Part shown: piece by piece, positions 1 through 64,000 of the stretch
Numbering within the stretch: position 1 is the first letter of the stretch
How the letters are laid out: the number at the start of each line of letters is the position of its first letter
Assembly: GCA_002633005.1 (NCBI GenBank)
Contig: NMRA01000524.1
Span: 126,381 to 190,380, forward strand
DNA length: 64,000 nt
From: Phoronis australis
Lineage: Eukaryota > Animalia > Phoronida
Direction of reading: 5' to 3'
The notes under the pieces: generated by a model
What the model saw: the letters and a program-made list of their open reading frames with translations, nothing else
What the model was told of the DNA's origin: nothing
Database searches by the model: none
Program-made: the position numbers and the translations under genes

Positions 1-620
1 AAATCTTTAAATTTTAATTGAACAAGTACAAGGGTCGACAATTTGTTAAAAAATTCTCTGGGCTTACTGGGTTTTGGCAGAACTTTTATTAATTACCCCC
101 TGAAGATGTGAATTTTGGAGAGCATATTCAAGACTATACTTTAAAGATTTAAACAACTACGAAAAGTATTTGTTGAATTAAACAGTAAAACCATCAATTA
201 CTTAACTTTTGTAATTTTTCATTTTCTTGAATGTAACTTCAATTTCTAGAGGATTAATATACATGAAAGTATCTAAACTTGCTCGATCAGTGTTGCTGAT
301 TTTTTGAATATTTTGAATTTCTACAATCATCAATGAATGATATTCTCAATTTCACACGCATTTTCTCCAGAAAAAAATATTTTTTCGTTAAGAAACTTTT
401 TAATTCACTTAAAATTTCTTTTTGATTTGTTTCACCAGAAGGCTTCATCACCCTAGTTATTGTTTTATTAAAAAAGTTTCGTTTTTCTAAGCCACAAAGG
501 TACTTTGTTGCCTTCTCACCTTCTTCAATCCATTGGTTATTTGTGCGAAGAATTTATAGGCCTTTTTCATAACTTTCTTGATTTTTTTTCCAATTGGGCA
601 TCGCATTCCTGAATTAACTC
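1..620 (-). mobile_element. Degenerate L1/Tx1-clade LINE ORF2 fragment (linker and start of reverse transcriptase)
   Basis: Minus-strand translation with stops and frameshifts gives ILRTNNQWIEEGEKATKYLCGLEKRN, NQKEILSELKSF, KKMKNYKS*VIDGFTV*FNK and LPKPSKPREFLTNCRPLYLFN. These match the L1/Tx1 motifs W.EEGEK.TKYF..LEK, KSPG.DG.T.EFYK and LPK..K....NWRPISLLN. Confidence 0.8.
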
Positions 621-1925
621 TTCATAATCGGATGTTTTTATGTTTAGAAACAACATTTGAAAAACCTCTATCAGACCGTGATGTTGTAAATTTCTTTGTC
701 TTAACAGTGCAAGGGAATTGTATGTAACGAAGAAATGAGTTCTCTTTATTTTTGTAAATCCCAGCTTTGGTAAAAAGATATTTTTGCGTACACACCGGTG
801 GGTGTTTTGTCCATGCCCATCTTGCAGAGTCTTAGTTTTATCTATTTACGTCATAATAAATGACATTATTCGCAATCCTCCTCTTGTTTTACTCTGCAAC
901 ATAGCTCGTGGCGTACCCCGGGCAAAATAGATTACGATAAATGAGTTCTCTTTATTTTTTTTAATCCCAGCGTTGGTAAAATGATGACAAGCGGTAAAAT
1001 ATTAGCAAAGATATGTTACATTACTTAGGACTACAATGACCAACAGGAAAACAAATTGCGTAAAAGATGCGATAAACTACATTCAAGTGTGCATCTTAAC
1101 TACTAGACGTACAAAAGCTGAGGTGACACGTTTGGCAAAATGAAAGAAAGTTACAAACTTAGAGACTGAGTATTAACTTCGAACTCTATCTGAAACCAGT
1201 CTCCTTAGAATTCAAGTTGGGTTTCTCAAACAGAATGACAAGAGGCTCTAAGATAGTTAAACGAGACAGGCCACTCTCAAAATGCAAAATATTTTTGATG
1301 CGCTAATGGCACAGTCCAGGAATATCACTGTCGTCTGTTGTCACTTTCATAGAATTAGTACATACATTTTCCACATTTAATAAAGTTCCTGCAAGGGGCT
1401 TCTGAGATCGAGCCGTGGACCAAAAAACAAAACTAACTATAGACCCCACATTAGTCTTCTTTACAGTAGGAGCATATGTCACTTAGGTACACAAAAGACG
1501 CGAAAAAAGGCATTTTCCGATGCAGACCAATGGGCGTAGCACTGTATTACAAAACAAAAATACAGAGGCAAACGTAAAAATGTCATTAGGATACACAGCA
1601 GCAGTCAAAACAAGTGTACCTACATAGAAATTAATGTATGGGCTTACATCCAAAACTTAGGTGCATGAGCCATTATGCAAACTACTCCCGAAAAATATTT
1701 CAGATATAAACCCGCTATAAGCAAAAAGGTGCGGTAATACCAAACCTTTTCATACAAAATGGAGAGCATCTGCGTCACAATATGTCACCTATTTCGAATG
1801 CAAGTATCTTGCTAAAATTGACCTTTGTTCATTTTTCAAAGGTTATAAAGGTTAAAACTATTTCATAGATCATAAAAGTGGAAAGCATTGACTTGGTACC
1901 GACCTATCTTTTAAGAAACAAATGA

Positions 1926-4065
1926 AAACGAGCAACACGGAGCGTTGAAATGCGCCCGTGAATGTATCGCAAATGGTGTGCTTTTAGGGACATTTATTTG
2001 TATCATAAATGGCCACTAGATGGCGCAAAAACGTACAATCAATCCAAATATGAGAACATGCCATATTTCATAAAAATCTGTCAAGGAACTTCAGAGAAAC
2101 GAAGGAAAACAGAACGAAATGAAATTGCCACTTGTGGGCACAGCGTCCGTTCCATCCGCCTGAAAGTCGTCGTCTGTTATCTTCATATAAATTCACTTAA
2201 TAAAGATCCTGCAGTGGGTTTTGGAGATACAGGTATGGGCACAAAACAAAACAAAACCACCACTAGGAGGCGCCACAGTAGTCAGTCGCCATCATTAAAC
2301 GCCCTCTTGACACTGAAAAAAATATACGCCAATTTTCAAAACCATCCCTAGAATGATTTGGTTGATCGAGGGGTGGACGCCAAAAACAAAATTTGAAAAA
2401 CAGCAAAAATGGCCACTGGGTGGCGCAAAATACCTCGATTCCACCCAAAAACAGGATGATAGCATCATCTCACCAATAGATGCCTACATTCAAAAATTTA
2501 CATGATGAAAATCTGTTGAGGACCTTGAAGATACAGACTGGTAAAAAACTAAAATTGCCATTATAGGGGCGCACCACAAGTCAGATCCGTCCTAAAGACG
2601 TCGATCGTCATTCATTGTCAACATCATATAAATACCATGGCTAAATTGAGTAAAGATCCTGCAAACGGTTTAATAGATACAGCCATGAGCGAAAAAAAAT
2701 GCCACTCGGAGGTGCTACAGTAGTTGAACTCGTCGGAAAATCGTCGTCAGCCGTCCAAGTCACAGTAAAACATGCATGCCAATTTTCACAATTATCCTGA
2801 AATCGGTTTGGTTGATAGACGAGTGGACGCCAAACAACAGATTCGAAAACAGTAAAAATGGCCACTAGGTGGCGCAAACTAGGTCATATCCATCTGAAAA
2901 CGGAAAGATAGCGTCATCTGGTTAACAGATACCTGTATGCCAAATTTTATGAAAATACATTGAGGACCTTTGAACTTACAGAGGTAATCGTCAAAAAATA
3001 AAATTGCCACTAGGTGGCACACCAGTAGTCAGATCCGTCTGAAAGTCGTTGTCCTCCGTTAATTCGATAACCTCATATAAATACACTGACTAAATTTAGT
3101 AAAAATCCTGCGAATGGTTTAGGGGATACAGCCATAGGCGCAAAAACAAAACAAAACTGCCACTAGAAGGCGCCAAAGCAAACGAACTCGTCAGAAAAAC
3201 ATCGTCAGCCGTCCACTTCAAAGTAAGAACATACATGCCAATTTTCATAATCATACTTTGAGTGGTTTGGTTGATAGAGGGATGGACGCAAAAAACAGAT
3301 TCGAAGACCGTACAAATGGCCAAGAGGTGGCGCAAACTACGTCAAATCCATCTGAAAATGAGAGGATAGCCTCATCTCACTAATAGGTGCCTATATACCA
3401 AATTTTATGGAAATCCATTCAGGACTTTTGAAGATATAGACTGAAGTAAACGTAAAAAACTAAAGAAGATACAGAGGTAAACGTAAAAAAATAAAATTGC
3501 CATTAGGGGGCACACTGGTAGGCGGATCCGTCCAAAAGTCGTCATCGTCTGTTGTTAACATCATATAAATACACTTATTAAATTTCGTAAAGATCCTGCG
3601 AACGGTTTAGGAGATACAGCCATAGGCGAAAAAAAACTGCCACTAGGAGGCGCCACAGTAGTCGAGATCGTCGGAAAATCATCGTCAACCGTCCTCTACA
3701 TAGTAAGCATATACATGCCAATTTTCACAATCATCCTTTGAGCGGTTTGGTTGATAGAGGGGCGGACGCACAAAAACAGACTCGAAAACACTAAAAATGG
3801 CCACTAGGTGGCGCAAACTATGTCGAATCCATCTGAAAAGGTAAGCGTAGAAAACTAAAATTGCCACTAGGGGGCACACCAGTAGTCGGATCCGTCCGAA
3901 AGTTCGCTCATGCCGTTGCATCTACGGAAGGAACAAGTGCAAAATTTCATGAACATACGTCAAGGCGTTTTGGAGATAGAGCAGCGGACGCCGGACGGGC
4001 GGACGCCGGACGGACAGAGATGGCGGCATAATGCGTCCACATATAAATATGTGGGCGCATAAAAA
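1926..4065 (-). mobile_element. Non-autonomous Helentron-like (HINE/DINE-1-type) element, copy 1, with internal tandem array
   Basis: One end reads TTTTTATGCGCCCAC-loop-GTGGACGCAT on the minus strand, followed by a (GTCC/GTCT)-type microsatellite. The other end has the subterminal inverted repeat GGGCGCAT plus a short CAACGC..GTGTTG hairpin. The interior consists of ~150-bp subunits grouped into ~450-480-bp higher-order units. The same termini occur in two other copies. Confidence 0.8.
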
Positions 4066-4152
4066 TCACTCGCCACACATGTTTTGTTTAAATTGACGAA
4101 ATTTCACTGTCTTCTTACTGGAAAATATAAATCAAAGACGGACAATGCTCAC

Positions 4153-4472
4153 CAGTAGGCACCGCTCATTAATTGGGGTGATAAACCTCTTCTTCGGCAC
4201 AGGTGACTGTCTCCAAGCTGGTGGTGAGTATGGCTTAGGTTCCTCAGGATAGCGAAGAAATCATGCAGCTTCCCAGCGTATGTCGATAGGTCAAATGCAC
4301 TCAGCTGGCGGTCGACCTGGTGGAATACAGGAATGTTAGTGAATGTCTTCCATGAACCGACCAGATGCATCTTGCTTATCTCATTCATTCTCAATGAATC
4401 GCGACAAATGGTGAAGCCAATGTTCAGCTCACCACAGAGGATGTCCGAAGTCATGAAACAATGTCAAAAGAC
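4153..4472 (-). other. Putative exon of an unidentified minus-strand transcript; contains the start of a ~100-codon ORF (MTSDILCGEL...SGAY) running into the donor
   Basis: Acceptor tttctttattttaaag|, donor |gtgagc, higher GC than flanks. ORF 4149-4454 is open up to the donor. Product not recognised. Confidence 0.45.
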
Positions 4473-4750
4473 CTTTAAAATAAAGAAAAATATATCTAAT
4501 GTGCGTGCTTTGTCTTCTGACCGGCTACAGTTTACATGGTAGGTGTCACAATGCACCAGGTAGCAGCTTAGCTAGGGTTCCATAAAATTACGTGAATCAG
4601 ATCTGCGAGCGTCGTCATTAAACAATATAAAGGGTCAGACATTTATGGCATGGTTTGTGTTGTTCATTTAACCAAAAAAAACTAAAGCAATGTGCAAATA
4701 CCTAGAGTTTTTAGGACAACTTATTTAATTGGCATGTTCATATATCTTAC

Positions 4751-4847
4751 CGGCTGAAGGTCAATTACAAGTGGTATTCTGTCTCAAGGTGGTGGTGGTG
4801 GTGGATCCATGGTCGGTCGACTATGAGGGCAGCATCCCGAAAAGAAC
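4751..4847 (-). other. Putative leader exon carrying the 3' part of a short ORF ending DPPPPPP-stop
   Basis: Acceptor ttattttctatag|, donor |gtaaga. Stops occur in all three frames, so it is not an internal coding exon. Confidence 0.45.
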
Positions 4848-7800
4848 CTATAGAAAATAAGTGAAATTCATTCATTAACAGAAAATTCACAATGGGGTAC
4901 CTTCAGCAGTTTTGCTCACATGTGGGCGAAATGACCAAATCGGAATTTGCGTCAGTGGCCGTGGACTATAACGTGGCTCAAATCAACCAGAGATTTTGGT
5001 CCGAACTGTATGAATAAAGGCGAAAAATAATTACCATTCAGTATAGACCAGCATGTTAATGGAGGAAGTAGTTCACTCACATTGGCGGCGCAGCACTGAA
5101 AAAAGTAGGGATCTATAGCCCAATTGTGGTGAACCACCGATAGACCATGGGCTGCGTATCACTGAAAAATGTGGGAGGCTACAGCCTCCTATGGTGCGCC
5201 GCCCAAGGACGTGTTATTAATTGCTGTGAAATGAATTAGGAGGCTTGAACAGGAAAACTGGGTGGTTCACGCAACCAGATTGTCGTTATTATGTGCAAAA
5301 ACTAAGAGTAATGACGTGACTAGTTTCTGTGAGTGAAAATGTCAATGGGTCTTCATTCATACATGTATGAAGATACAGAGTGTTGAATTTTAAAATAATA
5401 TAGGTTTGCATGTCTACTCTTTAAATAGTCTGTGAAAGATTATTATATTGTAGACCAGTAGTTTTCAATTTTGTGTTCGGTCAAATGCTATAAAGACAAA
5501 GTTCCCAAACATTGTAGTCTGTAATAAATAATTCACCAAAGTTTTACCCATTGAAGTTAAATTTACAGTGCGGGGTACAATGCATTTCCCAACAGGCAAC
5601 TATAAATTCTTCTTTAGTTGAAGTACTTTACAGACACTTACTTTCACAGCGCCTAGACTTATGACGCGCTTGGAGATGTGGCACATTAATACTGTTAATT
5701 GAAATATTAATTTAATTTACCATGCAAACATGGATACTTTCACGTCATTTTCCACTACTACATGAATTTCATGTAAACTTTGTTGATGTCTCTCTCACGC
5801 GACCATTATAAAAGGGATGTCTGTATATAATGTACATTCATGAATGCCAAATAAATTAGACTATTCTGTCAAATGTTATTCCCACCAAATAGTGCATTCT
5901 TCTCACTTGAAATCAGTTTGAATCTAATTTTTTTAAACAATGCTAGTACTAGTAATTTAACCTACAGACATACACCGGACCCCATGTACTCAAGGGTGTG
6001 TGTTTTATACGACCCGGATACATTTTTGAAATCGTTATAGCGTGTACTCAATGAAATTCTGCCCCACGTTGTCGTGGTCCCTATATAGTCGCCGCGCCAT
6101 AGTTTTTGAAAATCGTTCAACGCGCCATCCTGCGGCCGAGTTCAGTAAAGCTAGGATCTAATTAGGAGGACTTTGCTAAAATCTAGCCAAAATCAGGTGT
6201 TCTAATTTAAAATGCATGACAATATCTCACGTAATCTCGCAAAGTCTTACTTTTTAATGAAGTCCTAGCGTTATTGAACTTTCAGTACCTTTGTATGAAA
6301 GTTTTTTGGTCCAAACAATGAGCTATATCTCATTGTGTCCAAATAAAGCGATAGCCGGGCTTCTCGAAAAAAATAAGTACAGTGAGTAGAAAAATGGAAA
6401 AATGAATTTAAGTGTGGTGATCTCTGTGCCCAGCGGTCCATAGAGAGATTAGACTGTACGGAAATCTTATTTTTACGGCCAGTTGAAGTTCCGCATGGGC
6501 CTGAGTTCTCAGTTAGTACCCCCCTCCCGGTTTCGATAACCGCTTATCGTTGGGGTGATGCAAAATTCGAAGTGAATCTAAGCCTTGTAGTGTGCTACTG
6601 TTTTATTAGTAGTCTGTGCTGTTTATTAGGCCAAATTACCCAGTGCGTTTTTCCTAACAACTTGAAATATATTTTGGAGCAATTATGCGAAAACGTAAAA
6701 CGTTAGGCTGAAGAAAATATAAATACAACAATAAGTTCCAAACAACAGCATTTTGGGATGTTTAGGGTTGCTGATTATGTTTCAGAGGAAGTAAGAACTG
6801 TCCACAGCATGATCATGGAAATTTTCACTGACACTTACTGGCATCATCATCCCATTAATACGATTACAACAATGACAGAGGATGATTTAAAGGATAAGTT
6901 ATCGTCGTGACGATGTATGTTTAAAAACATTTTTGTTCGTTCAAGATTTTGTTCTGCGTGGCCTTTTTCGCCTTAATTTAAATCGTGGAAATCTATTTTC
7001 AGTGGCTGTATTTTATTGAAAAAATTCTCGTTTTTACTGCACAAGTACGTCATTTTTGCTTAGTCTTTCGTGTATTTTGGACTTGAGAAACCCGGATTAA
7101 TTCTTATTTTAGCACTGACGTGGTCCAACAGTCGTCACGTGTCGTGTAAACTGGGGTCAGAAATTGCTATGAAACCTCTAGAATGCTCACGAGCGATAAC
7201 ATGTATTCTAGGCATGGTTTTCAATAAATTTTCACGACGGTTTCCATTATGGCGGCAAAAAATAACACTTGAAAACTAACTGTGTTGGTTCACGTTTTGT
7301 GATGAAACCCTATCAAAATATGTAAACCAATGACATTTTGCAGGAACTCAAGCTAGTAAATATTTTGAAAGAGAATTGCCGTTTCAACAACTCAGCGCTA
7401 ACTAACAACGTTACATCGTAAAGCTATAACGCCAACATTTAGCCATTAATGTTGAAGTCCGAAGTGTTCGGGGTTTAAAAACATTAAAAGTCTCACCCAA
7501 TCTTGAATGATTACCGAAAGAGTTGACAACAAAACTTAATAATTTTAAGAAAATACGCAATTTAAGAGAAAGGCAAATTTATTACAAGCATATAAAGAGT
7601 CAAATTGCAATCATACATTTCAAAACTGTCTCACTGGAATGGCATCTTTGCTCAGCTCTTTCCATCCTTACCCAACTTTTTATTTTTGCTCATCTAAATG
7701 GACAATTGTTGAGGGTCACGCCCCAAATACCCTCAAGTTTGTGGTCTGCGTCGTTGTTCCTTTTGTTGTCAGTTATCGGTGTTTGCCTGGATACCGTAAT

Positions 7801-7854
7801 TGTCGAAAACACATAACGTCTACTTAACACATGTTATAAAAGCAGAGTACTTAC

Positions 7855-7888
7855 TGGGTGATGGATCCACAGAAGCTGTTCATGTAAT
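7855..7888 (-). other. Putative 34-nt leader exon with an ATG in frame with exon 4751-4847
   Basis: Acceptor cctttcacag|, donor |gtaagt. ATGAACAGC...ACCCA joins in frame to the next putative exon. Confidence 0.4.
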
Positions 7889-8104
7889 CTGTGAAAGGCA
7901 TTCTCACTTGTTCAGGGACTCCACACAATATATTATACAAATCTCGTAGTAGGAGTAATCATACAGGTTTCACAATATATATATATATAGGTCTCGTTGT
8001 AGTAGTAGTAGTAATAAGGTTTTGTATATCGCAGTAGTAATAGCACGCCTCTCTTGTCTCAATAGCAGTGGCTTCTGGTTCTAAAGGCAATATCCAGTTG
8101 AATC

Positions 8105-8220
8105 TCATTGGCGGGAAATACAAAAGTCACGTGACAAGAGGCTTAACGCATTCATTCACGGTTGTTCTATTAGATGCACTCAGTGGGCGGTGCCGACAAA
8201 CACAGTTAGGCCACGCCCAC
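8105..8220 (-). promoter_or_regulatory. Putative promoter motif cluster upstream of the minus-strand transcript
   Basis: Within ~115 bp: CCAAT (minus, 8107-8111), E2F-type GGCGGGAAA (8110-8118), palindromic E-box GTCACGTGAC (8126-8135), and GC/KLF boxes GGGCGG (~8185) and CCACGCCC (8211-8218). Confidence 0.4.
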
Positions 8221-8454
8221 CATAGTTAGCTGTTGCGAAGTCCCACTGAGCGCAAACCAAAAATTGAATTAGTTCATCAGCATACGAACTACATGAACAG
8301 GTTCTTTTCAATGGAGTTCCCGATGTGGCGCCTAAGTATCACAAAAGTCCTTAGGGGGAAGAGGGGAATAATTAATTGAGCCCATTAATTAATGACTTAA
8401 TTAATTCACATCAACTGTGAGCTTTATTCGTGCGTCAGATCGCTTCTGAGTGCC

Positions 8455-8677
8455 GCAGTTATTCATATTGCACAAATAGCCTTTAACAGTGTAAGGCGGG
8501 TTAAGGGGAGGGGCGGGGGCAATATTAGTAGCTAAGAAGGAGAACGATGGGCAAGGAAAGAAAATNGCAGTTATTCATATTGGACAAATAGCCTTTAACA
8601 GTGTAAGGCGGGTTAAGGGGAGGGGCGGGGGCAATATTAGTAGCTAAGAAGGAGAACGATGGGCAAGGAAAGAAAAT
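8455..8677. repeat. 111-bp direct duplication flanking gap n8566 (likely assembly overlap)
   Basis: 8455-8565 and 8567-8677 differ at one base and are separated only by n. Confidence 0.85.
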
Positions 8678-11600
8678 GGTGGGCAAGAAATTCATTCATA
8701 TTGTGGAGCATTTCAGATGTGAACAAAATGTTTTCTTGGGACGCACTGACAGTGATAAATTTGCATTGTACGCTGTAACTGTGGGTTTTCTTAGCATTAT
8801 TTATTAACTACAGTTCTACGCGGTCGATCTAGTATCACCGACTCAAATCTTGAAAAAAATGCGTTCATACATCTAGGTGATTTTTTTCAAAATGTTTTAT
8901 TTCAAATTATTCGGGCCAATACTTTTAAATAGCATCATCAACATTTTGGCCCAAAATAGCCCATTTCCTTGTCAGTTTTCTGTATGACTAAGAAACTTAA
9001 AACATAAAAATTGGGCTTTTTTGTTTGTTTCCAACTATCCCGGATGGAAAGAACATACCATCTCTTTCGTGATTACGGTCATTCGGCAGTTGTAACTCGT
9101 GAACCACATCAAAGTGCTTCATTATTTTTTTGCAAATATATTTCTCTGACTATGACAATGGTGGGCGTCTGTTAGTGTGCTGTGTGGACTTTCCGTAGCC
9201 AGTCAAAGTAAAATTTAGAAATAATTTTTTTGAGACGCAAATAGGGTCTGACTGTATTCTGGGGATTCAGCTTGAAGTCATTATAAATATAGACGAAAAT
9301 TTTGCGACTGTGAATATTTTAGACGTACGTCGATAGACCATTTTCTGAGGAGTGTTCATGGCGGCGCAACATTCGTGGTTTCAAGCCAAGTGAACGAGAC
9401 AAGACAAGGTAATTGTTTTTGAACCGTGAAAACACGAAAAACGACTGTAGGATATTTGAAGAATAATTCAAAGATTATATGAAAAATTCAGATTCATCGA
9501 GTTAGATGACGTCTTAGCCCACTTGGTCCGGCCGTTGACAGACCGGACAAAGCAAACCTGCAAACAAATCTACAGTATATTGAGCCGTAAACATTGCTTG
9601 ATAACTTTGTACGGAGACATGTAGAAGGGGTAATTGTTTCTTTTGGAGCGTATGCTGGTGCATGTCAAATGAAATTGATTACGTTTCATTGACGTCAAGT
9701 ATGTTGTATGGACCTCTTCGGCATATTGTAGCCAGCCGAAGTAAAACTTAAAAGGAAAGTTCAGTTTTTTTGACAGCAAATAAGCCTGTAGTGGTTGGCT
9801 GTATTCTGTATAATGAGTGAAGTTATTAACGATCAATAATTACATATATATAGGCGAAGATTTTGCCAATGCGATTTTCAAAAATGTCGATAGATCCGGC
9901 GTTGTTGATAAGGCCGGGGGTCGATGGTCCCAGCGGTGCAACTGGGTAAGTGGTGTCGAGCCAAGTTAAAAGAAATTGTAATGGTTTTCGAACAAGGAAA
10001 AGCACGAAAAACAGATTTTGATGACAAAGTCAAAGAACTGATGTAATAGATTCCGTGAGTTTGATGAAGGGCACAGCGCTGATAGGGGCCTCTCGATCGC
10101 CTGCAAGCATAGCTACAGGATAGTGAGTCGTAAAATTTGGTTGATAACTCTCTTGTGGAAAGGTGATAAAAATATTAAAGTTAGATATGAAATCTAAATG
10201 TTTGATCTGTGGCGTTGTGTCGGTTATGCCTATTGGGTGCTCCCATCCCGCCTGGCTGACTCACTAGTTGCTCACTCTATTTCCTGTTCAATAGATTAAA
10301 ATAAAGATTTTTGTCGGCCACAGTTATTTCGGTGCCACATGAGGTCCTAAAACGATAACATCCTCGTAAAAATGAAGTCTAATTTCGAAAAGCCGTATTT
10401 GGTAAAACCATTCATTAAAACACTATGACAAACATTCGGCAACGGTACATTGCAACTCGGTCTGAGGTATTTACTAGGTCTGCGAGGTCCGACCGTTAAC
10501 TTGGTCAGGTGGCCTAATGGTCTACGACAGCATAATTCCGTACCCTTCAAGCGGGACCCGGGAGTTGCTCCGCACAGACTTTTTGGGAAGATTTTTGTGC
10601 TTTGACCGCGAAAGAGAAAGAACAATTCCTCGTGGTTTGTTAAACCTCTGTTTTGTGTAAATTTATTGAGTTTTGTGTTTGCTATGGACGGCTGAAGTGA
10701 AGCACCCGTGGAATATCTAGTCCGGAAGGTCATACCAGCGCGTGTTGTAGCAGATCACCGATAGATGGCGAGAGGTATAGTAAGTTCCCTGAGACGGCTG
10801 CCAGATAATCCAGATAATGGACCAACTTCGGAATACCGTAATTTCAACCCGGAGTAATTGAAGGTCATGAAATTATGCAGATAGCCAGGTGTCTGAGGAA
10901 TGCAACGATACCAAAATCATTCACCTTTACCCACATTTAGTGCATTTATTTAGAATAAGTTAGTATCCATTATATCCCACTAGTGCCCTGGGGCATGTCG
11001 GCAATTTGAGAAATATGGTGAATGCCAAATTCGACCATGTCCCAAATTTCAGAATCAAAAGTATTAAGTTCAGAATTGGATTTAGGTAGCCTATACGTAA
11101 TTCAGGAGGCTGTCCTAAATTTCGTAATTTTTACTGAAAACGGGGCTAAAATGCAGCTTTAAGTGCCACAGAAATCTTAAAAAAAGGACAAGCTTGTCAT
11201 CCATGGATCATTGCATGGTGAATAAACACAGAATCTTTTATGCACAAAATTTAATAAATAATTTAAAAAATCCAACGATAGCATAGCAGTACAAAAATTA
11301 TCAGAACATTTGAAGACACTAAAGCCCAACTGAAACCGCCAATGCTTTTGAATCATATTAACGCTGAACATACTTGTACAGGTTAGAACTTGGACCATGC
11401 TATAAGGTTGGTATCAACTTATTTGTTGACAATATCTATACTCTGGAACCAAAACAGTTGTAGGACAGATGGGAATTTGTTACTAATGATCACAGGTGTA
11501 TAACAATATTAATCTTAATATTAAAGAAAATAATATCAAACAGTGTGAGCCGGGAATGACACATAAGCGGTGCACCACCGCCATAATTTGCAGACTTCAA

Positions 11601-11792
11601 TCACCGTCTTCGGTTGGGTGGGTTCCGTAATAATGGCGGTCTGTTAGTCCTTACAAGTGGAGAGAATTTGTATCGAACATGTCTCGTCCTGTCGTTATCA
11701 TTTCCGTGTTGGCTTGCGATCATTAGAGATACTTTTGTTGGACCGATGACGCTACGTGGCTGTTGAGATGATGCTGAATGGCGATGAGAACC
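11601..11792 (-). CDS. AGBL2: AGBL2/3-like probable terminal coding exon (GSHRHSASS...PPNRRR*)
   Basis: Acceptor gtgtcctctag|, phase 0, open for 63 codons to TGA at 11601-11603. Matches the phase-0 donor at 15394. Confidence 0.6.
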   Translation of the reverse strand, partial: GSHRHSASSQQPRSVIGPTKVSLMIASQHGNDNDRTRHVRYKFSPLVRTNRPPLLRNPPNRRR

Positions 11793-14700
11793 CTAGAGGA
11801 CACAATTAATAAGATTAAGGGTATGCAATTTTAATAAACTACAAGCAAAATGACAAACTTTTGGCACGCAAGAGTGTGACTAAATATCCATTTCATAATC
11901 AAGCTATTCTGTCAAAATCACAAACAGCACTTTTGTGCAGTAGCTGTTCGCTGCTATTAAACCTATCCACCTATTGTGACTGAAACTGGCGGCTAGTGCA
12001 ATAATGTGGAGTTAATTTCTGACTTAAGTTCTACAGTTCTGGAGCTTGTTATTATAAGGTTAACAAGTCGCTGCATCACAATGAATAATTCTGACACAAT
12101 ATTGGCTTTAAACAGATATAACACAAACTTGGTTCTACTTGGTCAATATTTCAACGGTGATGTCATTCATTCATTAATCGATCAAATAACGAGATCCACT
12201 AATTAGTAACTTATACTTTTAAATAGATCTTACTGACAACGTATAGGCTACATTTTGTTAAATTCGCGCTTGGGCAGTTGCCAATGCTTGCTACTTGGTC
12301 AATTTTGCACACCCGTCAACAAAACAGTCTGCATATTCAGTTTATTTGGCAAACCCTGACTATCAGGAGAAGTAATTCAGTTTATGCAAAAGAAGTGGAG
12401 AATTACTGTAGAACAAAATACGATCACATTACCACCGTTGTCCAGGCACTATTTTTGTGCACATGTTACTTTGCTCACTAAAGATTTTAAAAACTAAAGT
12501 TCTACGGGTTTGAACTTAAACTCCGTATTTCAGGATATATTTGAAGAAACGAGACCCTCAGTAACGAAGGTAATCAGTAGCTGTTAATACGTCAATCTTT
12601 TTTGTATTTTCATCTATGATGAAAAAAGATTTTCACTTAATATCTAGTCAAGAATAGATTCCTCAACTGAGGGACGTCACGAAAATAGCATCATTCTGAA
12701 ACATTTAATATCTGCATGTATTTCTGTTCTTTACTGACAATTCATAAAAAGTGAAGTTTACAGCTCTTCAACAGTGGCGGCCATTTTGTTGGTGCACCAC
12801 GAGAAATTAAAACAAGAGCAACGCAGAGCGTTGAAATGCGCCCACAATTGCACCACATACGGTATCCTTCTAGGGTTGTTTATTGGTACCATAAAGTGGC
12901 CAGTAGAGGGCATATATGTAGTATGTTGTACTTCGCAAAATGGAAAGGCATGGTCATTGTCTCCTCAATAGGCTAGGGGCAAAATGTGAGTAATCTTCAT
13001 CATACAAGCACATCATATACACCAGGTGCTTAAAGCACTACAGAAACATAGAATTAAAAACAAATTTACCAACATACCAGATTAGCACAGCATTAGAATG
13101 CCAGAAACAAATTTCTACAAGGAACTTTTCCTTCATAGTCACGAAGTAACACAAAGTATACACCTGAAGACCTATGAAAATACAGAGGTCAATGTAAAAT
13201 ACTAAAATTGCCACTAGAGGCAAATATTAAAATTGCCACTACAGGCATACCGGTAGTCAGAATCATCCAAAAGTCGTCATCGTCCGTTGTCAACATCACA
13301 TAAATACACTTGCTAAATTTAGTAAAAATCCTGCAAACAGTTTGGGAGATACAGCCATGGGCGCAAAAAAAACAAAACTGCCACTAGGAGGCGCCACAGT
13401 CGTCCAAATCGTCTGAAAATCAATGTCAGCTGTCTTCCTTATAGTAAGCACATACACGCCAATTTTCACAATCATCCTTTGAGCGGTTTGGTTGATAGAG
13501 GGGTGGATGCAAAAATACAGACTCAAAAACAGTAAAAATGGCCACTAGGTGGCGCAAACTATGTCAAATCCATCTGAAAATGGGAGGATAGCGTCATCTC
13601 ACTAATAGGTGCCTACATACCAAATTTCATGAAAATCCGTTCAAGACTTTTGAAGATACAAAGGTAAGCGTAAAAAACTAAAATTGCCACTAGGGGGCAT
13701 ACCGGTAGTCGGATCCGTCCAAAAGTCGTCATCTTCCGTTGTTAACATCATATAAATATACTTACACAATTTCGTAAAGATCCTGCGAACGGTTTATGAG
13801 ATACAGCCATAGGCGCAAAAAAAAACTTCCACTAGGAGGCGCCACAGTATTCGAAATTGTCGGAAAATCATCGTCAACCGTTCTCTACATAGTAAGCATA
13901 TACATGCCAATTTTCACAATCATCCTTTGAGCGGTTTGGTTGATATAGGGGTGGACGCACAAAAACAGACTCAAAAACACTAAAAATGGCCACTAGGTGG
14001 CGCAAACTATGTCGAATCCATTTGAAAACGGCAGGATAGCGTCATCTAACTAATAGGTGCCTACATACCAAATTTCATGAAAATCCGTTCAGGACTTTTG
14101 AAGATACAAAGGTAAGCGTAAAAAACTAAAATTGCCACTAGGGGGCACACCGGTAGTCGGATCCGTCCGAAAGTTCGCACATGCCGTCCCATTCATGAAT
14201 GGAACATATGTGCCAAATTTCATGAACGTATGTGAAAGGGTTTTTGAGATAGAGCAGCGGACGCCGGACGCCGCCCGGACGGACAGACGGACGGACAGAG
14301 ATGACGGCATAATGCGTCCACATATAAATTTGTGGGCGCATGAAAATTGAGAAATTACAATTTATTTTAATTGTTATTTTCAAAACATTTCATTAAGTAT
14401 GTAATTGCATTGTTATAAAGCAACACGTTGACATCACATCAATAAGAATTATTAGATAAGTCTTCATAAACGCCATCTGTTGGTCACATCAAGTGACTTA
14501 CAGTTAAGTATGAAAAGATTTCTGCCTGGACGGGAGTTTAAACCTGGGACTTTCTGCTTACCATGCAGACGCTCAGGTATAACTTCACATAGCTATATAG
14601 GGACCACCGGATGATTACTTATATATAGGTCACGTGGGACCAGTGCTGTAGTGGAACGTAGGTGCACGTAGGAACAGCCAACCACCTTTTAGCATTTGAA

Positions 14701-17700
14701 CAAAGCGCCTACGCACCGTACGTTACGTTCAGCGCTCAATGCAATACAGTGGGCTTTGGGCGCCTACTTACCTCTAATTTTACCACTACAGCACTGCCTG
14801 GGACGACCAAAACATGGTGTGTAAACTAATAATTCATACTTATTTGATTAAGAGTTAAAAGACCATCACTGGGAAGAAGTTTAATAAATTAGAATGGCTT
14901 GCTTTCAAATTCTTTTGATGCAGTTTATAATAGTGATTGTTTGGTCAAATTATTTATAAACACAACACATACAGCGATGATGTGAATATGAAGTAGGTTG
15001 AAAATTGCTAATTTTAATGTTTTTAAAAATGAGTTTTATGTCGAAAATGATCCGCCATAAATCACTCAACCGCGTCTAGTAAACTATCGAGATCTGGTGT
15101 TGGGGAATAACATTGCATGATGCAGGCTATGCGAGCCCCCAAGGTACGTCATTAGTGCAAAGGTCACCTAATTACAGATTTTTTTGTTTTCATGTTTACA
15201 AGTTGTCAATAAATACAACTGCACTTTGTTTAGAGCAGATCATGCTCAAATCGCATTTTCAGTTAGTTCCTGTTATACGTTTAACATAGTTAGGAGCATT
15301 GTTCTTAAAATTACTGAGTGCTGTCACATGATGCCGTATGCTATTGGAAAGCAGCAATGTCGGGGAGAAAACAACGCACAAAAACATATATCACCTCTCG
15401 TCTTGATGATATGGCCACCTTTTCCTGACTACTGTTACTGTTGGAACTGGCAACTCTAGCGCCCCCTGGTGGCTCCTTAACCATTGGTGTAATCAGTAGG
15501 TGTCCGTTGGGCGAAACAGTTTGAATAAACTCGTTGGAAAACGTACGCGAAGAGTCACCATTGGGCTGGTGAATCTCGGCATTATTATTTTTATTTGCAC
15601 AAGAGCTGGATTTATTTTGCAGGAGACTCCTCTGCACTGCCGAGTTCCTGTTAGCAATTTCCGCCTCCGACATGTGTTCACCAGGCTTTTTGTAATCCCT
15701 CACATCAGGCGGCCCCGGAGTCCTAGATGAGATTTTTCCGTTTTGTCTGGAAACCGTTCGCTTGTTGCTAGAGGAATGCGGCTTCCCTGAATTACTTCCC
15801 GAAACGGCAAATTCCTTACGTTCTTGGTTGAACTCGGACTCTATCTGCGTCTCCTGCAATTGTCAGCATGTAAAAGCATCAAGTGAAAATGAAAATTAAG
15901 ATTGGAGTCTGCTGAACACTTATTGATGAGTCCAAATCAACAGAAACTTTAAAAATTGAACTAATCACGTATTGTAGAACTGGGCACTCTAGAAAGGCCC
16001 ATTGGCCGAGGTATGTTATTAATTAATTATTAACACTTTTTAAAAGTTCAAATAGAATCCGTTAAGCAAAATATTTGAATGTAAACACAGATAGGGAGCT
16101 ATGAGGCAATGCACACAACACAATTGAAAATGTCACAAAGCTATGAAATTCGTTCAAATCCTGTCCACTTAACAGTCGTGTGTGAAATCAGGAATATTAT
16201 CAATATTATGCAATTAATGCCAAACTGGACTCGAAAGTCCAGGCCACAGTTTTATCACTCTCAACATCCTGTAGGCATTGAGACACAACTTGCGACTGAA
16301 TTCCCACATTCTGGATTCAACTCTCCTTTTTTTGTAGAGGTAAAAAACAAATTGTATGATTGGCCTATTTTTCAAAAGGTATGGATACTAACACACGTCT
16401 GAACCCAATCTGATACGAAAGTGAAGATCAGTTTGTTATGTCTTGCTTTGATTTTTAATCCTGAGGTCTACATTGCAAACTCAGAATGACACCAGAATGA
16501 AAAATAGTAAATTAATCTTGATGAAAAATAGTAAAAAGCAAACAGTGGTGCCTGTGCAGTGGTGGACCAAGTGCCCTATGGATACACAGCGATTGTTTGT
16601 AAATAATACTAAATAATCAGAGATGTCGCTGCAGTATAACGGGAACTGGTCATTATAGATAGCAGACGTCCAAAACTATGACTTTTGGAATATTTTTTTG
16701 ACTGTCTCGTACATGCGCTAGACTTCATCATGGCAGCAGAGACAAAGTCCCATCAAAATTTAAAACCAATTTTGTTGCAACTTAGCTTTGATTTTCGTTT
16801 TTCAGATGAAGAGGAAATACAGTTTTATGGGATGCCATAATGTAGGTCACATGTCACATGACATTCACATACTCGTATGTCGTGTTCTAGTTCAGCGATC
16901 TCTTCATCCGTCTGTTGCACAATCTGGTCGATATACTTTCCCGTAGTAGGACTACACGTGGCCTTGATTTTTTCCAGAGACAGAGATTGCCGAAGCTGTT
17001 TGACATTATGTAGCTCCTTTGATATGTCAGAGTTCACTGATCGCATCCGTCTGCTATCTGTAACACGATTTCTGTGACGTGGCATGTGCCCAGTGTCCGA
17101 CAGGAGAGGCTGGCTTCCGTACCGGTTATGGCGCTTCATGATTTGCTCTATATGTAAAGTAAATACAACGTCAAGTAATTGTATCAAGGACTCTACATGT
17201 AAATACAACGTCAAGTAATTGTATCAAGGACTCTACATGTAAAGTAAATACAACGTTAAGTAATTGTATCAAGGACTCTACATGTAAAGTAAATACAACG
17301 TTAAGTAATTGTATCAAGGACTCTACATGTAAAGTAAATACAACGTTAAGTAATTGTATCAAGACTCTACATGTAAAGTAAATACAACGTCAAGTAATTG
17401 TATCAAGGACTCTACATGTAAAGTAAATACAACGTTAAGTAATTGTATCAAGGACTCTACATGTAAAGTAAATACAACGTTAAGTAATTGTATCAAGGAC
17501 TCTACATGTAAAGTAAATACAACGTTAAGTAATTGTATCAAGACTCTACATGTAAAGTAAATACAACGTCAAGTAATTGTATCAAGGACTCTACATGTAA
17601 AGTAAATACAACGTTAAGTAATTGTATCAAGGACTCTACATGTAAAGTAAATACAACGTTAAGTAATTGTATCAAGGACTCTACATGTAAAGTAAATACA

Positions 17701-20700
17701 ACGTTAAGTAATTGTATCAAGACTCTACATGTAAAGTAAATACAACGTCAAGTAATTGTATCAAGGACTCTATATGTAAAGTAAATACAACGTCAAGNAG
17801 TGTTTTCATTGGGATAGTAAAGAGGAGAGATGGTGCGATTAATCTCGCCTTCTGAACTACATTCCCCTTCCTCACTGCCATCTGCAACGGGAGAGTCCAA
17901 AGTGAAAATGGGGGGGGAAAGGTGGCAGAAGGAAAAAATAAGATGATTTAAGCAAAGTATTGCCCGGGAATGGGCATAGGAACTAAATAAAATTAAAACT
18001 GAAATTTCATGACAGTAAAAGGCACTCTAACAGTCACTACATGCTAATGTTGTGAACAATTGCTCAAATAATATGGAAAAATGTAATCGTGAGCAGAACT
18101 GTTTCCCACAACAAGGATTCATGCATTCACTTAACAAGAGCAACGCGGAGCGTTGAAATGCGCCCACGAATGCATTGCAAATGGTGTGCTTTTACGGTTA
18201 TTTATTTGTATCATAAAAATGGCCACTAGATGGCGCAAAAACAGACAATCCATCCAAAAACAGGAACATGCCATATTTCATAAAAATCAGTCAATGAACT
18301 TCAGAGAAACAAAGGAAAACAGAAAATGAAATTGCCACCAGTGGGCACAGTGTCCGTTGGATTCTCCTGAAAGTTGTTGTCATCGTCTGTTGTTATCTTC
18401 ATATCAATACACTTACTAAATTCAGTAAAGATCCTGCAGTGGGTTTAGGAGATACAACTATGGGCGCAAAACAAAACTACCACTAGGAGGCGCCACAGTA
18501 GTCAGTCACCATAATCAAAGGTCGTCTTCACAAGAGAACATATATGCCAGTTTTCAAATGATTTGGTTGATACAGTGGTGGACACCAAAAACAAGATTTG
18601 AACACAGCAAAAATGGCCACTAGGTGGTGCAAAATTCCTCGATTCCATCCAAAAACAGGAACATAGCGTCACCACACCAATAGATGCCTATATTTAAAAT
18701 TTTATGAAAATCTGTTGAGGACCTTTAAACATACGGAGTTAAACTTAAAAAAATTAAAATTGCCAATAGGGGGCACAGCAGTAGTCAGATCTGTCCGAAA
18801 GTCGTTGTCATCCGTAGTCAACATCATATAACTACACTTGCTAAATTAAGTAAAGATCCTGTGAACAGTTTAGGAGATACAGCCATAGGCGCAAAAAAAA
18901 ATGCCACTAGGAGGTGCCACAGTAGTTGAAATCATCAGAAAATCATCGTCAACCGTCCTCTTCATAGTAAGCACATACATGACAATTTTCACAATCATCC
19001 TTTAAGCGGTTTGGTTGATGGAGGGGTGGACGCAATAAAACTCGAAAACAATAAAAATGACTACTAGGTGGCGCAAACTAGGTCGAATCCATCCGAAAAC
19101 GGAAAGATAGCATCATCTCACTTATTGGTGCCTACACACCAAATTTCATGAAAATCCGTTCAGGACTTTTAAAGATACAAAGGTAAGCGTAAAGAACTAA
19201 AATTGCCACTAGGGGGCACACAGGTAGTCGAATCCGTCCGAAAGTCCGCTCATGCCATCCCATTCATAAATGGAACATATGTGCCAAATTTCATGAACGT
19301 AATTTTGTCAATGGTTTTGGAGATAGAGCAGCAGACGCCGGACGCAGGCCGCCCGGACGGACGGTTGGAGATGACGGCATAATGCGTCCACATATGAATA
19401 TTACGTGGGTGCATAAAAATAAAACAAAGTCAGACCACCACCATCATACAAAACAGTAACCATTTGTATCTTGCTGAAATTTTGTAAGAAGGTGCACATT
19501 CGAATGCAGATAAGAACCATTTTTATGGTAGGGGGTGTGGATGGGCTTCCCAATATGGGGCTATATCAAAACTTGGCGGAAATAAAAAGTGCAAGCCAAG
19601 TTTATAACAAGAGCTAGAATTTTGCGCTATGTCTATACTTATTGAAAGAGGACTTAAAACATTACCCATATTTATGATCAAGCAAAATAACTGATATTGA
19701 ATACCATTTTATCTGAAGTGGTGCCCCAATTTATATCAAAATAGTGGAAAACCGGCCCGAATCTATACCAGAAAATTGAAACATTCACCCCATCTCAGCG
19801 CCACGTCCCCCTTACATTGAATGCGCCCTGGGAAAATAAACCTAGCTCCTCGTTCAGTCTGATGAATTCAAGTGACGTCACTTCACTTACCTAGACCCTC
19901 CCTTCCCTGACTGCCATCCACTACCAGCGATTTGTCGTAGTCCTCTTGATCCACTACACTATGGCTCCGCCCCCGATTGTGATTGGATGATGCAGATGTT
20001 GCCCTGGACGATCGGGCAGAATGAGATGATGACGGCTTTGCCGAAAAACCTGCACAAAGAGCAAGTAAGTTGCATGTGAAACAAATTTTTTCCAAGAAAT
20101 GTGAAATGTGAAAAGTGCCAGAGTCGGAGGATAAGTGGAACTAAAGAGAGACTGAAAGATGACATCACAGGTCAGAACTAAGTGTCTGTTACATTCTTGG
20201 GACATGCATGTAATTAAACTGATGAGTCTTGCTTTGTTTTCAAATAATTCAAGATTTGCAAGAAGACAAGTTAACGTCTTATTTTTTAAAATTTTAGCAT
20301 CCAGAGTGAAGCTCTTTGGCAATTTTTTTGGAGTGTTAGCCACCTGCAAACTTGGTTTTCTCCTAGGGTCTGTTTCCCGAGCAATCACTTGAAGTTGAGA
20401 AATATCCCCTTACACTCCGCATAACAACACTTCGACTTGCATAAGTCGAATTGAACAGGATCAGATGATTTCATCCAAGTATGACCACATCCAACTTATT
20501 GGAAGGCCCATGCCCTTTAACTACTGGGTTCTGAGCATAAAAGAGGCAGGGCCGGGCTTGATTCAGCCAATCACGAAAAGCTAGTTGTTCACCTAAAAAC
20601 AGGACTGACATGGTGGAATGAACAATGTTCATAGCTGACCACATTACAAAGTATTGAAATAACAATTGTTATCTAACAGTGGCTTGGTAGAATTTGAGAG

Positions 20701-23700
20701 CCTAGCTGTGGAGCCCATCTCTGCTCTTTGTCAGGGCACTGGGCTGATCTCCCAACAAAGAGCCCACGATGGTTTCGAAAGCTAGGCTGGCAAGTAAAGC
20801 TATTTCAACTTCATAAAGGAGGCAAAAAGTTTATAGAGGACACTGAAAGATGTGGAAAGTTATACATTACGACAAAAGATCTAAATGGAGTCCAGTAAAG
20901 GATAATTCTCTTCTAAGCGAGGACATGTATCATGTAGGCTCAAAAATAAAACTGGAACTATGTTAGTTTTGAAGAAAACGCAATACTAATCTTGGGAAAG
21001 AAAAACTGAGAAATCTCTCAGACAAAAAGAAAATTGTAAATAACGTCACGTGATCAGTACATAATGAATACAATGTAAACACAACCAGATATAAAAACGA
21101 TAATGAGCGTAAACACAAGCACGTTATCTACAGTAGCATTACTAACAATAAACTACAGCGCAATCAGATGGCATTCTCAAGAAAGAGAAAGACAGCAATC
21201 AGGGTCATCCTGGCATAATTTTACAAACAATTCTAGCAAACTACTCGTTAAAAATATCATCTGATTTAGACCTCTTACAAATAAAGTACTGATTTCCAAC
21301 AGGATTATTTTTCCTTAAAATGATAACTTCAAAAGTGAAATCTGAGCTAGGAGAGAACAAAAAATTCGCTATAGCTTGAGACAAAATTTGGCTTTACCTG
21401 CACCTCCACTTTGTGCACCAAAAGTAAACTGGACAAAGCACTAACTAATCTACAACATAGCGTTTGGTCTCAGAACCAGCCTATTGGGCCAGCCTATTGG
21501 GCCAGTCATATACTTCTTCCGTCGTATAACACAATTTAAGGTGCCAATGTAGTTTATTGAGGCTGGACTCAGAGCAATAATGAACTGCCAGAATTCCCCG
21601 AGCCAGAAATTAATTCTAATCCGAATAACGAATAATTTGAACCTAGTTTTATAATGAAAAGTGGTCTAAATGAGAGATAAGCTTTTAGACAGGAGACAGG
21701 TTTATTGAAGGTTATCAAAAAGTATTTCAATGTTCAGATGATTGTGTACCAAACAGCTGTTATAAAATACACCAAGGTTATGTTTTGAGCATCTATTGCA
21801 AAGTAACAAGCTTGTGACGGTGGAGCTATACGTTTCTGAAATTATTTAAATTGTACACACTTGAACTAAATTTTGATTTTATAAATGTCCTCCAGCTTGT
21901 GGTGACCTTCATTAAAGCTATTCCAAAGTATGCATACTCATAACGAAGTATGCATACCTGAGAACATCTCCAATTATTTATGGCAAGAGATATACATTTA
22001 CTTTTAATTACCTCCAACCACCCAGTAAGATAAAATTCTAATGTGCAAGAGCAACACTGAAATTTAACAGAGAATACAAGACACCATTTTTCAAAAAAAA
22101 AAACACTTCTATTCACATGAACAACCGATAAGCAAAATTTTTTTAATGTTATGAGTAACCTAGTGAATTTAGCCGAGTGCAAATCCATTTTTCTTTAAGC
22201 AAAAAGCATGTAGAATATATCAAGTGCTTGGCTTTACACCAATATGCCAACGATAACATCACGTGACCACGTATTTTTGACAAAAATTAAGTAAAAAGAA
22301 AAAATTGTATTTTTATCCCAAACAACCATGTCAGAAACATACCACCGATTTTGTTTTGAAGTAGATATTCAAGATAAAGTCTTAGTAACAGTTTTGTGTG
22401 TTTTGTGCAACTTTGGATTGTTACCTAATACACATCTTACTCCCAGTTGCTATAGCAACTTATTTAAAACAATGGCTAACAGTGTTGAACAGTCCAGTTA
22501 TTAAATGATGATATCTCAAAATTCAGTTTGCACCTGATCAGCCACTTCTGAAGTAGGGTGCTCCAAAGTAAGCCAAATTTCGACACTTTTTCTAGGGTTA
22601 CTCATAATCTTAAAGAAACGCATAATTCACAATCGCAAACCACAACTCACTCTGCAAAATGCCTTGGTCACACATGAAGCTTCCTAAATATCCATAAATT
22701 TCTGTCGGACAAAAAGTCATATTGACCAACAATCCAGCATTTATTGCAAGGGCCAGTTGGGCATCAGTGTCAAAAATACCCAACAGCAAAACTTACTACT
22801 GATCATACAAAAATCGCCCGTTCAAACAGCAGTTGCCAATATGTGACCAAGGCATAAAAATGGCTATGACTAAGACATAGAACAGAGTCTAAAAGAGATT
22901 GGCTTGAAAGCCCACACAACTACGATCAGGAAAAACTGACGAGACAGCTAGTGTTTTACCAGTACAGTGAAGATCGAAGGGAATAGTCGACGGGCGTGGT
23001 AAGGGTGCCAGGTGCAGGGGTTTCTTATAAGACACACCTATGAAGCCTAGGAGGGGTACATTCAAGGGGAGACAATAAGGTTGTGCAGTTGAATGCTATA
23101 GATTACAGTTTGTACCCCTCAATGAACATCAGAACATTTGAAATTGCAGATGAGGAAGACGAGGCAAAGAAATTCCAAGTCACAAGAAGAATTACTATAA
23201 ACTAATTAATTTCAATTATGCAAAAATGGTTAAAAACCATGACAACATCTCTGTGGGGTAACTGCAAACAATGTTCCACTGCAGGCACAATCACGACTTG
23301 TTACACAAGGTTTGAAAAGAATGACCTCAACATTAAATAGAATGGGCAATACGCCTGTCTTCAGTCAAAAGAAACATTTGATTTAGACAACTTTCAATAA
23401 AACTAGGGTCAGTTTCATGAAAGCGACTAAAGATTTAAGACAGAAAATTGGTCTTACACTCCCACTTCCAAGTTACTGAATAAACGTTTAGCCAAGTAAT
23501 TACCAGCACACTTGGCTAAACCTTTATTCAGTAATTGTGAGGTAAGAGCGTAAGACCGAATTTCTGACTCGAGTCTTAAGTCACTTTTCACGAAACGTGG
23601 AGGCCCGTACCTAGAGTTAATTTTTTAATTAGGTCTACGATTTGTCTCAACTTCCAAATTTTGGAACTATCACATCCGGTAAATTAGTCAATATTCAGAC

Positions 23701-26700
23701 AAAACTTAATCCCAAACTTATAAAAAAAATAATTGCAGGCAGTCTGATACACGTTGTATCAGACGTGCGCAGGCCTCGCATGTGGGCCCAATGCACTGAT
23801 CACCTGGAAATATTTTTATGCTTTACTGATGTATGGTTAAAACCGAGCTGAGGAGCTAGAAACCTGGCTCAATGGTTTAGCAGTGTGACATGGTGGGACT
23901 TGAACCCACGACCTCGAGTAAAGAAAGCGGGCACTTATCAACCAGGCCACACTGCCTCCCCAAACTTAGGTCAAACTTTTAAGAAAGAGATCTTAAAAGA
24001 TCTCTTTCTTAAGATCTCTTTCTTGAAACGAAGTTTTATGTTAAAATTGGCTGAAATTTAAGATTTGTCTAAAGTAAGTTAGTTTTCTTGAAACAGTCCC
24101 CTGGTCTTTATTTGTTTCAGGAAGTAATTCCACTGCTTCAGCAATAGTTCGTCCAAAGCTCAGTCAGAAATATTAATCCATCTTTTAAGACGGATTAAAA
24201 TCTCTAGTAATCTGGGTAAGGAAAAAGTCGAGAACAAGTTTGTAATGAATTTCTGGCGAGTAGTCTAAATTGAAAGATATCTTTTTTATGAAGGCGCCCT
24301 CATAGAAACATCGAACACATGAACTCAATAAAAACGTGACGGATACTTTAAATTCAAACTTTACACACTTCAAACCACTCGGCAAATGCATGAACGTCAA
24401 ACAATCGGTTTGTTGCGGTGGGGAGTGGGGTCGAACGTGCCCAAAACAAATGGTTCTCACCAAGCACAATTCTTACCAATGATAAACAGGCTTTTCGATT
24501 TGTCAGGCATGACAACACCTGCACGCAAAATGTCAGCATCATCAAATATTGTTCCATCAAAAGATTAAAGTAATTACAAAAAAATAGGTGGAAAACTGGT
24601 TGAGATTATCTAAGACCTTAATAAATGACCTCAACTCTATAAGTCAAATATTGAAAAACTATGCTTTTTGTCTCACATCAAAAGTTTATATTTTCTGAAT
24701 GGAAAAAGATCGAGGATTCAAAAAATATCCTTCTTACTACTGACAGGACCATGTTTTTTAACTCCAAAAGAACGGTACATTCATAGCAAAATAGCCCCCC
24801 AGTCTTTACTAAAACTTTTTAAATGAAATTAACCTTTATGTTATATCTCAAAAATGCTGTTAGGAACTTGCTTTTAATTATCTAGTTTTCATGTACTGAG
24901 CGATCGCTCGAAACTTAAAGTCTTCCACGTTTCTTCAAGTGAATTTCGATACTAATGAATGATTTTCCCAAGTTTGAAAGAAAACAGTGCATCAAATTTC
25001 ATGTGCATGAATTTGCAACTAAATACTAATTTCTAACCACTTTAAGGCATTGACCTTGACCCTCCAAATCAGAGGTGCATTCCACAACAACAAGTTTCTT
25101 GCCAGTTTGCGGAGATGACGCAAGATCACAGACCGATTTAGTTACGTGTGAGACTTGTGTTCCAAAAGTAAGCTCGTGACATTCAGTGTAAACAGCAAAA
25201 TGGATGACATTGAGTTTATGGGTCGACAAAGCTGGAATGATGAGTTATGCGACAAAATTCCAGATTTCCACACCGCGTGAGATTTTTCACCGCAAATGTC
25301 TTGTGAGTGCCTTACAATTAAGGAATGCGTCCTTGATCACAACACACTGACCTCTTTTGATGTATTCGCTGTTCTGTTCCTTCTCCAGAATTTGATCAAA
25401 AGGGGGCGGGTGTTGTTTGATTGGCTTACCATTGACTCCACCTTCATCCTAAAAAGAAAGAAAGAGAACTGCTAGGGACAGAAACAATAACACCTTCAGT
25501 GTTAAATAAATTACGTCAGTATGAAAACAATATCTGAAACTTATAGTCCATCATATTGACTACTACATTATTTAATGCCTCACTTATTTCGCACAAAACA
25601 AATTAAATGTATTTTTATGATAGTTGGGGAGGGGGGGGGGGGTGAAATAAACTTAATAATATGCAGACTTTATGGTTGAATAGTTGAAAGAGAGTATTAA
25701 ATTAACTGACGAAGTTACCAAGCATTTCCAAGAACCCCTTTCACCTCATACATTTTGTACTACAACTGCATGAGATATCCCATAGAAGTAATGGTGTGTA
25801 TTACTAGGATTTACCATGATAGGACTTCGCCAGCAAAACTGACCACGTGCAAATAACGCGAGGCAATAAATTCCAGTCACGAAGCCTGTTATTTTTCAAA
25901 ATAAATTCATACGTGCGAAATGAGGTGAGTGTGCTACTTTAGTGCAGAATTACTGTAATCTCAGAAATCAGTTGGAAAGCAAACCCTTAAAAAGAAAAAA
26001 TAACACATGCAACAAGATACCACTTCTAAGCATAGGCAGCATCAATAGAGCCAGCCCGGATTACACGGCGATAAAAATCCTTTATCCTTGAGATAAGAAA
26101 GTGCGTGACCTCATTTTGGAAATCAGGCATATTTTCCTGTCGGGAAGGCGAAGAATTTCAGATCACGCGACCAAGGTTATTTGACTGTCCAGTTTATCAA
26201 ACTTTTTTACAGTTGCAGCCCACAGCACAGCAGTAATACTTCGTTGGCATTGGAACGACAAATAGAGTAATGCAACCGGGAAAAACTTGTAAAGAATCAG
26301 ACAACAACAAATAAGACGTGAAACTCCAGTGGCATGAAAACGAGGCAGCAAATGAGCCTGACAAATGTTTACGGCATTGTGGGAAAAATACAATAAGATT
26401 CAAGTGTCACAGTCTAGTCCAGGACAGCCCTATTGCCAGTACAAAGAACTTGTTAAAAAGCAAGGTGGGCCCCAGCCAGTCTTACAAATTCCAAGTGGAC
26501 TAAACGTATGACACAGAACTATTTACAAGGAAAACTCCCCCAATGGCAATCTCTGTCAGAACATACCTATAGGAAATATCTTGCTCTCTAAATCTAACAA
26601 AGTGCCACTGACACTCTATTGCATGCATAGTGTGAGTCTGCACGCTCACTTCATATTCAAAACTTGGCCGCTTAGAAAAGAACCTTGTCATTTGGAAACG

Positions 26701-29700
26701 ATTGAAAATCCTCAAGTTCGTAACAGGAAGGCTAGGATAATGTCTTTACTGAATGAAAACTGTTGACAGATCCGTGTCTCACATTACAGAAAGTCCTTGG
26801 CGCTTACATGAGCCTAAAAATTGAAAGTTTTTGACCTGTTCTGTCAAAGTCACCAACAGAATGACAATAATTCTGTCCAAAATTGGTAGAATTTTACTAA
26901 AGTAATCTGCTATCACTTGGCCATATGAATAGAAGGTTCGATAACAAGATTTCTGTTCATTAAATCTGCATTTCCCAATGTTGTATTGGCTGAAAACAAA
27001 AATCAAATCAGACCGTGTACTCTTATATAATTAGGCTCATAATAGTCCTAACTGGGAAAGGATTCTGTTTCAGTTACCAATTTCATACAGGTTACGAGCA
27101 ATGCGCACAAGTGCAATATTCTAATTTGCAATTTTAGGGTAGGTCAACCCCAGTGAACTCCAAACCATTTTATCAAGTTGCGTTTCATCAAGTTGCTGGT
27201 AGTTTCGATGTTCTTCTTAGTAAGGAAAATAAAGTCCTATCATGGTAAGGAATATCATGTAACCAAATTCATGACAGTAAGAGGCCTAATTCATTTTTTA
27301 GCCACCTTCAATTTTGTAAATGCAGACAGTTTCATGTATCCTTCCCATTTACCTCAAAAGCATTACTGAGACAGCTTGACAATGCAGGCGCACTAGAGGA
27401 AATACCAGCTAGAACTGAATGGTTGTTGAATGTTCTGTCGGGTGGGAGGGCGGAGGTAATGACATGATTGACAGGCCGGCCCAAAGATGGGTAGTCCCCA
27501 GCCATGTGCATGGATGTCTGGGCGGGCGTGGTTCTGGAGGCGATGTGACTAGTGGATTGAGCAGTTGTCTGAATGCCATTCTGGAAACACAAACAAATCA
27601 AGAACTTATAAATAAATCATAATAATACAATACCACAAGACATAGAAATAATGCAAAAAGTAAGTTTTCATTTTGCTATCATTTCTAGAATGCTCTCCGT
27701 CTGTGCCTAAACAGCTTAGACTTACAAAAAAACCAAAAAAATTTGCTGTTGATTTAGGAATTAGCTTGGAAATTCAAGCCAAGAGTCTCGAAAAATTGTG
27801 TGCACGCACTTGCAGACCCAAAATATTCAACTTTGCTCAAACTTGAAACATGATAAAAGACGGTTTAGCTCGCCAAAATGACTGCCAATGAACTCCAGAA
27901 CATGAACACTTCACAGCCAAAACAAAACACGCCATGACACTGGAACGTGGCAGTGGCAGATCTATGACTTTTTCGATGACGCATTTACTGACAAATAGCA
28001 TTGTGGCACCATTTTGGTTTGCTGATGGTGCATATTTTTTTCTTTGGTTGCTCTATACATCTGCCACTTACATGTTCATGACCCAATACAATATTATTAT
28101 AATGAGTAAAATTAATTTTCATCTTGCGATATATATGCACAATCAATAAACACAAACAGCAAGCAAATATTAAACAAAATTAGACCAAAAGAGCGAGACA
28201 CACACAACCAAGTAAAATATAATATTTGTCAAACAAACTATTCCGCATTTTGTTCAGCAGTGTTGCTACATACAATTCTGAATTCAAGAAAATTCACAAT
28301 TAAGATGTCATCTCAACCCAGCAATCTCTTCAATGACCATTTTGATGTTTTAGACCCAAATGAATAAAATTCAATTGCCAAAATTAAAAATAATAATCAA
28401 AACCAGACTTTATATAGCAGCACTTTACTAGATGCTTTGGGCTTTATGGAACTGGTAAATCTCAACCAACTAAGTAGAGAGCACACAACTTCATTTGGTA
28501 AATGTTTCAAGACCTGTCTCCATGGTTACCTGAATGGGAAGAAACTCCAAGAACTGGGAAACTATTGGCGATTCTGTGCGACCACGACCACGGCCACGCA
28601 GTTCTATTTTTAATTCGAGTCCAAATCGCGCCATAACAGCGTCATACCCGTCATACCAAAACATCCATGTTGCAATAGTGGCGATGACATCATGCCACTG
28701 TCACCACTACTAAGGTGATGACATCATGAATTATAATCACGTGTTGTAGCAACCGTACAACGCAACAACGGCAATGGGAAGTTAGGGATAAGACCGGAGC
28801 AGCAGGAATGACAAGATGTGATGGATATGGGGAAACATTTAGACGCTAAGGTAGGAGACAGGTTAGGAAAAACCTGAGGCGCACATTATAACAAAATTAA
28901 TGCAAAGTGTACAGAAATCAGAAATGAAATGGGAAAAGTCATGACAAGTGTGTATAAAACTAAAAGTGATGGAATCAGTAGACAAGATGGAAATAGAGAG
29001 TGGATGCAAATGTTGGAGAACTACAGCTCCCCCTAGTGAGAGGATAACTGTCAAGACTGCAGACTGCATGAAACAGAAAGCCCTAAAATGACAAATTCGT
29101 GAGTGATTAATTTCTCTAAGCACCTTTATCACTCACAATGTGATGAAGGGTCACATGTTGTGTATAGATTGTTATTGGCATCTTTATTTTTAACATGTAA
29201 CGAATGGAACATTTGGCAACAGCAATGTTGAGTTTCCAAAAAGGACACTGGTTTCAAGTTACTAAGAATGTGCAAACCACAAGACCAGACAAGACACAGT
29301 AACAGTGTCGTGAGTGAAACGCAATGCATAGAAGACCGACTTTGAGGATTAAAACAGAACAAAAAACAGAACAGCTGAATCACGTGGCTTGGATTGCGTT
29401 GATAAACAGATAGGACATGAAGCTCTGCGTTAGAATGAAAGAGACTGAGAAGTCTGAAAGACAATAAGCGGACGAAATTTTAAAAGGAAAGGAAAACAAA
29501 TGGGTTCAGGGTAAGTAAAGGGTTGCTTGATCAGGTTAACATCAGTACTCATAACATGAAAAAAGACACTCAAAAGCAGGAAACATTTTCATCTCTGAAA
29601 ACAGATTATTCATCGGCCATCTTTTGACTTGCCATTCTTGTAATAACACAATTGCAGGGAGCTAGGTGCAAAGTACTAGAAAATTAAACAGCAGCGACTC

Positions 29701-32700
29701 TTCCACAGGCATTATAGGTGGGGGGTCCACACTAATACCACACCACTGTTTCCGTGAAAATGGGTGCCAGAGAAAAATGATAAAATCCCCCCGAATCACC
29801 TGACCTCCATCATTTAGTCACCAGAGACTATTCTAGGAAGCTGTTGCACCCACTCGAGATGTTACTCGAGGTAGAAAATACCCGCCAAAGTTGGCTGCGT
29901 GTCCCTACCAACCCCTCCTAAGGAAGAGTGCATTGAGATTTATCCTTACCCAGTGGCCATTCATAAGGTCTTGTTGTCGTTGTTGAGCTGTGGAAATCTC
30001 CACGTGTCGCTGGAGACTACCAGGAGAGAGATTGTTGCGAAAGTTTAGTGGCGCATCCCTCTTGATCATGCGAAGATGAGCATACTGTTCTGTTTCACCT
30101 AATGAATACATAACATTGCTCAAGTGTACGAAAATAATTATTGTTAGTATTGTAGCAATGTTCTACACTATGTCAACTTATGAACATATTATATTGATCA
30201 CGTGAATCCCTATGCATGGCAAAATTTCTAACAATTTATAAATTTAAATTCAGCATTTGATTGCATTTCGACCTTTCCTTCTTGTCGCCCATTTTGGTTT
30301 TACCTGACGTGTGCTACCTTCAAAGACATTGATTTCACTACTGGAAAAAGTGTACACGACTGTCAGACTTTGCAAAGAAATGATCATTAAGATAACTTTA
30401 GTTTGTAAACTATTTCGCTACTGAGTTCAAAGCAACTTGGCTTAGCTTCATAAGAATGTAAAATTGGTAACGGCAGAAGCACAAGAAGTGGACGAAATTG
30501 GTGGTGGCTATTTTCAACTCATTTGTCCTCTCAAAATTATAATTTGTGAGATACATTTATTAAGTCTTCGCCACAGTTGCCTATCCACAATAAGTCAGTG
30601 CACTCGAAACTATGAAATAATTACAAATGCCCAATAGTTTAATTACAACAGTTTGAGTTCATTACCAATCACATCATCATCACGTGACTATGCAGTCTGT
30701 GCAATGTAACAGAAACCTGTTGCCACAATTTGATATCTAAACTGCAGAAAACAACCCTCTGCAGAAGAATCGAAGTGCCCATATTGTGAGATGAACTGCC
30801 GTATGACAGTTGTGTTCGCAGAGAAATTACGCCGAGAATACAGGCTTTTAATAGTAAAATAAATGTTTTCAGGTAATATTCAATAAGTTGAGTCACACCT
30901 CAAACAACTACTAGCAAGTTACCTGTGCCAGTTGCTTGATTACTTATGTGCCTCGCCACAAACTGTGCCGTAAAGGTTGGCTCTCGATAGGTGGCGCCAC
31001 CACTCGTAGTTACGACGGGCTTACGAGTGAAACGGAAGTGTGCTGCAGTCAAACAGAGAAGTGCACGTGCTATTAGGACAACTAACACACAACACAGCAT
31101 GACACGACACGACACGACACGACACGACACGACACTCAACAGGTTAGACAAGTCCACTGACAATTGTTACATGCGATTGTCTAATTAATCAAATGGGGAG
31201 AAATTTAAACTCCAACAAGGTATCAAACATTCATACAATGTGTCAAACATCAAACATCGAGACACTTTTTGCAAAAAAATTCTGAGTTATATTCCGAAAC
31301 ATTTCTCATGTCAATACATAACAACAACATTCAGTACAGAAATTTTAAAACAAAAAATAAACCTTGAGTCCATATTCACCAATGTTCTAAAATGCATTGC
31401 CACTGCTACTCTATATCTCTGAGTTTGTGAATTCATGAACAAATATGTCTGACTACGTTTCCCTGTGGGTGCACACTACTTTTCTCGAAGAGTTACTGAC
31501 ATGTTGAAGAATTTGCTACCATGCAACAGAGATCAGATGATATGCAGCATTACCGCACAAATCTCACGAATTCAGAACAAAATATGGCCAACAAGAGAAA
31601 TTTTATTGTATAATTTATTCCATGAAACATTACGTAGCACAAAATTAAATGATGTTAAACAGCTGCCATAAAAAAAATTTGAAAAATCGAAGGCAAACTC
31701 ACAAAAATGTTATAAGTCTTTGAATGATGAAAAAAGGGCATTTCTGGCAATTGTCCATTGCTTTTACTGTTCTTGTAATGTACTGGCATCTGACATGTTT
31801 TTTGTCATCATACAGCCAAATCCCTTAAGTTTTACTTATAGGCAGACACTGAACTAGTCCTTGAATACTTATTCAAGTACTTTTTGTCAAATCCTGATAA
31901 TTAAAAGTAATTACTAAGTTTAAAATAACGAGTTAATGTTCACGGCCTGCTACTTTATAACAGGTGAGTCAACTTTCACCGAATAGTCATTATAGTTTAG
32001 AAATTTGTTCTGAATGTTTCCCATAAAAGCGTAAATGTCTAAGTCTGAATATAGTCACATCTTCACATATCAGGCACAGGCGTCTAAACAAACCCACCTA
32101 ATATGGTAGTATGAAGACAGTGACCTAGTAGTTAATTTTGGTACTTCAAATTCAAGGATAAAACAGCAACACTTCGGTATGGGCTAAGTGACTGAAGTCT
32201 GGGATCTCGAGGGAACTGGGAAATATTCACATTTCTTTGTACGAAAGTGTATTAAGTAAAAATGAATAAGAAATCAATATGACTTAGTCACACTGTAACT
32301 ATAACAAGTCGTTTGCTATCTGGGCAGAAAGTAAAATGTGACTCCAAATAATTAAAACGAAATAGTGTCACACAAAGCAGTAAAAAACTTTAAATAATAA
32401 AATGATTTTTTATAATTCAAAAACAACAACAAAAGTTGACAAAATAGGACTGACAACAAAGTCTAACTGGAATTTATCACAGTACAAACCTGGTAGTAAG
32501 ATTTTATTGATCATGAGAGCTAGTTTCAATAAAAGAAAATCTTCCAGTAAGCAATTTGCAATGAAATTGACTATTCTATGATAAATTCACTTCAACTTAA
32601 TTAACTTGTTACCGTAACCGTTTGGGAAGTACACAGAATGATGTCAAAAATTTAACATTAAAATTGTTGAGCATCTATGATATAACAGTTCTAAGTAAAT

Positions 32701-35700
32701 TGAAACTTGCAGCGACCTCTTATAAGCAATCAAAATGACTTGAGTGACATCTTGAGAGTAGTTTTATCACTACTACCATCTTGTAAGTAGTTATGGCGAT
32801 ATCTCATAAGTATGACCACTCCTCACTTATGGCAATATCTCATAGGTATGACCACTCCTCACTTATTTAGAACACACAAGATGACTGATAAGTGAAATTC
32901 TGTTTAATCAATGGCAATGATTAAGAACATGTTAGTCTATGGTTTGCAGTGTTTAGACGTCCTAAAACAACATTTGCTAATTAAATTCTCATTATTTGCA
33001 AAAAAGTAATCAGGCAAATGGAAAAGTGAGTGTTTTGGCTATTATTTGTGTGTGAAATGAGTAGAAAATTACTGTAATTTCTGCACACCATTGTTTTTAT
33101 AAATTAATTATGTTGTCAAAATTTGGGAATACTACGGGGCTGCATGCTGTTAGCTACTACACCGTGCGTTTGAATTATACAGTAACAAACAACAATCACA
33201 CTATCATATCTCTAGCCTACAAGATGTAAGTACATTAGATTCCAACAGATGGCAGGTCAAAATAACATGCCATTATCTTATTGGCTGCTACTACTACAGT
33301 GCTGTCTTGTCTCCTCACCTTTGGGTGGTTCATTCTTGGCCAGATCACCACTCTTGATATAAGCATCAGTCAGAGCTTCCAGGTATTCGGTCTAAAAAGA
33401 TACAGATAAAGGTAGACAACAGGAATATGTAACTAGCAGCTGAATGTTTTGGATCATGTGATATAGTCTAATTAAATCCTTTTCCAAAAGAGGTCGCACC
33501 TGCTGCCAAGGAAATGTTAAAGTCTTTTTAACATATGGTGACCATTACATGAACAAATAAATAAATATCAAGCTATTACAAAGTTTTGAAAAAAGTTGAC
33601 AAAAACTTACCATTTTGGAATTTGTTGTTCAGATTGTCATCTGCATTTCCAATCATGCAGTGTCACTTGATGAAAAAGACTAAATTTTGGAGAACTAATA
33701 TGTTTGGAACAAAAAATACAAAATGAAGCATTATCAAGTAGTGTAGTTACAAGGATTATTTTGGATATGAGCATGCATCAATACACTGACTGAGTCATCA
33801 AACACGTGTGTGCACACTTAACATGGCTGTTAATATGTTGGTGGACTGTATCCCATGAATACAATAGACTGTCCTCTTCCACGCCAAAGATCAGGTGATT
33901 CAAAAAGCTGCGTGTACCACACAACCATGCGGTCATATACAAAAAAGCCCACAAACAACGGATCGGGGAGAACATGCAAATCGGGTGTTAATCAGCATTC
34001 TCTTGACCAGAATACCAACTTTTTTCAGTGAAATGCCGTTAGTCAATCTTCATGCAGGTTCAATGCTAAACGAATCAACGCCACACAATAAGAGAATCAA
34101 TGGAGGCTGTAAGGACATTTTCAGGACTCCAGCATTAGAGAGGGGATCAAACCGGCCTACCTTTACAGCGACAGGAAGTGCTTCATCGGGGCACTCTTTG
34201 GATGATGAGTCATTTGAATCATCCTACAGATGGAGACACCAATCAAGATGTCATTAATAGACTTGAGATTTTGCATCTCGCCATAGTGACACCGGCAAAG
34301 CAGCGGGATAGCGGGAAGGGTAAGGCAAGTGGGGCTCGGAAATTTGAATTTTACAAGTGAGATGGATGATGGGAATTTGGAATATTAATAAGTTAGTTGT
34401 TAGTGGGAGTTGTCAAAACTTTAGGACTTACTGTAATCGGGTGGATATCAGGTGAAAATTTTTTTNACAACAAAGTCTAACTGGATATTATCACGGTACA
34501 AACCTGGTAGTAAGATTTTATTGATCATGAGAGCTAGTTTCAATAAAAGAAAATCTTCCAGTCAGCAATTTGCAATGAAATTGACTATTCTTTGATAAAT
34601 TCACTTCAACGGAATGAACTTGTTACCGTAACCATTTGGGAAGTACACAGAATGATGTCAAAAATTCAACAACATTGAAATTGTTGACCATCTATGATCT
34701 AACAATTTTAAGTAAATTGAAACTTGCAGCGATGTCTTATAAGCAATCAAAACGACTTGAGCGACATCTTGAGAGTAGTTTGATCACTACTACCATCTTG
34801 TAAGTAGTTATAGCGATATCTCATAGGTATGACCATTCCTCACTTATTTAGAACACACAATATGACTGATAAGTGAAATTCTGTTTAATCAATGACAATG
34901 ATTAAGAACATGTTAGTCTATGGTTTGCAGTGTTTAGACGTCCTAAAACAACATCTGCTAATTAAATTCTCATTATTTGCAAAAAAGTAATCAAGCAAAT
35001 GGAAAAGTGAATGTTTTGGCTATTATTTGTGTGTGAAATTAGTAGAAAATTACTGTAATTTCTGCACACCATTGTTTTTATAAATTAATTATGTTGTCAA
35101 AATTTGGGAATTCAATACTACGGGGCTGCATGCTGTTAGCTACTACACCGTGCGTTTGAATTATACAGTAACAAACAACAATCACACTATCATATCTCTA
35201 ACCTACAAGACGTAAGTTCATTAGTTTCCAACAAATGGCAGGTCAAAATAACATGCCATTATCTTATTGGCTGCTACTACTACAGTGCTGTCTTGTCTCC
35301 TCACCTTTGGGTGGTTCATTCTTGGCCAGATCACCACTCTTGATATAAGCATCAGTCAGAGCTTCCAGGTACTCGGTCTAAAAAGATACAGATAAAGGTA
35401 GACAACAGGAATATGTAACTAGCAGCTGAATGTTTTGGATCATGTGATATAGTCTAATTAAATCCTTTTCCAAAAGAGGTCGCACCTGCTGCCAGGGAAA
35501 TGTTAATGTCTTTTTAACATATGGTGACCATTACATGAACAAATAAATAAATATCAAGCTATTACAAAGTTTTGAAAAAAGTTGACAAAAACTTACCACT
35601 TTGGAATTTGTTGTTCAGATTGTCATCTGCATTTCCAATCATGCAGTGTCACTTGATGAAAAAGACTAAATTTTGGAGAACTAATATGTTTGGAACAAAA

Positions 35701-38700
35701 AATACAAAATGAAGCATTATCAAGTAGTGTAATTGCAAGGATTATTTTGGACATGAGCATGCATCAATACAGTGACTGAGTCATCAAACACGTGCGTGCA
35801 CACTTAACATGGCTGTTAATATGTTGGTGGACTGTATCCCATGAATACAATACTGTCCTCTTCCACGCCAAAGATCAGGTGATTCAAAAAGCTGCGTGTA
35901 CCTCACAACCATGCGGTCATATACAAAAAAGCCCACAAACAACGGATCGGGGAGAACATGCAAATCGGGTGTTAATCAGCATTCTCTTGACCAGAATACC
36001 AACTTTTTTCAGTGAAATGTCGTTAGTCAATCTTCATGCAGGTTCAATGCTAAACGAATCAACGCCACACAATAAGAGAATCAATGGAGGCTGTAAGGAC
36101 ATTTTCAGGACTCCAGCATTAGAGAGGGGATCAAACCGGCCTACCTTTACAGCGACAGGAAGTGCTTCATCGGGGCACTCTTTGGATGATGAGTCATTTG
36201 AATCATCCTACAGATGGAGACACCAATCAAGATGTCATTAATAGACTTGAGATTTTGCATCTCGCCATAGTGACACCGGCAAAGCAGCGGGATAGCGGGA
36301 AGGGTAAGGCAAGTGGGGCTCGGAAATTTGAATTTTACAAGTGAGATGGATGATGGGAATTTGGAATATTAATAAGTTAGTTGTTAGTGGGAGTTGTCAA
36401 AACTTTAGGACTTACTGTAATCGGGTGGATATCAGGTGAAAATTTTTTTAAAATGTAAAAAATTCAAGCATTGCAGCCAAACACTTATTTATGAAAAAAC
36501 AGATTCAATGACACGTTTAAAATGCGTGCTGTTCAAGTGGAATATTTCTACCACAAACAAAAACTCGTACAAAATTGTGTTTAATTAAATGCGCAACTTA
36601 ACGTAGGCACATAAACCAGGATGTGACTTAAGCTACGGTTGAGAGCCGACAACGCAGCACAGTCCAACATCAGCTTATCAACATAGCAAAGGCAGACACA
36701 CGAGGTTCACTCGGTGCTCAATAAATGAGGCACAAGCACACTTGAAGGTGTAGAGAAAGACTCCAGACAAAGGTGCATTCAACCTTAACTTTATAGTTGT
36801 ACAGAAGCAAGGCAACTGGGCAGAGAAACCGAAAGAAAACTAAGCGTAAGAGATCAGTGTCTGAGGCTCATTTTCCAAAAAAGCTATTAATTTTTTTTGC
36901 ACCAAACCTGTTGAACACAACAGTTAAACAGTGAATTCCCAATGCATCACACCTGAATTGTCACAAGTTCTTGAAAATTTCTTGTTTCCAATGGTAATTT
37001 GCATAAATTCTGAGCTTACAACTAAGAAATGAGCCACGGATCTCCTTAAGAACCAAAAACCCTTCACATTTAGCACCTGAGAGGTATTGCTAGTATGCAT
37101 AAAAACTCTGAGCATAGAATGTACTGAAACTCATTCTAAAAAATAAAAGCTAAATTAATAAAAGCCACGTGGGAAGCCACAAATCCTGCAAACTACAAAA
37201 CCAGTGAGTGCTTTGAGTCTACCATGATCCCAAATTGCGTCTATCACCCCGAGATGAGTCGACCATCCCAAGTAATTCTACATCAGTCCGTATGTATCTA
37301 ACCTACGTGCACTGAAACAGAACTAAAACTCCGTGCTAAATAAACTTACTTCTCGGAGCAGTTTCTCTTTCTGAGCAGGAAATCAAATAAAGTTTCCAAT
37401 TAAAACTTGACTACATTTATAAATCTGAACCAATGAGGTGACTGTCATTTAATCAAGACTGTCTGTAACAGTATCAGTCAGTAATCAAGCACTAATCATT
37501 TGCCTGACATTTTGTTTTGGGGTGACGCATGTTCTTGTTTTTGTTTTCAAAAAACAAATGTTTGTTCTTAACACAATTTAGATAAAATGACTTCATGACT
37601 TTCCTCATAGATTCTATTACTTTTCCAGGACTTTTGTTGTATAATGGACTTATAACACTGAAATGTCTAGACTTAAACAGACACAACTTTAAAATTACAA
37701 GACTTTTTCAAACTGTACAAAACAATTCTACAGTGTCAAAAGAATCAGCCAATTCATTCAAATCGTCGATTTGTCCAAAGCATTATGAAGATACCTACCC
37801 CGGTTTGCTCCGACAGATATTTAACACACAGCACCAGAAATGGCTTCCAGAAAGTCAAGTTTTCAAAAACAGGGTACGGTTACCATAATTCTTCGATAAT
37901 TATTTCGCACAAAAAAATGCCGTTTTTCTATTTTTCAAAGATTACAAACAATGGAAACTTCACCGGCTGAGCTTTTATGACATCCAACCCAGCGAACAGA
38001 CTAAACTTATAAATGTTGGTGAGAATTTTGACAAAACAGAATTTCACTTACCGATACATTGTGGTAAATAAGTGAAGAATTATGGTACACAATGTTTTAG
38101 TCACAGCACGGGATTGAACAGGACTTCATTTTAACTGGGTACACACAGACCGTTAGCAAAACACAAGCAGAGCACAAAATAGGATACAGAAAATACATTT
38201 GACTGCATAATATGAATCAAATAATTAATAGAGATCTATATATTAAACTGAATCAAGCACTTTATTAATGTGTGGTATCAGTACGCATAGCCAAGATTTG
38301 TCCCCGAGATGAATCACAACTTACACAAGATCAGGGCCCAAGTTGAATGTTATGGAATCAGAGCGGCGACAGCCAACCAAGCTGGTCTCTGAGTAATTTC
38401 ATCAGGTTGTTAGATTACAAATTGATCGTTTCTTATTTTTTACAACCAGAAAAGCATTAATACCTCGACAGTTTTGGCTCCTCTCAGCAGCCATCTTCCG
38501 AAGTTATTGGTCATTAGGAAGCGTGGTGATCATGAGGCTGTTCCAAATTTTAGACAAGTTATACCCCCCCCAGTAGTCCCTGTTCACAACAAAAGATGGC
38601 TGCTGATAGGAGCAGGAACTGTCAAAGTACTTAATAATGCTTTTCTGGTTGTGAAAATAAGAAACAATCAATTTCCAACCAAGCTGGTACTGTACCAATA

Positions 38701-41700
38701 AAATAAGCATATTTTGACCAGATGCAAGGATTAGGCTCACTGGAAGTCACTAAGGGTAGTCACCTAACCACCATTGTATAGCCACAAAATAAATGTNAAA
38801 TAAGTGAAGAATTATGGTACACAATGTTTTAGTCACAGCACGGGATTGAACAGGACTTCATTTTAACTGGGTACACACAGACCGTTAGCAAAACACAAGC
38901 AGAGCACAAAATAGGATACAGAAAATACATCTGACTGCATAATATGAATCAAATAATTAATAGCGATCTATATAAACTGAATCAAGCACTTTATTAATGT
39001 TAGGTATCAGTACGCATAGCCAAGATTTGTCCCCGAGATGAATCACAACTTACACAAGATCAGGGCCCAAGTTGAATGTTATGGAATCAGAGCGGCGACA
39101 GCCAACCAAGCTGGTCTCTGAGTAATTTCATCAGGTTGGTAGATTACAAATTGATCGTTTCTTATTTTTACAACCAGAAAAGCATTAATACCTCGACAGT
39201 TTTGGCTCCTCTCAGCAGCCATCTTCCGAAGTTATTGGTCATTAGGAAGCGTGGTGATCATGAGGCTGTTCCAAATTTTAGACAAGTTATACCCCCCCCA
39301 GTAGTCCCTGTTCACAACAAAAGATGGCTGCTGATAGGAGCAGGAACTGTCAAAGTACTTAATAATGCTTTTCTGGTTGTGAAAATAAGAAACAATCAAT
39401 TTCCAACCAAGCTGGTACTGTACCAATAAAATAAGCATATTTTGACCAGATGCAAGGATTAGGCTCACTGGAAGTCACTAAGGGTAGTCACCTAACCACC
39501 ATTGTATAGCCACAAAATAAATGTTTAATCAAAGATTAAAGACCATTTCATACTGAGGTCACTCTGGTAGGAGAGGAGCTTGGATGTAAACTGTATGAAT
39601 TAAGTTGAACATCCCATAATGGCGTTGATAGTTAACGAGCATCCATTGAGTAAATCTCTGTAGGTAACACTGTCGTTATTGAAGTCATCGCAAGGTAGCG
39701 CTGATGCATAAGTTGGTCTTCCTTAGACATGGTTTTATAAGTTGAGAAGTCGGTGGTTACGCACGCATGCCGCACACAAACAAACACCCACACATTCGAG
39801 GCAGACTGAGAAATGGCAGGGTTTTCATTCCGCATGCATTAAGATTTTTTTAATCTGACAAGTTGATAAGGGTTACCTGCAGTGACATAAAACTTTATTT
39901 TAAATTCAACTTGTCATTATTAGAGCAAAATGTTACCAAATTTTAGCAGCGACACTTCTTTTTGTTGAACATTGCAGTCATGGCTTCTACAGACAAATGA
40001 ATCTTAATGAGGTCAAAGTTGATACTGCACTGAAGCATTGACCTGTTTACTGCGATTAACTGGCACTGAATGCTTTTACCTAGGTCCAAAGTTAGAGATT
40101 CATACTGACACAGCGCTTCCCAAAACATCAAAACATCGATGTCAGTGTGAAAGGGTCTTATCAGCTGTTAAACCAGATAAGCAACCTGCCGCTGACAGGT
40201 ATATCTTGGGGCAGATCTTGGCTATGATCAGAATTTTGTTGCGACTCGATGACTCAAAGGCTTATATTTAATTAAAATTTCATTAAATTGGAAGTAAGAG
40301 ATCAAAAGAAATTAACTAAAATGCAAAGTAACGATAATTATAATCAAATGTTAAATATTAGCTACACTAAAAAATATGTATGTTATAATCAGAAAGTGTT
40401 CCAAGTTACATATTTCTAAAAAGTTCTGGTTTCCAATACATGGTGACATGAAGCTGCCCAAAAATCGGTCTAGAAGTTACCGCGATTTACCTACCTCTTT
40501 CCGTTTTTCTGCTCTAGTCTCGCTCCTCTCCAAAGTGTTGATGGGCACAACGCTGGAAGGTCGTGCCTCTTGACGGGACTTCCTGGCTGAGGGAGCTCGG
40601 GTCGTCGACTGAAATTAACAAAACATTCATTCCATTTTACTGCAGAAACGGCTTTTATAAGAAGAACTAAGACTTCACGTCTAGCCCAGCGGATGGCTTT
40701 AGCAGAACATCACTCCAACAATAGTCATGTTCCAGTGACTGCTAACTGACCTCGTGCTGGTAATGGAACACTTCAAGTTGACTTAAATCCTCTTGTGGTG
40801 CCCTCTTCGTTTTTTTCTTTGAACAGGTAGATTTCACAACTTGCTATTCATGTCTGTGAGTGGTAAACATTGGAATAAAACAGTCTTACTGAGAATTTTG
40901 TAGAGCAACACCATTTTGTTATAAGGTGGAAGCCTTTTGTGAATTTTTTCATGGAAGTTAGCACAGATGTTCTAGCAACCAAATGGAATTTGATCCTTTC
41001 CGATCTGCAACTGGACACTGCACCGCAAAGCCGTTGTATTTGGGCTTGATTTTGGCCTCTAAAATGATTCTGCATAGAACTTCATTGCCTGCAGTAAACT
41101 GGTGCTGCCAGTCTGTCTCATCTAAAAATATCAACCAAATTGTACAAAAGAATTGTGCAGTATCTTAGGTTCAAGCACCACTTCAATCTCAGTAAGACTT
41201 TCAACATTCAGAAACGATTTAATACTTGTCTGTTGTTTGATTTGTCAACACCAGGTGGCATCCAAAAGGTACCTAGTAGTGTCTTAAACATTTTTTGCTA
41301 TAAAAACCAAAGCTTGTCTTCCCAATTCTAAAAAAACTCGTGGAAATGAACTAAAGATCTACACTCCGTAAAATATAAACTTAATGTGAACTGGCATTGA
41401 AATTCAAAGGCAACTTTCCGGAGAAAGTTGTGTAAAAAGTAGTCAGAAAGGAACAGCACGATTCACCAAAAGAGTCATTGGAATTAGTCAACTCACTCCT
41501 CAAAGGAAGGTTGGTTAGTGAAAACAAGAGAAACACAATCTCATTCCGGCACCGTTACACCACAGCGAACGAAAGAACAAAGCAGACAATCACATACTTC
41601 AGGAGACTTTCACAGGCACTAAAACATAACCCAAAGATCAGGCAGTTAAGACAGAGGCTACAAAGTGTACCACAGACAAGCACACTTGTCTAGCTTTCAA

Positions 41701-44700
41701 TGGTCACTCAGAGACAGGCAAACAGCCAACCACACTGCGTTTACTTAACACACAAAACACATTGGTAAGAAATTCTTAACAAATGCCGATTGTAACAAGA
41801 AATCCATCATAAGCGTCATGTGACCAGCTTCTGGTTGAAACATTAGACTGGTATGATACCAGGATACATTTCTGAAGATTTTTCTCGAAGGATACCATAT
41901 CAATTGTATTCTTATGCAACCCATTCCTGTCTTATACAAAAAAGAAACAAAGCCAATATAAGAAGGAAAACTTAAAGAACAACGCTAATTAGCAAGCATC
42001 TGGAAAGTACTCACACTACAGAACATGAATCAAACCAAACGACTGAAAAATCTGTTCAGCGAAAAAGTCTAATGCACAGCCAAAACTAGAACAAAGCTGT
42101 AGGAGTAGATCTGGCAGAAAAATGGCCACATAAAGAACACGTTTCCTTCATGGGAGACTCATCAAATATCAAGTATATCAAGTTCGAGAACATGGCCAAC
42201 TCAAGCACTAGCTCGGAACAATGATTTACTCTGACCACTCTCCTTAGTCGTACAATGCTGAACTGCTGACGACCTACCACACTGGCATAGAACAAACGGT
42301 TAGTGAAGCGAGCGTCCAGCCACATGTGACACACTTCTTACCCTCGTCTCGACCGAGCTCACGGCTGAACTCAGAACAGCCTGAGGTTCAACTCGAACGA
42401 GCTTCTTAATATTTTCGCTGGGATTATTAGTCAGGCTTAACTTCTGAAATGATTTGGTCGTGTAGGATAACATGAAGACAAAAGTGTGCAACGTGAAGGA
42501 AACAAAATAGAAAAGTTACGACAGAATAAAATCATGAATGATTACTGTTTTAGTCAACACTACAGCATGATGAAATTATGAAGACAGCTTTTAACCTTAA
42601 AGGTTATGTAGGAGCCTAAAAATTTTGAAAATTTGATTGGAAGATCATACCTCAGAAATGGCCAATCGAATTCATATGAAACTTTCAGATACTATGCGTA
42701 ATGCACTATTCTCTAAAACTGTTAAAAACTTCTTTTATAATGCGTCCACATATAAATATGTGGGCGCATAAAAATGTTCCATTTTTTGCATAAAATGCTA
42801 TGAAAATAGGATTTTTATAATTTGTATGAAAAACTCATGAAACAATAAGGAAATTATTATTTACAAAATTGTAACATCGTTTTTGAGATTTCATCATGAA
42901 AATTTATAACTCATGAAATTTTGTCAAGTCATTCGGGTACCCTTGCTTTGATATAAATGCACCTTTCTTTTCTACTAAATTTTACTAAGAAGGCGTGGTC
43001 ATGTGATCCAATCAATGATGGATTGGTAAAAATCAAATTCTACGTCAGGTGTTCTAGTTTTGTGGACACTTGGCTAAATACACAGTGGCGGATTTAGGGG
43101 GGGGGAAGGGAGTCATGCACCCCCCTAAAATTCTCCCAGATTCCATTTGACAGTACGGGTGTGCGAATGTTTGACAGGCAAAGTCCTGGCTATACTCTGC
43201 CCTGCCCCCCCAATTCAAAATGCTGGTTCCGCCCCTCTAAAGTTATATGATCTGACCATGCTTTTTTCGTTCCAATAAAGTATTGCACATATCATGAACG
43301 ATGCAGTTCTATAGAGACTTACCATCTGGCATAATGTTACACTAAAGAATATATAACACGTCGATTATGTATCGCAACGCACGCATGTGTGGGGTAATTC
43401 TAGCGAATCCAACGCTGAATTCCGCTCGCACATTGCCGTCATGACGTGGAATTCAACTTGAGCTAAGCCGCCACGACAGCGAATTTTGGGTAATTCTGTC
43501 AAAGTATTTGACTGGGTATACCACAAGACTAAGTGTATAGTGAACAGACAAAATATTTCCTCGTCATCAAGGGTCATTCTAGCCATTCCAACAGTGAATT
43601 CCCCTCCCACAAACCCGTCATGACGGGGAGTTCTACTTACGCTCAATGATGGGGAATTCTGGGAATTTTTTTCTGATTATTTTTTATGAATACCATAAGA
43701 CAAACAGTGCACTCACCGCAGAAGTCTCCTGAGTCTTACTACCCCGTGCATTCCTTTGTTTGTCGCGTTCCTTCTTACTCTTGAGACGTTTCTTTTTCTT
43801 TTCTGCCTCCAAGAGCTACAAAATGTTGTTATATTATGCGCATTGAAACGAGACTTCTTTAGATGTCATGTTAATTCATGAGATGAGACCTTCTGCTAAG
43901 TAATTCTCAACTTATTTTGCTCAAACATAACAACAAAATTGTTGTTTTTCTAATTTTCTAAGGCTGATTACCTTGATCCAAGTCATCAAAACTTTGCCAA
44001 ATGTTGTGTTCAGGAAATCTTCAGTTCGAACGAAACTAATAACAAATTAACATTTTCTTAATCTGTATTTTTACGGAGAAATTTGGCAAAGTAGAATGAT
44101 CTTACATGTCGGCCATATTGCATGCTACATAGATGGAGAATCAGCGTACTACGGTCCTGACTCCTTTGGTGCGTGCGGAGTCCAATATGTTCACAAACAC
44201 AGTCACAGTTAACAAAATACCAAATGAAATTCTTCAAAAATAATAAACGCACGGAAATTTACAGAAAAAAATATATTAACATAATTATTAAGCTGTGTTT
44301 TGCTCCAACTGTGTTACAATATGTTGATACGGACAACCCATTACTTTAATTCCAAATCTTTTGGTTACCTTGGCATCGGCTAAGTACTGCAGTTGAACGG
44401 GCAGACCATCAGACAGAGAACTGTCAGAACCACCATCACTAGAAACACACAGGAATAACAAGTCAAGGTAGTGACACAGTCACATAAAATGTAGGTTAGT
44501 TTTGAAAAGTTACTCTCATGGTGTTAAAAAACTGCTTCTAGTTAAATTTTATTAAAAAATTTACAGATAATTTACAACACATTAAAACCACGGAAATACA
44601 TTCATTTACACAGTCATTCTCTTCAATTTTAGGGTTCACGTAATGTCGAATTTGTGGGTTATGCCCAAAGGAGCAAGTTCAACTGGAACATCAATAAACC

Positions 44701-47700
44701 GACTTTTGTGGCATTTTGAAAATAATGCTTTTTGATGACAAGCAAAATTACAGATTAAAGCAAAACAAAGAATGATGCACTTTTGCTGAAAATACCAAAA
44801 TATGCAAGACAGTAAACGAACACCAGGCTCTGTATCAATGTTGCGCCACCCTGTAGATGGCACCACTTACCTCGACTCCAACGCAGACATTTCATCCTCG
44901 GACAAATCAATATTGTCTAGGTCCGTGGCACCGTTCTGCAATTGCTGGCGAGCAAGTCGTGCGAGGATCTCTTGCTTGAGTCGTTCCTCCAATTCAGACA
45001 AGATTTTAGAAACCTGGGAACATGAAATCAATCATAATTTTTATTTTCATCACAGATAGGATAAATGTCATACAATGAAAACAAAAATCGCAACATTTGG
45101 AATGTTATCTCAGCTTGACCACAACATGATGACTTATAAGCTTATGATTATTTGGCAAAAACAATGATCGCAAAATTTTCTGTTCAATTTTTACAAAGGC
45201 TAATGACTTAGCAAAAGATGTAAAAAAAACAAAAGAAATCCAAATACTGTTGCTTGGTAACAGCTGTAAAAAACGTACCGTACTGACTTTGTACCAGAAT
45301 TTTCGTGAAGTTAATTCATTGAGAGAAATTTGACAAAATGAATTTCACTTTTCGACATACAGTGTATGACACTAGAACCAAGGGTACAACATGCGGTGTC
45401 ACTTGTCATTTACAATCCAAGAAAAAGCTTCAATTTTTTATTATGAACGCGTAATACGCAAAAATGAAGATCCAAAATCTCCACTTATTATGAACAAATT
45501 GCCAAAGTAGTCATTCTTCATTTTTCAAAGGCTGATTAGTGGTTACTTTACTGTAGACAATGGACAACTTACCAAAACTTGTTTTATGACATCTACATAC
45601 TGCAAATCATGCTAATAATAGACTAAGACTTGCCTAATCGGAATTTTTTGGAGAAATTTCACAAAATTAGAATTTCATTTGTTGCCAACATTGTGCGATA
45701 AATACGGTAAGTGAAGAGTTACCGCGCCATACTTTGTAGACAACTGAAGTGCATTTGATCTGATGCACAAGGCTGATATGAGATGAGCCACAAAAAATTG
45801 CAAACTGGCGACCATAATCAAGAAAACAGCCTGATTCATTGATTTTTCACACATTGAACAAAAATGTCTATGACAATTCAAAAAATCAAGATACTCGAAA
45901 ATTTATGATTTTTTACATTTTCGAAATTCTTGTAGCAGGCAGAAAATGCTATATCATTGCAAATTAATGGAGGGCAGCTATTCACACATCACTCGAACTA
46001 CAACTTATAAATCAAGGTATGTAAAAACAAAAAATAGTCTAAAAGAAATCACATTGGACTAAACAACTGGAAAATTTAAAAGGAGCAATCCGGCTAACAA
46101 GGGTTTGTAATACAGGGGCCCGTGATCAGCAATCTTAACTTGACACTTGACTCAAAAACTGACCAATCGCATTGCGTGAAATTAGGAAAATTACTTAAGG
46201 CGTGGTACACGATTTGTCAGTTTTTGGGTCAAGTTGTGAGAAAAGTTAGGCGGTCACAGTTAATAATTAGAGACTAGTTCTAAAATTATGTGGGGACAGA
46301 GTGAGAATCCTGCATGTTACGAGGCACGTTACGTCGGCAAGGCTTCATAGATCCAAGCCATTAGTGACGTGCGCATGGTAACTCGCTACAACTTTAAAAC
46401 AATAAAAATGAGAGAGATAGGAAGGATGAAACTCCCGTGCAACAATTACCATAATTTAACGGATGATGAATCATGAGCAGCAGATGTGAAGAGACACAGT
46501 TGGATTAAGTAAACAGTCTGACATTCTGACTTCACAAAACATTCATTTTACACATTCCAGTGTAAACGATGATTTTCAGGCCGCAAACTGATAGTCAACA
46601 TGAGACGAGTGGGCTACTAAGAAAAATTGACCAAATGGAAATGCTAGGTTTGAAGCCATTTTGTGTATACATGCCATCTTCTTGTCAAAGAACGTCTCAA
46701 AATAACCGAAAACGCATTGAATGTTTCCGTCTTGATACCACATTGGTTCAGACCAGCCCTGGAGATGGAGTGTGAACATTGTGAACAACTTGCACTGCAT
46801 TAACAACAGGTGGAGATTTGTCACAGCAATGACACAGAAACTTTATCACTTTGCGCCCAATCAAAGGAGTTGTCGACATACAAACAAGACAATGAATTAC
46901 AAATTACACCAGAGCAGTGTTCCATATATGCAAGCCACTCGTGAGAAAAGGTAAGCGTGATCACCTGCTTTCTTTGTAATGCATGGCGATACCTCACAAA
47001 GATTTTTCACGATCTTGCATTTTCCCAAGTTTCTTGCAGCTACGGAATTCAATCCAGGTTTCACAAACTTAATTTTCAAAATTAGTCTTAACTACCGGTC
47101 GATATATTACTCTGACTTGGTTTGCCTTTTTCTATGGATCACACAGTACAGTTCACAGACAGTTTAGGAACGAGACAGTGATAAATCTGCTTCTCTGGGT
47201 AGCTGGCCGCACCACGTAGTCCACTGGACATTTGGGCACCACTTCGTAGCCGCCCATTCGAAAAACTATTCATGAACAATTTTCTAGGGACACACACAAC
47301 CTTACGCAAAAACTTGGTGAAACCTCTCTTTAAAGTAGCGATGACCGAGATGTGCGAGCAAAAATTATTTTACAAAATAAGCTTGTTAAAAGTGACAGTT
47401 ACAGTAACTATAAATGACAAGACCTTTACACAATGTTTCACATGTTATCTAAAGAACAGTGTCATTTAAGCAAGCCAAGAGATGGTTAGCGTGTAGTGTA
47501 CCGATACTGCAATGAAATTTGCATATTATGAACATAAAAATACTTACAATAGCTCTCATTCGAAGTAAATGACAAAATACAAATCTTTAATTATGATACA
47601 AAGTGAATTCCCACACCTGCAATCAGGTTGTGAGGTGAACATGTTTAAGTTCAGGCAGAGGGCAAATTGCCAGTTTTTCTCACTTAACTATCTTTTATCA

Positions 47701-50700
47701 AATTGATTTTGGCGAGACAAAAACACAAACCATTTCACCAAGACAACAATTATTAGAAACACAACAAAACAGAGAAACGCTAAAATGCCTTTAGTTGGTT
47801 TTCCCAGGAAACACGTCAAATTGCAGTGCTTACTTTAGTTGGGTCTGGGTCGCAGTAATCGAGAAGCGTGTCACAGAAATGATAGCCCATCTTCTCAAAG
47901 TCAACCGTGGTGAAGTGACAGTTTTTCTTCTTGCCCAGTGTAGAGCCACAAAACGTTGCCTAGGAGATATCACCAAGAATAAAAATTAGTGGGTAAAATG
48001 TTTAATTTAGATCTCTTTTGTGAAACTAATCCTTGCAAACAATGGTAAGTAACAACAAATTTGACATCACTGCAAATGGGTATGACATCATCACAAATAA
48101 TTATGACATCATCAAAGAGTGTGTAATTTCATCAGACTTACTTATTCCATAAAGTTTGACAAAATCTTCACCAACCTGTCGTGATATTGTGCTCTAAGTT
48201 GAAGAGGTTTCACTGTAAAATGACAGCTTTTCATAGCTGAGTGTGTAGTTCATGACATAAATGTGCCACCTGACAATGTCGCTTACCTCCATCGTGTAGC
48301 TATTCATGATACCCATGTTCCAAATCACAATACGACCAGTTCCTTCCTTACTCTTCTGAACTTTAAACTTGCACTCGTCATAGGAAAACTAGAACAAATA
48401 CAGTACGCAATATCATCAATTTAAAGTAGACTGAACTTACAGGCTAATTCTTTTATGCAAATCACTGAACTATGTCCAGTAGGTATCGTGACTTGGTGCT
48501 GGGGAATTACACTACATGATGCGGGCTACGTGAGTCCCCGAAGTATGTCATTAGTTCAAAGGTCACATATCTGTAGAATTTTTTGTGCACATTTTTAAGA
48601 TGCCATTGAATAAAACTGCACTTTGTTTAGCATAATTGTTGAAACAATATTGTCGTTTAGATCCTGCTATACATTAGCATAGTTAGAAGTATGCAAATAC
48701 AAAATTTATTCGAAGTGGTGGCAGAAAATTAAAGACATAATTGTAATGCAAATACTTGGAACTTTACCCATCATTTTCACAAATCAGTCTCAATGAAACA
48801 TTTTATTGTTTCACTGTCTTTCTACGGCATCTACAGATATCAACACTCAGGCGTTCACAAATAGTAGCGGCTGCTGATTGCTACATACCTTATCAGAGGC
48901 ATTACGACTCAGCATGACTGGGAAGACCCGCTCCCTCAGTCGACGTGCTGGGTTGTTTCGGTTCTCACAACCGTATATGAACACGTTCTGCTTGCGACTG
49001 TGTCCGTGTAGATCACAATAGACTATCACCTCTCGCTCGTCTTTTAGTCTAAAAGAACAATCATGATGCATTAGATATAGAGTAAATCATTTGCATTTGA
49101 CATTACATTTGAATAAAGACAGCAACTTTTGTAAAATGTATTAACATGTTTTAGCAGTAAAACATCCACCAACGTCAAGCTTAATTCAGAGAATGGATGC
49201 CAGGATGGCTACAGGTACAACACACAGAAATTCCTAAAACACACAAAAATACCACAGCAGGATTGGCTAGCCATCAGCGAATCACAACTCAGTGTAACAG
49301 TGTCAACGACTAATGGGAAACCTGTGCATTGAGTGAGAGCGTTTTTGAAGACTGAATGTGAATGGGTTTACGCAGTTTCAAGCGAAAGTGATTAGTATCA
49401 CTGTCAAAAAGCTATGTTCCCCAGTGGCCCCTGCAAGCAGCATTGTTTTCCTAGTGTCTAAAGATATGTGAATTCATATCACAAACTAGGTGTTCCTTCA
49501 CCCTTCTAGTCACGTGGTGAGTTTTCTCGCTACTTCCTAGTTTCCTAAAATGTCGTCGTTATTCAAATGAGTCTCACGGGGTATGTAACCAAGCTGTAGG
49601 CAATGCATGCGCTCCGATGTCAGATGGACATCCTACTCCATAGTCTAAATAAAATCATGGTGTTTGCCTTGCTACTGCCACATAAGGGACCGAGAAAAGT
49701 GGATAATCACCCGTGGTTTTTTACAGAAAAGCATGAGACTAATCACCCAATGATATCAGTTTGACTGTCTGTCAATCACCTGTCAGATGGTCACAGCATC
49801 ACCACATCACTTTGCTAAAAACCCAGAACCAACTGTTATTTTGGCCTTATCAGCATTGGTCGGTTGACCATAAAATAAAGTAACATCGGAACAAGCCTAT
49901 GCATTTAGCCAAATGTCTACAGCACAAATTCTAGATTTTAAGTCCTTCAAAGTATAAATTTTCTGATAGTAGAAAGCCTGTAGATTAGATTTTTGACCTT
50001 ATACCAATGTGGCAGCATTTGAAAGTTGCTTATGAATCCAGTCAGCCACTTCTGAGATATGATGTCCCAAAGTTAGTCAAATTTGGACATTTTTTCTAGG
50101 GTCCTACATAACCATAACTGAATTAATGTACGGTAAAGTCGCATGATTATCGGACGGCCCGCCATTTTCGACCAAGAATAAATATTTCCGTATACATGAC
50201 GATAAAAATTTCCAAATTTGGATAACTTCAGAAAATCATATCCCTGAGAAAAAGCTGATTCAAAAGAAACTTTTAGATAGTTACAACAAAGCACAGTTGG
50301 TTCTGATCTTTACAAAAAAGACCTGTGCAAACCAAGTAAAAAAAAAAAACGCCCGTCCACATCAGTTTACAGCTGTACAAAGGCATGTAAGCAAAGGTAA
50401 GCAAGACTTGCAGCCAAAGCGGTAAGTAAAATACTGCATCATGTTTGCTTTGTCTCAGGATTTTTCTCCTGACAAGGTGCTCAAATAAAAACATACCGTA
50501 CCATTGACTTAATTTTCAAAAAGAGACCACAACCAGTAAGTTTTTCAGTTGGACCTAATATGCTTTATGCACTTTCTCCAAAACGCTGCATAAGAATTAT
50601 TTTTAAAATGAACCACTTTTGCATGAGGGGCTATTGAACCCCTGATTTTTGTGAAAAAATCAGATATTCCATTCAACAAAGACAGATGATAATTTAGAAA

Positions 50701-53700
50701 TAAAATTGAGAGAACTGTATGTCTTTCAGTAAGATTCCCACTTAAACATTTATTGCAACAAAATTTGGTTATATTGGTGATGTGTTTTTTTATGAAAGAA
50801 CTTTTCTTTTTCGTTAAATTACACTAAAAGACACTGTCCCGTGAAATCGATGGCAGACAAACATGAAGTCAAAATTAAAATTACGTTTTACTTTAAGAAA
50901 CTAGTATGTACTTTTACCGGTTATAGTTTTGTAGATGCACATCCTACATAACCTTCAGTTATTATCACTTGACTACTGGGGAAGCAATGAAATTTTGGAG
51001 GACCAAAATTAACTTTTGTGATGAAAATACCCCTTAGCAAGGTCAGTCAAGTTGATCCTGTGGCTGGAGCAATGAAGAGGGAGTTTGATTGAACCACTTC
51101 AGCTTGTGTAGTATACACAGCAAACAGCTTCAAGAAATATTTAGTCTGACCAATCAAGTGAAAAACCTCTGTTCTTAGTATTGAATGCCAGTATTGTACA
51201 TTGGGGAACTGACCAAGACATTCATAAACCAAAATCATTCCCTCAGTTCCTGACTGGACTGCAAGAAAGCTAATAAACAGTCGCCCATTTTAAGACCAGT
51301 CACCCAGAAATAACAGTATTCAATAAAGGCTATATCTAGACCATCACAAGGATATAATGGGGTGTTTGCAACAAATAACAATGACAATTTATGGTCCCAG
51401 AAGCATGTCTGACCTATATACAAGTAATAACCACCCCACAAACACACACACCTGAGCCACGTCAGCATTAAGATCAGATCAGCATTAAGCTCAGACGTGT
51501 CACTGTCAGTGTGCACAGAGAAGAAGATGGCAACAGCTGGCAAGATTGGTGTGGTGCTGATGGTGGTGGCAATGAGCCTGGGCATGGCGACAGCCTTCAA
51601 GATAGCTGCCTTCAATACACAGAGCTTTGGAGAAAAGAAAATGGAAGACCCGAGCATTTTGGGAGTCCTTGTTGAGGCAAGTAATGCCTAAATAATGCAG
51701 ATTTGTGCTGATAAGGAAGTAATGTATATGCAATGGGTGTTTTGAATGTAACATATGGCAGTTGAAAGAAAGTAATTTGATTGCCTGTTCCAACAAGCTC
51801 TGGTTCACACTCAGATGTATTAGGGGGCGATATGTCATTATACTCAGATGTATGATGGGACAAAATGTTATTATATTGCCCTTTATAGCTGCAGTGCAGG
51901 TGTCACCAGCCTATTACTCCTCATTGTTTTCAGCCTCCCACTAACTTCCATCATTAACACAGTCAATGTTCAGACGATGAGGGCTTCATAGGTTGAGAGT
52001 ATGAAGTAAGCCAGACATTTAATGATAAGTAGCACACTACAAAAATGACCAAATTTGGTTAACTTCATGATAACATATCTCAGAAATAACTGATCAGATT
52101 CTTAGAAACTTTCAGATAATATGTTAATGCACTATTCTCCAAAACAGTGTTGGAAATTGTTTTAAAATGTTCCACTTTTGGATGAAGGGCTATCAAATAT
52201 CTATAGGAGTTTCATGATTTTCAAGAAAAACTCTGAAATTGCATATGATATGAAAGCGAAATGATAATCGTAACAGGATTTTTGAGATCTCATCTTAAGC
52301 ATTTTCATCAAATACAATTTAATCATGATATTGATACTGTTGTTTTGCTACCTATATGCCTTTCTTTTAACTATATTTTATTAAAAGAAATCAAGGTCAA
52401 ATGACCCAATCAATGGCAGATTGGTAAAAATTAGAAAATAAAATTCTCTACTTTCAGAAAATAGAAACATTTACTTAGTAAGGTCCTACATGTAAACCAA
52501 GTATGCTATTATAGCTCAACAATTGCAATCACAGTAATTTGTCCATAAGTTTGGGAAAATTTTTACAAGTTTAAATGACCGTCTGGACAGAGATTATCTC
52601 TGGTCACAATCTTCAACACTTTCATTGCCTTAGTCATAAAGTCACCCCCCCCCCCCGATATGCTCAATCATTACAAACATGACTGTCATCAAATATGACG
52701 TAACTCCAAACATCAGACCAAAATTGTTATAACTGAAATATGAAAAGTGATCTTTCCAGGTGATACAACGTTATGACATCATCTTACTGCAAGAAATCAA
52801 AGATGTTACCGGGGAATTGCTGGGAGAGATCAGAGAAATGGTCAACCAGTAAGTGTTGCCAAACAATATCATGCACAAGCAATGTCTCGGGCTGAAACTC
52901 CGTGCTGCAACTCCTCGTATCGGCATAACCACAGACAGCAAGAATAAAACTGGGATCATGACAAAATAGCAATCAAACCTATGCCGATTTTCAGACTACT
53001 CCGTTCATCACAAGGATACTAAAAATATAAAGTAGAACAAAGCATTCCAGAGATTCAAACAGATTTGATCTTGATTTTGTCACAATCTTACTTTTATTCA
53101 TGCAGTCTATGGTTATGCTATACGGGGAATAGCTTTCACGCCTATCTGTGGCAGACAAGGCAATGATTTCTAACATTGTTGAAGCATTAGGACAAGCTGT
53201 ACAGAACTTTCAGAACAAATTCCACCATTCTACACTAAAAATTGATTTTGAACTAATAATTCTCAGTATAACTTCATCTGCATGTAGATCCTATATTTCA
53301 GGCAGACAGATGGCCGATATGGTATGCGAGTGTCCGAGGAACTTGGCAGATCCAAGTCAAAACAACGTTATGCGTTTTTCTTCAGGTAAATAAAAAGTTC
53401 TAACCACCAAATTTACAATTATTATTACTTACAATGTCATGCCAGGGTGAGTTTTAAAGTCACAGGATTGTTCACCTGACACATCATCACACAATCAAAA
53501 CGTTATAACAAAAACTGATAATCATACTTAAAGCAGTCCATCACAGCCACCCCTATAACAATTATTCAATGGGCCACATAATCTTGTCAAAAATAATGAA
53601 AACCTAGAAAAAGACTTGTAAAACTAAGTAATAACCAAAAAGGATTCCCAATTTAATTTCCAACAGATGTCTTTATTGAAACTAGATTAAGCGATGTTTA

Positions 53701-56700
53701 GCCAACATGACCTTGGGACATTCCGTTTTCACACAACGGGGAGTTTTAAATATCGCGATTTATTTTTGTGAGGACCTATAAATCGAGTCCTAAAACAAGA
53801 TAATTAAAGTTAACGCTTCCTTTTTATTTTCTATAGCGATACCGTTATTGGAATGGAGCTGACATGTGTGAGTAATGGCAGGTTAACAAACTACTCAATC
53901 AATCTTATTTCATCTTGTTTTCAAGATGGCCATTTTTCAAATGCCGAACAGTGCTCGATATTATTTTAAATGTTAGGTGGGACACTTCTAACTTGAATGT
54001 TTCGTTTCCAGGAAAGACAAAGGCGTAGAGATACCCGACACATATCAGTATGACGACGGTGAAGACAAAAGATGTCAGTTGATAAAGGAGGATGGGCAGA
54101 CGGAGAAGGTGTTGAAATGTTTCGACGCCTTCGAAAGGGAGCCATTTGCGGTCCGAGTCACCTCTACAGATACACGTAAGTCTCTAATGCCTACATGAGC
54201 ACTGGGTTGAGGAGACACGACCAAAAAATTGATAATGCCATGTATTTTTAGGGGTAATGCAAATTATATCGAAACTTCAGAGTGACAAAATATTTAAGCA
54301 GTAACTTTCGAAAAAATAACTGTTTTCCTAGCTGTACTGAAGTTATGTAGAAAATTGTGTAGAATATAATATGTATTGATGTATTAGTCAAATTCAGATT
54401 TTCAGTACAATTTATAAACTCATCAAGCCACCATGATAAATTTTCTGAGTAATGAGGATTTTGCTTACAAGAAAATACCGTGCGTTATCGCTCAAGGATA
54501 TTCTTCAAAGACTTGTCTCTACTAGTACATATAACCGCAGAGATAGAACTGGCAATCAACAGCAATATTTTCCACTAAACTTTAACATGCGCTTTGAAAC
54601 TGCTTTAAACCCATCACCGCTGTCAAAAGCCTAATTTCTGATTTGTACTGATGCTTACTAATAAAAACATTCAATTTGTTCCGTACTTTGACGAGACAGG
54701 ATTTTTGTACTCCAGAAGATCCTACAGTTCGGTATTACTTGAGAACATGCTCGATAATTTGGCGTCATTTAATGTGCCGAGAATGACTTCAAGTATTGAT
54801 GTCAGCAAGCAGTGAAGTTCTGTCTATGTCAAGAAATAACTCAACAAGACTAGGTTTACAGTAAACCAAATCAAAATGTAGTTTCTTCAACAAAAGGCAC
54901 AGGCTTTAGCACAACTTTAAAATTGTCAACATTGAAAATTAAGTGACCAATGTGAAACTCATTGCAGTGGTACACGAGTTTGCTCTCATCGCCTTACACA
55001 CAAGAGCAGACGACGTGATCAATGAGCTGAATCACATGCCACAGGTTGTGGACAGCGTCATGGAAGCATGGGGCGTGGAAAATGTCGTAATCCTGGGTGA
55101 CCTTAATGCCGGCTGCGACCATATCAAACCAGAAGACTGGTCAAAGGTCAAGCTGAGGAATGACCACACGTACACTTGGTTCATAGATGATGATGTTGAT
55201 ACAACAGTGAGCAACACCACCTCTTGTGCATATGACAGGTATGAAATACACTAATGGTAAATACTCTCACTCAAAAGTTGGGGGCAACCACTCTTCAAAG
55301 ATGATCGAGAGAACTTATTCTAAATTAATTGTCTCTCGACAAGTAGATAAAGCATGGGCCTAATTTGACATTTAATTTTTTTGCGGCTGCATTTTGTGCT
55401 GTTCAGCTAGCTAAAAACGAAAATTATTTAGGCCTTTAACTCTAATAAGATTGATCTCATAACATTCCTTTCCCTGACAGGACTCTATTTTTGTTACAAA
55501 CTAAAGTCACAAGCAATGCTGATTTCAAGTCAAAAGCGATAATGGATACCTTCGACATGGTTAAATTCACTATTTAAAGTTGGCCAACTCCAATAAACTC
55601 TGAAGCGTTTCCTCGAGTATTTAATGGTTTTAACATGGTAGCTGGAATGGAATGGAATTGTATCACTATAAGGAATATTATGAGACCCATTTCATGAGAG
55701 TAATGGGTTTAATTTGATTTGTCAAAATCCCAGTTTTTCAAAATTGTGAAGATGAACAGCAGACGACTCTTGTAGCAAAATGAGACATCGAAAATGTCTG
55801 ACCTGAAATACTAGCACTGCTGATTTTTGGCTTATTTTTTAAAAATGTAGCTTCATGCCTTGACTAACAATAAAAGCATTAGACTTAACAGTCATGGATC
55901 TAACAGGTTCATCGTGCGTGGTCACCAGTTCATGGAAGCCATCGTGCCACACAGTGCAAAAGTGTACGACTTTGTGGCTGACTACCAAATGGCCGAGACC
56001 GAAGAGAGTGAAACAAATGTAAGTCACGTGTTATATTATGCTTCAAAACATGAACACTTGACGTCTACTAGACATAAGTTTTCAGACAACATGACCCCGA
56101 ATTCCCCGTCACGACGACTGGGCGGAAAGTGAATTCATTGTCTGCCTCACAGCAGCTTTCCCCCAGGACCGAGAATGAAGGGGAATAACAGAAAGTTAGT
56201 AAGACGGATTAAATAATTCTGTAATTAGAATTTTGCAGCCTTAACAGTTACTACCAGTGTTAATTATTAATTGTTAATGGTAATTTTTGCTGTTCACAGA
56301 ATAAGCCGTCATGTTGCAGTAATTCATGGTTTGAGACAAAAATAGCTGTGTTTATGTCTTGGGCTATTCCACAATATCTGTCCTCTCAGTTACACACAAT
56401 AACACTTCACTTCGAGATTCACTTCCACTCAAATCTACTGATATGGTGACTGCCACAGCTTCACCATGAGGAGACGAAAAATTGCAGTCTACTAATAAAA
56501 TCGAATGAATGCTCTATTCCTTGATTTTTTCTTGTAATGGATGTGACAAATACCATGGAATCGTCCAAATGTAGTTGTTTTAAGGTATAGCATTGTTTTT
56601 ACTATTCCTCAGTACGAGAACGTCAGCGACCATTACCCCATACAAATATGTTTGAAAAAGGCAGACGGCACTATACCGGAGGAATCATGTAATGAAATGG

Positions 56701-59700
56701 CAGCGCCGATAGACGATCTTGAATTTGTGAAACAGGGTATGGATTCATACGGTGAAGGTCACGACAAAGAGACACCTGGTGAGAGTGAGATACCGGCCAA
56801 AGAAGAACTCTGAACTAATTAGCAAGATCTCCTGTGCCGTGTAGATAAATTAGAAAATATTCAAACATGATCCTTTTTACAAATGGTTTTTACCACATAA
56901 TACCATTACCATAAGCAGGGGCGGATCAATGATTTTATCAAAGATGGGTATACTCAATCAGACGTCTTTCCAGAAATTGTTTAGTAAGGGGGGGGGGGTA
57001 AATCTTTGAACCCCTCCCTCATAGATCAGCCACAGATAAGTCAGAGATCCCAAAGCGTTGATAACAGTACAGAAATGTTAACAACGGGATATGTAATATA
57101 TCCCGTTCTTAAATTGTGCAATTATTTCACCACAATTTAGTGTTGGACACCAGCATCAAGCAAGACAGAAATTCCATTAAGATTTAGTTACTGAACTGGG
57201 CTAAGTTTTATAAAGGTTGCAAGTCCAGTCATAGCTAAGATGGTCGTTATTGTAAACGCGACACTGCATTTTTCATAATGAGAGAAAAACATTATTTTCA
57301 ACTGCCGTTAAGAGGTGACCACCTCTGTCACACAAGACCAGATTGGCAACCTTTGATAAAACGAATCCCCTGATGTTCTCATGTGGGTCGACGAGTATGT
57401 ATGAAAATTGTGTACGACAAGAAAACTTTCAAGTTAAATAAAAATTCTTAACTGAATGGGTTTTTTTTTTCATGAAAACCTTATTAGCAGACAGCATGTA
57501 AACAGGAGATAATACAAAATCCAAACTGACAGACACCGAAGATGTAAGGTAAAATCTCACGAATTTCCCACAAAATAATTGCAAAAAATGTTGATCCTGG
57601 ATTTGGGGTCAAATATTTCAAATGTCACAGTAACTGACAAATGAATAAAGTTCTTTGACCCATTATTACAAATGACATCTCAGTTCCGATGCACTAAATG
57701 TAGTTATAAAATGCACATGGCATGGAGCAAAGTACCACTTTTTACCAACAATAAACATAGTACGAGGAAGACAGAATGACTTCTCACAAACTATATGGCT
57801 GCTTACAGCACACATTAGAAAAAGTAATCAAAAGTGTTCCCAAGGACCATCATGGCTAGTTATCCCAATGCCTCTGGTGGCGAACATCGCTTGCACCAAG
57901 CCATAACGACGGAATTTTGCCACGTTATTTTTGGAGCCAGTTTCATAAACCAACATACTGATGAGTGACAGCTGGTGAAATCACGTGAGATCACGTGCTT
58001 CACGTGTTTTCATGGTGATATCTCACGAACAATGCCTGATCTTGCCAAATGCGCAAGAAACAAGCCTTGTGGAACACAGCCCTGTACAGATGGAAGACGA
58101 TACATATCCACATCAAACTCACTTTTTAATCATATTCTTGGTATGCCAGACCGAGGGAAAGGCATCCTTGAGCACCGATTTGTAGTTCCTGTTCAGGTCA
58201 CGACCAGTCAACGAGCACCGGTAGTTGCCGACAATGACCCCGTCAGGGTTGAGCATGGGCACAATCTTGAACACGAACGTGTCACGGAGAAGCTGTAGAT
58301 AAGTGAGAAAAGCACTCAAAAATGATGTAAAGTTCCTTACAGACTTTGTATGAGAATGGGAAGATCAACAGTGAACACCTCATCACAAACATCTCCCTTA
58401 AAGGGATAATCCCTGCAGGAAAGCAATTTTACACGAATTAGCAGTAGCATGGGATCGCACTCCGCAAAAGCAGCCAAACGCTCTACCACCAAGCCAAATC
58501 CAACGCGTGAAATTGCAGAGTACATTGACGATATTTAAATGGTAGACACCAGGCTTGATTTCAGCAAATGTCAGAAAAAAAAAACAGTGAGAATTGGCGA
58601 TTTGTAATGATCACAAATGCACAATGGATGATATCCTAATTTTGTTATCCGAGTGTAAATAAAAAATCTGAGACGCATTTCCTTGAGCAATAAAATAACA
58701 GTTCATAAACAAAGTAACGTGCAGTTTAGATTTAGCAATTCACGTTCAACGTGAAAAACAACAATTTTTTAAAACAATAAGAGACAGTGTGATTATATAT
58801 GGCTGATGGTATTTAAGATTTTTCGGTAATCAAGGATTCCAAAAATATATACTTTTATGGCTTGAAAATGGACAGTTAAAAAGAAAATTTGATGAACCGA
58901 GAAAGGACACCACGAAAACTGACAATTACCTTAAACTATGCGATTTTGTCCATTCTACGTACTTTTCACATTTTCACATGTAGGCAAAGCATCATGCAGA
59001 GTAATCTGTTCTACACACATTTATGGTACAGTAAACTCTTACTATAATCTTGGACAAAAATAATTGCCAAAAACTTCCTTTCATTATCTTCCAAGGAATT
59101 AAAGCATTGTTGTAAATGCCCACAATTTTCAAAACATTTCTGGTGGTAGATGTTGCTCAAAACTAAAATGGAAAATAATATGACTTGATTACACGTACAG
59201 TAAAACTTCACTAGTCGGCCATATTGTGTCATACATTCATGAGATTTTACAAACTATAGAGTACACAGTTACGAACATTCCCTAACAGCAAACGCCAATA
59301 ATACCTTGGCATCAGCCGAGTTGCCATTCAAGTAGTCGATGAGCCCTTTCATCATCCAGCTGCTGTTTGTCTCCCCTGGGTGGACGCGTGCTGTCACCAC
59401 AACAGCTTTCTTATTCTGTCAAAAGATGGCACCACTTTAACTGGATCAGTGATTCAGTGGTTTGAAAGTTTAATAATGTTGCTCATTTCCTGACTATGGT
59501 CAAAGTTGTTTAATTTAGACATGAACAAATTTATACATTGATGCTTAAATTTAAGTACAAGTGTCCTCAATTTAAGTGCAAGTGTCCCCAATTCTGAGTT
59601 CACACAGGACTGTAATCGTTCATAATTATCCAATCCACATGCAAAAACATAGAATTTACAGCTGAAGCTAAAATCAATATTTGCTCGATTATTAAGTTAT

Positions 59701-62700
59701 TGTGTTTCAAGTCATTGAATATTTCCCGCGACATTAAATTCAAATCGTGCAGAAAACAACGCATTACAAGCCATCAGTCAATTCCCCAGGATATTACCTT
59801 TGCCTTTTCAGTATCTTCCGTGGCTGCAGTAATAGTCAACAAGTACACTAGATTGCCAGCCAGGGTTCGACACAGTACACGCTGTTTACAGATCTTAGAC
59901 ACGACAGGATCATTGGCAATATTTGCAATGTAGTCCTGCAATGAAAAAGGGAACTTCAATTGTCACGTTTGATCAATTTAAAGGAGTACGGTAACATCTC
60001 GCCGATTTCAGACACAAAATTGTCAAAATTGCCTTTCCCCTTTTTTCAAAGGTTTCTAACATTGAAAGACTCTCTGTGATTCCTTTAATTTTTTGCTTTG
60101 AGTGCAGTTGATCTGTTTTTGTTACGGTTCAAACATTGTTGCGAGCATCCACAACTTCTCAAAATATCACATGGTATATATGGTAGAGAAGTTGAACATG
60201 AAATACCATGAATTTGGTGCTACATATCTTTAAGTAGAAAAAATGAGAAAATTTAAAATTTCACTTATCAGCCATAACTTGTCCTAAACTGGTGAGATTT
60301 TCAAAATACAAGAGCTTTTGTTATATGTAAAAATGAAAGCTTGTCTTTACTAGGTGGTCCTGAAATTTGCATTTATAATAATTGTTGGAATTTTTGAAAT
60401 TGATCACCCTGTGAAAGTCACTCTGGATTTACACTCGAGTTGATAGTACAAGCAACCGTTTGGTCAAAAATAACTTTTGATACGGTCCACTCAAGGTGAC
60501 AAGACTGGTCTCAGCTGGTAGTCTCATACTTAGATAACTTCAGGGTGTAGGAACAATTGGAATTTCTTTATTGCTTGAGACCAAACTCAATAAGTCATGT
60601 AATTTACTTGCCATGCAAGGATTCAACTACTAAGTTCTTTCAAACCCTAAATTCACGTCTCACTTGGGTAAGGAATAAGTTGAGACCAACTTCATAATGT
60701 TAACTGTCTAAATCAAAAAGTTAATATTTGTTTGACGGAAGGCAGATCTATCGCAGCTTTAAGGGACATGAAACACAAAAAAATCAAACCAGAACAGTTT
60801 CCTCCCAGATTCCGAGAAAAAATCTGAAAATTTGAAGAATGCAACAAATGACTGTAGTCAAAATCCATCACACGCTCCCCAAAAGCATGAAGTCCAAATA
60901 TGGCGACACTGGTGCGTGTGTGACCTCTAAAGTGACCTCCACCTAGTTCACTGACATTCTAAATCTGACCTGTACAATTACACAAGCCACTCACCTGGAG
61001 ATCTGAGTAGGTGTAGGGGTAACAGTGAGAGATGTAACAGGTATCTTTGTCATAAGGGAACTCAACCACAAACGTCAGTGCATAATAACTCTTTTCACCC
61101 TTGCCTGAAGGGTACCTGTAATCATTATTAATCATAGGTTCACTCGACGCTCCAACATTCTCCATAACAATGAGTACATCACAAACTTGAAACGTGAACA
61201 ACCAATAGCATCAATACACTCCGGTGTTCATGAGGTAAAAATCACAATCAAACTACAGGCCAATTGTGTTTCAGAAATTTCATGGCCGGTGCCATAGCAC
61301 TATAAATTGATCAATTCTTGTGTTTCAGCTTACTTTGAAACTTACTTAGAAAAAAAAGTGTTAAATATTTAGACATCAGTACTGAAATTTTTAAATAGCG
61401 GAACTTACTCAGTGACAACCCTATCAATATCAAACTCACCAATCATATAAAGTGGCTATAAACCCACGTTTCGTCCAAGAGATGAAATTTTGATATAGAC
61501 AGTTTCCCGGTATAAAATTGGTCCAAGTTTGTTCCTTACTCAGACAGAAGGGTTTGTAAATAATTGACATTTTGTCACTTTTAGTGCCTGGTCTCCAGCA
61601 GTAACAAACCCTCCGTTCTTTCAAAATCATAATCTGTTTTGGGATCATAGAAGATGTGTTTGTAGCCACTTATAAAGAGAAAGCATCCTTCTACACAACC
61701 CTTCCTCAAGTAACCCTTCAACCTATCCTACTTACTTGTGTGTAGTTTTATAATACTTAATCTCTGTGCCCGCTCTCAGCCAACCCTGGTTCTTGTCTAA
61801 TGCCTTCTGCTCACTGTACATAAGAGGCCTCATGCCATCGTTATACAGACTGTCGGGCTGTGAATGGACAAATCAGATGGTTAAACTGATGGGCTATGAA
61901 TGAACAGCTTGTATCTCATGGTTATGTAGACTATCAGGTTGTGAATGGAGTTTTCACATTGGTACAGAATGTGCTTTGATTGGACAGTATGTATCACATG
62001 TTTACAGGTTGTAACTGGACACCAGATATCACATGGGCACAGATTGTCCTGCTAAGATTGGACAATGCATACCACATGGTTGTAGACTGCCAGGCTGTGA
62101 ATGGACTATTCACATTGCTACAGACTGTCACGCTTTGATTGGACAGTATGTATCACATGGTTACAGACTGTCAGGCAGTGAATGGAGAATTTACATGGCT
62201 ACAGATTGTCGGGCTATGATTGGACAGTAGGTATCATATGGTTTCAGACTAGCGGGCTGTAATTGGGCAGTAGACATCACTTAGTTATTGACTGTCACTT
62301 TGAGAATGGAGAAATCACATATAGTTACAGTCCATTGAGCTATTGATTGGACAGCAGATATCACGAGGTTACATACTGCTAGACTGTGAAATATCACACG
62401 CTTTTAGACTGCCAGGCAATGGGCAATATTGCACAAACACCATGGAAAAACTGAGTACTGTCTAAAGAAATTTCAAGTCAAAATATCAGCTAGAGTGGTT
62501 TAAAACAGTCACTTTGGAAGCATTTAAAACATGAACTAGAAAATGTAGTTTGTTTAAACACAACTGACTATGTTAGAAATACAGCCCAGTCCGTGTGTTT
62601 TTGCACTCGTTGTCCACTAACCTTCATAAAGTTGACAATAGTTAGCCTGTATGGAGTCTTGGCACGTGTGTTTGATACGCGGAAGTAGAACCACTGTGTG

Positions 62701-63693
62701 TGTTTGTTGGTGTACAGGTCGGGTCGAAGCCACAGCTCATAGTCTCTCTCACCTCTGCAATAAAAGCAGAAATCAAGTACAATCAAATCTAACGTTGCGT
62801 AACATTGTACATTGTTTTACACGCAGCTAATCTCCTACTGTTGGAAAATGTCACAAACAAAAAATCCTATGAAACTTGCAAAATAATTTTGTTCAACTTA
62901 AAATAGCTGTAAAATTCGCGTTCTGTCAAAAAAACATCCACACTATGAGAAAACTTAGATCAAGTTTCTCCGGGAACGAGTGGTCGCTAGGTTTAGTAGT
63001 AGCATGGATACTGTTTGTGCTGGGGCATCTTCACCCACATGTGACAACTTATGCCACCTTTTCAAGATTCGAAGTAATTAATACCAATTGTGCTCTTACT
63101 CCGCTACACACACAGGGATGTGTAATCATTTTTCATTCCATATTTGTCGCAAGGTGTAGAGAGTGTAATGTGGATGCTCAGCTGAACAATGGCAAGTTGC
63201 TCTAGAGCATGTCACTGTAGGGTGACTTGTAGCGTGGAGAAGACTTTAGGACCTTAGACCACTCAACACAAAACTGATGTCAACTGTCTTGTTCTTCATT
63301 CAGGTGAGAAGTGATTTCTGCACTGAGGAAACAATACTGTCAGCTTTTCCCAAGTCCAGAAATCTCCTCTAAACTAAGTTAGCAACAACATGAGACCAGT
63401 TATATAACAGTAAGTGACTTAAATGTAAGTACTCACAAGGACTACTTCATTTTCAAGACAAAACGTATTCGAAATGTTCAAGGATTTACAAATTTTCACG
63501 TGAGCCTCGGTAAAAAGCCAAAGATATTCAGCTAAGTGAGATTGTCATGACACACTTACACTTTCACAGCCTTCTGAAGATTGCCACTTTCAAAACGAGA
63601 TTCGAATAATAACGTGTCATCCGCATCGGACGTCAGCTGGACAGTCGCGCGATGGCAACCATTACGGTACCCTCCGACACGTGATCGAAGAAA
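11601..63693 (-). CDS. AGBL2: Cytosolic carboxypeptidase 2/3-like (AGBL2/AGBL3 co-orthologue, M14D zinc carboxypeptidase / tubulin deglutamylase); multi-exon gene, 5' end outside the window
   Basis: Phase-consistent GT-AG exons encode [35 protein letters not shown] (Zn ligands H,E), [40 protein letters not shown] (catalytic Glu) and [11 protein letters not shown], all hallmarks of CCP2/3. AGBL2 cannot be separated from AGBL3 by eye. Confidence 0.93.
12811..14346 (-). mobile_element. Helentron-like (HINE) element, copy 2
   Basis: Starts AACAAGAGCAACGCAGAGCGTTGAAATGCGCCC. Ends with the GGAC microsatellite plus ATGCGTCCACATATAAATTTGTGGGCGCAT hairpin. Same internal ~450-bp higher-order repeat; 12915-13160 does not match the other copies. 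Confidence 0.8.
14523..14604 (-). mobile_element. Degenerate tRNA-derived fragment (SINE head or tRNA pseudogene)
   Basis: The minus strand has an anticodon-like arm TCTGC-ATGGTAA-GCAGA and a decayed B box GGTTTAAACTCC. No intact acceptor stem. Confidence 0.4.
14641..14796. mobile_element. hAT-type MITE (156 bp)
   Basis: Perfect 14-bp TIRs CAGTGCTGTAGTGG / CCACTACAGCACTG. 8-bp target-site duplication cgtgggac / cctgggac (1 mismatch). Confidence 0.8.
15395..15853 (-). CDS. AGBL2: AGBL2/3-like tail exon ([10 protein letters not shown]...SSRRE)
   Basis: Acceptor attgcag|, donor |gtgata, 459 nt, phase 0-0; lies within ORF 15341-15859. Read-through to the stop at 15341 is an alternative ending. 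Confidence 0.7.
16873..17147 (-). CDS. AGBL2: AGBL2/3-like tail exon ([10 protein letters not shown]...LEHDIR)
   Basis: Acceptor ctttacatatag|, donor |gtatgt. Open frame ending in phase 0, matching the next exon. Confidence 0.7.
17146..17797. repeat. 45-bp minisatellite, 14 full units plus a partial, with a 179-bp higher-order period; truncated by gap n17798
   Basis: Unit CTCTACATGTAAAGTAAATACAACGTYAAGTAATTGTATCAAGGA. Includes one 40-bp unit and a 44-bp unit every fourth copy. Confidence 0.97.
17799..17881 (-). CDS. AGBL2: AGBL2/3-like tail exon, truncated by the gap ([28 protein letters not shown]...)
   Basis: Acceptor ctctcccgttgcag|, phase 1 matching the previous exon, open until n17798. 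Confidence 0.6.
18133..19419 (-). mobile_element. Helentron-like (HINE) element, copy 3
   Basis: Same termini (AACAAGAGCAACGCGGAGCGTTGAAATGCGCCC ... ATGCGTCCAC..GTGGGTGCATAAAAA) and same internal array as copies 1 and 2. Confidence 0.8.
19891..20049 (-). CDS. AGBL2: AGBL2/3-like tail exon ([10 protein letters not shown]...GREGL)
   Basis: tttgtgcag| ... |gtaagt, 159 nt, phase 1-1. Confidence 0.7.
22480..22640 (+). repeat. Dispersed repeat fragment; related copy at ~50035-50130
   Basis: Shared diverged block TCAGCCACTTCTGA...CCAAAGT.AG.CAAATTT.GACA.TTTTTCTAGGGT. Confidence 0.55.
22960..23046 (-). CDS. AGBL2: AGBL2/3-like tail exon ([10 protein letters not shown]...DLHCT)
   Basis: cccctcctag| ... 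|gtaaaa, 87 nt, phase 1-1. Confidence 0.55.
23404..23609. mobile_element. Palindromic MITE / foldback element (~205 bp)
   Basis: Arms TTACTGAATAAACGTTTAGCCAAGT / ACTTGGCTAAACCTTTATTCAGTAA, with complementarity extending outward to GTTTCATGAAA / TTTCACGAAAC. Confidence 0.7.
23891..23959 (-). mobile_element. tRNA-derived SINE head
   Basis: Minus strand reads GGAGGCAGTGTGGCCTGGTTGATAAG (A box) ... GAGGTCGTGGGTTCAAGTCCCACCA (B box/T arm). The acceptor stem does not pair. Confidence 0.6.
25352..25448 (-). CDS. AGBL2: AGBL2/3-like tail exon ([10 protein letters not shown]...EYIKR)
   Basis: tttctttttag| ... |gtcagt, 97 nt, phase 0-1. An alternative internal phase-1 donor gtaagc lies at 25429. Confidence 0.65.
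26132..26250 (-). pseudogene. Decayed THAP zinc-finger N-terminus (transposon relic)
   Basis: [13 protein letters not shown] followed, after frameshifts and a stop, by [15 protein letters not shown]. This matches the M..C.V.GC.N ... F..FP pattern of THAP domains. Confidence 0.5.
27353..27580 (-). CDS. AGBL2: AGBL2/3-like tail exon ([10 protein letters not shown]...SNAFE)
   Basis: tgtgtttccag| ... |gtaaat, 228 nt, phase 0-0. Confidence 0.7.
29950..30098 (-). CDS. AGBL2: AGBL2/3-like tail exon ([10 protein letters not shown]...MNGHW)
   Basis: tattcattag| ... |gtaagg, 149 nt, phase 1-0. Confidence 0.7.
30923..31042 (-). CDS. AGBL2: AGBL2/3-like tail exon ([10 protein letters not shown]...QATGT)
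   Basis: ctgtttgactgcag| ... |gtaact, 120 nt, phase 1-1. Confidence 0.65.
31101..31135. repeat. (GACAC)7 microsatellite
   Basis: Directly visible. Confidence 0.95.
33319..33391 (-). CDS. AGBL2: AGBL2/3-like exon [24 protein letters not shown] (duplicate of 35305-35377)
   Basis: tctttttag| ... |gtgagg, 73 nt, phase 0-1. Differs from the other copy only by synonymous GAA/GAG. Confidence 0.65.
34161..34223 (-). CDS. AGBL2: AGBL2/3-like exon [21 protein letters not shown] (duplicate of 36145-36207)
   Basis: ccatctgtag| ... |gtaggc, 63 nt, phase 0-0. Confidence 0.5.
35305..35377 (-). CDS. AGBL2: AGBL2/3-like exon [24 protein letters not shown]
   Basis: tctttttag| ... |gtgagg, 73 nt, phase 0-1. 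Confidence 0.7.
36145..36207 (-). CDS. AGBL2: AGBL2/3-like exon [21 protein letters not shown]
   Basis: ccatctgtag| ... |gtaggc, 63 nt, phase 0-0. Confidence 0.55.
37350..37370 (-). CDS. AGBL2: Candidate 21-nt microexon KEKLLRE
   Basis: tttgatttcctgctcag|AAAGAGAAACTGCTCCGAGAA|gtaagt, phase 0-0 between phase-0 neighbours. Confidence 0.45.
38066..39524. repeat. ~730-bp direct duplication flanking gap n38797 (likely haplotype overlap)
   Basis: 38066-38796 and 38798-39524 are near-identical; the junction is a single n. Confidence 0.9.
38420..38672. mobile_element. Foldback/MITE-like inverted repeat (~80-bp arms, ~95-bp spacer); repeated at ~39149-39400 by the duplication
   Basis: Left arm AATTGATCGTTTCTTATTTT..CAACCAGAAAAGCATT..CAGCAGCCATCTT is the reverse complement of right arm AAGATGGCTGCTGA..AATGCTTTTCTGGTTGTGAAAATAAGAAACAATCAATT. 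Confidence 0.7.
40495..40608 (-). CDS. AGBL2: AGBL2/3-like tail exon ([10 protein letters not shown]...EKRKE)
   Basis: ttaatttcag| ... |gtaggt, 114 nt, phase 0-0. Confidence 0.7.
42342..42443 (-). CDS. AGBL2: AGBL2/3-like tail exon ([10 protein letters not shown]...SVETR)
   Basis: atcatttcag| ... |gtaaga, 102 nt, phase 0-0. Confidence 0.65.
42625..43045 (+). repeat. Dispersed repeat, related copy at ~52050-52450; this copy carries a 33-bp insertion of the HINE terminal hairpin (42737-42769)
   Basis: Shared blocks CTCAGAAAT, GAAACTTTCAGATA, TAATGCACTATTCTC, AAAATGTTCCA, TTTTTGAGAT and CCAATCAATG..GATTGGTAAAAAT. Confidence 0.7.
43083..43237. mobile_element. Short hAT-like MITE
   Basis: Imperfect termini CAGTGGCGGATTTAG ... 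CTGGTTCCGCCCCT with internal G and C runs. Target-site duplication not clear. Confidence 0.5.
43717..43815 (-). CDS. AGBL2: AGBL2/3-like exon [33 protein letters not shown]
   Basis: attttgtag| ... |gtgagt, 99 nt, phase 0-0. Basic patch of the kind that follows the catalytic domain in CCP2/3. Confidence 0.85.
44369..44438 (-). CDS. AGBL2: AGBL2/3-like exon (S)[23 protein letters not shown]
   Basis: gtgtttctag| ... |gtaacc, 70 nt, phase 2-0; GSDSS.SDGLP motif. Confidence 0.88.
44871..45013 (-). CDS. AGBL2: AGBL2/3-like exon [10 protein letters not shown]...SALES
   Basis: tgttcccag| ... |gtaagt, 143 nt, phase 0-2. Confidence 0.88.
46113..46255. mobile_element. Palindromic MITE-like remnant
   Basis: Inverted arms TTGACTCAAAAACTGACCAATCG / CGATTTGTCAGTTTTTGGGTCAA. 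Confidence 0.5.
47834..47959 (-). CDS. AGBL2: AGBL2/3-like exon [10 protein letters not shown]...DYCDPDPTK
   Basis: atctcctag| ... |gtaagc, 126 nt, phase 0-0. Confidence 0.93.
48287..48388 (-). CDS. AGBL2: AGBL2/3-like exon [34 protein letters not shown] (catalytic Glu)
   Basis: ttgttctag| ... |gtaagc, 102 nt, phase 0-0. Confidence 0.95.
48889..49048 (-). CDS. AGBL2: AGBL2/3-like exon with DLHGHS (third Zn ligand)
   Basis: ttcttttag| ... |gtatgt, 160 nt, phase 2-0. Confidence 0.95.
51415..51510 (+). promoter_or_regulatory. Putative proximal promoter of the nested DNase I-like gene
   Basis: TATATA (51415-51420), CCACCC box, CCACGTCA = TGACGTGG on minus (51457-51464), 17-bp tandem TCAGCATTAAGMTCAGA x2, GACGTGTCA (~51494) and Inr-like TCAGT (51506-51510). 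Confidence 0.4.
51527..51676 (+). CDS. DNASE1: DNase I-like exon 1 (signal peptide + [12 protein letters not shown])
   Basis: ATG at 51527; 50 codons; donor GAG|GCAAGT (GC-AG). Confidence 0.9.
51527..56813 (+). CDS. DNASE1: Deoxyribonuclease I-like protein, 7 coding exons, 356 aa, signal peptide and C-terminal KEEL; nested antisense in the AGBL intron
   Basis: join(51527-51676,52760-52848,53302-53385,54012-54175,54968-55238,55907-56018,56613-56813) = 1071 nt, fully phase-consistent. Motifs [42 protein letters not shown] and SDHYP. The symbol indicates family, not one-to-one orthology. Confidence 0.95.
52760..52848 (+). CDS. DNASE1: DNase I-like exon 2 ([15 protein letters not shown]...)
   Basis: tttccag| ... 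|gtaagt, 89 nt, phase 0-2. Confidence 0.93.
53302..53385 (+). CDS. DNASE1: DNase I-like exon 3 ([27 protein letters not shown])
   Basis: atttcag| ... |gtaaat, 84 nt, phase 2-2. Confidence 0.92.
54012..54175 (+). CDS. DNASE1: DNase I-like exon 4 (YQYDDG...[11 protein letters not shown])
   Basis: gtttccag| ... |gtaagt, 164 nt, phase 2-1. Confidence 0.93.
54968..55238 (+). CDS. DNASE1: DNase I-like exon 5 (His134, GDLNAGC, CAYD)
   Basis: cattgcag| ... |gtatga, 271 nt, phase 1-2. Confidence 0.95.
55907..56018 (+). CDS. DNASE1: DNase I-like exon 6 (FIVRG...[12 protein letters not shown]...)
   Basis: tctaacag| ... |gtaagt, 112 nt, phase 2-0. Confidence 0.92.
56613..56813 (+). CDS. DNASE1: DNase I-like exon 7 (SDHYP + acidic tail ending AKEEL*)
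   Basis: Acceptor attcctcag|, phase 0, 66 codons to TGA at 56811-56813. Confidence 0.92.
   Translation, partial: YENVSDHYPIQICLKKADGTIPEESCNEMAAPIDDLEFVKQGMDSYGEGHDKETPGESEIPAKEEL
56916..57035. mobile_element. Short MITE-like insertion in the probable DNase 3' UTR
   Basis: Imperfect termini CAGGGGCGGATC ... GATCAGCCACAG, flanked on both sides by ATAAG. Confidence 0.45.
57437..57442 (+). terminator. Candidate polyadenylation signal of the DNase I-like gene
   Basis: AATAAA ~620 nt after the stop, followed by a GT/T-rich tract (~57457-57470). Confidence 0.4.
58123..58292 (-). CDS. AGBL2: AGBL2/3-like exon with [24 protein letters not shown]
   Basis: tatctacag| ... |gtgagt, 170 nt, phase 0-2. 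Confidence 0.96.
59305..59415 (-). CDS. AGBL2: AGBL2/3-like exon with [16 protein letters not shown] (Zn ligands)
   Basis: ttttgacag| ... |gtatta, 111 nt, phase 0-0. Confidence 0.96.
59798..59935 (-). CDS. AGBL2: AGBL2/3-like exon DYIANIAND...LCRTLAGN...EKAK
   Basis: tcattgcag| ... |gtaata, 138 nt, phase 0-0. Confidence 0.95.
60995..61115 (-). CDS. AGBL2: AGBL2/3-like exon ...YYALTF...[11 protein letters not shown]
   Basis: gattacag| ... |gtgagt, 121 nt, phase 2-0. Confidence 0.95.
61736..61857 (-). CDS. AGBL2: AGBL2/3-like exon [15 protein letters not shown]...GW...IKYYK
   Basis: cattcacag| ... |gtaagt, 122 nt, phase 0-2. Confidence 0.95.
61845..62420. repeat. Degenerate minisatellite, ~38-43-bp units (alternating, ~81-bp dimer)
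   Basis: Recurring ACAGACTGTCAGGCTGTGAATGGAC...TCACATGGTT. The first unit overlaps the AGBL exon/acceptor junction at 61857/61858. Confidence 0.8.
62622..62754 (-). CDS. AGBL2: AGBL2/3-like exon [24 protein letters not shown]...VNFMK
   Basis: ttattgcag| ... |gttagt, 133 nt, phase 2-0. Confidence 0.96.
63560..63693 (-). CDS. AGBL2: AGBL2/3-like exon FLRSRVGG...[17 protein letters not shown] (most 5' exon found in the window)
   Basis: ctattccag| ... |gtaagt, 134 nt, phase 0-2; FESGNL motif of Nna1/CCP prodomains. Confidence 0.95.
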
Positions 63694-64000
63694 CTGGAAT
63701 AGCAACCATGCCAATTAGCATAATTATTTTATACATATGCATAATGATGACCAGATTGGTGATTACATTACAATAAGTGACAGAAAACACTACAGTAACT
63801 ATGGCTGCGCAACTATAGAAAATGTAATCAATAAGTTCAGGTCTATGGCGTACTGTATGCCGTCACGATGAGACAATCTATCCTTCAGTACTAACACAGA
63901 ATATCAAAATAACCGGATTTTAATGCAGTTCTTAGAATAGACGTACGCGTATGTTCACAGAATGAAAACTCCCGAGCTTGTGGACGTAATATGCATCAAC

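Follow-up and report, generated by a model that had tools for sequence, protein, structure and literature searches.

Proteins of the DNase I family are usually viewed as enzymes that are secreted or sit at the surface, yet nuclei within cells are the target of some of them, reached by a route that is unsettled. A gene in a 64-kb stretch of Phoronis australis DNA (64,000 nucleotides, the window) ends in the tetrapeptide KEEL and raises the question of whether a member of this family could instead be stored in the endoplasmic reticulum (ER). A KDEL-type tag would offer a simple, testable route, with the nuclease kept in the ER off the genome and freed on membrane failure. We consider there to be about an even chance that this gene is such a case, namely an expressed DNase I-family protein that is retrieved to the ER by the KDEL receptor, with some leakage, and kept as an attenuated nuclease on the far side of a membrane until breach or calcium depletion of the ER.

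Gene model and transcript support

A preliminary description had proposed a spliced reading frame that ends in KEEL and a stop codon, and we found that RNA reads confirm its six introns and its KEEL-stop end. The frame comprises 356 aa over seven exons on the + strand, from the ATG at 51527 to the TGA at 56811-56813, and no ATG is present in the 51440-51526 interval upstream.

51527..51676, + strand: coding part of exon 1, with the start codon, the predicted signal peptide and the start of the fold with Asn7; a GC donor follows
51527-51595, + strand: predicted signal peptide, aa 1-23, inside exon 1
52760..52848, + strand: exon 2; metal ligand Glu39 (E62, 52793-52795), Lys at the Arg41 position
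53302..53385, + strand: exon 3; Gln at the Glu78 position (Q101, codon CAA 53363-53365)
54012..54175, + strand: exon 4; ~16 aa inserted in the calcium-site II loop between C129 (54073) and C144 (54118); Arg111 and Glu112 retained
54968..55238, + strand: exon 5; His134 (H173), Asp168, Asn170, Cys173-Cys209, Asp201, Thr203, Tyr211 and Asp212 retained; His at the Tyr175 position; sequon N245
55907..56018, + strand: exon 6; completes the fold; 5-aa insertion ahead of the last motif
56613..56813, + strand: coding part of exon 7, with sequon N293, Asp251-His252 (H297) and C303, closing with the acidic tail and the stop
56655..56810, + strand: acidic tail, 52 aa, with C316; no relative found
56799..56813, + strand: KEEL codons and TGA; no read variants listed
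56814..57456, + strand: 3' UTR; AATAAA at 57437, poly(A) loose end at 57456

All six introns, including one GC-AG intron (intron 1), are supported by reads in each of three raw-read RNA runs of one study (covering ~18-19% of each run), and the RNA contig set of a second study shows five of the six joints. The reads per joint in runs 1/2/3 were 30/40/154, 37/52/139 and 48/40/185 for joints 1-3, and 42/46/211 (two allelic rows summed), 71/43/140 and 68/45/176 for joints 4-6. At 56800-56811 the depth was 39, 45 and 207 reads in the three runs, and coverage continues into the 3' UTR.

Splicing ahead of KEEL at donors within exon 7 had been named as one outcome that would speak against the proposal. 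Across 56560-56900 the RNA reads (thresholds of 85% likeness and 2% share) contain no splice joint and no indel, so the candidate donors at 56737, 56779 and 56785 are unused at a detectable level, and we rejected the removal of KEEL by splicing. Additionally, no variant falls within 56779-56822, and the KEEL codons are variant-free across four runs. Readthrough of the stop was also rejected, since a second stop lies only two codons downstream. Among the variants listed, 21 coding positions comprise 15 synonymous and six non-synonymous alleles (pN/pS ~0.10), and from these allele counts the coding sequence is under purifying selection. A tblastn search of the window found no second DNase gene.

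The preliminary description had also assigned the product to the DNase I family and given it a signal peptide; the first assignment held, and the second is supported by prediction. Among the matches of exon 5 are chains of human DNase I, DNASE1L3 (PDB 7kiu) and bovine DNase I (E 5e-21 to 1e-19), and ~280 aa are alignable to family members at up to 47% identity, so that by homology across the fold the product is placed in the DNase I family (EEP superfamily). The N-terminus is a predicted signal peptide, which would take the protein into the ER; the prediction is based on an 11-residue mean hydropathy of up to 2.68, an A-x-A site and the position of the family's mature start in the alignment. 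Each of the five 19-residue windows of highest hydrophobicity begins within residues 6-10, and there is no transmembrane segment elsewhere.

The KEEL end and KDEL-type tags across the family

A predicted leader, the absence of a transmembrane segment and a KDEL-type tetrapeptide at the extreme end, by which soluble ER residents retrieved by the KDEL receptor are recognised, are all present in the Phoronis protein. KEEL, rightly described before as a retrieval variant, is reported as the retrieval sequence of ERp72 and four other human PDI-family proteins (PMC12781119), is given as such in a second source (PMC8276033) and is reported to be leaky (PMC7506106), so partial secretion would be expected. 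The signal peptide and terminal KEEL are shared with the ER residents ERp72/PDIA4, ERp29, PDIA2, PDIA5 and PDILT, but these are folding factors with a tested signal, whereas the Phoronis KEEL is a putative signal on a member of a nuclease family.

The tail beyond the last strand of the fold has 52 aa, 15 of them D/E, and a pI of 4.16. The claim of an acidic tail of ~50 aa therefore stands as to length and composition, but the core is itself acidic (53 D/E in 281 aa, pI 4.66), and with 29% against 19% D/E the tail is only moderately more acidic, which is weak evidence for a calcium-buffering role. Two of the six non-synonymous alleles (P345H, G346S) fall at most 8-9 residues before the first residue of KEEL, and the tail thus tolerates change near it. 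When the tail was shuffled 1,000,000 times, the PROSITE-type retrieval pattern [KRHQSA][DENQ]EL ended 0.07% of the shuffles, EL 0.75% and XX[DE][FLM] 2.8%. With assumed, not measured, priors of 0.5-5% and a likelihood of 0.3, the posterior for a true signal is 0.68-0.96.

The statement that no vertebrate DNase I-family member is known to carry a KDEL-type signal did not survive. Among 120 vertebrate DNase1L1L-type matches, 106 end in XX[DE][FLM] and 104 in EL, and a hydrophobic leader is found in 104 of those 106. The ends (RHEL 33, RNEL 26, DREL 18, QREL 12, and others) change within the pattern (RDL, QEF), and the tagged proteins range from sharks to platypus. Mori et al. 2022 remarked on the vertebrate DNase1L1L 'EL' but did not recognise a functional motif in it (PMC9208542). 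Among the papers listed by our search of the openly accessible literature, none assigns a KDEL-type signal to a member of the DNase I family, and the tags on several members have apparently been overlooked.

Upon extending the search to invertebrates, as had been proposed, we observed KDEL-type ends in brittle-star DNases (RDEL/RVEL) and in a gastropod group (NSEL, NSEM, NSDL). EL ends only 4 of the 192 complete relatives other than DNase1L1L (P 0.016 against a 0.5% background, or P 0.07 with the brittle-star pair taken once). P0054 (RDEI) was left out of the tag count because the other model of its cluster has a normal end, as was P0102 (HHDL), in which the final motif is missing, and P0112 (YVDF) was excluded from the EL count. 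Because KDEL-type ends are recurrent and conserved elsewhere in the family, ER retrieval is plausible for the Phoronis protein.

The Phoronis protein branches among invertebrate DNase1-like proteins, with 39-47% catalytic-domain identity to those of a nemertean (P0007), Lingula (P0246), Haliotis (P0033) and a hemichordate (P0012). Unlike it, these relatives end at the fold, in a hydrophobic GPI-like tail or in a domain of ~150 aa, with a KDEL-type word in few (RDEL, RVEL, NSEL, NSDL, RFEL), and nearly all retain Glu78. We rejected the tail as a remnant of that domain, as a profile of 27 such domains gave a best E of 0.72 across the six frames of the window and the tail. The domain itself has no Pfam match, and a fold search with the whole protein gave it no convincing match (best Z 5.1).

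No protein, profile or metagenome search found a close orthologue, the best identity being 47% over 255 columns. Exon 5 against longer proteins yielded zero scoring among 98 candidates, HMMER against 1.84 billion representatives gave an exon 5 identity of at most 53% among the best 150 of 987 matches, and a seven-exon profile, with the best 120 of 2879 matches listed, gave at most 43.6% identity to the whole protein among the 113 proteins that were new to the set. A metagenome scan returned a single distant locus (31%), and an Atlas search with exon 5 or exon 7 nothing useful. In a tree of 48 rows (LG+G4), the nearest row (support 92/93, not starred) is a protein from a nemertean, which is untagged and carries a 150-aa domain of another kind. 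AU tests of constrained clades reject a grouping with vertebrate DNase1L1L (p 1.8e-5) and with brittle-star DNases (p 0.005), which indicates that KEEL arose here separately from the tags of both. The resemblance to DNase1L1L covers the DNase I fold, the hydrophobic leader, solubility and a KDEL-type terminal EL without a GPI signal, the last of which is likely convergent. The two differ in being non-orthologous, in the 52 residues of the Phoronis tail as opposed to ~9-11 past the fold, and in that DNase1L1L has a near-neutral charge and keeps Glu78.

That no orthologue with KEEL was found and that EL is rare among invertebrate relatives would fit a conventional acidic DNase I-like protein that is secreted and works extracellularly, its KEEL having arisen by drift and any retrieval being incidental. 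The whole protein has a net charge of -8.2 per 100 aa, whereas the median of its relatives is -4.6 (24/195 are more acidic), which makes Glu-rich C-terminal ends likelier, and the candidate was selected for its motif. However, the retrieval pattern is rare in the shuffles even at the tail's own composition, KEEL is an exact match to the PDI-family motif and free of variants, and other branches of the family have kept their tags. We regard this explanation as rather unlikely.

Active site and expected activity

Following the DNase I numbering of PMC2987838, the residues N7, E39, R111, H134, D168, N170, D212, D251 and H252 are retained together with the Cys173-Cys209 pair (C212, C249), and these include both catalytic histidines (His134, His252), Asp212 and the metal ligands Asn7, Glu39 and Asp168. 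Glu78, the hydrogen-bond partner of His134, is replaced by Gln, whereas Glu occupies this position in 198 of 199 homologue domains; no variant at codon 53363-53365 is present among the 40 of 144 variant rows listed. Furthermore, the Tyr175 position holds His (Tyr or Phe in 199/202 homologues) and the Arg41 position Lys (Arg in 180/201). From Gln at Glu78 and His at Tyr175, nuclease activity is likely weakened, and the loss of Glu78 argues against a fully active DNase I, not against homology. The change at Glu78 was absent from the preliminary description.

These three substitutions could also mean that the protein is retained in the ER but has lost DNase activity and been repurposed, either for binding DNA or phosphoesters without turnover or for a non-DNA substrate in the lumen. 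Glu78 is counted among the four catalytic residues (PMC7407206), and the acidic surface, the private insertions, two extra candidate cysteine pairs (C129-C144, C303-C316) and a terminal branch of 0.63, long beside the median of 0.32, are consistent with such a change. On the other hand, both histidines, Asp212 and the remaining metal ligands checked are intact, although an inactive enzyme would not need them. The distant relative CdtB is reported to have no glutamate at the equivalent position (PMC6832162), so the fold is able to cleave without Glu78. Additionally, Glu78 is retained in the conserved ER-tagged DNase1L1L group (83/83 pattern-caught rows, and most of the remaining 37 by eye). Full repurposing is in our view quite unlikely.

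The earlier proposal of an ER-lumen nuclease against viral or other foreign DNA appears very improbable: some viruses pass via the ER, where the protein is predicted to be located, but our analysis found nothing that bears on an immune role, and the active-site changes suggest lower, not higher, activity. The best-studied tagged relative, zebrafish Dnase1l1l, is described as acting on self DNA in the lens (PMC13643694).

Proposed ER storage and release

Under the preferred reading of ER retrieval, the predicted leader would bring the protein into the ER and KEEL, judging from the motif, would be captured by the KDEL receptor and returned there, with the 52-aa tail as a likely flexible spacer that exposes it. 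The resulting pool would be a store of probably weakened nuclease, with a membrane between enzyme and genome. By analogy with DNase gamma and DNase1L1L, breach of the ER or nuclear envelope in dying or remodelling cells could then permit action on self DNA, and calcium depletion could cause the leaky KEEL to fail and the protein to be released; release on ER stress, put forward in the preliminary description, is likewise a hypothesis. No ER-lumen substrate for such a nuclease is known. DNase gamma, or mammalian DNASE1L3, has the same fold and is reported to be located in the ER and nuclear envelope and to enter the nucleus of dying cells (PMC3846476). It differs in its basic C-terminal peptide, the lack of a KDEL-type end, its additional secretion and its full activity.

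KDEL-type tags on several family members imply that some DNA-cutting enzymes are likely stored intracellularly and not secreted. More broadly, we tentatively suggest, at somewhat less than even confidence, that independent gains of ER-retrieval tags in the Phoronis gene, DNase1L1L, brittle stars and gastropods mark an unrecognised class of ER-stored nucleases, which would be set free onto the chromatin of their own cell once the ER and nuclear envelope rupture. The Phoronis gene would be a likely invertebrate example, unusual in its active site. The tag of DNase1L1L, which the main family paper called no known motif, is a stronger case, and if storage holds there it would explain how an enzyme with a signal peptide clears lens nuclei. 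In zebrafish, PLAAT-driven ER breakdown (from 55-61 hpf onwards) would then free DNase1L1L before denucleation is complete at 72 hpf.

Structure and expression of the DNase I-family gene

We found that the DNase I-family gene with the KEEL end is real and expressed. It comprises seven exons on the + strand, which encode 356 aa and a TGA stop.

Exons of the DNase gene, from the spliced frame and RNA reads
51527-51676, + strand, exon 1 (coding)
52760-52848, + strand, exon 2
53302-53385, + strand, exon 3
54012-54175, + strand, exon 4
54968-55238, + strand, exon 5
55907-56018, + strand, exon 6
56613-56813, + strand, exon 7 (coding)

RNA evidence came from two studies, as three stranded raw-read runs from the first and a contig set from the other. 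The raw reads show 6/6 joints, with 30 to 211 reads per joint, and over the exons the first mates of stranded reads map to the - strand, which fits + strand RNA in most stranded libraries. Intron 1 (51677-52759) is GC-AG, its GC donor being confirmed by RNA reads; within it, 52138-52197 gathers many reads with dissimilar loose ends on both strands, a pattern like that of a dispersed repeat. The preliminary description, which proposed an ER-resident protein, named splicing out before KEEL as one case against it. Upon closer read mapping of 56560-56900, no joint, indel or variant was seen from 56779 to 56822 and depth was steady across the stop, so this objection fails and KEEL is kept in the transcript, whose 3' end lies at ~57456 with AATAAA upstream at 57437. 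Among 21 coding variant positions, drawn from the variant rows listed for RNA reads, 15 are synonymous and 6 non-synonymous; because pN/pS is about 0.10, the gene is maintained. Four of the six non-synonymous variants fall in the leader or tail. Downstream, on the opposite strand, 58122-58292 (- strand) holds a zinc carboxypeptidase exon (Pfam Peptidase_M14, E 6.6e-7), with a motif that we take to be of the cytosolic carboxypeptidase type.

Catalytic residues, tail and proposed ER retention

Exon 5 finds DNase I and DNASE1L3 among chains of solved structure, with E about 1e-20. Compared with 202 homologue domains, a set that contains some near-identical rows as well as second domains, the window's protein keeps Asn7, Glu39, Arg111, His134, Asp168, Asn170, Cys173 and Asp201, as well as Thr203, Cys209, Tyr211, Asp212, Arg213, Asp251 and His252. 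Gln stands at the Glu78 position (Glu in 198/199 homologue domains), His at the Tyr175 position (Tyr or Phe in 199/202) and Lys at the Arg41 position. Glu78 substitutions in bovine DNase I cause a strong drop in activity. An insertion of ~16 aa, flanked by C129 and C144, extends the calcium-site II loop, and another of 5 aa lies ahead of the last motif. The four catalytic residues of DNase I include Glu78, with Arg41 and Tyr175 also important for activity (PMC7407206); Glu78 forms a hydrogen bond with His134, and the distant relative CdtB has a non-glutamate at the equivalent position (PMC6832162). By its sequence, the window's protein is a DNase I-family homologue lacking one catalytic residue, Glu78, and we infer a weakened, not dead, enzyme.

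Residues 1-23 contain the most hydrophobic stretch, with A-x-A at the end and the family's mature start next, and form a predicted leader. The 52-aa tail contains 15 acidic residues, the core being likewise acidic. The protein also has C303 and C316, which could pair. When shuffled, the tail terminates in a PROSITE-type retrieval word in 0.07% of draws.

The protein would enter the ER via the predicted leader, be brought back by KEEL-mediated retrieval and wait there as a low-activity nuclease until membrane breach or retrieval failure. This reading draws on several precedents. KEEL serves for retrieval in ERp72, ERp29, PDIA2, PDIA5 and PDILT (PMC12781119) and is described as weaker and leakier than KDEL (PMC7506106), and ER calcium depletion can let proteins with such ends exit the cell (PMC8276033). 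DNase gamma reportedly resides in the ER and the nuclear envelope and moves into dying cells' nuclei (PMC3846476), and zebrafish lens denucleation, finished by 72 hpf, requires Dnase1l1l, with ER clearance beginning at 55-61 hpf according to Plaat1 work (both reviewed in PMC13643694). We consider this reading the most likely and give it, as a whole, an even chance; KEEL retrieval alone, calculated from the shuffled-tail chance with assumed priors, is rather probable. A secreted enzyme, with the same predicted leader but a KEEL ending due to chance, is set against that shuffled-tail frequency and appears unlikely. An ER-held protein whose DNase function is gone would suit the Gln at Glu78, set beside the many residues kept, and is a little less likely still. 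An antiviral nuclease of the ER lumen would share leader and KEEL, and seems very improbable. No published description of an ER-tagged DNase I was found in the literature searched, whose coverage lay outside subscription journals.

Conserved ends in vertebrate DNase1L1L

A frog-domain query returned 1170 proteins, the best 120 of which (P0264-P0383) were examined for the end of DNase1L1L, the vertebrate group of zebrafish Dnase1l1l; these are kin, not independent events. EL ends were found in 104/120 and XX[DE][FLM], the pattern of Raykhel 2007 as cited in PMC8276033, in 106/120, whereas only 30/120 had the narrower PROSITE-type pattern. The ends include RHEL, RNEL, DREL, QREL, HSEL, HHEL, NRDL and HQEF, and tagged hosts span sharks, ray-finned fishes, coelacanth, amphibians, squamates and platypus. 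Residues ahead of the motif differ between lineages while the last two are kept, and 104 of the 106 proteins have a hydrophobic leader. Of the 14 without XX[DE][FLM], the final fold motif is missing from 6, another 7 diverge shortly ahead of the end and look like alternative gene models, and 1 has a GPI-like hydrophobic tail. Many carry the source name 'deoxyribonuclease I-like 1-like'; zebrafish itself is absent from the named rows, its carp relatives ending in RHEL. Mori et al. (PMC9208542) describe the end only as a conserved 'EL'; we consider XX[DE][FLM] here a likely ER-retrieval signal. This conserved tag is a better-supported and directly testable result than the window's own case, which is limited because no orthologues were found and retrieval and activity are predicted from sequence.

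Relatives and origin of the tags

Searches by word, profile-with-exons and metagenome contig found no orthologue of the window's protein, nor did HMMER over 1.84 billion representatives, among the matches listed; identity reached at most 53% for exon 5 and 47% across the domain. The nearest named relatives are nemertean, brachiopod, mollusc and hemichordate proteins, which makes a marine invertebrate the likely source. In an IQ-TREE tree (LG+G4; 48 rows, 47 of them proteins hand-picked from about 380 to span groups and tagged ends), whose bootstrap was not fully converged, the window's protein pairs with nemertean P0007 (support 92/93) outside every starred group, and seven sampled DNase1L1L-type proteins form one clade (99/94).

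Outside DNase1L1L, EL ends occur in 4/192 complete relatives (brittle-star RDEL, RVEL in its close relative, a gastropod-group NSEL and one RFEL), a marginal excess (P 0.016; 0.07 with the RDEL/RVEL pair counted once). Babylonia ends in NSDL, and a protein that shares a cluster with the NSEL one ends in NSEM. In the brittle-star group, P0184 and P0385, of one 90% cluster, differ by an RVEL end versus a longer, helical-looking tail, and the paralogues P0067 and P0177 likewise by RDEL versus a longer tail, which suggests that an alternative last exon toggles the tag on and off.

The AU test rejected grouping the window's protein with DNase1L1L (p 1.8e-5), which rules it out as a DNase1L1L orthologue, and with the brittle-star group (p 0.005). 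Together with at least 7 tag state changes on the 48-row tree, these rejections indicate that the tag either was gained repeatedly or is old and has often been lost; because the tails differ, we favour repeated gain.

P0007 bears at its C-terminus a domain of ~150 aa; the window showed no trace of it. The domain occurs in 27 invertebrate DNase1 rows (P0007, Haliotis P0033, P0021, P0014, P0062 and others), from cnidarians to lancelets, and has two conserved cysteines near its end. It had no Pfam match, and a whole-protein structure search with a bearer gave no clear match; in a model it is alpha/beta and confidently folded. Finally, metagenome contig L001 carries at 2791-3702 a DNase I-like frame that lacks introns, has a Ser/Gly-rich tail and is 31% identical to the window's protein.
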